A stretch of 63,008 nucleotides of DNA, the filler included, from Reclinomonas americana ATCC 50394 (Eukaryota): assembly GCA_048213135.1 (NCBI GenBank). It is 6 parts of one record of this genome, joined end to end, with 100 filler letters (N's around TTAATTAATTAA, not from the genome) between each part and the next. Parts side by side here need not be neighbours in the genome. Positions count along the whole stretch, not along the records: positions 1 to 25,775 come from PS015020.1; 5 more parts are not named here. The stretch is one strand, 5' to 3'. This document shows positions 1 to 63,008 of this stretch, piece after piece. How positions within the stretch are numbered: the first letter of the stretch is position 1; the number at the start of each line of letters is the position of its first letter. Under the pieces are notes generated by a model. The model was not told the DNA's origin. It made no database searches and was given only the letters and a program-made list of their open reading frames with translations. The position numbers and the translations under genes are program-made.

Positions 1-19
1 TCGTCGTCGTCGTCGTCTC

Positions 20-51
<32 letters not shown>

Positions 52-108
52 CTCCCTCCCTCCCCCCCCCCCCCCCCTTCCCCTCTCTCTCTCTCTGGTG
101 CTCTGCAG

Positions 109-3100
109 AACGCTTCTGGCTCTGGATCTGGCGCCTCGGATTCCAGGGCTTCAGCTCGACGCCGTCGGTGAGCACGATCGATTGTGCTTTGACGTTCATC
201 GGCTTTCTCGCTGATGCACACACTCTCGCACAGTGTTGCTGCCTCCCCTGATCTCGAAGACGATGATCGGCATCACAAGCGTCCACGATTGCCAGGTGAC
301 GTTGCGAGAGTGCTGCCGACGCAGCCAGCCTCCCCCTTAGCCGCATCACTCATTCCCGTCGCAGTCGACGAAATTTTCACCACCATCTCTCGCATGGAGA
401 AGCATCCGCAGATCCGGGACGCCGCCTCTCGCCGTGTCAATCACTCACACAAGCCTGTGCGCTGCGCTGCTGTGTCTGCCGCACGTCTTTTTTGCTCCGT
501 CTGTCTCATCATTGTGCACGACGCCACAGCTTGCTCGGGGCGAAATGCGGCTCGTCCCTCCGCTCATGCCATATGGCGTGGTGGGGACGCTTGTCAAACA
601 CGTTGAGATTCGAAAGGATAACGTGCGGGATCGCATGTTGCACCCATTTTTTGCCGTAAGCGGTGGACCTGGCACTGGCAAATCTCGCTTGTTGGACTCG
701 CTGGGCGATCTGCTCCAACGTGATGTTGAAGAGGAGCTTGTCGCTGAGCGTGTCGGCCGTCCGCAGACTGCTGCATATACGACAACACTGCGGAGATTGC
801 ACAGTGCACTGCGTACCGGCCGTGTGACGGTATGTGTCGTGTGATGCCGCTGCGTGTGCACGTTATACCCGTCCTCGAGTTGACTTCTTGCTGCTGCCGC
901 CCAAGATCCCCGTCACCTTTGGCGACGGTCATGAGCTGATGCAGGGTGAAGACGGCTTCGACAGACCGTTCATGGGTTTGCGCGTTCTCCATGCGTGGTT
1001 TGGCGCAGAGCATGCGTGCTTTGCCGACTTTGTCGAGGCGTACCGAAACTTGTCCATGCTTGACGAAGGCGACGTTGATGTATACGACGCCGTCAACATT
1101 GTGGCTTGCGACGCACGCCGCCAATCGGGTACGCGTTGCAGTGCCCCCCCTCTCTTTTGTAGATTAGTACGGTCTCAGTCTGCACCATGTTCGCTCAGGA
1201 ATGTCCCCGGACGACGAGATGGTTGTGCTGATTCTCGTGGACGAGTGCCTGAAAGTGCTGGAAAACAAAGGTTGTGCTGTCGTCGACGTGTCGTTGAATT
1301 GTTGCTTCCTTACACCTGTTTTTCTCCTTCTCCCTCCTCTCTCTCTCTCTATTTGCAGGAGATCTCCGGCACCTGTTCACAAAGCTTGCCGGAGTGCTTT
1401 GTACTGCACAAGCCGGCGAAAAGTGCATGGTGCTTGTGGCATGCTCTACGCTGGAGTGGAGTGAACTCCAGAAAATACTTGGCCAATGCCTGCGGCACAC
1501 TTGCTTGCAGATTGATCTTCCCCTGTTGCGGAGCGCGCATGTCGATGACTTTGTGGATGCCACCATGCGGGAAGCGCACCCGTCGTGGGCCGACAAGTGG
1601 CGAACGTGCGTTGCGCTTCGTCGAGTCGTAGCCAGTGTTGGCGGCATCCCTCGATGCGTCGAGTCTTTGATATCGGTGCTTGCCCGCTGCGAGCCAGAGC
1701 GTGGTAAGGACATACATGTCCACTTTTGTGCACTACGCACGCCATGTTCTCACTCGCGTGCACGAATTCTCTTGTGCGTACGTGTGTTTGGCATCGGCTG
1801 CGTGCCACAGATTTCACAGGAGATGGTGGGCGACTGGAGTCGGCAGTGGCAGCCGAGCTGTGCAATGTGGGCTACAGGGTCATCTGTCTCGATGAGGAAT
1901 GGCTGCTGGAGTTGTCAGCAAAACCCATGTGTTCGCTGGAGAGGACTGTTGTGTTCAAGACTGGCACAAAGATCGACTTCAGCAAAGCGGTGGCGGCTGG
2001 CGATGTCGCGTACCACACAAGTACATCATGTAGACGATTGCAATTGGTTCGATGGTGTGCTTTGTGAATGCGTGGGTTCCATGTATGTGATCTGACGTAC
2101 GTGCGTCACCGCAGCTGAATTTGCATTACCCAGTGTATCCATTGGCCTTGTTGCGAGCAAGTGACTGGAAGCGCACTGTTGTCGGGCTGCAACCGACGGC
2201 GTGGACAGATCGTGACTTTGGGGAGGCGTGCTCCTGCGGCCTGGCCGTCAAGCTGTCGTCGTATGTTTCGGTCGATCATGATCTGTACGTCGAGGACGTG
2301 TTGGTGGGCGCCATTCGTCCGCCGGAATCCTCCAGCCATTGCGGCTACTTTGGAAAGCTGCAACTCGACCCTGACGCTGCGGTCCGTGTTCAGGACTTGG
2401 CTGGCAACTTCACTGTGCGTGACTTGAACACTGTGTTTCTTTTGTGTGCTGTGACGTTGGCTGAAGACTGCGCTGCTGCTGCAACATGCAGGACGCGGAT
2501 CTCGACATCCCTCAGGGTGTTCTTCTTCGGACCCAAGACGAGACTCGCACTGCGGACGCGTTGATCATCGCAGGAGAAGTTGCGTGCAGAGTGTACGTGC
2601 TATCCAACCACGTGAGGTGTGTGTTAATTGTCTCATGTGTGTCGTCCGTCTGCTCACGCGACACAGGGATACATGACGTTCCAGTTCAAGCGTACATGGT
2701 CGGGGTTAATGAGTGTCGAAGCAGTGCTGGAGGCGTACGCGAAAGCGTTTCTGGTGCGCTTTGCTTGACACACAAGCATACCGCTGCGATGGTCTCTGAC
2801 TGCAGTATGCATCTGTTTTATCATTGCAGTCGTGCCTGCTGCTTGATGAAGCCCGCGACGCACTCCCAAAACTTTGGTTCACGGATGAGGAAGCGGCAAA
2901 GGAGCTGCGACGGTTCATGCGCGACAATGCTTTCCTGCAATACGACGACATGCCGCAAGAGCAGCAACAGACTGTATTGCTGGTTGCGCAGTCGTGTGTA
3001 GTTTCGTCGCGTGCGTGCTGCTACACTTGCGTCCGTGGGAGAGAGAGAGTGGTCACCTGGCGTGTTTGTGATGCACAGAACTTTTGGTTTGGTCTGTTTG

Positions 3101-3472
3101 TCGTGCGGCCGCATCCACATCTGGACGCATCGCTGCCTCCCAACGCGTTCCTGGTGGACTCGAGAAACATGAGTCTGTTTTTCGGATACATCATGGGCCC
3201 TCTGCTGAAGCGCAACTTTGTCGGTATGTAATATGTCCTCTCCCGAGTGGCGAGCGCACTCTCTTACTCGCCTGTGTGTTTGCACAGACATCAATGTCAA
3301 CACCATGTCGAAGAAGCAGCTGAGCGAGCGCCTGTCCTCCGCCCTTGCGCGCCAGATTGTAAAGAATCGCACAACGAGACATTTTGTGTCCATGGAGGAT
3401 TTGGTAGGGCGAGTGGCGGCGATCGGGGGAGAGGAGCTCGAGCCGGATCTCCGCCAAGCCATTCGCTTTTGA
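109..3472 (+). CDS. Crinkler/RHS-type P-loop NTPase + restriction-endonuclease-fold + C-terminal helix-hairpin-helix protein (multi-exon, 5' end outside window)
   Basis: Spliced exons give Walker A (FAVSGGPGTGKSRLL), Walker B (VVLILVDE), a GGIPR motif, a D...QxK nuclease-like signature (TADALII...GYMTFQFKRT), and a ComEA-like HhH tail (DINVNTMSKKQL...ARQIVKNR...FVSMEDL). Stop at 3470-3472. First visible acceptor AG at 107-108. Confidence 0.72.
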
Positions 3473-3547
3473 CTCAACGATGAGCCCCACCAGTATAGAT
3501 CTAGATAGCAAAAGAGTGGGTTTACTGAAAGGTCCCCACATGCGGCC

Positions 3548-4639
3548 TCACAAGCACTGCCCCAGCGCCACGCACTTTTGCACCACAACTTGCGCCTCCT
3601 CCACCACGAAGCAGCGCAAGACGATTTCCACCAGACATCGCACGTCCCCGCCGTTCTCCTCCTCCACCTCCTCCTGCACCACCATCTCCTGCACCGTGTC
3701 CGCGGCAGCGCGGGCCCACTGCAGCTCACGAGTCGCCAGACCCGTCGCGGTCGACCATACCCACACGGTGCTGTCTGTGCCGCCACCCACAATGTGCTGA
3801 GCATCCAGAGTGACGGCCACCGAGAACACGGCACCGGTGTGCCCCTCCAGCCGGTGCACCTCCTGCCCGCCACTCGCCATGGACCACACACGCACCGACT
3901 TGTCTGCACTCCCACTCACAACGTGGCGACCGTCGACCGTGACGGCCACGGAGCGCACATAATCTGTGTGCCCCTCAAATCGGCGCACCTCCTCCCCGCT
4001 CGCCAGTGACCACACACGCACCGTCCGGTCATGCCCACCACTCACAACGTACTGCTCCCGATCGCGCATGCAGGCGACAGACCACACGTAGCCCCGGTGT
4101 CCCACCAGTCGGCGCACCTGCTGCCCACTCGCCAGCGACCACACTTGCATCGCGTCGTATCGACCGCCGCCCACCACGTACTGGCCGTCGGGAGTGACAG
4201 CAACGCAGACCACAGCGTCGGCATCGCCGTCGAATCGCCGCACTTCCTCACCGCTCCCCAACGAGAACACTCGCGCCGTGTTGTCCGCGCTGCCACAAAC
4301 AACGTGCTGGCCGTCGGCGGTGGCGGCAACAGAGGACAACCACCCAGTGTGCCCCACCAGCCGTCGCACCTCCTTCCCACTCTCCACCGACCACACAATA
4401 AGTGAGGCGTCGCCGTTGCCACTCACCACATACCGACCGTCGGGCGTGACTGCCACCGCCATCACACCACCCGCGACAGGTCCCTCGAATCGACGCACGA
4501 CTTGCCCGCTCACCGCCAGTGACCACAGGAGCAGCGTCATGTCGCGACTGCCACTCACGAGGTGCTGGCCGTCGGGCATGACGGCCACCGCAGTCACAGG
4601 CTGAGTGTGACCACGCAAGCACACGCTGTGCATGTGCAT
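3548..4639 (-). CDS. Intronless WD40-repeat beta-propeller protein (about 7 repeats plus acidic tail)
   Basis: 363-aa ORF with repeated VRRxxGHTxxVxxVAVTxDGxxVVSGSxDxTVRVWSLxSG units. Confidence 0.92.
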   Translation of the reverse strand: MHMHSVCLRGHTQPVTAVAVMPDGQHLVSGSRDMTLLLWSLAVSGQVVRRFEGPVAGGVMAVAVTPDGRYVVSGNGDASLIVWSVESGKEVRRLVGHTGWLSSVAATADGQHVVCGSADNTARVFSLGSGEEVRRFDGDADAVVCVAVTPDGQYVVGGGRYDAMQVWSLASGQQVRRLVGHRGYVWSVACMRDREQYVVSGGHDRTVRVWSLASGEEVRRFEGHTDYVRSVAVTVDGRHVVSGSADKSVRVWSMASGGQEVHRLEGHTGAVFSVAVTLDAQHIVGGGTDSTVWVWSTATGLATRELQWARAAADTVQEMVVQEEVEEENGGDVRCLVEIVLRCFVVEEAQVVVQKCVALGQCL

Positions 4640-4817
4640 GGGAAGGAGGGGAAAGGGGGGAATGGGTGAGTGCTTTGGAGAGAAGCAACAGAGAGATTTC
4701 TCCGCGTCTGTTGAGTGGCAGTTCGCTGCACCACTTACTGGCTGTCACCTGTGCATGCCATGGCCAGGTGCACCCATAGTACTCTTCCAATGCCGCAGCG
4801 CAACGTTCTCTCTGAAG

Positions 4818-4896
4818 AGAAGCACTTCACACAGTTGTTGTGTCCCACACTTTGTTTTCTCTTCTTCCTTTGAGCCAGCACCTACCCACATACACA
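4818..4896 (+). promoter_or_regulatory. Conserved upstream/5'UTR block of micro-peptide gene 1
   Basis: AGAAGCACTTC..TGTGTCCCACAC..TTTTCTCTTCTT..GAGCCAGCAC recurs in the same order upstream of copy 3 (6507-6564). Partial matches lie upstream of copies 2 and 4. Confidence 0.55.
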
Positions 4897-5149
4897 ATGG
4901 GATCCGCCCACAGTCAAGAACATGGAAGCTCGCACGCCGGCACCGACACCACAGTGTTGGGTAGCGACGACAGGGTGAGAGTGAACTGTTGGTTGCGCTC
5001 TCTGTTTTTGAGTGGTGTGCTCATTTTTCACCACCATCGCGCAGGTGATTAGCACGAGCACCAGTGGAGGTGTCGACCAGGATGGTGGAGCCACCAACTC
5101 ACCCAGCTACGGCCTCAGTGCAACAATTCCACTCCCGATGCCCGAGTAA
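4897..5149 (+). CDS. Micro-peptide family copy 1 (60 aa; exons 4897-4974, 5045-5149)
   Basis: MGSAHSQEHGSSHAGTDTTVLGSDDR/VISTSTSGGVDQDGGATNSPSYGLSATIPLPMPE*. 70-nt phase-0 GT-AG intron. Homologous to three downstream copies. Confidence 0.88.
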
Positions 5150-5648
5150 GCCAAGTGAGTGTGAGAGTGAGTGAGTGCGAGAACATTACCGCAATGTAAT
5201 ATTGATCGTGTGGCTGTGTATGTGTGTGCGTGCGTGTGTGTGCGTGCATGTGGCAGTACAGAACTGATGTGAGTATGTCTGTCGACACGTGCAGAGTTTC
5301 ACTCGCTCTCTCTCGCCATTTTATCATGCTTGCGTGTCACCTCTCTTGTATGTGCCTTGCACACTCTCCCTTCCACCCCCCTCTCTCTCCCTCACGTTGG
5401 GTAGTCGTGTCTCTGTGTGTATGCACCGGAACACGCTGCGCATGCAGTTGCGGTTTTTCACACGCATATCAATGCGATTTCCTCCTGCACGACTCCTCTC
5501 GCTCTCACATGGCCTTTTTCCGGCCACAGCAGGTCGCACAAGGTGCAGCTACGTACACTGGCACCACCTCACGCACTTTTGTGTGCTCGCGGACACTCCA
5601 CTGCAATTGTTCTTCGTTCTTGTGAGCCAAAACACACACGCAACACAA

Positions 5649-6058
5649 ATGGGATCAGTTCCGGGACACCAGGCACACTCGGAGATCTACGGACCCGTCG
5701 ACCACTCTTCTGTCTGCAACCCGTCCATCGTGGTGGACGAAGCGGACAAGGTGCGGGAGAATGACTGCTGCTGCAGATTTGAGTTTTTCGCGTCTTGTTT
5801 TCACACAACTGTTTGCTGCTGCTGCTGCTGCNNNNNNNNNNNNNNNNNNNNNNNNNNNNNNNNNNNNNNNNNNNNNNNNNNNNNNNNNNNNNNNNNNNNN
5901 NNNNNNNNNNNNNNNNNNNNNNNNNNNNNNNNNNNNNNNNNNNNNNNNNNNNNNNTGCGCAGGTGCACAGCTCGAGTCACAGTGGCGGTATTGAGCAGGA
6001 GGCTGTGGTCATTAATGCGCCCAGCTGCGAGCCGCCTGGGCTTCCTGGGCCCGAGTGA
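5649..6058 (+). CDS. Micro-peptide family copy 2, divergent (65 aa; exons 5649-5750, 5963-6058)
   Basis: MGSVPGHQAHSEIYGPVDHSSVCNPSIVVDEADK/VHSSSHSGGIEQEAVVINAPSCEPPGLPGPE*. Same intron position and phase. The intron contains an N gap. Confidence 0.78.
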
Positions 6059-6506
6059 TCACGAGTTACGTAGTGAGGGAGTGCGAGAAGGTTACCGCAC
6101 TGCACAACGCAGCAGTGTACCTATCAATCGTTGTGGCCTTTGTGTCATGGTGTTTCTGTGGGTGCTTGTCTCTGCTTGCTGAGTCGCACCGAGTGTCTCT
6201 TTCTGTCACCGTCCACAGTGTCAAGAAGGCGATCACTGCGTTCGAAAGCTCTCTCCGCGTCCACGCTCCTGCGAACACTGACACACATACACGCGACTGT
6301 GTTGTGCACACACAGCACGAGTGCATGTGTGTGCCTGATATCGATCGGTGGCCTTTTGATTTTTCATGTGCACGTGATCACAGTTTTTGCGCACGATCGC
6401 AGCGCACTGGTTTTTGTCGACTTTGCAAAGCCGCCTCAGCCACTGCAGTCGCAGCAGTGCGCTTGCGAAGCACTGCGATGAGCCGCAACAACACCAACCG
6501 CTGCGC

Positions 6507-6599
6507 AGAAGCAGCACTTCGAGACTTGTGTCCCACACTGTTTTCTCTTCTTGCGAGCCAGCACACTCTCTTCTCTCTTCTCTCTCTCTCTCACACACA
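6507..6599 (+). promoter_or_regulatory. Conserved upstream/5'UTR block of micro-peptide gene 3
   Basis: Same ordered motifs as 4818-4896. Confidence 0.55.
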
Positions 6600-6863
6600 A
6601 TGGGATCCGTTCACGGCCAAGAATCTGGACACTCGCAAGCTCACACCGAGACCACAGTACTGGGCGATAACGATCAGGTAAAAAGAAGAGCACCACGAGC
6701 TCTGGTTTCACTGCAGCAGTTGTTTCAGTTGCCGAATGCTGTGCCTGTGCATTTGCAGGTGACAAGCACAAGCACCAGCGGCGGTGTCGACCAGGACGGA
6801 CACGCGACCAACGCACCTAGCTACGGCGTCAGCGCATCAATGCCACTACCGATTCCCGAGTGA
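6600..6863 (+). CDS. Micro-peptide family copy 3 (60 aa; exons 6600-6677, 6759-6863)
   Basis: MGSVHGQESGHSQAHTETTVLGDNDQ/VTSTSTSGGVDQDGHATNAPSYGVSASMPLPIPE*. 81-nt phase-0 intron. Confidence 0.88.
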   Translation: MGSVHGQESGHSQAHTETTVLGDNDQVKRRAPRALVSLQQLFQLPNAVPVHLQVTSTSTSGGVDQDGHATNAPSYGVSASMPLPIPE

Positions 6864-7397
6864 GAGATCATGAGTGAGCGACTGCGAGAAGTTATCGCAG
6901 CGATAGTCAAGTGAAAAACTTGCACTTTGCAACTTGGTTGTACGGGGCAACGTGGTGCGTGCATGTATGACACTGCGGAGTGTTGAGAAGCAGCTGCAGG
7001 GCGGTCGACGTCGTCATCGCTGCACTTCGTATTCTTCACTAGTACTCTCCTTTGAATTCGATCGCGATCGTCTTGTGCACCTCGTCACGTCAGGCCTGCC
7101 TATCAGCATCTCACTCTGCAGTGTCACCCATGTGTCTGCAGCTTACTTCTTGCTTGCTGCTCATGAACGCATGCGAACGTGGTGCGCCGACATTGGGCAA
7201 TTGACTTGCAATTGTTTGCCTTCGTCGCAGCGTCGCACCCACATCACTGTTACATAGATATGCAGCCACAGTTACCGCTGCATGGCGCATGTGTGTCTCT
7301 TGCTTTCCGGCTTTCGCTTGCTGTGCACGTCGGTGTGCCTGCTGTCCCAACACAAATCATTTGCCGGCACTCTCATTCTCGAGCAAACACATACACA

Positions 7398-7660
7398 ATG
7401 GGCTCCGCCACCAGCCAAGAATCCGGAAACTCGCACGCCGACACCAACACCACGGTGCTCGGCCAGGACGACGAGGTGCGTGCGCGTGTGGAGCAGTGTG
7501 AGAACTTCTCTCAAGTCATGCAGCTGCGTTGCTAATACGACGTGGTGCTGGGTGCGTGCAGGTGCAAAGCACGAGCAACAGTGGCGGAGTCGACCAGAGC
7601 GGTGGCGCCACCAACTCGCCCAGCTTCAACATGTCGCTGCCGCTCCCCATTGACGAGTGA
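7398..7660 (+). CDS. Micro-peptide family copy 4 (58 aa; exons 7398-7475, 7562-7660)
   Basis: MGSATSQESGNSHADTNTTVLGQDDE/VQSTSNSGGVDQSGGATNSPSFNMSLPLPIDE*. 86-nt phase-0 intron. Confidence 0.88.
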
Positions 7661-8148
7661 GTGAGTGTTTGACAGAGTGTTCAACGAAAAGCATCATCAT
7701 CATCATCATGTAGTGTAGGAATGTACGTTGTTGTTGTTGTTGTTGATTGTGCATGATGAGCTGTGTGTGCGGGGAGAGGGAGAGGGAGAGAGTGTGTGTT
7801 TGGCGACGGAGAATTACTGTTATGTGTCCGTTTGTCAGTCTCTCTCTCTCTCTCTCACTGCACACACACTCGCTCTCTCTTCTATGCACACTCTCACTTA
7901 CGACTACTCGTCTTGCGTGCGTGCGTTGTGCATGCGTGTGTGCGAAAATGAAATGACAAATTGAGTGCTAGTCGTTGTTGCCGCTCGTCTTTCTCGTTCT
8001 CCTACCGCTCACTCTCTTCCTCCTCCTTGCCGCCCACCCTCCCAACGCGCAACCCGAGCCTCCGCGCATTCCAATTTTCAACACGCGCATTTTTTGATAT
8101 TTGCGCGCGAAACCTCTTTTCACCTTTTGTGAGAGCAAGCATCCGCAG

Positions 8149-11039
8149 ATGCTTTCCTCCATGCATCGCCGCTCTGGCTCTGGCTCCTCCTCGCCATCCT
8201 CACCCTCCAACACCGTCTACCCGATCATTCGCCACCATAATGGTGGCGATGTTGGCCCGTCTCACATCTCCTCTTCCTCGTCATCCTCTTCTTCCTCCTC
8301 CTCGTCATCATCATCGTCGTCTTCCGCGGGCGCAGCCTCGGCAGTGCGTCACCCGCCCATCGATCCCGGCGAGTGCGTCTATGTCATCACGCTGCTGTAC
8401 CACACGCGATGGCCACAAGTCATGTGTCACTACCGACGCTGCATCGACTATGGCGATGGGCCAGAGGCGTGGATGGACTCGGAGATGCTCCCGTACGAGA
8501 GGAACCCGCAGTTGCGCGTGGCGGAGAGAGCAGAGCGGTCGAGGGGCACGCACGCACGCATTCACACTCGCACTCGTGCAGACGATGGCGCGAAATCAAG
8601 ATCAGAATCGACACGCGCATTGGGGCGCTGCAAGACCGTCCGCTCGTCGAGTTCTGCTTCCACAACAACAAGGGCGAGGTGTGTGTGTGTGTTCTTGTGC
8701 TGGAGAACAAAGAGGAAAAAGGTTCTGAGATTCCTTTTTTTCTTTTGGTGTGTCGCTGCGTGTGTGTGTGTGCAACAGTGGGACAACCCGCACAAGGCAC
8801 CGGGTGCCAACTACACCGTAGAGATGACGCAGTGTTGGGCGGCGAACAAGGCCACTGCTGCGGCCTCCGATTCCATGGATTCCGAAGACAGCGGGGTGAG
8901 TGACGTCTTCCGTCGTCGTCGCCGGACCGGAGGCCTGTCTGTTGTGCTCACGTGTGGGTGGGTGGGGGGAGCACAGCACTCACTGGTGATCACCTCGGTG
9001 TTTGCGCTGTGCGATGGACGAGTGCGGCCGGTGATGTCGGAGGATCTGCGTGCGCCGGGCATGCTGCTGGTGACAGACCTCGATGGCACATTGGTGAACG
9101 GCGACGGAGCATCGGCGGACGATCCACAAACGAAAGCATTTGTGGAGCACTGGGAGGTGCGTGGGGAGTGGTGGGAGGTGGGGCACGGAGAGATGCGTCG
9201 TCGTCGTCGTCGGCGACGAGTTGGTTGAGCGCGAGAGAGAACCTTGCCTTTCTGCCGCCTGTACTGGGCCAAGAGTAGTGCCGCCCGCCAGTTGCAACCA
9301 CGCGCAGTGAGAGATGCTTCTCTGTTGCACGGGATCCTCGTGCGGCTTGTGCACCAGTCGTCCCTCCGTGCACTTGTTACCAAATTAGGCAAATTTGGAA
9401 GAAATTCTCACGCGCACATGCGCAGAATGAGCAAACGCTCCGCGGCTCCGTGCTCATGTACGCCACCGGCCGCAATGTGCGCCACTTCCTCGACCTCCAG
9501 CGAGCCACCGGATTGGCGCTGCCGGACTACCTGTTGGCCGGCGTCGGCAGCACCATATATGTTCTGCGTGGAAGGTGCGCTGCTGCTGCTTCAACCATGC
9601 GCTTGCTTTGCCCCTTTTTCCACGCTCTCCTTTTCCTCAGCTCGCTTCCACATTTCCTCCCATTTTGTCATTGCTTTCCTTCCTCTGCCTTTTCTTATTC
9701 GCTTCACTCCTCTCTCCATCACTCTCTCAATCACTTTTCTTGCCCCCTGTTTGTTATTGCCTCTCTGTCTTCCCCCATTCTTGTTTTGTCTTTGTTTTCA
9801 CCTTTTTTTCTTTATCGCTTCCACTCTCTCCTTCCTCTCTTGCTTCCATCCGCCTCTGTTCCCTTCCCTCTCCTTTCCTCTCTTTCCCTCACCCCTCTTC
9901 CCGCATCCCTTCCTCTCCTCCCCCTCCCTCAGCCCCTTCCCTCACCCCCTTCCCTCACCCCCNNNNNNNNNNNNNNNNNNNNNNNNNNNNNNNNNNNNNN
10001 NNNNNNNNNNNNNNNNNNNNNNNNNNNNNNNNNNNNNNNNNNNNNNNNNNNNNNNNNNNNNNNNNNNNNNNNNNNNNNNNNNNNNNNNNNNNNNNNNNNN
10101 NNNNNNNNNNNNNNNNNNNNNNNNNNNNNNNNNNNNNNNNNNNNNNNNNNNNNNNNNNNNNNNNNNNNNNNNNNNNNNNNNNNNNNNNNNNNNNNNNNNN
10201 NNNNNNNNNNNNNNNNNNNNNNNNNNNNNNNNNNNNNNNNNNNNNNNNNNNNNNNNNNNNGCCTGGAGCGTGGAGCGTGTCAACCGCGTAGCCGCCAGCG
10301 AGTTCCCGTTCCTCACCGTGCAGGTCGAAGAGCAGGGCGACTCGTCGCAGTACAAGCGCGGCTTTGTGATGTGCATCGAGGAGGCGGTGGAGGCGGTGGG
10401 TGGAGGAGGTGCCACGCTTCGCGACGTCGTGGAGCGCATGGAGCGCGTCTTTGGCGAGCAGTGTGATGCGCGTGTCATTGTCAGGTGCGCAGCTGAGAAA
10501 GAGAAGAAGAAGAAGAGAAGCACCGCCTTCCCCTCCTGTGTGTACTCATGATGCGGTGCAGTGGTCACAGCGGCTACCGTTATGTCGACGTGATTCCGCG
10601 CACGGCGGGCAAGCGCGCCGCGATCGAATACCTGATATCCTCCGGCATGTTGCCCGCGGAAGTCGTCGGCGCTGGCCGCTTCTGCGCCTGCGGGGACTCG
10701 ACCAACGATCTAGACATGCTGTCGGCCGACACGGAGGGCAAGTTGCGCTCTTCTTTCTCTTTTTCGTCATGGCACTTTCCCTCTTCTCTTCTCACACACA
10801 CAAGCAGGTGGCGATCGGTGATTGTTGTCAGTCGCTCCAACCACGACTTGTTGGAGTGGTGCGAGAAGCACCCGCCTGCCAAGCCAGGCTGGCGGTACTT
10901 TGCCGACCATTACGGCAGCGGTGAGTGCCACCGCCATTTGGGGTCAGCGAACACCTTTCGCGTCTTCTCACATTGTGTGGGCGTGTGTGTTGCAGGAGTG
11001 GTGGACGCTCTGCGCTGGTTCGGTTTTGCATCCTACTGA
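8149..11039 (+). CDS. HAD-IIB sucrose-phosphate-phosphatase-like hydrolase with N-terminal CBM25-like starch-binding module
   Basis: HAD motifs LLVTDLDGTLV, LMYATGRN, YVDVIPRTAGKRAAIEYL, ACGDSTNDLDML. The N-terminal ITLLYHTRWPQVMCHY...W...VEFCFHNNKGE/WDNP...GANY resembles CBM25/26. Start codon is uncertain and there is a gap at 9963-10260. Confidence 0.82.
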
Positions 11040-11111
11040 CCAACACCTCGAATATACAACCAAAAAAAGAGATTGTGCCTCACGTTCCGCATGTCTACGT
11101 GTCATTCAATT

Positions 11112-14100
11112 TTAGTGCCTCTCTGCCGATCCCACCACCGTTGCCGCCTTGCTGTTCAACCAGTCCTCCACGTCAAACACGATGCGCTTGATGATGCCAT
11201 TGCCCATGGATTGCATGTCGGCGAAAATGTCAAACACATTCAGTACGCACTCGCGTCGTCGCAGCTTCTCCACCTACAGCCCACACAACACAACAGGTGA
11301 GCACGACACTTGGCAAACAAAATGGAGACAACAACAACGAACGTTGGCAGATGCCAGTGGCAAGCACATGGCCGCCGCACTCGCAGTCATCTGGCGCGGC
11401 AAGAACGCCTTGGGCCGGAAGACGACTCCGACACGCGAGCGCACGTCACCGTCGTAAAGGAAGAGGGCCACCTCACCAAACCGCCACTGCGAGACGAATG
11501 TGAGAGACGACAACTAAACAGGATCGCAAGCTGGAGACTTGTCGCGTACCGTCAGCTCGCGCACGAGTGCCTGCGTCGGATGGAGACCAACAAAGAGCTC
11601 GCGATCCACCGCGAACGATGACAGCATACCACTCTCGCTGTGGTGCAGCAAGAGCAGAGCGTCGAGGTCGGCCAGCTCGGGCTTGAACAAGTCGCGCAGC
11701 GTTTCACTCGCCTGTGACGCATTCATGGCCATGGTCGAGCGAATCGTATCGACGGCAAGCCGTGCACGGTGGAGGAAGCGACCAAACACCTGAGAGACAA
11801 CCAAGAAAAGAAAAGTGTGAGAGATGGCACAAGAATGACAGCATTCAACTGCCGAGCATAAACTGTCAACCAAACACAAAGTTTCTCAGTCTCTCTTCAA
11901 GAATCACTTTCACATTGACTCCGCCTGTCTTCCACACTTCATTCCTCTCTTATCTCTTCCATTCATTATCCGCTCCCGTTCTCCTCCGCCTCTCTCTTTC
12001 TCCCTTCCTCTCAGTAGCTCACTCTCCACTGCCTTCTCCACTTCCACTTCGCCTTCTCATTTTCCGCCGCCTCCCTCTTCTCCTTTTCTGACTCTCCTCT
12101 CCCTCCCTCTCTCTTCCACTTCCACTTCCTCCTTTTCATTGCCTTTGCCTCTCACTTCTCCTTTCTTACTCTTCTCCCTCTCGTCTCTTCTCACCTCTCA
12201 GTCGCTCTCTCTCCCTTCCCCAGTATTCCCCTCCTCCACCTCTTCTCCTCCCCGCCCCTTCCCCAGCATATTCCTTCTCTCCTCTCACCTCCTTTGACGG
12301 CGCCAGACCCATCATCAACGCCGGCATCGGGTGCTTCGGCCCAAACGTGACATACATCGTCGGACTGGTGCGCTTCTGCACTGTGGCATCAAAGTTCGAC
12401 TGCAACTGCGCCAGCTGCACGGCCGTCAAGTCGCCCTCCAGATCGAGCACTAGCGGAGTGGAGTCCCACGGGAACGTGGCCACCAGCGCCAGCACACGGC
12501 CGAGCGCCGCCTGTCCGGTGGCCGGTGCCGTGGTGTACGGCCCAAAGCCGCTGGCATGTCGCGACACCTCGTCGTCGCCCAGGCCCACATACACGGCCAC
12601 CGTCAGCAGCTCCACCAACTCATCGCGAATGTGATCGGTGAGCATCTGTGAGTGCACCCATCGCTTCACCAGGCTGCACAAACAGGACCGAGTCAGGCGA
12701 CACGAAGATGATGAATCTGCAGGTCTGTCTCTTTCTCTCATGAGCTCACCGAACAGCCTTCGAAAACGATGGGTACTTGGTGGCCACCGAGTGCACCAAC
12801 GACGAGAATAGTGGTCCATCGCGCAGTAGCGCGGTCAGGTAGCGACCGCGATGCGGGTCACTCTGTGTCGCCAACCGCAATTCCTTGTCCACATGGAAGA
12901 AGGCGCGGAACACGAATCCATTGTGATAAATGTCGATGAAATCGTTGGTGATCTGCGACTGAATGCCGTTCTCGCGCAAACTGCACGCACGCACAGTCAG
13001 CGACTCAGAGTTCTTCACCCCGTTCCTTGACTGGAGAATTTGCACACGCAACAGTTCCACGATGCGCACAGCGAAACCCTGGCGGCACTTGACCACGGCC
13101 TCCAGTTGGCCCGGCCACCTCGCGCTGCTCTCAAACTCCAACACAATCTCCACAGGGTCCGCGGTGCACTTGCTGGTGAACAGAGCAGCGTTGGCCGAGC
13201 TACTGCCACCCGGGAACGCGCCTGCGCGCTGGTTCGGAATCGGCGGGCACACACTCGAGTACCGCAGATCTGCCATAATGATGATTAGCGCGCAATTTGA
13301 TTCCTCTTACAGCTAGCGCATTGGTGACGAAACGTGGAGAGGCCGCTGACACGGACTGGATGGCAAGCGGCAGCGCAGACGTGTTTCGCAGCATGCTCGA
13401 CAACGAATCAAAGGCCTCACGCAACGGCGCAAAGATGGACGACACATCTGGTACACACACAGTGGGCGTGGTCAGCACGATGCGCTACACCATCATATAC
13501 GCAGTGCGCCGATTCCTCACCAACGCTCGGGTCCAATCGCGAGCTGTGCACAGCCTCGTCGAGTGCCGCGTCAGTCTCCGCGAGCCCCGTTACGTCGACC
13601 TCCACCGACGGTCCGCCGTGGTGCAACTGCAGAATGTACTTGGCAATGGCGCCGACAACCAGATGCCTTCGTGGCAGCGGGAAATCCCACACTGCGGGTG
13701 GGCGATGGCTTTTTTCAGACACATAAACGCACGCCATGGACTTGCGAGATCGCGTACCGACAGCGTGCAGAATGGTACCGTCACGGAAACGACGCATCTC
13801 GCACTTGGCGCCCCAAAACGCGCGGAACGCCTCTGCCTCCTCTCCCATCTCACCCGACGGGCCCTTGTCCACGTTGCGCGACACATGCTCGGCGTTCAGC
13901 ACCGCGCCAAAGAGCCACTCGTCGGGACCGTCACGCAACACCCTGTGGGAGGAGAGGTAAGACACACCCAGACACTGAGCACAAGCGTTACTGCTCACCG
14001 CACAACGCGAGCTCGGTCTGTGAGTCCCCTCGCCAGAGTGGCCTGCATGGCTTGCGCCGCTGCTCTCCGCCACTCGCTATTGCAGAGGGCTGGTTCGTCA

Positions 14101-16310
14101 AAGTTGGCGTCTCCATCGTCTGGGTTCGGCACGTGGCGCACCCGGAACACCACGTCGTACGAGAGCATCGGGTGCAGTCGAGTGGTGAAGACGCTGGCAA
14201 ATGCCTCCACACCCGGGCACTTGTCGAGCCAACGCAAACACGCTGTAGCATCGGTGCGTGCCTGTGTGTGCCGCTCACCGCATGAGAAACCCCGAGGATA
14301 GCCTGATCATCCCATCTCCCGCACAACACACGCACTCTCGCACAACACACGCACCATGTGCATCGCCGCTGCCGATATCCTCGAGAACAAGTTCAGCGTG
14401 TGTGTGGGATCAACCAGCACGCACGCAAAGTGCTTGCAGAACGATTGTAAGACCTGCATCACGTGCAGAAGAGCGGGTTAGCGTGCCATCCACACGGTAC
14501 ACACTCAAACACATACAACAAACCTCCGCCGACGGCGTCTCTCCAAGTTCATTAATCATGCCAACGCCGGCCGCAAAGTCGGTGACCGCTGCAACAAACC
14601 TTCCCATGAGTCACTGGATGGTGCACTCCCACATCCACCAAACATCAACGCACCCACAAACTGCATCAGCACACGCAGCGCCTGGTATGCATTCATGCCG
14701 GGCAGCACGCGATGCTGAGTGATCAGGTGCACCAGCAACATGTCGACAAGGAAACCGTTGAGGCCGTCGTTGGAGTAGGTGCTCAGTTGCGAGTGTGCGA
14801 CTTGAACGGCAGCACTGTGACGCTGGTACAACCACACACGCCCGAGACGAGCAGCATCCTGCGCGGCCGGACAGCGCGCCATCACCGCCGCACACAGACG
14901 CAGGTGCGTTTCGTACAGCGCATCCTCTCGCACGCTCGAATTGTAGTCGGGGGTAGCCGGCTGCTGGGGATCTGCAAGCGTGAAGTGGTCAGGCGCAGAC
15001 ACACCAAAATATCCCCACTTGGCACACACACACACACCATTCGTGTCGAGTCCGGTCAATCGCACGCAGTTGCGGTCGGGCATCAGCTTGCGCACCGGGA
15101 ATAGATCAGCATCATAGGTCAACAGCACGCGCACGCGATAGTGCATCGTGGGCAACGCCTCCAGCGGCGAAGGCGACTGCTCCAGGGCGGTGGCGGCGGC
15201 GGCCGCCGGTGAGAATCGCGGAAACAGAACCAGTACGGGCTTGCGTCGGTCGCCACGAAAGCCCTCCACGCACACCAGTGGGCGGAAGGCCGCCGACAAT
15301 TCACTGCCAGCATCACGCAGCACGTGTCGCACGTGGTTCACCAGAATGGCCAAGTACGCCAGTCGCTTGTCAAAGTACTTGTGTTGCACGTAGTCGCGAT
15401 CGAGAATGCACCCCTGCGTGGCAACGTCAGGCGACAAACCACCGAGCTACGCAGCGTGCACACACTCCCCTCACGCACCGACGGCATCTGACACGCCATG
15501 TCCACATTCAGCACGGGCTTGGCCAGGCACTGCCGCAGGTACGATCCCACCAGCGCAAATCGAGCAGGCGCCGCAAAGTGCAGCGCTGCCGGTGTCACTT
15601 GCGACGGATTGCGCACCACATACTCGTCCCCGTTGCCGGCCACATCGCCATGCACATCGACCACCGCCTCCAGTGGCGGCAGCTCGCCGACCAGATCCAA
15701 CACTGATCGATCGCCATTCCACTCCACCTCCGACAGGCACTGCTGCAGCGCGCGAAGTTGCGGGTCCAGACGCTTCTTGCACTGCGCATAGTCGACGCGG
15801 ATCTCGCGTTGCAACTCGTCCAACTGTGCAGACGCCACCCCCATCAGCAACACTTTTAGAGAGAGTGATTGACAAGAGACCGACCTGCAACTTGAGCAGA
15901 TTGTTGGCGGAAATCGCCTCTGTTTCGCGCAACAAGAGAGACTCCTCGGCAGTCGGCGGCCGATACAACGACGGCCCTCGTCCATTGGTGCGCTGACGCT
16001 TCTGCGCAGGTCGTCCATCGTCGTCTTCATCACTATATGCTGCTCCTCCTTCCTCGTCACTGCCGCCATTCTCCTCGTCATCATCATGCGAGGCCATGGG
16101 CTCCTCCTCGTCGTCGGCGGCGTCGGAAGAGGGCGGGGCCATGTGCTGTTGATGTGAATCAGCAGATGCGCCACCACTTCCACTCACGCCCGCCATGAAC
16201 TGCAGAAAGCCGTCGTCTCCGCCACCGCCAAACGCAGCGGCGGTGTCGTCGTCATCGTCGGCAGCAGCTGCAGCTGCAGCCTTCTTCGGCAGTCGACTGC
16301 GTTTTCCCAT
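11112..16310 (-). CDS. NOL6: Nucleolar protein 6 / U3 snoRNP protein Utp22 (Nrap family), multi-exon
   Basis: LVGSY...NVDMACQMP, DYVQHKYFDKRLAYL, TPDYNSSV, FRAFWGAKCEMRRFRDGTILHAV, LEFESSARWP, and C-terminal VLNVFDIFADMQSMGNGII. Alternative ATG at 16337. Confidence 0.93.
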
Positions 16311-16367
16311 TTTGCGTGTTTGCGACGAGGAGGACATATGTGTTGAACGTCGGTCGACGTTTTTTTA

Positions 16368-18076
16368 CTAGACGCGACCGCAACACTTGCTGCGTCTCCC
16401 TTGCCGTTGCTGAGCAGCCAGTGCCTCCAGCTGCAACACCAACAAAAAAACCACGACGTCGAGAGTGAGCTCATTTCATCCAGCACAACGTCGAGCATTG
16501 AAGTGTACCCTACGTACCTCCACCGCGGCCATGCTCGGCAGCCGGTCCCACGTGTCGACGGCGTAGTGATCGGCGGCGTCGAGTTCCACGATTTGCTTCA
16601 CAAACAGGCCCATCAACTGGCGCGGCTCGTTCACGCCCGGTCGGGTGGCCGACAACTCGTAACTGCGAATATAACCCAGGTGAGAGAGCGAGCGACTCAC
16701 AGCGCGCGTTGCATGTGCCCTCACCATGCATTGACCCTTGCGGTGGCTGGCCGCCGGAACATGTCGGCCTTGTTCTCCTCGGCGGTCACCTCACGCAACG
16801 CCTGCGCAATGTCGGCGTCGCTGAGTTCGTACTGCGACGGCTCCACGTCGGCCTTGTTGGAGGCGATGCAGAACGGTAGACTGTAGCCGTTGCGCTCGCG
16901 CGAGGCCACGTTGGCGTTGAGGTGCCACTGCGGAACGGAGCGCACGCTTCGGCGATCGGTCACCGAGCACAGCAGCATCACTCCATGCACGTCCTTCCAC
17001 AGCGAGCGGATCAGCGAAAACGACTCGTCGGTGCCGGCCGAGTCCAACACGCGCAGCCGATAGAACTTGTTGTTGAGCTCCACCAAGTAGTCGTACACCT
17101 CCACTGCGGCATCACATGGAAAAACAGGCATGTTACTATGAGTTGTCACTCTCACTCTCCTCCTTCTTCGTCATGCAACGCAACGAGAAACAGTGGCCTT
17201 GGGCTTCTCGTACCGCTCGGCCAGGCGATAGCAAAACTGCGTCTTTCCAACAGCCGCCGAACCGGCGACCACCACTCGCAGCGTCTTCTCCGCGCGCTTG
17301 TCCAGCGCGACCTGCAGACCGGAGTGGAAAATGACGCCCGTGTCGTCCGTGGGAATGGGCGTCAGCAGGCGGCCCACCGAGTTGCTCGAGTATTGTCGCG
17401 TCAGCGACGGGAGCTTGGGCGGTGCTGCTGCTGCAGGTGCAGGCACAGGCGCTGTCGTCGAGGCTCCAGCCCCCGACAGTGACGACGAGTCACTCGACGC
17501 TTGTCGCTGCAGTCGTGCTGCTGTCGCCGGTGCCGCCAGCACAGTCAGCGTCAGGTCGTCCACCTTTAGTGCCGAGGTCGGAATGCGGAAGTCTCCTACG
17601 GAAGGAGTGAGTGACTGCTGGAACGAGAGTAGTGGAAAGAGGGGCGACACACCCTTGGGCTTGGCATCGGCTGCGGGCTCGCGTGGCACCAGCGTGACCT
17701 GCGTGGAGATGGGGTAGGTGCCGAGGATGGCACCGACGGTCTTGGAGGCCTCGCGCCGCTCCGCCATGTACACCAAATCGCAGTCGGAGAGATTAGGCAA
17801 ACCTGCTCGTCCTTGTCACTCATCCGCTGCACACGCACTTTCCTTCCCTCTGACAACGAATGCGCAACGTTCTCTCGCAGCCTCCACCACATCGGCCACG
17901 GTGTTGTCTGGCAGGAACGACTGTGAAAACGACCCGTGTGGCGACACAATGCGCAGACTGACAGGTCCTCCTCTGTTGCCACCACCACCACCACCACCAC
18001 CACCAAGTGGATTCTGAGAGGCAAAAGAGCCGTTCAGCGAGCCACTGCCGGAGCCACTGCTCGAACCTCGTCGCAT
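16368..18076 (-). CDS. Atypical Ras-superfamily small GTPase with long N-terminal extension (possible ubiquitin-like fold)
   Basis: G1 VVVAGSAAVGKT, G3 LDSAGT, G4 NKAD, G5 ELSAT. The last exon ends RRSKCCGRV*, a prenylation-type end. Confidence 0.85.
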
Positions 18077-18281
18077 TACCTACGCCTGTCCTGACGCACT
18101 TGATATCTCCGCCCGTCACTGACGTCGCATGCAACCGGTTCACCCAATGACCAGTCTGTGCGTGTGGCAGACTCAAGATGCGCAGTATGGTGTGCAAGAA
18201 GGAGCGCCACTGAGTCGCCTTCTATATCGTTTCCGACGACGTTTTCTTGTCCCGCAGTGACCGTGTCTTCCGGCATTCGCG

Positions 18282-19751
18282 ATGAGTGCCGAGGCAGCCA
18301 CATCGTGGGCGATTGTGCTGCATGGTGGCGCCGGAACCATCAGTGAGTACTGTATCGTCATTGTCGTCGTTGCGGTGCCTGCATGCTTTCCATGACGCAT
18401 TGTGCAGGCCGCGACTCATTCGAGCGTGTGGCCGACGAGTATCGTGCGGCTCTTCGCGCTGCTGTCGAGGCGGGCGAGGCGATCTTGCGTGAGGGAGGCG
18501 CGGCGGTCGATGCCGTGGAGGTCGGACTGGACGCAGTCCTTTTTGTGTGTCGCGTCACTCAACTCGCTCACCTCCGCATCGTGCAGGCCGCGGTGCGATC
18601 GATGGAGGACTGCCCACTGTTCAACGCCGGACGCGGCTCCGTGTTCAACGAGCGAGAGGAGCACGAGATGGATGCATGCATTGCCGACGGTTGGGAGCGA
18701 TCGCTGCGATGCATAGCCATCGCCCTCCACTGACCCCCTTCTGCGTGCTCTGCAGGCGGCAAGGAGGCGATGGGTTCGGTGACCCTCGTCAAGACGCTGC
18801 GGCATCCGATTGCGGCCGCGCGTCACCTCATGGATCGGTACGGAGTGCTCACGCTGGGCGGCGAGGTCGGCGGGCGTGTTTGTGGTGGTGGTGTGGCGTG
18901 TGGTGAGTGACTCACACGCGTACGCAGAATGCGGAGCGTGTGGCCATAGAGGCCGGCTGTGAGCAGGTCGATCCGACGTATTTCGATGTGGATCGCCGAC
19001 GGGAGCAGCTGCGAGCTGCCAAAGCAGCTGGCATGGCCATGCTGGATCACGGTGGCAAGCGAGAGGCGCTGACGCGTGAGCCGCACGGATTGGCGGGTGC
19101 CGTGCACCGCGCCGCCACGGCCGTGGCCATTGACGGTGTGCTGCATGTACATGTGCGTCCTCTGTCGTGCGCGCAACTCATGATCGTTTGCGCCACAGGC
19201 AAGTTTGGCACGGTCGGTGCGGTGGCTGTCGACATTCGCGGCAACGTGTGTGCCGGCACCAGCACGGGCGGCCTCACGAACAAGCTGGTGCAGTGTCGTT
19301 TCTCAGCAGGCATAAGTGATGGGAGCTGCCACTGACCCCTTTGCACCACAGGTCGGACGCATTGGCGACTCACCCACGCAAGGCCACTCGACAATCGCAC
19401 GCAACGGATGGTGCGGCGTGTCGACAACAGGCGTTGGTGAGGTGATGATGTATCACTGTGTGGCCTACGATCTGTATTCGCGCATGCGATACGGCCACAT
19501 GTCGCTGCGACAGGCTGCCGACTCTCTTTTTGACGAGGAGCTGCCCGCCGAAGTCGGGGGCATGGTAGGCATCGATTGCAGATCGGGCGAGGTGCGTACG
19601 TGTGACGACCGACGTGGATTTCGTGGCCACTGGCACTCGCTCACTCACTCCACCCGTCACCGCGCAGATTGTGATGAAATACACCAGCGACGGTATGTTC
19701 CGTGGGTGGGCCACGGCCTCGGAGAAGGGCGTGGCAATTTGGGAGACGTGA
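18282..19751 (+). CDS. ASRGL1: Isoaspartyl peptidase / L-asparaginase (asparaginase-2, Ntn hydrolase)
   Basis: AIVLHGGAGTI, MEDCPLFNAGRGSV, EMDACI, autocleavage GTVGAVAVD, TSTGG, GRIGDSP, TGVGE, GMFRG. Confidence 0.93.
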
Positions 19752-19870
19752 CGATGTCGACAACAATAACAGGCTGTCGAAACACATGTATATTCTAGAT
19801 ACAATTATTTCTAGATGCAAAACAACAATTAAACATCTCCACCACCCAACGACTGTACACGTGATGACAA

Positions 19871-22800
19871 TCAGACGTCACCGAGATCATCACCGTTTGT
19901 TGTGGCATCACCGTCGCCAAGCAGCTCGCGCAGTCGGTGCTCCGGCAATCGCAGGCCTTCGTCGGCAAACTGGCGACGCCGGTCGGCATGCTCGCGGCTC
20001 TTCCTGGCCTTGACCAGCGCCTTGCGGCGCTGCTTTTGAATCTTGCGCTCGGCCAGCAGCTGCGGGTCCAGTTGTGCTTGCTCTGCACGGCGCTTGCGAC
20101 GGGTTTCCGCCACTCGGTCGCGTGCATCTTCGTATGCCGTCATGAACGCCCCATGGCCGACAGTCTGCCGGATCAAATCCGACACCTCGCGTGCCAGCGC
20201 AGTCACCGTCTCTGCGAGTTGGAGTAAGTACACACGATATCGGCGTCACCAAATCATCACCATCGCCACGCACCAGGCAGCTGGTCGTTCGAGAGAAGCT
20301 TGTGCACCGGCACCAAGATGACGGGTAGCAGCGGTAGAACGCGCTCGCCGCCAATCTGCACCGTCACGGCGGCCAGCAAGCGCAACACCGTGGTTCGCTG
20401 GCATCATTCGAAAGTCCGCCGTGAGTACACAACAAACGCCCAATGATCGAGGCATACACACTCACCACCAAGTCGCTATTGCTGACCAGCGCGTAGAAGC
20501 CGACCTTGCGCAGCACCGCACGCACCAGCTTGTTGTGTGACGCTTGAGTCGCCGTCAGGCCAGAAAAGTCGTCCGAGGCGTGCGGCGGCACATCGGCAAA
20601 CGCCAGATTGAGCATAAATACCGCATTCTTCACGACCTGCACCGCCATCTCCTCGTCCAAGTGGGCGCTCTCCAACTGCGAGTGCAGTCGATGCAGCAAG
20701 CTGTGCGCATTCTTCAGCAGGAATTCTCGCGCCTCCTGCGCATCGGTCGACGCCTTGTCCGCCACCACCAGGGCGCACAGCGATCCGAGGTGGCGCATCG
20801 CAGACGAGCGTACCCACACATGGCGGTGCTCCAACAGCTGCGCCAGAGATGGCCACAGCGGCTGCGGAAGTGGAATGCGAGCGAGTGAGCACAGGAAAAT
20901 GTACATGGAGGAGTCGCGCAGAGCACTCAAACGCAACTCTCAGGACGTCGGAGAACGGGCGCACCGACGTGTGCCGCGTCACCTTCTCCAGACACTGCAT
21001 GCAGTGGTACGCCGATTCCCACTCGCGGCGCTGCACCAGCTCGACGACCACCGGGTCACTGGAATCCCTTTCGGAGATGAACGCCTGCAGCTCGTCCTCG
21101 TCGACTCGCAAATCTGTTCGACCGTGACCGGCGGCCAGCTGGTTGCGCCACTCCGCCTTCTTCTCCTGCATCTCGGCTTGCACCAGTTGCAGGCGCACGC
21201 GCACCTCCTGATGGATCTGCAAGTCGGCTTCGACAGCCGTCTCCAGCACCACCTGCATCTGCGGCACCAGCTCCAGCACCACGTCCAACATCTTTTCGCC
21301 GAGGGCCTCCACCGCCAGCGTGGCGCACTGTGCGTCAAGATGTGAGTAAAGGAAAAGGCGGAGGTGACTCGCGTCGCATGGACTCACCAATGCCGACAGC
21401 GACCGGAACTGCTGGACGCGCTCATCTGGCTCCACCTGATCGGCACCCTCCGACATCCACACAGTGATGAAGCGCAGCAGAAGGCGCATTTGAGGCNNNN
21501 NNNNNNNNNNNNNNNNNNNNNNNNNNNNNNNNNNNNNNNNNNNNNNNNNNNNNNNNNNNNNNNNNNNNNNNNNNNNNNNNNNNNNNNNNNNNNNNNNNNN
21601 NNNNNNNNNNNNNNNNNNNNNNNNNNNNNNNNNNNNNNNNNNNNNNNNNNNNNNNNNNNNNNNNNNNNNNNNNNNNNNNNNNNNNNNNNNNNNNNNNNNN
21701 NNNNNNNNNNNNNNNNNNNNNNNNNNNNNNNNNNNNNNNNNNNNNNNNNNNNNNNNNNNNNNNNNNNNNNNNNNNNNNNNNNNNNNNNNNNNNNNNNNNN
21801 NNNNNNNNNNNNNNNNNNNNNNNNNNNNNNNNNNNNNNNNNNNNNNNNNNNNNNNNNNNNNNNNNNNNNNNNNNNNNNNNNNNNNNNNNNNNNNNNNNNN
21901 NNNNNNNNNNNNNNNNNNNNNNNNNNNNNNNNNNNNNNNNNNNNNNNNNNNNNNNNNNNNNNNNNNNNNNNNNNNNNNNNNNNNNNNNNNNNNNNNNNNN
22001 NNNNNNNNNNNNNNNNNNNNNNNNNNNNNNNNNNNNNNNNNNNNNNNNNNNNNNNNNNNNNNNNNNNNNNNNNNNNNNNNNNNNNNNNNNNNNNNNNNNN
22101 NNNNNNNNNNNNNNNNNNNNNNNNNNNNNNNNNNNNNNNNNNNNNNNNNNNNNNNNNNNNNNNNNNNNNNNNNNNNNNNNNNNNNNNNNNNNNNNNNNNN
22201 NNNNNNNNNNNNNNNNNNNNNNNNNNNNNNNNNNNNNNNNNNNNNNNNNNNNNNNTCATTGAATTCTATCCGTCTGCGTGGTTCCTCTGGTGGTTCTCAC
22301 ACTTGCAGCGTGCCCTTTGTCGCAGATTGACTTCTCTCTCCGACTGCTGGCACACGGGCTCAAGGCGCAGGGTCTGCCACTCAGCGAATTGGTCGCGCTC
22401 CTCGACCCGTTCATGCCGCTGCTGCGTGATGCTGTCCTCACGAAGCACGCGGGAGTGTTGCACCCGACGATTAAGGCAGTGACGTCGATGCTCAAGTTCA
22501 CGCTGCCGTCCACCAACGATGTAGTGACAGGAATTCTGGCGCACGTGTTTGACCTCCTCAAGGTCAGATCGCGGACAGTGGTTGTGTGGTAGTAGGGAAA
22601 GAGACTCATTGATGTTCACGTGCCGACACAGGACGTGGGAACGGCGAACCCCGAGACTGTGGCTTCCTGTTTCAAGTTCCTGACGGCGGTTCTGCATCGA
22701 TGCCCGGCAGTCACGCTCACCAACGCGCAGCTTAAAGTGCTGCTCAGCTTTGTGACGGTCGATCTTGGCACGCACGTCAAGCAAGCGGCCGCGCTGGATC

Positions 22801-23652
22801 TTGTCAAGGTGTGCACTTGATTGCCGTTTTTTTGGCAACTCCCCGAGACGACTAACAAGGAGGGATGCAGGGTGTGGTGGACCGCCGTCTCCTGACTCCG
22901 CAACTTTACGACGTTGTGCGCCAGGTCAGCGAGCTGATGGTGCGCTCGCTGCAGGCGCCGATCCGAGAGAAATGCGCCGGCATCTACGGTCGTTTCTTGC
23001 TCGACTACCCGCTAGGTGTGTTTGTGCAAGTTTCTCTCTACCGATCATTATTGCGCACTCCGACGCTGACCACTCTCACGCGCACCTGCAGCGGCAAAAC
23101 GACTGGAACAAGAGTTGGAGTTCCTCATTGCCAACCTGGAGTACCAGCATGAAGCCGGTCGGATGAGTGCACTGTCGGCACTGCACTACGTGGTGCAGAA
23201 CTTCCCCGTGCCGGTGTTGACGCCGCGCGCCGAGTTCTTCTTCCTGCCACTGGTGGCACGGCTGCAGTCGGACCCGTCGCATGTGTGTCGCGTGGAGGTT
23301 GGCAAAATCCTGCAGCTGCTGCTGACGCGTGTGGAGCCNNNNNNNNNNNNNNNNNNNNNNNNNNNNNNNNNNNNNNNNNNNNNNNNNNNNNNNNNNNNNN
23401 NNNNNNNNNNNNNNNNNNNNNNNNNNNNNNNNNNNNNNNNNNNNNNNNNNNNNNNNNNNNNNNNNNNNNNNNNNNNNNNNNNNNNNNNNNNNNNNNNNNN
23501 NNNNNNNNNNNNNNNNNNNNNNNNNNNNNNNNNNNNNNNNNNNNNNNNNNNNNNNNNNNNNNNNNNNNNNNNNNNNNNNNNNNNNNNNNNNNNNNNNNNN
23601 NNNNNNNNNNNNNNTACGTACGTACGTACGTACTACGTACGTACGTACGTAC

Positions 23653-23716
<64 letters not shown>

Positions 23717-25091
23717 GACCTTCTCGGCCGACAGCATGCTCTTGCAGTCCCTGCACACCGCGGCGAATGCTTTCATACGAGAACGTGAGCAGGTCGCGCA
23801 GTTTCACCGACGGGTTCACGCGGATGCCGGCCACGATGCGGAACAGAGCATCCTCCAGGAGGTGGAAGCGCTCCTCACCAATCGTCTCGATCATTTCGGT
23901 CTGTTGAGGCCGCAAACATCGGTAAGCACAAAGAAAACACACACGCCACATTCACACACAAACTCTCTCTCTCCCTCTCTTTCCAACTCGCACCTGAATC
24001 GGGGAAATCAAGAGTGTGACACTGGGATTGAACTGGCATACGCGAGCCAACAGCTGAATGCCCTCTGGCGCTCGAGTCGTGCGCGCCTCACGCAGTGCGG
24101 CAGCAATGGCGTCCACCTTGCGCTGCTCCGCTGCTGCTCCTAGAATATCGTCGAGTAGCGTCTGCGCAGTTGCACATGTTCCATTAGCACCTCTTCACCT
24201 TTTGCCTACTTGCTCCTTCTGCCTTCCCCGACAAACCTCCATCAGTTGCGGCAAACAGTGGTCAATGTCGCCGGGCTGAAGCGTAGGCTCCAGTGCCTCC
24301 AGCACGGCGTACAGTGCATGTCCACGCACGTGAATCTGATAACCGTGTTCCAGAGTCTTGTTCAGCACCATTACTGTGTACTGCAGGAACTCGGCTCCAA
24401 GCTCCAAGCACACGCCGACCAAGGCCTTGCGGGCGGCCTCTCGAATCTGCGCACCAAATAGTAAGTATGCAGTCACATCAGCATCACCACGCCTCATCAT
24501 CTTCTTCTCGAGACGCACATCATCCTCCCGGCTGCGCAGACGGTTGGCCAGCTCCTGCAACAGTCGTGGCACCTGCGCGTCCCAGTGGCTGCGCGGCAGG
24601 ACTCGAATGACGTGCACGATCGCCTTGGTGACGGGCACCCGCACGCTCGAGGTCTTGTCGTCGGCGCCGACGTAGCGGTACATCATTGGGATGATGCGGA
24701 CCTCAAACGTCGACACGATGCGATTGGCGAACTCCTGCCGATGCTGCAGCGTCGCTGCCTCACTGTCAACGGCCATGGTGTCCTCTTGCTCCTCCGCCTC
24801 ATCGTCCTCAGCGCCATCCTCCTCCTCCTCTCCACCTTCATCGTCACCACCCTCCCCATCCTCTTCCTCCTCCTCCTCCTCTTCGTCGTCATCATCGACG
24901 CCATCCACTTGCATGTCGCCTTTGGCCATGTCGCCGCCATCCTCATCTTCATCCCCGCCTTCCTTTCTGCCTCCACGACGACGCTGCCGTGCCGAGCTGC
25001 TTGGTGCAGTCAGACTCGATGCTGAGTCGCCGAGCGCCTCGCTGTCACTGATCTGGAACGAAGAGCGTGGAATGGCACTCAAATCTGTCAC
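19871..25091 (-). CDS. UTP20: SSU processome component UTP20 (DRIM), C-terminal part; interrupted by gaps and an inverted contig
   Basis: VRVPVTKAIV, LRSRE..IREAARKALV...LG..FL, GYQIHVRGHAL, GDIDHCL, HVWVR, and C-terminal VGHGAFMTAY...DPQLLAERKIQK. Confidence 0.88.
22309..23338 (+). CDS. UTP20: UTP20 internal exons on an apparently inverted contig
   Basis: IDFSLRLL, LDPFMPLL, CFKFLTAVL, PQLYDVV, FLLDYPL, LEFLIANLEYQHEAGRMSAL, FFFLPLVARLQSD. These fit between the flanking minus-strand UTP20 parts. Confidence 0.85.
23615..23712. repeat. (TACG)n-like tract followed by (CT)n microsatellite at a contig end
   Basis: Directly visible. Confidence 0.9.
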
Positions 25092-25373
25092 AAAACGAGT
25101 ATTGAGTCTATGCGTCGGGAAGGAACAANNNNNNNNNNNNNNNNNNNNNNNNNNNNNNNNNNNNNNNNNNNNNNNNNNNNNNNNNNNNNNNNNNNNNNNN
25201 NNNNNNNNNNNNNNNNNNNNNNNNNNNNNNNNNNNNNNNNNNNNNNNNNNNNNNNNNNNNNNNNNNNNNNNNNNNNNNNNNNNNNNNNNNNNNNNNNNNN
25301 NNNNNNNNNNNNNNNNNNNNNGTTGTGCAGAGATGATGGTGGCTCATCGTGAACTGGTTTTTTGTGCGCGCAG

Positions 25374-25745
25374 CCCAAGTTCCTGCAGCAGTCCGTGCTG
25401 CCGATCTTGACGCACTACCTGCTGGCGGACAGTGATCCGGGAAATGGTGCCGTGCAACTTGCAATCGACAATGCCGTCAAAGCTCTGCAAGCAGTGGCGG
25501 CCAAGCTTGGCTGGAAGGACTACTATCGGATCCTCATGGTGCGTGGGCGCTGACGACGGGGTGAGGAGAGGTGTGCGTCGCACTCACTGTTCACTGGGAA
25601 TGCATGCAGCGATTTGTCAGCAATCTTTCACTCAAGCGAGCCAAGGAGTCGGAGAAAAACGCGCGCTTGAAGATCACTGTGCGATGCGTGTGTGCGGTGC
25701 TGGACGCCTTCCATTTCGACTTGTCGCTCGCTGATACGCCCGCCG
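25374..25745 (+). CDS. UTP20: UTP20 upstream exons on an apparently inverted contig
   Basis: LGWKDYYRILM/RF...VRCVCAVLDAFHFD, the segment expected just before the acidic insert at 24700-25050. Confidence 0.75.
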
Positions 25746-25819
25746 GTTCCGTGTTTTATTTGATTGTTGTTGCTGNNNNNNNNNNNNNNNNNNNNNNNNN
25801 NNNNNNNNNNNNNNNNNNN

Positions 25820-25831
25820 TTAATTAATTAA
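25820..25831. other. Artificial scaffold linker TTAATTAATTAA (also at 36699-36710, 40646-40657, 52070-52081, 56024-56035)
   Basis: Identical 12-mer with stops in all six frames, always between two short N runs. Confidence 0.97.
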
Positions 25832-25906
25832 NNNNNNNNNNNNNNNNNNNNNNNNNNNNNNNNNNNNNNNNNNNNGCTTATGTAAAAAAACAGGGTGTGC
25901 CGCGCT

Positions 25907-26560
25907 CGGCCGCATCCAGCTGTGTGCCTACTTTCTCAGTCTCCGCGTCAACGTGAACGCACGCAAGATCGATGGCGCGACACCGCTTCATCGCGCCGTG
26001 TCGAACAGAAATGTGGAGGTCGCGGCGCTGCTGCTGGCACACGGCGCCGACCCCAATATTAAGGACGAAAACAATCGGACGCCCGCAGATCTGTTGCAAC
26101 TGCGCGACCGAGAGTCGACCGAGGAAGAAAGGCGCAGCCGGAAACAGTTGATGAGGTTGCTGGTGGAGGAGCCGCGAAAGCTGCTGGAGGCGGCGACGCT
26201 GAACGATTGGAGATCAGTGGATGAGCTGCTGGGTCGCGGTGTGTCGGCCCTGGCGTTGGATCTGTACCAGCAGACGCCACTGTATCAGGCGGTGCGCTAC
26301 AACGCGGTGGAGCATGCGAGGAAGCTCATTGGGGCCGGCAGCTCGGTGCATCACAGGTTTGTGGCACTGCGGCTGCTTTTGCTGCTGTTCAGCAGAGTGT
26401 ACTGAGAGCCGACAACAACAGGCAAGCGGAAGGTGCAACTCCGCTCCACGGCTGCGCCAATCTCGGTCACATTGAGCTAGCGCGCATGCTGATCGAGGAG
26501 TTTGGAGCCGATGTGAATGCCCAGCGCAACGACAGGTGTACGCCGTTGCATCGCGCAGTT
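25907..26560 (+). CDS. Ankyrin-RING E3 ligase A, ankyrin part (5' truncated)
   Basis: DGATPLHRAV...LLAHGADPN, QQTPLYQAV, GATPLHGCANLGH..LARMLIEEFGADVNA. Closely parallels gene B. Confidence 0.85.
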
Positions 26561-26914
26561 GCGTGAAGGGGAGAAACAACAATGGGGGTGAGCAAGCGAN
26601 NNNNNNNNNNNNNNNNNNNNNNNNNNNNNNNNNNNNNNNNNNNNNNNNNNNNNNNNNNNNNNNNNNNNNNNNNNNNNNNNNNNNNNNNNNNNNNNNNNNN
26701 NNNNNNNNNNNNNNNNNNNNNNNNNNNNNNNNNNNNNNNNNNNNNNNNNNNNNNNNNNNNNNNNNNNNNNNNNNNNNNNNNNNNNNNNNNNNNNNNNNNN
26801 NNNNNNNNNNNNNNNNNNNNNNNNNNNNNNNNNNNNNNNNNNNNNNNNNNNNNNNNNNNNNNNNNNNNNNNNNNNNNNNNNNNNNNNNNNNNNNNNNNNN
26901 NNNNNNCACACACC

Positions 26915-27035
26915 GATCAACGCCATTGAGAGGATGCCCGGCGACAATGGCCTGTGCAAGCTGATCGGGATTGCCTCGCTTGGCCGCGGCGAGCACGGGA
27001 TCTGTGTGCGTGTGTGAGTGAGCACGTGTGATGAC

Positions 27036-27077
<42 letters not shown>

Positions 27078-27104
27078 CGCTTTACCTGTTTCCTCCATCG
27101 ACAT
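26915..27104 (-). CDS. Probable first exons of ankyrin-RING gene B on an inverted contig
   Basis: MSMEET/DPVLAAAKRGNPDQLAQAIVAGHPLNGVDR joins naturally to HGQTALFY at 28404 (+). Confidence 0.65.
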
Positions 27105-27286
27105 GATCGCTCACACCGATAATGCAACACTTTGTGACGGGACAGTAACGCCGATACTGGTTCTCGTAGCTTCCAAAGCCAATAAACACGCATGAATGCA
27201 TATAGAGAGCCACCTGTACAGAGAAAACAGACGCGCGATTTCCTGCTGCTCACGGTCGATGGAGAGATATCGAAGTCTCGGCATTT

Positions 27287-27516
27287 CTACATGTAAATCT
27301 TGATGTATCGACCCACCGGCCTGCGGCAGAGTGGGCACGAGGGCACGTGTTGTACACAGCTGCCGCACAAAACATGTCCGCAGTCGACCAGTGCGTGGTC
27401 TGGGCGCTCAGACCAGCACACGGGGCACGTCGGTGCCGCAGCAACTGGTTCCGGTTCCAGCGACGCCGCTGCCGATGAAGGCGTTCGCCCGGCGTGCTGC
27501 GGTGACGACGACGGTG

Positions 27517-27547
<31 letters not shown>

Positions 27548-28092
27548 AGAAGCACGATGCGATGACGGCGGAGCTGATGGTGCTGCCGCACGGTATGACG
27601 AAGGCGGTGCTGACGGCGCCAGAGCTGCCTCGCGGTGTGATGACGGTGGAGCTGCTGGTGCTTCAGCTGCTGCTCGATACGACGCGGGCTCCGCCAGTCG
27701 ACGCGACGCCAGCGCCGCACCTGCGGCCTCGACTCGGTTCGACGATGGTGGAGCTGACGGTGCGACAGCGGCAGCGCGATGCGACGACGGTGGTGCGGAG
27801 GGCGCCACTGCTGCTGCTGGTGCTGGTGCTCGGTGGGACGACGGTGCGCGAGGTGCTACGATTGACACTGGCGGTGGCTGGAGGGGCGGAGGAGCACGCC
27901 GCAGCAGCAACTGATCGGCGTCGTCGTTGAGAACGGCCTCCATCTCGTGGAACACGGTCCCATCCAGCTCGCCATTCGCATACAGCTCCATGGCAATGTC
28001 CATCGGCGTGCGATTCGTGGGGTCTTGCGCACGAATGTCGGCGCCATGGTCGACCAGCATGCGAACCATGTCCGCATGACGACCGGCCACCT
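27287..28092 (-). CDS. Ankyrin-RING E3 ligase A, last exon (ankyrin end, PSAP-repeat linker, RING-HC) on an inverted contig
   Basis: VAGRHADMVRMLVDHGAD...CPVCW...LVDCGHVLCGSC...CPLCR..YIKIYM*. Confidence 0.88.
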
Positions 28093-28403
28093 GCGACAGA
28101 CAGAAATCGTTCAGTTCCCNNNNNNNNNNNNNNNNNNNNTTCTTGTCTGCGTCGAGGGAGAGAGAGAGAGAGGGGCCAGCCTATTGTGTCACGGCTTCTT
28201 ATTTTCCGTCTGACGCGCGCATAGTGTCTGTCTGTTTGGTGTTGCTTGCTCTCCCTCCCTCTCTGTGTTTCTCTCTCTCTCTCACATACACACACTCACT
28301 CACTCATTCACTTGCTCTCTCATCTTTGTGTTGCATTCACATCATCTTTTGTCGTCATTTCCTCAACCTCTCTCTCTCTGTCTCCCCCCACTACTCCCTG
28401 CAG

Positions 28404-29738
28404 GCACGGACAAACTGCGCTGTTCTACATTGTGGCCTACGACATGCCTCCAGCGGTCGCCGAGCTGTATCTCGAGTACGGTGGTGACCCACATCACCGT
28501 GGAGCGCGAGGTGGAACAGTGTTGCATGGTACGTGTTGACCTGGAGAACTTGCCACTTGTTGCGTTGCTCACGTCGTACTAGGGTGCGCCTCGGAGGGTC
28601 GAATCGCCTTGCTGGACATCTTTTTGCGGGCGGGCGTGGATCCGAATGTGGTGCGCGCCGATGGTTGCACCGCCTTGCATCGCTCGCTGGCCTCCGATCG
28701 GCCAAACATGGCTGTTGTGCGTCGGCTGTTGGAGGCCGGTGCCGATGTGTGCATCCGCGACGCAGACGGACGCCTGCCCGTGGAGATGGTGGCTGCGGAT
28801 AAGCCAAACGAAGAGCCGCATGTGGTGGCCATGAAGGAGATGCTGCGGTCGATTCTGGACACGGAGCCCAAGGCGCTGCTTGAGGCGTCGAAGAACAACG
28901 ACTGGGTGACGGTACAGCGGCTGCTCGACGCCGGCGTGTCACCCACCGCACGGGACGCCGAGTACCAGCAGACGGCACTGTTTAATGCCATTCGCCACTG
29001 CAATCTCGAATTCATGCGCAAGTTCCTCATGCGCGGCAACTCGGTGTCTCACCGGTGAGGACTTTGTGTTGAGCTTCGTGTATCCGTGCGCCGTTGCTGA
29101 TTCGTTTCGATGTTTTGTGTCTACGCAGGCAATCACAAGGGGCTCAGCCTCTGCACGGATGCGCGTACCTGGGCCACATTATTATGGCGCGCGTTTTGGT
29201 GGAAGAGTTCAAGGCAGATGTCAATGCGCGACGAACTGACGGATACACGCCTCTGCATCGCGCTGTTTCGTACCGAGTGCTCTCTATCTTTGCAGTCCTG
29301 TGCTTGGGTGTAACGTGTGATGTGCGCGAGCAGGTGGCTGGCGGTCACTTGGACATGGTGGAGCTGTTGGTGAAGAATGGGGCTGACCCGAAGATAGCCG
29401 GCGAGGATGGCAAGACGCCACTCCAGTTGGCAAGAGAGCTGATTCCTCAACCGGATCGTGACGCGTTCGTGAAGGCTCTCGGTGGCGCAGACGCTCCGCC
29501 TTCTCCCGTCTCGCCCGCGTCTGCAGCGGCAGCTGCACCGGCGTCGCCTACGGCCGAGGAAGAGAGCGTGTGCACTATTTGCTGGGACCTGCCGGCCGAC
29601 CACGTCTTTGTGCCATGTGGTCACATGACGTGCTGCAAGGAGCACGCCGAGATGGTTGTCAGTGGGGGCAGGGAGTGCCCGGTGTGCCGCGATAAGCCGA
29701 CACAGGCCATTCGCGTGTTTAGGGCTGGTAGATCGTGA
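28404..29738 (+). CDS. Ankyrin-repeat + C-terminal IAP/Mind-bomb-type RING-HC E3 ligase B
   Basis: Several TALH/TPLH ankyrin repeats, then CTICW...FVPCGHMTCCKEHA...CPVCR..QAIRVF. Confidence 0.9.
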
Positions 29739-29838
29739 CAAGGGTCATGGAAAGTGGAATGGGAATGGAATCGGATGCTTGCTTTTTTCTCTCTTTCATT
29801 CGTGCTGCTCGTAGAACATTGCGTACTAGCATTTCCGC

Positions 29839-32092
29839 CTACAGAAGAGAGCTCGCCGCCGATTTCACCAGGTACACCAACGCGGTTGGGTGGAACCTAC
29901 AATTGCAGTCAGGTCAGCGACAAAAATGTGCCACGGTGCGCTTGCAACACAACGCCAGCCGCACCATGAAACATAGAGGACGACGAGTACGAGACACACG
30001 TCCAGTGGTGACACGGCAGCTCGTCGGTGCCTGCGGAACGCGAGTCAAACAACAGCGGCGCGATGCGTGCAGAGCAAAAACGAGTTACTCACGCCATGCG
30101 GTCCGACATGCCGATCTGCATTTTGATGCGACACACGTGCAGCTGGAAGGAACATTGAAGGAGTTAGATTACAGTAACGCGCGCGCAACAAGCAGGTAGT
30201 AGCGCAACACATACCAGAACAAAAGTCACGCCGACCGCTACGCCGCACAACTCACAACGTGAGGAAACATGCACACACCAACACCGTACGTATGCACAAT
30301 ACTCACCGACCAGGTTGTCCATGCCATACACTAGACCGCCGGCAATGGCGGCAATGAGCGACGAAAAGACAACAAGCACCATGACCCATCGGCGCAGCTG
30401 GGAGTCACCAAAGCGATGCTTCATGTACGGCTCGAAGCACAGCACCAGTCCTGTGTGTGACATGATCAACACAAGTACGGTTGAGGACAATGAGATCGCA
30501 AGACGAACCCGTTGCTCCGTTAACCAGCGTGCCGACATAGAAGAAGCCCTTCTCAAACAGCTCGGTGTTTGGCGTGTCTGCGACGATGTGAGATCTAGAC
30601 AGCGGCGATGTGTGTACACAAGCATGAATGCGTGTCGGCGCAACGATGGGCATGCAGGTACACATCGAACACGGAGGCCAGGAACGAGGCAAAAAACATG
30701 CCCGGCAGGCTCGTATCACTGAAGAAGGCCAGAATGCTCTGCGTCACCACGCCGTCTGTCGCAGTTGCCAAGAGGTGTTGTAATCTCTGACACAGACCTT
30801 GTCACCACCGACGAGCTCCGGCAGCTTGGCGACGCCAAAGAGAAGCGGCAGTGCCACTAGGAAACCAAGTACATTCGAGTGCAGCGCTATGGCCATGGCA
30901 ACAGCTGCAAAAGTCGCCAGAAAGAGCTGCGCAACGTGGATGAGTGATGAATGCGTTGTCAATATATGATCATCCATCAACAGACCGTCAGGTAATCGGT
31001 GGTCTTGCTGCGCTGCTCTCCACCGCCGTGCAGGTTGAATGAGAATTGCATGGCTTGAGGCAAGGTAAGCAGGCTGTGCCGTGCAGCAAGTCAGCATTCA
31101 GGCAATGAACACGTCAGTCAGTCGACGCGGCACGCAACGCCGCCAGCGCAAGACAGAGTGCCAGTGTGTCGTGAGAGCATGCCACACTCAGCGCCAAGAT
31201 GCCGAAGCGCAGCCCGTACCTGCACGACTGTCGTTAGTACCACCACCGAGATAGTCACGGCATACTTTGCGTATCATCGCCAGTATGAGCGCATATACGC
31301 AACACAAGAATCTCCTGCAACGGCACCGGCAGTGCGATAAAGATGTTGAACTGCGATGATATCGCTGGATGAGGACATGGTAATAATAGCGAGAGTGTCG
31401 ATGTAGACGCACAGGATCGCCACCCATTCGCTGCCCGAGGGCGTCGAGACGATGCCCGATCCACGTACACAGCATCACCGGCCACATGAAGAGCATCTGC
31501 AATTGCCGAGTGAGCAGGCGCAGCCGTGTGGCGAGCGACAGCGGACATACCATGCCATACAAGATTCCTACAGGCGGCGCAATCAGCGTCAGCAGCACTA
31601 CGTAGCCGAAAGCTGCGAGGAACAGCTGGGCGCACAGGACGACTGCGCAGAGAATGAAGAAAATGGCCACGATTTTGACAAGCAGCGGCTGTGCAGCATG
31701 ACAGGCAGTGGTGAGGGGGATGGCGGGCACAGCTCGCACGAGACACACAAACCAGATTCCAAACAAACGACACTATAGTGCACGGATGAGGAGTGGTGAC
31801 TCGGCTGCGATATGAGCAGCAAAGCAAAGCAAAACACGTACCACACCGCCAGACAAAGCCAGTCATGCGCCCCCACAATGTCAGGTGCTCATGCAGCTGC
31901 ACCTCTGCAAGAGACATCGATGGTTGGCTACCTACGCAACCGTCTCCCTCACACACAGACAGCGCAGAGTCACACGGCCACCAACCACCAAGCACAATCG
32001 CATGCACCAAGCGCTTCATGCGCAGAGCCAGCTCCTCAGGCGTCAGCGTGGCGCCGTCGGGCACGTGCGAGGCCAGTTTGAATAGCTCTATC
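29839..32092 (-). CDS. Unknown multi-pass membrane protein, paralogue A (5' part in gap)
   Basis: Many short exons with hydrophobic helices. Exon-by-exon homology to 34364-36580. Ends FHPTALVYLVKSAASSLL*. Confidence 0.75.
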
Positions 32093-33008
32093 NNNNNNNN
32101 NNNNNNNNNNNNNNNNNNNNNNNNNNNNNNNNNNNNNNNNNNNNNNNNNNNNNNNNNNNNNNNNNNNNNNNNNNNNNNNNNNNNNNNNNNNNNNNNNNNN
32201 NNNNNNNNNNNNNNNNNNNNNNNNNNNNNNNNNNNNNNNNNNNNNNNNNNNNNNNNNNNNNNNNNNNNNNNNNNNNNNNNNNNNNNNNNNNNNNNNNNNN
32301 NNNNNNNNNNNNNNNNNNNNNNNNNNNNNNNNNNNNNNNNNNNNNNNNNNNNNNNNNNNNNNNNNNNNNNNNNNNNNNNNNNNNNNNNNNNNNNNNNNNN
32401 NNNNNNNNNNNNNNNNNNNNNNNNNNNNNNNNNNNNNNNNNNNNNNNNNNNNNNNNNNNNNNNNNNNNNNNNNNNNNNNNNNNNNNNNNNNNNNNNNNNN
32501 NNNNNNNNNNNNNNNNNNNNNNNNNNNNNNNNNNNNNNNNNNNNNNNNNNNNNNNNNNNNNNNNNNNNNNNNNNNNNNNNNNNNNNNNNNNNNNNNNNNN
32601 NNNNNNNNNNNNNNNNNNNNNNNNNNNNNNNNNNNNNNNNNNNNNNNNNNNNNNNNNNNNNNNNNNNNNNNNNNNNNNNNNNNNNNNNNNNNNNNNNNNN
32701 NNNNNNNNNNNNNNNNNNNNNNNNNNNNNNNNNNNNNNNNNNNNNNNNNNNNNNNNNNNNNNNNNNNNNNNNNNNNNNNNNNNNNNNNNNNNNNNNNNNN
32801 NNNNNNNNNNNNNNNNNNNNNNNNNNNNNNNNNNNNNNNNNNNNNNNNNNNNNNNNNNNNNNNNNNNNNNNNNNNNNNNNNNNNNNNNNNNNNNNNNNNN
32901 NNNNNNNNNNNNNNNNNNNNNNNNNNNNNNNNNNNNNNNNNNNNNNNNNNNNNNNNNNNNNNNNNNNNNNNNNNNNNNNNNNNNNNNNNNNNNNNNNNNG
33001 CGCAAGCA

Positions 33009-33487
33009 ATGAAGCAACGCAACGTTGTCAACAACAGCAACATGCCGTCGGGTGAGAATCCCGGTGCCACGGCGGTTGTCCATGAGAATGCTCCCGTTGC
33101 GCGTGCGGCTGAGCAGGGGCCACCAGCGCAACCGCATCACAACTCGATGGCGCACACGGTGTTGTCGTTGATTGTTCCGGTGGTGTTTCTGGTGCTGGTG
33201 GTGTGGGTATTGGTGATGCAGCAGGCGTGGGTGAAGCAGACGATGCCAGATGTGGGCAAGTTGATGGTGAGAATGCTGTCGAAGAGAGTGAGAAATCGTG
33301 CATGCAGACTCTGATTTCTCTCTCTTTACTTCGTCGCGCAGCCTCGTGGCACAGCACCCGATCCAGAGTTTGGCACCTTCCAGTTGACGGAAGAGTTGAA
33401 CCAAGCGGCCTTCGCCTTGGATGACACCATTCACACGCTTCGTGGACAGCCCGCTGCTCTGCAAGCGGTGCTGCTGCGTGCTGCAGG
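33009..33487 (+). CDS. N-terminal fragment with one TM helix; probably the 5' end of paralogue A on an inverted contig
   Basis: MKQRNV...VLSLIVPVVFLVLVVWVLVM. The gap-bounded contig sits where A's missing 5' end should be. Confidence 0.55.
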
Positions 33488-34363
33488 TAGGTGTTCCCTT
33501 CTTCCCTCTCTCCTCTTCCATCTCCTCTCCGCTGATTGCATCNNNNNNNNNNNNNNNNNNNNNNNNNNNNNNNNNNNNNNNNNNNNNNNNNNNNNNNNNN
33601 NNNNNNNNNNNNNNNNNNNNNNNNNNNNNNNNNNNNNNNNNNNNNNNNNNNNNNNNNNNNNNNNNNNNNNNNNNNNNNNNNNNNNNNNNNNNNNNNNNNN
33701 NNNNNNNNNNNNNNNNNNNNNNNNNNNNNNNNNNNNNNNNNNNNNNNNNNNNNNNNNNNNNNNNNNNNNNNNNNNNNNNNNNNNNNNNNNNNNNNNNNNN
33801 NNNNNNNNNNNNNNNNNNNNNNNNNNNNNNNNNNNNNNNNNNNNNNNNNNNNNNNNNNNNNNNNNNNNNNNNNNNNNNNNNNNNNNNNNNNNNNNNNNNN
33901 NNNNNNNNNNNNNNNNNNNNNNNNNNNNNNNNNNNNNNNNNNNNNNNNNNNNNNNNNNNNNNNNNNNNNNNNNNNNNNNNNNNNNNNNNNNNNNNNNNNN
34001 NNNNNNNNNNNNNNNNNNNNNNNNNNNNNNNNNNNNNNNNNNNNNNNNNNAATAACGAAATGCGGGGGTTTGCTCGACGGACGGACACGTGGCCTCAGGA
34101 GTCGCCTTACAGCCAGCTGCCTGGAAGCATGCTCACAGCTATGTCGAGCGCTCATCCGGTATCCATTTTTGCGTCGTTCGTATTCGCGACCATCGGAAGA
34201 GATGCTGTGACTATGCATTCCCCATCAGTGCGCAGGCTTTGTCGACAAAGACCACAGGTTCTGGGGATCATGAGAGGAAGCACACACAGGACTTGAGTGT
34301 TACTTATTACTCCTTCATCCCCTGCGCGCTACACGAAGAACACTGCGCATCAGCAACTCCACC

Positions 34364-36580
34364 CTAGCGCAGAAAGCTCGTCGCCGACTTTGCGAGTTCC
34401 ACCATCTTGGCTGGGTGGAACCTATACAATCGCAATCAGGTCAGCAACAAACACATGCCTCACTGCGCGTGTACAATGACCAGCCGCACCATGAAACATA
34501 GAGAACGATGAGAACGAGATACACGTCCTCAGATGATACGGCACCTCGTTGGCGTCTGCGGGGAGCAAGTCAAACAACCGCGGCGCGAGGACAGCAGATC
34601 AACGTGAAGCACTCACGCCATACGGATTGCCATGCCAATCTGCAATATAATGCGACACACGTGCAGCTGGAGTACACATTGGAGGAGTAAGATTACAACA
34701 ACGAGCAATCAACAGGTGTTAATGGCATCACGGACACACCAAAACAAACGTTATGCCGACCGCTGCGTCGTACAATACACACCATGAGAAGACATCGAAT
34801 GACAACACACGCGCGGACAACACGAGACTCACCGACCACGTTGTCCATGCCATACACAAGACCGCTCACAATAGTCGCAAAGAGCGCCGTGAGGACGACA
34901 GACGCCATGACATATCGGCGCAGCTGGGAACCGCCAAAGCCATGCTTGATGTATTGTTCAAAGCACAGCACCAGTCCTGCAAGTGTCGTGATCAGCACGA
35001 GTGCGAGCGCGACGAGGACGACGAGATCGGAAAAAGTACCCGAAGCTCCGTTCACTAGAGGGCCGACATAGAAGATGCCTTGTTCAAACAGCTCCGTGTT
35101 CGGTGTGTCTGTGATGTCGTGAGACAGAGGCGACGTGCACACAAGCGTGAATGCTCATCGACGCAACGATGGACATGCAGGTACACATGAAGCACGGAGG
35201 CCAGGAGCGAGGCAAAGAACATGCCCGGCAGGCTTGTCTGACTAAAGGAGGAAATGATGTTCTGCCAAGGAAGATTGTTGTCAGTCACAGTCGCCGAGTA
35301 GTCCAACAGTTACGTACACAAACCTTGTCACCACCAACCACCTCCGGTAGCTTGGCGACGCCAAAGAGAAGTGGCAGCGCCGCCAAAGAGCCAAGCACGC
35401 TCGATTGCAGCACAATGGCCATGGCGACAGCTGCAAAGGTCGCTAGAAGGATCTGCGCAACAATGATAAGCAATTTGTATCTCTTTTTTGGGGGTGGCAC
35501 GAAGACACACCACAGACCATCAGGAAATCGGTGGTCTTGCTGCGCTGCTCTCCACCGCCGTGCAGATTGAATGAGAATTGCATGGCGTGAGGCAAGGTAA
35601 GCAGGCTGTGTCGTACAGCAAGTCAACAATCAGGCAATGAACACGTCAGTCAACCAAGGTCACGCAACGCCACAAGGGCAAGGCAGAGTGCCAGAATTCC
35701 GTGCGAGCACGCCACACTCAGCGCCAAGATAACGAAGCGCAGCCCGTACCTGCACGGCACGGCCACTATCAGAACCATTCACGGCGTGGTATGCGCTCCG
35801 TACATACGCAACACAAGAATCTCCTGCAACACCAACGGCAGCGCGGTGAACACGTTCAACTGTGACGAGGAGTGTAGCATGAGAGGAGAGCAGCACCAAC
35901 AAGTGACGGTGATAACGCACTGGATCGTTTCTAACAAGCTCCGCAATCCACGAAAACAACATTGCCGGCCACATGAAAAGCACCTGCGTTACGTCAATCG
36001 GAAGAGAGAGTGAGTACCACGCAAGCGTAGTGATGGGGCAAGCGACAGCAGACACAAACCTCGGCATACAAGAAGCTCAGAGGAGGTAGTAGCGGGTTCA
36101 TCAGCATCCCAAAGACGAAAGCCATGAAACACAGCTGACCGATCGCGCCGACGATACCAACAAGGAAGAACATGGCAACGATTCTGGGAATCAGCGGCTG
36201 TGCAACAAAACAGGCGGCGTTGAGGGGCAAGCAAATAACGGGCACAGCTCGCACAAGGCACAAACCAAACCCCAAACTGCCAACACTGCGCTGCACGGTT
36301 GAGGAGGCGCGGTGACTCAGCAGATGTGAGAAACAAACAGCACGCACCACATCGCCAGACAAAGCCGGTCATGCGCCCCCACAACGTCAGGTTCTCGTAC
36401 AGCTGCACTTCTGCAAGAGAGAAGACATTGAACACGAACGCAACCATCTCCCTCGAGCTCGCGCACACCAACCTCCAAGTACAATCGCATTCACCAAGCG
36501 CTCCATGCGCACAGCCAGCGTCTCAGGCGTCAGCGTGGCGCCGTCGCGGAGGTGCGAGGCCAGTTTGAATTTTTCTGTCG
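34364..36580 (-). CDS. Unknown multi-pass membrane protein, paralogue B (5' part missing)
   Basis: Shares KLASH..DGATLTPE, LTLWGRMTGFVWR, QPAYLAS..AILIQ.ARRWRAAQQDHR, and DTPNTELFE.G.FYVG with A. Ends FHPAKMVELAKSATSFLR*. Confidence 0.75.
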
Positions 36581-37012
36581 ACACAGTCGGCGGAGAGGGA
36601 AGAGGAGGAGAAGAAGGAGAGGAAACAGAGAGAGGGGGGCGGGGAGAAGGGAAANNNNNNNNNNNNNNNNNNNNNNNNNNNNNNNNNNNNNNNNNNNNTT
36701 AATTAATTAANNNNNNNNNNNNNNNNNNNNNNNNNNNNNNNNNNNNNNNNNNNNGAGAGAGAGAGAGAGCGCGAAGAGTGCGAAGAGAGACAGGGAGAGA
36801 AAAAGCAGAACGGGTACCGAATGAGGGACCGAGTTGCAGAATGGAGAACGATGGAGCGTGAGCAACGAAAGTGATTGTGGCAGCAAGAAGAGGACTCAGA
36901 ATGACACAAAGGAAGATGTGAAGAGTGCAAGAGAGAGACAGAAAGAGAAAGAATGAGTGACTGATGAACACGAAAAGGTTCGAGAAGACATTGATAAGCC
37001 TGTGCAAGCGAA

Positions 37013-37014
37013 TG

Positions 37015-37076
<62 letters not shown>

Positions 37077-37091
37077 GTGTGTGTGTGTGTG
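37013..37091. repeat. (CT)n(GT)n microsatellite
   Basis: Directly visible. Confidence 0.95.
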
Positions 37092-37785
37092 AAGAGCACA
37101 TATTGATTTCTGGCGGAGAGTGCATTGACCAATCAGTCTCTGCACACACCCGCACTCACACGCACACACAGGCGCGCACACACACAGCTCTCACTGAATG
37201 CGAGTGAGTGAGTGAGAAAAAGAGTGTGCACACATGGCGATGACTCCTCCCTCTCTCTCTCTTTCCTTCTCTCCTTCCTTCTCTCATTTATGTGTGCGCG
37301 CTTCTCACCCGCTTCCACAGTGCTTCCACATCGGCGTCGTCCAATCGCGAATTCGTATCATGCATTGCCGCAGCCATCTTTTGAATGGCTCTCGCCGCTC
37401 TTTCGCTCACTTTGCCTGCAGAGGCTCCCATCTCACACTCTCACACACTCACACACTCACTCTCACTCTCACTCTCACACACAACGATCGTGCACAAGGG
37501 AGCTGCGACTTTCGTTGATTCAGACACGCGGGACGCGCGACGTTGATGTAATTCACGATGCGACGGCATTATATTGCTGGCCTCCCAGCATACACCCACC
37601 GGAAACCCTTTGCCTTCGGTTTGCAATTGGCCCCATCGAATTCGCCGTGCAGCTGTTCAACAGCAACGACAGTTTGAGGCGTTCGTGTTTGGTTGGCTTT
37701 GCTGTTGGAGAAGAGGAATCATGTTTCGTATGTTGTTGGTGTGCCAAGGGCATTGTCGGCAAGGGATTTATGGACATTTGTCGTA

Positions 37786-40600
37786 TTATCGCAATGTGGC
37801 GAATGAAGTGAATAAATTGCTGACTTTGCTGACCCCAACAGCCCAACGCAGCTGCATATGCATGATGATCACATCACGGACACGGTGAGAAAAGCCCTGT
37901 GGCTCTTGAATGCCGCCAGGACTGCCACACCACTTGCAGAAGCGATACGTCCGAATCATACTAATCGTCGCCGTCATCGCTATGTCCAACGTGTTGCTCT
38001 GCATCGCACCAGCTGCAGACACAGTGACGTCTCACGCTCACCGCGACAAGCAAGGTGACACTCGCGACAACAAACTCCACGTTCACGACACAGACTGCGA
38101 GGACTGTGCGTAGGAATTCGCTCGAAATACCATGGCGACTCAAAAAATTCTCGCTGTTCATGCATCGATCTGTCCAGCTGTCTCCACTCTACCCCTCACT
38201 CCGAGCAATTGTAACATCCACGACAAGGAAGCCGGTACTGCATGCGCGCAGGTGAGCAACACCATCACATCGCCGACATGCTCCGCAGCAACGTGCGACG
38301 CAACACTTGGTCTCTTGGTTCCCGGGCTGAGGAACCACCACAAAACCCACGTCACGTGCGGCTGCGGCAGCCAGTTAGACCGCTACACAGAGAAATCAGG
38401 GGGAAACAGTGACGCACCATCACTACCCACGTCATGAGAATCACCGACAAAATTGTAGAGAGACACAGATTGGCCACGAGGTGCCAGTTGGCGGCGATGC
38501 CAAGCGGGATGAACAAATACGCCAGTCCAATCACAATCGGGAACAGACCAAGCCACACGGCCACGCACTGTGAGCACACATGGAAGAGTGAATGAGGGAA
38601 AGGAGGGTGGAGAGCAGATGAACTCGAACAGTACCTGCTTCCACTGCGCAAAGAAAAGATGAAGTGAGGCACGTGATCAGCAATTATTGGCAGGCATTCG
38701 ATGGCCTTGTACACACCTTGGGAATCATTGGCTCCTGACCAGGATCATTCTCGTCAAACAGCGTCACGTATCCCTGTGCGCACGCAAGTAAGGTCGAGGC
38801 GTGCTGCACCAAGTCACAGGGAGCACTTGCAACTGGTTGTGAGTCGCTCTCTTAATGCCTTACGCCGTGCGCCTCACACTCCGACTGCGAGCACGCTCGC
38901 CTCTCGTCGCATCTCCCTCTCTCTCTCTCGCAACCCATCCCGCCCCGCCTCACCCACCCCAACGCAACTTCCCATCCCGTCGCCGTATACATTGGCTCGC
39001 CCTCCACCAACGGCTTCACCTCATCCAACCACTCCTGTCGTTGTGGCGAAACATTGAACGCGCGCATGGCCTCGTACGAATCCCATTGCGACTGCGAATT
39101 CAAAGAGTCATGCTTCCTCCTGCTGGACGATGGTGTCTTTCTCCCACACCCCAACGTACCACGATAATAAATGTCTGATCGCCGGCCCGCGGCTTCAGCA
39201 CCGTCTCCCCGTGATACCCCGGCGATGACCGCAGGTACTGCTCAATACCCCTCTCCAGCCAATCCAAAAACTGATCCTCGCAACCGGCCTGCGTGCGCGC
39301 GCGTGTTAAGAATGTACCGAGGTGCAACTCAGCAACACAGGATCGAAGCAGCGCACCTTGACTTGCCGCTTGATAATCAGCGTCACCGGATGTGTACGAT
39401 CGACGGTGCGACCCACATCATCCCTGCGCACGAGTCAGAGGAAGGCAGAGGGGGGCGATGACGTTGAGGGTGCCCGAGCGAGCGAGAAAAATAGGGGAAC
39501 AAAGACGACAAGAGAGGGAGCAAGGAGGATGCGCGAGCGAGACAAGAATGCAGAGGGATAGAGTGTAGGAACTAGAACAGTTGAGAAGAGGAGAAAAGAC
39601 AGGAGAACGTCTTCAAGGAGGAGAAGAACGAAGATGGAGCGAGGTGAGCGAGTGACAGGAAACGCCGATGAGAGTTGCGAAGACGAGAACATTGTGAAGA
39701 ACGATGGAGAAGATGAATAAAGGTGGTTTGGCACGGGCGAGTGACGAGAGACGCTGATGAAGAGGAGTGTGAAAGTGGACTGGCATGAGTGAGTGATGGG
39801 AAGCATTGCTGAGGAAGAGAGAACGGCTGCGAAGACAAAGCACAGGAACGATGGAGGCGAGAAGATGGGAGGCACCAATGAGGAGGAGAGAACGGTAGCG
39901 AGACCATCGAGAAGAACGAAGAAGAAGAAGAAGAAGANNNNNNNNNNNNNNNNNNNNAAGAAGAAGAAGAAGAAGAAGAAGAAGAAGAAGAAGAAGAAGA
40001 AGAAGAAGAAGAAGAAGAAGAAGAAGAAGAAGAGTGTGAAAGAGGACTGGCATGAGTGATGGGATTCATCGCTGAGGAAGCGAAGAGTACAGTTGAAGCG
40101 GACACCATATATCAGAACGAAGAAAAAGAGGCATGAAAGTGGACTGGCATGAGTGAGTGACAGAGGCATCGATGAGGAGAAGAAGAGCACGGTTGCGAAG
40201 ACGAGAGCATCGAGAAGAACGATAAAGATGAAACGCAAAAATCGATCACGAAAGCCATCTCATCTTCCCTCTTCCCTCTCCTCCTCCTCCCCTCTCCTCC
40301 TCCCCACTCACCAAAACGCATCGGTGGCCTTGGGCGACCCAATCGCCCTCACCGATCCCGACCGCCTCATCGACGACGACCCGCGCGCCAACGGCGATCC
40401 ATCCATACTCGATCGCGCACTCCCTCCAGCACTCACACTCCCACCACCTCCATTCGCACCATTCGCCACTCCCAACGTAGCTGCCTCCGGATGCAACTGC
40501 GACACTGTGCCATCGACCGACAGCGTAAACGACGACATGGTGACCTTGCGTCGTGGTCGACCCTCGCGCGACTGCTGCTGACGTCGTCGTGATGCTGCTC
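37786..40600 (-). CDS. Antibiotic-biosynthesis-monooxygenase (ABM)-like domain + transmembrane helices (bacterial COG3224-like); ends approximate
   Basis: PVTLIIKRQV/.AGCEDQFLDWL...PGYHGETVLKP...FIIVVR/WDSYEAMRAFNVSPQRQEWL, then VAVWLGLFPIV...ILMTWVVM/PHVTWVLWWFL. Confidence 0.72.
39560..40240. repeat. Intronic degenerate minisatellite (core GTGTGAAAGTGGACTGGCATGAGTGA, about 3 copies) with (AAG)n tract
   Basis: Core near 39767, 40034 and 40134. (AAG)n at 39919-40033. Confidence 0.8.
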
Positions 40601-40779
40601 GNNNNNNNNNNNNNNNNNNNNNNNNNNNNNNNNNNNNNNNNNNNNTTAATTAATTAANNNNNNNNNNNNNNNNNNNNNNNNNNNNNNNNNNNNNNNNNNN
40701 NAAGCGAGAGAAACCGACAGATTCAGCGGGACGCATCACGGTGTACGGTGCTCAAAGATTCGCTGCCCGTGTTGGCAAC

Positions 40780-41031
40780 ATGAGCGGCCCTCCACCTGCG
40801 CCCTTCCAGATCACAGTGGAGACACCAGGCACCGTCGATGCCTCGCTCTTTCCCGCGCAAACGCAGCAACACAATGACGCACCTCCACAAGCAGTGCCTG
40901 TGCCACCACCACCACCAGAGCACCACGAACCCAAAATGCAACCGTTGTTTGTGAGTGGCGACGAAGAGATCGAGTTTGTCGACGACGACGACGACATGGA
41001 CGATGTGGAAGCAGAGGGCGAAGAGCAGCCG
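40780..41031 (+). CDS. Pro/acidic-rich N-terminal fragment; possibly the 5' end of the ABM gene on an inverted contig
   Basis: MSGPPPAPFQITVETP...EEQP runs into a gap and has coding-like composition. Confidence 0.45.
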
Positions 41032-41409
41032 NNNNNNNNNNNNNNNNNNNNNNNNNNNNNNNNNNNNNNNNNNNNNNNNNNNNNNNNNNNNNNNNNNNNN
41101 NNNNNNNNNNNNNNNNNNNNNNNNNNNNNNNNNNNNNNNNNNNNNNNNNNNNNNNNNNNNNNNNNNNNNNNNNNNNNNNNNGACGTCACAGTCTCTCTCT
41201 CCGTCTCTACTTTACCTCCCTGGTGTCTTGGCACGGGTCGAGGATGAAGGTACAAGGCGACCAGCGTGGCTCGATTTTGTGATCGGAAGGGGGAAGATGA
41301 CTGCTTGGAGGTGTTCATGTTTGTGAAAGGATGTGTGGACATTCGTCATATTAGCAAGAGAGGCAGAGGGCGGGAGTGAGCACACAATGTAGGAGGGGAA
41401 ACAAGCTGC

Positions 41410-41612
41410 AAAGATGCCGATGAATACGTGTCTCTTATGCAAGAGAGAGCACACCACATACTGGAACGATGAACGCCAGTCTCCTTTTCCTCCCTCTTCC
41501 CCTTCCGACTCACATTCAGCATCCGTTGCCGCTGTCGCGTGGCTGGCACTGCCACCCGCCATTCCTTCAGCACGTGTTCGATGCGATCCAAGAAGATGTG
41601 GTTGAACTGGGT
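41410..41612 (-). pseudogene. Degenerate partial duplicate of a USP catalytic-domain exon plus adjacent intron
   Basis: FNHIFLDRIEHVLKE and flanking DNA match 48224-48385 (FNHIFLDRIEQLLKE) with an internal deletion of about 50 nt that shifts frame. Confidence 0.8.
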
Positions 41613-41695
41613 TTCTCGGGGTTCTTCACCCTGCATTCTCCTGGCACTCACACAAAAACCAAGCGGTTTTCACTGTTTACCATACCACCAATCGC

Positions 41696-53044
<11,349 letters not shown>

Positions 53045-53143
53045 GGTGTCGGCGTGCGGAGGGTGGTCGAAGTGACTGATTGTGGGACAACACCCTCCGC
53101 GGACAAGTCTCGTTTGCGACGTTCTCTAAATTCCTTCCCCCCT

Positions 53144-58433
<5,290 letters not shown>

Positions 58434-58850
58434 GCGCCCTTGCTCTCCTCCTCTGTCACAGTCGTCACACAAACAGAGGACATAGGCACTGAAGTTCCGC
58501 CTGCGAAGTTCACCCGGAGACGTACTTGGTAAGTCGCAGGTCACTCTTGAGTCCACACTGCTGCCTCTCTCCATTCTCTCTTTCTCTTCTCCTTCCCCCC
58601 TTGTTTCACTACACGACGATGTACACTTGTTGCAATATCTTGTTTGGTTCGGCTATCTTGACAGTCAAGGGAGGAGGGGGGCGGGAGAGCACAGCAAACA
58701 GGAGAGAGAGGCGGCGACCGTGAGTCGCCATTCTCTGGCGACCACGCCTTCCATACAGACACACATATACACGCACTCTCCATTCCCCAGCCTCTGCGTC
58801 TCTCCCCCTTTTCTTTAAAAAATGGCAGCATTATTCGCTGCTGGTCCGGG

Positions 58851-61800
58851 TTACCGGCGACCGCTATTGTCGTCGGTGCGTCGCGATGAGGCCGCACTAG
58901 TTGGTCGCGAGTGTTGACGCTGTGCTGGTGCGTTCGGGTTGAGGTGTCCGCGCCGTTGGCTGCCTGATACCTCCACATCGTCCACGGCCACACGCTGTGG
59001 GTGGGGGAATGAGAGGTGAGCAACAGGAGGCGAAAGGATGGAAGTGAGAAAAGAGAAAGTACGGCGGAGAGAGTGAACGCCGAATTAAGGACTCAGCACC
59101 GACAGGCGATGAAAGAGCGGGAGAGTCCCTTCCCACAAGGAGAGCAACGGGTGCGAATGGCTGGAAGTGAGAGAGAGAAAGCACAGTGAGAGAGTGAACG
59201 CCAAAACAAAACACTCGGAAGCAGAAGCGACGAAAGACCGCGTGGAGTCTCTCTCCCTTCCCTACAGAGTGAACAACAGAAGGCGAAAGCACTGCTGCGG
59301 AGTGAACGTCGAAAACAGACTGGGTAGTAGAGAAGGCGATGAAAGAACGGAGAGTCTTCCTCCCCTCCTCCCGTGTCCGCCCAAATGAATCACAGAAGGC
59401 AACAGGCCGGAAGTGAGTGACAGCAAGGCGGCAGAGAAAGTGAATGCCGAACAAAAGACTCGGTACAAAAAGCAATTAAGAACGGGAGTCTCTCTGGAGA
59501 GGAGAATGAACTGCTGCAGGGAGAGTGAACGCCAAACAAGAAACACGGAACCGAAAAGTAATGGAATAGCGCGAGTCACTCTTCCTTTCCCAGAGAGTGA
59601 GCGACAGGTAGACAGGCTGACAGTGAAAAGAGAATGCAAAACAAGGCCAGAGCGCCGAAAAAGAAGCTCCATAGCAGAGGAGGCTATCCCTCCCTAACCC
59701 CCCCCCCNNNNNNNNNNNNNNNNNNNNNNNNNNNNNNNNNNNNNNNNNNNNNNNNNNNNNNNNNNNNNNNNNNNNNNNNNNNNNNNNNNNNNNNNNNNNN
59801 NNNNNNNNNNNNNNNNNNNNNNNNNNNNNNNNNNNNNNNNNNNNNNNNNNNNNNNNNNNNNNNNNNNNNNNNNNNNNNNNNNNNNNNNNNNNNNNNNNNN
59901 NNNNNNNNNNNNNNNNNNNNNNNNNNNNNNNNNNNNNNNNNNNNNNNNNNNNNNNNNNNNNNNNNNNNNNNNNNNNNNNNNNNNNNNNNNNNNNNNNNNN
60001 NNNNNNNNNNNNNNNNNNNNNNNNNNNNNNNNNNNNNNNNNNNNNNNNNNNNNNNNNNNNNNNNNNNNNNNNNNNNNNNNNNNNNNNNNNNNNNNNNNNN
60101 NNNNNNNNNNNNNNNNNNNNNNNNNNNNNNNNNNNNNNNNNNNNNNNNNNNNNNNNNNNNNNNNNNNNNNNNNNNNNNNNNNNNNNNNNNNNNNNNNNNN
60201 NNNNNNNNNNNNNNNNNNNNNNNNNNNNNNNNNNNNNNNNNNNNNNNNACCACCCACCATACTTACCACGCGGGCCTCGCGGACTTCATCCACAAAGGTA
60301 CCTCGTGACAAGTGCTGCAATCCAGGCAGCACCACCGACGCACTGCGCAGCTGCTCGTCCTCCGCACTCATCTCCACCGGGTCGATAATGTCCATGCTCT
60401 GCACCACCACCGTCGACGACAACGACCGTGGTGTCGGCAGCATGCCGGCGCGATGCCGTGCGTCGACCACCGACTGCGGAATGTGGCCACCGCTGGCCGA
60501 GCGCGGGCTCAACTCGACCGTGGTCTCGTAGCGCGCATTGTTGTTGGGGCTGAGCAGCATACCGCTGCCGCCCGCCGCCGCCGAGCCTGGTCTGGAGAAG
60601 CTCGCCGCCGAGTAGGCGTCGGCATCGGTGGAGTCGTCGTGCAGCAGGCGGCCATTGGAGCCGGCGGAGCTCGGACGGCCACTGTTGCCGCCGCCGCGGG
60701 TGAACATGCCACCGAGCTGGGCCTCGGGTGACTGCGGTCCGTCGCTCATCCACGAGTTGACCGAGTGCGGCGTGCCCTGTCACGCACACACCACCGCAGT
60801 GAGCGGACAATGACGACGACGACGACGACGACAAAAAAGAGAGGGAAAAAAAGACGCAACAGGATCCGTGCCCTGGCTGTCGGGGCGCACACGAGCGCTG
60901 TTGCGGTGAATGGAGATGCCGCTGACCGACAGTGTGTCTTCGTTGTTGTGGCCGGCGGTGAGCGACACGACGCTGCTGCGCTTGGTGCCGGTGCGCAAAA
61001 AGGTCTTCATCTCCTGCGCGTCGCCCTTGCCGGCGGCGTAGATGCGGCGCATGCGAGCGCGGTGCACGAGCACAATGATGAGGATGACGAGGGCGGCGAG
61101 GCCGAGAATGCCGCCGACGGTGATGCCCACGACAAAGGCCGTGTTGTAGTTTTCCGTCTTGGTGATGCCTGCGGAGGAGAAAGGGGAAATTAGGAAAAGG
61201 GGGAGTGAGGAGAAGGGATGATAGGGGGAAGAGTGATCAAGGAGAAGGGAGATTAGGAGAAGCGGCGGCTTGGAGAAAGAGAATCGAGAGAAGAGCGATC
61301 AGCAGTGGGGAAGCCAGGAGAAAAAAGGGATATGGAAAGTGGTGAACATAAGGGAAGGGACCACGAGAACAGGATACGTGTCAGGAAAGGGCACCAGGAG
61401 AAGAAGAATCGGGAGAAGAGTGACAAGGAAAAGAGAGCACAAGAGAACGGGAATCAGAAAAGGAATCAGCTGGAGAGGAGGGATATGGAGAGGGGTAAAC
61501 CTAAGAGGAGGGACCACGACAAGCGTGACCAAGTAAAGCATCAGGAGAAGGGCACCAGAAGACAGTCAGGACAAGAGGGACGGGTGACCACGAGAAAGCT
61601 GGCCTGAAAAAGACGACCAGGATAAGGTGGAAGAGGAAAAGGGGGAATCGCGATAGATGAGGTGGAAGAGGAAAGGGTCAGGAGAACGGGGAAAAGGAAA
61701 AGGAGGGTTGGAGAAGGGAGACCAAGAGAGAGAAGAGCGTAAGAAAGAGTGATCAGCACGCGCAATGCCTTTCCTTCACCCCCCAATCCCTCTTCTTCTC

Positions 61801-62508
61801 CCTTTCCTCCAGCGCAACTGATTTGTGTCCACGACCCGGGACCCTCCACATTCAACAAGTACTTGGTGGTGGCGCGACCGGAGCCGTCCGAAGGCTTGCT
61901 AATGGCGCGGGGCGTCTCCTCGCGAGTGGTGGTGGTGGAGGAGCCGCACTGCTCCGACTGCCACTTCCAGTTGGTGGACGGCGACGTGCACATGGTGCTG
62001 ATGAGGGCGCCGGTGGAGGAGCCCGTCACACACGACGAGGTGGCGGCACACCAGCCGCAGTTGAGGGGTGCGGCAGCGGTGCACGCCGCGCAACCCTGAC
62101 TGGTGTACGTGGCGCACGACTCTTGCAGGCGCACCGACACCGCCGAGAAGATGGAGAGACCGTTGGTGTCGGTGGCGCGCGCCACATTGTCGAGCAGCAC
62201 GTGTCGTGCGCCGCTGGCCGTGGTCGTCAGCGGCTGGCGGTAGTTGACGTTGCCGGAGAGCGAGGTCGAGTAGACTGCGCAGTTGACGACCGAGTCGACC
62301 GAGGTCAGATCGCTGCTCTTGAACTGCGCCAGCGCGTCGTCGGTGCACACGGCCAGGCGGAAGGCGGTGCTGCCTTCGCTCTGCACGGTGGTGAAGACCT
62401 CGACGGCGGTGTTGTTGGGCACGCCGGTGCAGTTGAATCGGAAGTAGTTGGTGTTGGAGATGACCACGGATTGGGCGAGAGAGGCAGAGCAGTCGGGGTA
62501 GGTGCCCT
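58851..62508 (-). CDS. Single-pass membrane protein with PSI (plexin/attractin-like) Cys domain and long Ser/Gly-rich cytoplasmic tail; 5' end not seen
   Basis: C...CAAC....CGWC...SSC...C...W...C; TM AFVVGITVGGILGLAALVILIIVLVH followed by RARMRR. Last exon inferred to end DDNSGRR*. Confidence 0.78.
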
Positions 62509-62933
62509 CTGTGAGATGAAGGGGAGAGGGGGAAATTGGTGAGAAAGAGGAGAGGGAGGGGCAAATGGGGAAGGGGGAGAATAGCAAGAAAGAGTGGGAA
62601 GGGCGTGAGTGAGAGCGCAGTGTGGGAAGTGAGTAAGAAAGAGACAAAGGGAGTGAGGGAGAGGAGAGAGAGAAGCGAGGGAAAGAGAAAGGTGACGACT
62701 GAAGAGAGAAAGAGAAAGCGAATAATATAATGGACTGATGCGAGTGAGAGTGAGTGAGTGTGCGACAGAAGGAGAGCGAGTGAGCGGAGAGCAAGCGAGA
62801 GGGGAGGGAGGGGAATGGGGGAGGAGAAGAGCAAGAAAGAGTGAATATATTGGGAAGGGCGTGAGTGAGAGTGAGTGAGTTTGAGAGAGAAGGAGTGAGT
62901 GTGTGACAGAAGGAGAGAGAGAGAGAGCAAGCG

Positions 62934-62986
<53 letters not shown>

Positions 62987-63008
62987 AGAGAGGAGAGAGA
63001 GAGAGAGA

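Follow-up and report, generated by a model that had tools for sequence, protein, structure and literature searches.

A tandem family of four two-exon genes for small acidic proteins with an invariant Met-Gly-Ser start in Reclinomonas americana

Four paralogous two-exon genes, c1 to c4, each of 58-65 codons, lie in tandem on the plus strand between positions 4897 and 7660 (Table 1) of a window of 63,008 nt, the whole stretch of Reclinomonas americana DNA that was analysed. The host genome is that of a GC-rich, intron-bearing eukaryote, and the start codons follow one another at 752, 951 and 798 nt from c1 to c4. This confirms an earlier note, which had described four same-strand genes with one phase-0 intron each at an equivalent position. 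The four are very probably real coding genes under purifying selection, and the orphan micro-protein family that they form is real. Lipidation of its members is plausible, judging from their N-terminal sequence.

The four copies share their architecture. Each begins with Met-Gly-Ser in an A(-3)/G(+4) context, is interrupted by a phase-0 GT..AG intron at the equivalent position, opens its second exon with GTG and stops directly after a C-terminal LP-x-[PD]-E motif. The exon families were recovered independently by a repeat search of the window (families D1-D3), and when the eight exon peptides were compared with the whole window by tblastn, all matches with E < 0.01 fell inside the four loci. 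Copy c2 is far more diverged. Its first exon has no significant similarity to the other first exons (tblastn E 1.8-3.1) and was assigned from its position, start and splice site. The long consensus sequence put forward in the earlier note thus describes c1, c3 and c4 and fails for c2, which retains only the MGS start, the S-x-S-x-SGG[VI][DE]Q core, N-A-P-S and the C-terminal motif. If retained, the intron of c1 would bring in a stop in frame; that of c3 is in frame and stop-free, so its retention would yield an 87-aa form. The length of the c2 intron is nominal only, because an assembly gap sits inside it. Elsewhere in the window, an Asparaginase_2 gene at 18.3-19.8 kb appears, as read by eye, to carry three introns of 62-66 nt with GT..CAG ends, and the introns of c1-c4 match this local style.

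Table 1. Genes, exons, introns and flanking elements of the tandem array
Feature	Position	Strand	Details
c1 gene model	4897-4974 + 5045-5149	+	60 aa; intron 70 nt
c2 gene model	5649-5750 + 5963-6058	+	65 aa; intron 212 nt (nominal), incl. 124-N gap
c3 gene model	6600-6677 + 6759-6863	+	60 aa; intron 81 nt
c4 gene model	7398-7475 + 7562-7660	+	58 aa; intron 86 nt
c1 exon 1	4897-4974	+	26 codons, Met-Gly-Ser start; repeat family D3
c1 intron	4975-5044	+	70 nt, GTGAGA..GCGCAG, phase 0
c1 exon 2	5045-5149	+	34 codons + TAA; repeat families D1, D2; tblastn
c2 exon 1	5649-5750	+	34 codons, diverged, 8 extra codons
c2 intron	5751-5962	+	GTGCGG..TGCGCAG; assembly gap 5832-5955 inside, after (CTG)n run
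c2 exon 2	5963-6058	+	31 codons + TGA; tblastn E 0.001-0.005 vs other second exons
c3 exon 1	6600-6677	+	26 codons; tblastn
c3 intron	6678-6758	+	81 nt, GTAAAA..TTTGCAG
c3 exon 2	6759-6863	+	34 codons + TGA; tblastn
c4 exon 1	7398-7475	+	26 codons; tblastn
c4 intron	7476-7561	+	86 nt, GTGCGT..GTGCAG; branch-like CTAAT ~30 nt upstream of acceptor
c4 exon 2	7562-7660	+	32 codons + TGA; 2 codons shorter
c1 upstream block	4841-4896	+	TGTCCCACAC box, pyrimidine tract, GAGCCA, ATG-free CA-rich leader; repeat family D10; function putative
c2 upstream block	~5596-5648	+	equivalent block
c3 upstream block	6527-6599	+	equivalent block
c4 upstream block	~7340-7397	+	equivalent block
Post-stop motif after c1	5176-5193	+	TGCGAGAANNTTAYCGCA
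Post-stop motif after c2	6082-6099	+	TGCGAGAANNTTAYCGCA
Post-stop motif after c3	6883-6899	+	TGCGAGAANNTTAYCGCA with one-base deletion; by eye

Coding status rests on several kinds of evidence. The ratio dN/dS is 0.24-0.48 in all six pairs of copies (one-sided Fisher p 0.00014-0.036, the pairs not being independent), and synonymous distances are substantial, with dS 0.54-0.75 among c1, c3 and c4 and 0.5 to above 1 across the four copies. In a six-frame comparison only forward frame 0 was stop-free with a low ratio, in 3/3 pairs; the antisense frame that shares its wobble positions also gave a low dN/dS but holds 2-6 stops. Length changes in the coding parts (+24, -9 and -6 nt) are all multiples of three; by contrast, the ungapped introns measure 70, 81 and 86 nt. 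Among c1, c3 and c4, identity is 0.70-0.81 in exons and 0.57-0.58 in introns, the latter against 0.51-0.61 for shuffled sequence; spacers are near the shuffled background, and flanks reach background identity past ~100 nt. In a simulation with substitutions only, at the observed synonymous distance, ATG, GT, AG, open frame and stop were all intact in at most 0.24% of copies. Third-position GC of the four copies (0.62-0.86) is similar to that of neighbouring genes (0.67-0.75). The earlier proposal of purifying selection, with the protein kept while introns and spacers diverged, is borne out by a ratio that is frame-specific and below 1 in every pair and by introns at background; since no orthologue was found, this constraint is measured among paralogues only.

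Conserved elements flank the genes on both sides. Upstream, GAGC precedes the ATG by 25, 25, 45 and 17 nt in c1 to c4, and this variation indicates that the stretch is not coding. The TGTCCCACAC box is exact only in the blocks of c1 and c3, and the window as a whole shows no enrichment of it, with 9 matches where 5.9 would be expected. Downstream, TGCGAGAANNTTAYCGCA has 2 matches against 0.03 expected, and it is absent after c4.

The encoded proteins are acidic (pI 4.05-4.7, net charge -6 to -8), with 0-1 Lys or Arg and one aromatic residue per copy, and none has a hydrophobic stretch or internal amino-acid repeats. This agrees with their earlier description as acidic, nearly devoid of Lys, Arg and aromatics, and free of signal peptide and membrane helix. 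No basic residue occurs in the first 25 positions. Cysteine is absent from c1, c3 and c4, and the two of c2 both follow residue 20. On a charge-hydropathy plot three of the four copies fall on the disordered side. An AlphaFold2 model of the c3 read-through form, weak evidence given its shallow alignment and 27 intron-coded residues, has a mean pLDDT of 55.9 and a pTM of 0.16 and leaves the exon-coded parts devoid of secondary structure.

It is the N-terminus that invites a functional proposal. Met-Gly-Ser is kept in all four copies across synonymous changes (GGA/GGC, TCC/TCA), even in the otherwise diverged first exon of c2. The stretch from the conserved upstream block to the start codon holds no other ATG, and there is no in-frame coding continuity upstream; as the upstream spacing does not vary in threes, Gly2 is taken to be the true second residue. 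The PROSITE-type pattern for N-myristoylation is G-{EDRKHPFYW}-x(2)-[STAGCN]-{P}. All four starts match it, against a background of 13 of the 1713 ATGs in the window, these four included. Residue 6 is the favoured Ser in c1 and c4, as the earlier MGxxxS assignment for those two copies had it, and Gly in c2 and c3. Positions 7 and 8 are Q/E in c1, c3 and c4 and H/Q in c2, none of them basic. Lys or Arg at these positions is described as favouring catalysis by N-myristoyltransferase (NMT), as a preference and not an absolute rule (PMC7048800), and myristoylation predictors trained on other eukaryotes are reported to have disagreed in 30% of cases (PMC4372256). The non-basic residues 7 and 8, the strong negative charge and the lack of both a basic patch and a Cys close by all speak against efficient modification by NMT or stable anchoring, and a single myristate on such a chain would be a poor membrane anchor. 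Of the lipid-anchored peptide family that had been inferred, the paralogous coding family without a known match stands, and the anchor is suggested by a weak N-terminal pattern only.

We propose an old, lineage-restricted tandem family of four independent two-exon genes encoding disordered acidic micro-proteins of ~6 kDa that would be myristoylated at Gly2 and carry docking motifs, and we give this reading a probability of roughly 0.45. The initiator Met would be removed and the exposed Gly2 N-myristoylated co-translationally. With neither a Cys nor a basic patch to act as a second membrane signal, and with so much negative charge on the chain, the lipid could then do no more than bind internal membranes weakly and reversibly, or else occupy the lipid-binding pocket of a partner protein. 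The disordered tail might offer S-x-S-x-SGG[VI][DE]Q, N-[SA]-P-S and the C-terminal LP-x-[PD]-E as sites of docking or phosphorylation, roles that for all three conserved motifs we purely infer. Four copies may serve dosage along with some diversification, c2 being the diverged member. More tentatively, it is tempting to see here a new family of myristoylated, disordered acidic proteins, tethered reversibly to internal membranes or a lipid-binding partner and displaying docking motifs, whose tiny spliced genes have been missed by annotation and databases.

Other readings of the same genes have to be set against this proposal. The proteins could be real acidic micro-proteins that carry no lipid at all, with Gly2 free or acetylated by NatA, acting as soluble, disordered proteins of the cytosol or nucleus, for example as phospho-regulated binders or chaperone-like acidic peptides. 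On this view Met-Gly-Ser would persist because its G at +4 makes initiation efficient and because it lets the Met be removed and stabilises the N-terminus. We regard this as a genuine, if doubtful, possibility. The acidic or neutral residues at positions 7-8, the first 25 residues without a basic one and a net charge that comes with no second membrane signal all suit it, and NatA is said to prefer negatively charged substrates that start with Gly (PMC7048800). A G at +4 also belongs to the common start context; however, the conservation of both Gly2 and Ser3 through synonymous changes in every copy, c2 included, exceeds a preference for that base, and residue 6 stays within the small residues that the myristoylation pattern allows in 4/4 copies. 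It is improbable that the units are not stand-alone, being instead part of a longer or differently spliced transcript with upstream exons, or cistrons of one precursor, so that the 60-aa products are mis-modelled. A pyrimidine tract followed by AG (GAG/CCA) does lie 17-45 nt upstream of each ATG and resembles a 3' splice site, and the frame of c3 is open upstream to 6378. Yet copies differ by 20 and 8 nt in the distance from this AG to the ATG, which precludes an upstream exon that is in frame in all of them. The conserved start context and stop position, like the frame-specific constraint, reach precisely to the proposed limits and no further. Were the leader spliced or the transcript processed from a precursor, the encoded peptide would be unchanged.

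Very little weight falls on the idea that these are dually acylated proteins with a non-classical export that work like the Leishmania HASP proteins. Small size, hydrophilic and acidic character and the Met-Gly-Ser start recall these proteins, as does the tandem clustering of related genes at the HASP/SHERP locus (PMC3491706), but palmitoylation is reported to be essential for export of HASPB (PMC3491706), and no copy has a Cys in its first 20 residues. Word-indexed and profile searches found no sequence similarity to anything, and the products are without internal repeats. Chance reading frames in a non-coding tandem repeat, or decaying pseudogenes, are close to refuted. A GC-rich genome readily yields long frames by accident, and the 63 kb contain 173 that run from stop to stop over at least 150 aa; the lack of detected homologues would fit as well. 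Against this stand the frame-specific constraint, the indels in threes and signals intact in 4/4 copies although dS ranges from 0.5 to above 1.

That no known family would be recognised had been anticipated, and searches of Pfam, PDB, the ESM Atlas and word-indexed and profile collections indeed returned no relative. The queries were exon pieces and the c3 read-through. Seven of them (single exons and the read-through) found no Pfam-A family at E <= 10; PDB gave no chain at E <= 10 and the ESM Atlas no usable match. When 5.8 billion proteins were searched by word index for the 87-aa c3 read-through, one candidate came up and none scored. The exon-based profile A5 had no match among 1,835,955,588 representative proteins; three of its exon-2 rows open with M, not V, because the initial GTG was read as Met, and in two exon-1 rows three residues encoded by the intron were included to anchor the alignment. 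A limit to these negatives is that collections of predicted proteins may not contain spliced eukaryotic genes of such small size. A metagenome scan produced 21 stretches that fit a 10-residue pattern, one of which passed tblastn and proved to be an 11-residue chance match in an unrelated frame. A keyword search of the literature, where searching by sequence is impossible, found no paper on such a family, which does not prove it unpublished. Rfam and tRNA searches gave no matches. A WD40 neighbour drew 689 generic matches (best 53% identity) and a UTP20 piece one match, the ESM Atlas rows of the latter being uninformative.

Orphan small genes are common in protist genomes. If confirmed, this would be a lineage-specific micro-protein family in a eukaryote whose small genes are probably under-annotated, and a clean test case for N-terminal lipidation of an acidic, signal-poor peptide, with four paralogues of graded divergence and an invariant Met-Gly-Ser. 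No long-standing question is opened, and as yet the proposed function has no more than a motif behind it.

Among known systems, the proteins HASPA and HASPB of the Leishmania HASP/SHERP locus offer the closest outward likeness: small, hydrophilic and acidic, they begin with Met-Gly, lack both signal peptide and membrane helix and are encoded by clustered, related and lineage-restricted genes (PMC3491706, PMC2946902). HASPB requires a Cys beside Gly2 for its palmitoylation and has variable amino-acid repeats, both lacking in c1-c4, whose genes in turn carry an intron; profile and word-indexed database searches found no sequence similarity, and the likeness is one of analogy only, not of membership. 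In Leishmania, a HASPB reporter that was myristoylated and not palmitoylated is reported to have failed to reach the plasma membrane (PMC3491706). With NMT substrates generally, c1-c4 share Met followed by Gly, a small uncharged residue 3 and a small residue 6; they differ in having no Lys or Arg at 7-8 and in an acidic context that favours NatA. Micro-proteins from short open reading frames (<100 aa), mostly young and lineage-specific, resemble the 58-65-aa products in size, in the absence of detected homologues and in being easily missed in annotation (PMC13143143). Unlike upstream or lncRNA reading frames, however, c1-c4 look like ordinary spliced genes with flanking signals of their own, and they form a four-member paralogous family under measurable purifying selection.

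From the sequence we conclude that c1-c4 are four predicted spliced micro-protein genes, which form a real orphan family under purifying selection. When region 4500-8200 was read and translated by script, four units emerged on one strand; the coordinates and spacing given in the earlier note are right, the spacing measuring 752, 951 and 798 nt. Every copy starts Met-Gly-Ser, its ATG flanked by A at -3 and G at +4, and is interrupted once by a phase-0 GT..AG intron, which follows codon 26 in c1, c3 and c4 and codon 34 in c2; exon 2 opens with GTG throughout, and the stop stands immediately behind LP-x-[PD]-E. The exon repeat families D1-D3 were found by repeat search, independently of the gene models. 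With the eight exon peptides as tblastn queries and the whole 63 kb as target, matches at E < 0.01 were confined to these loci, so that within the window the array numbers four. It is bordered by a WD40-repeat gene on the opposite strand and, past 7660, by unassigned sequence.

Predicted genes and upstream signals in the window
Feature	Position	Strand	Remark
c1	4897-4974 + 5045-5149	+	60 aa; pyrimidine tract and GAG|CC(A) at 4850-4877
c2	5649-5750 + 5963-6058	+	65 aa; tract at 5606-5629
c3	6600-6677 + 6759-6863	+	60 aa; tract at 6540-6560
c4	7398-7475 + 7562-7660	+	58 aa; tract at 7360-7385
WD40-repeat gene	3548-4744	-	
S6PP-like	10.5 kb		
Nrap (Nrap/Nol6)	12169-15446	-	
Ras-like GTPase	16.7-17.2 kb		
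Asparaginase_2	18347-19795	+	profile spread over three frames
UTP20	19874-25343	-	
Ank/RING, UCH, discoidin-domain, glycerol-3-phosphate dehydrogenase pieces	beyond UTP20		

Invariant across the four copies are Met-Gly-Ser at the start, S-x-S-x-SGG[VI][DE]Q, N-[SA]-P-S and the terminal LP-x-[PD]-E. The longer consensus proposed previously fits c1, c3 and c4; in c2 it is reduced to the start, central core, N-A-P-S and C-terminal motif, and c2 exon 1 has no significant tblastn similarity to the other first exons.

We regard c1-c4 as protein-coding with high confidence, on the pattern of substitution between copies. By the Nei-Gojobori method, dN/dS is 0.24-0.48 in all six pairs; dS is 0.54-0.75 among c1, c3 and c4 and exceeds 1.1 for pairs with c2, whose ratio is only rough owing to saturation. 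Change is significantly higher at synonymous than at non-synonymous sites in each pair (p 0.00014-0.036), the pairs sharing history and not being independent. On a six-frame recount, the proposed frame alone combined freedom from stops with low dN/dS (3/3 pairs); the antisense frame with the same wobble positions also gave low values, as expected, yet contained 2-6 stops. The purifying selection claimed earlier is borne out. Identity among c1, c3 and c4 is 0.70-0.81 in exons, 0.57-0.58 in introns and 0.58-0.64 in flanks more than 100 nt away, against 0.51-0.61 in shuffled controls. Coding lengths differ by +24, -9 and -6 nt among copies, and ungapped introns measure 70, 81 and 86 nt. In a crude simulation of substitutions only, at the observed synonymous distance, no more than 0.24% of copies retained the whole set of start, splice dinucleotides, open frame and stop. 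GC3 is in line with neighbouring genes.

The window is eukaryotic and gene-dense. Three putative introns of 62-66 nt, read by eye, restore a sensible protein in the Asparaginase_2 gene (ends GTTGGG..TGCAG, GTCGGC..CGCAG and GTGCAG..CACAG, each with CTGAC or CTCAC 15-25 nt ahead of the acceptor), so the 70-86-nt micro-gene introns would be ordinary here. The c3 intron (6678-6758, 81 nt) is in frame and stop-free, and its retention would therefore yield an 87-aa protein; those of c1 and c4 contain in-frame stops. Within the c2 intron a (CTG)n run (5811-5831) abuts a 124-N gap; assembly probably failed at this microsatellite, so the assembled intron length may not be the true one. Microsatellites, among them (CAT)n, (GTT)n, (CA)n, (CT)n and (GAGG)n-like runs, abound in the spacers, at 7680-7745 and many other places. 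N content is about 9.5% (5985 of 63008). The five joins (25776-25875, 36655-36754, 40602-40701, 52026-52125 and 55980-56079) each read 44 N, TTAATTAATTAA, 44 N, the middle being what we take to be a linker with stops in six frames, such as serves to join contigs; they are assembly artefact, not biology. The ribosome-biogenesis genes Nrap/Nol6 and UTP20 lie near each other on the same strand, with the Ras-like GTPase and asparaginase genes between. Repeat units of the WD40 gene (D5-D8) are 65-76% identical in DNA, and at the protein level it most closely matches generic multi-WD40 proteins from metagenomes, bacteria and fungi (up to 53% identity). Its transcription heads away from c1, so 4745-4896 may act as promoter region for both.

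A pyrimidine tract, GAG|CC(A) and a CA-rich, ATG-free leader precede each ATG. This arrangement resembles a 3' splice site and could mark a 5'-UTR intron acceptor (cis) or a spliced-leader addition site; it could also be a promoter-proximal motif. Conserved upstream coding is excluded by the variable distance from GAG|CC(A) to ATG (25, 25, 45 and 17 nt in c1 to c4). Behind the stop, c1 and c2 have an 18-nt motif in common (2 matches, 0.03 expected), which c3 carries with a one-base deletion and c4 lacks.

The earlier note recognised no known family, and our searches agree. The 87-aa c3 read-through ORF found no relative in a word-indexed search; A5, a profile of paralogue exon pieces, had no match at E <= 0.001 among 1.84 billion representatives; the pieces hit no Pfam family at E <= 10; PDB gave no match, Atlas no usable one, and all that one metagenome scan yielded was an 11-residue match due to chance. 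The negatives carry less weight because the queries were short, low in complexity and exon-wise. Tiny spliced eukaryotic genes are probably absent from protein libraries; the organism's own proteins were likewise not among the matches of neighbouring genes.

The products (5.8-6.6 kDa, pI 4.05-4.7, net charge -6 to -8) have the composition described before, with 0-1 Lys plus Arg and one aromatic residue each. Of the 58-60 residues of c1, c3 and c4, 24-27 are Ser, Thr or Gly; the 11-residue hydropathy maximum is below 0.9, and by charge and hydropathy three of the four copies lie beyond the boundary, on its disordered side. An AlphaFold2 model of the c3 read-through, built with paralogue rows, gave mean pLDDT 55.9, pTM 0.16 and exon-coded parts without secondary structure, which is weak evidence.

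Are these products lipidated? All four starts match the PROSITE-type N-myristoylation pattern, as do 13 of the window's 1713 ATGs in total. Gly2 and Ser3 are retained in every copy, c2 included, despite synonymous changes, and position 6 is Ser or Gly. Against this, positions 7/8 are Q/E or H/Q, while catalysis is favoured by a positive residue at position 7, and NatA (N-terminal acetylation), a possible competitor, generally accepts negatively charged Gly-starting substrates, according to the excerpted text of PMC7048800. A further point against is that in Leishmania, prediction tools trained on other eukaryotes were at odds in 30% of cases (PMC4372256, in excerpt). We put lipidation at somewhat below even odds, and a lipid-anchored reading, with these specific features against it, is plausible but unproven. 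A single myristate on a strongly negative chain with no Cys and no basic patch would bind membranes weakly; reversible tethering to internal membranes or a partner protein, not a stable surface anchor, would be expected. For HASPB, a Leishmania HASP (hydrophilic acylated surface protein), an excerpt of PMC3491706 places a myristoylated but non-palmitoylated reporter at the Golgi and autophagosome-like vesicles and the Gly2-to-Ala form in the cytosol.

The gene-finding case for c1-c4 is clean; orphan small genes are common, and functional roles of the products are only proposed. Among known systems, the Leishmania HASP group comes nearest as an analogue. Although c1-c4 lack the adjacent Cys, a defining feature of HASP, and the profile and word-indexed searches brought up no homologous sequence, the two are alike in size and hydrophilicity, start with Met-Gly and sit at a tandem locus.
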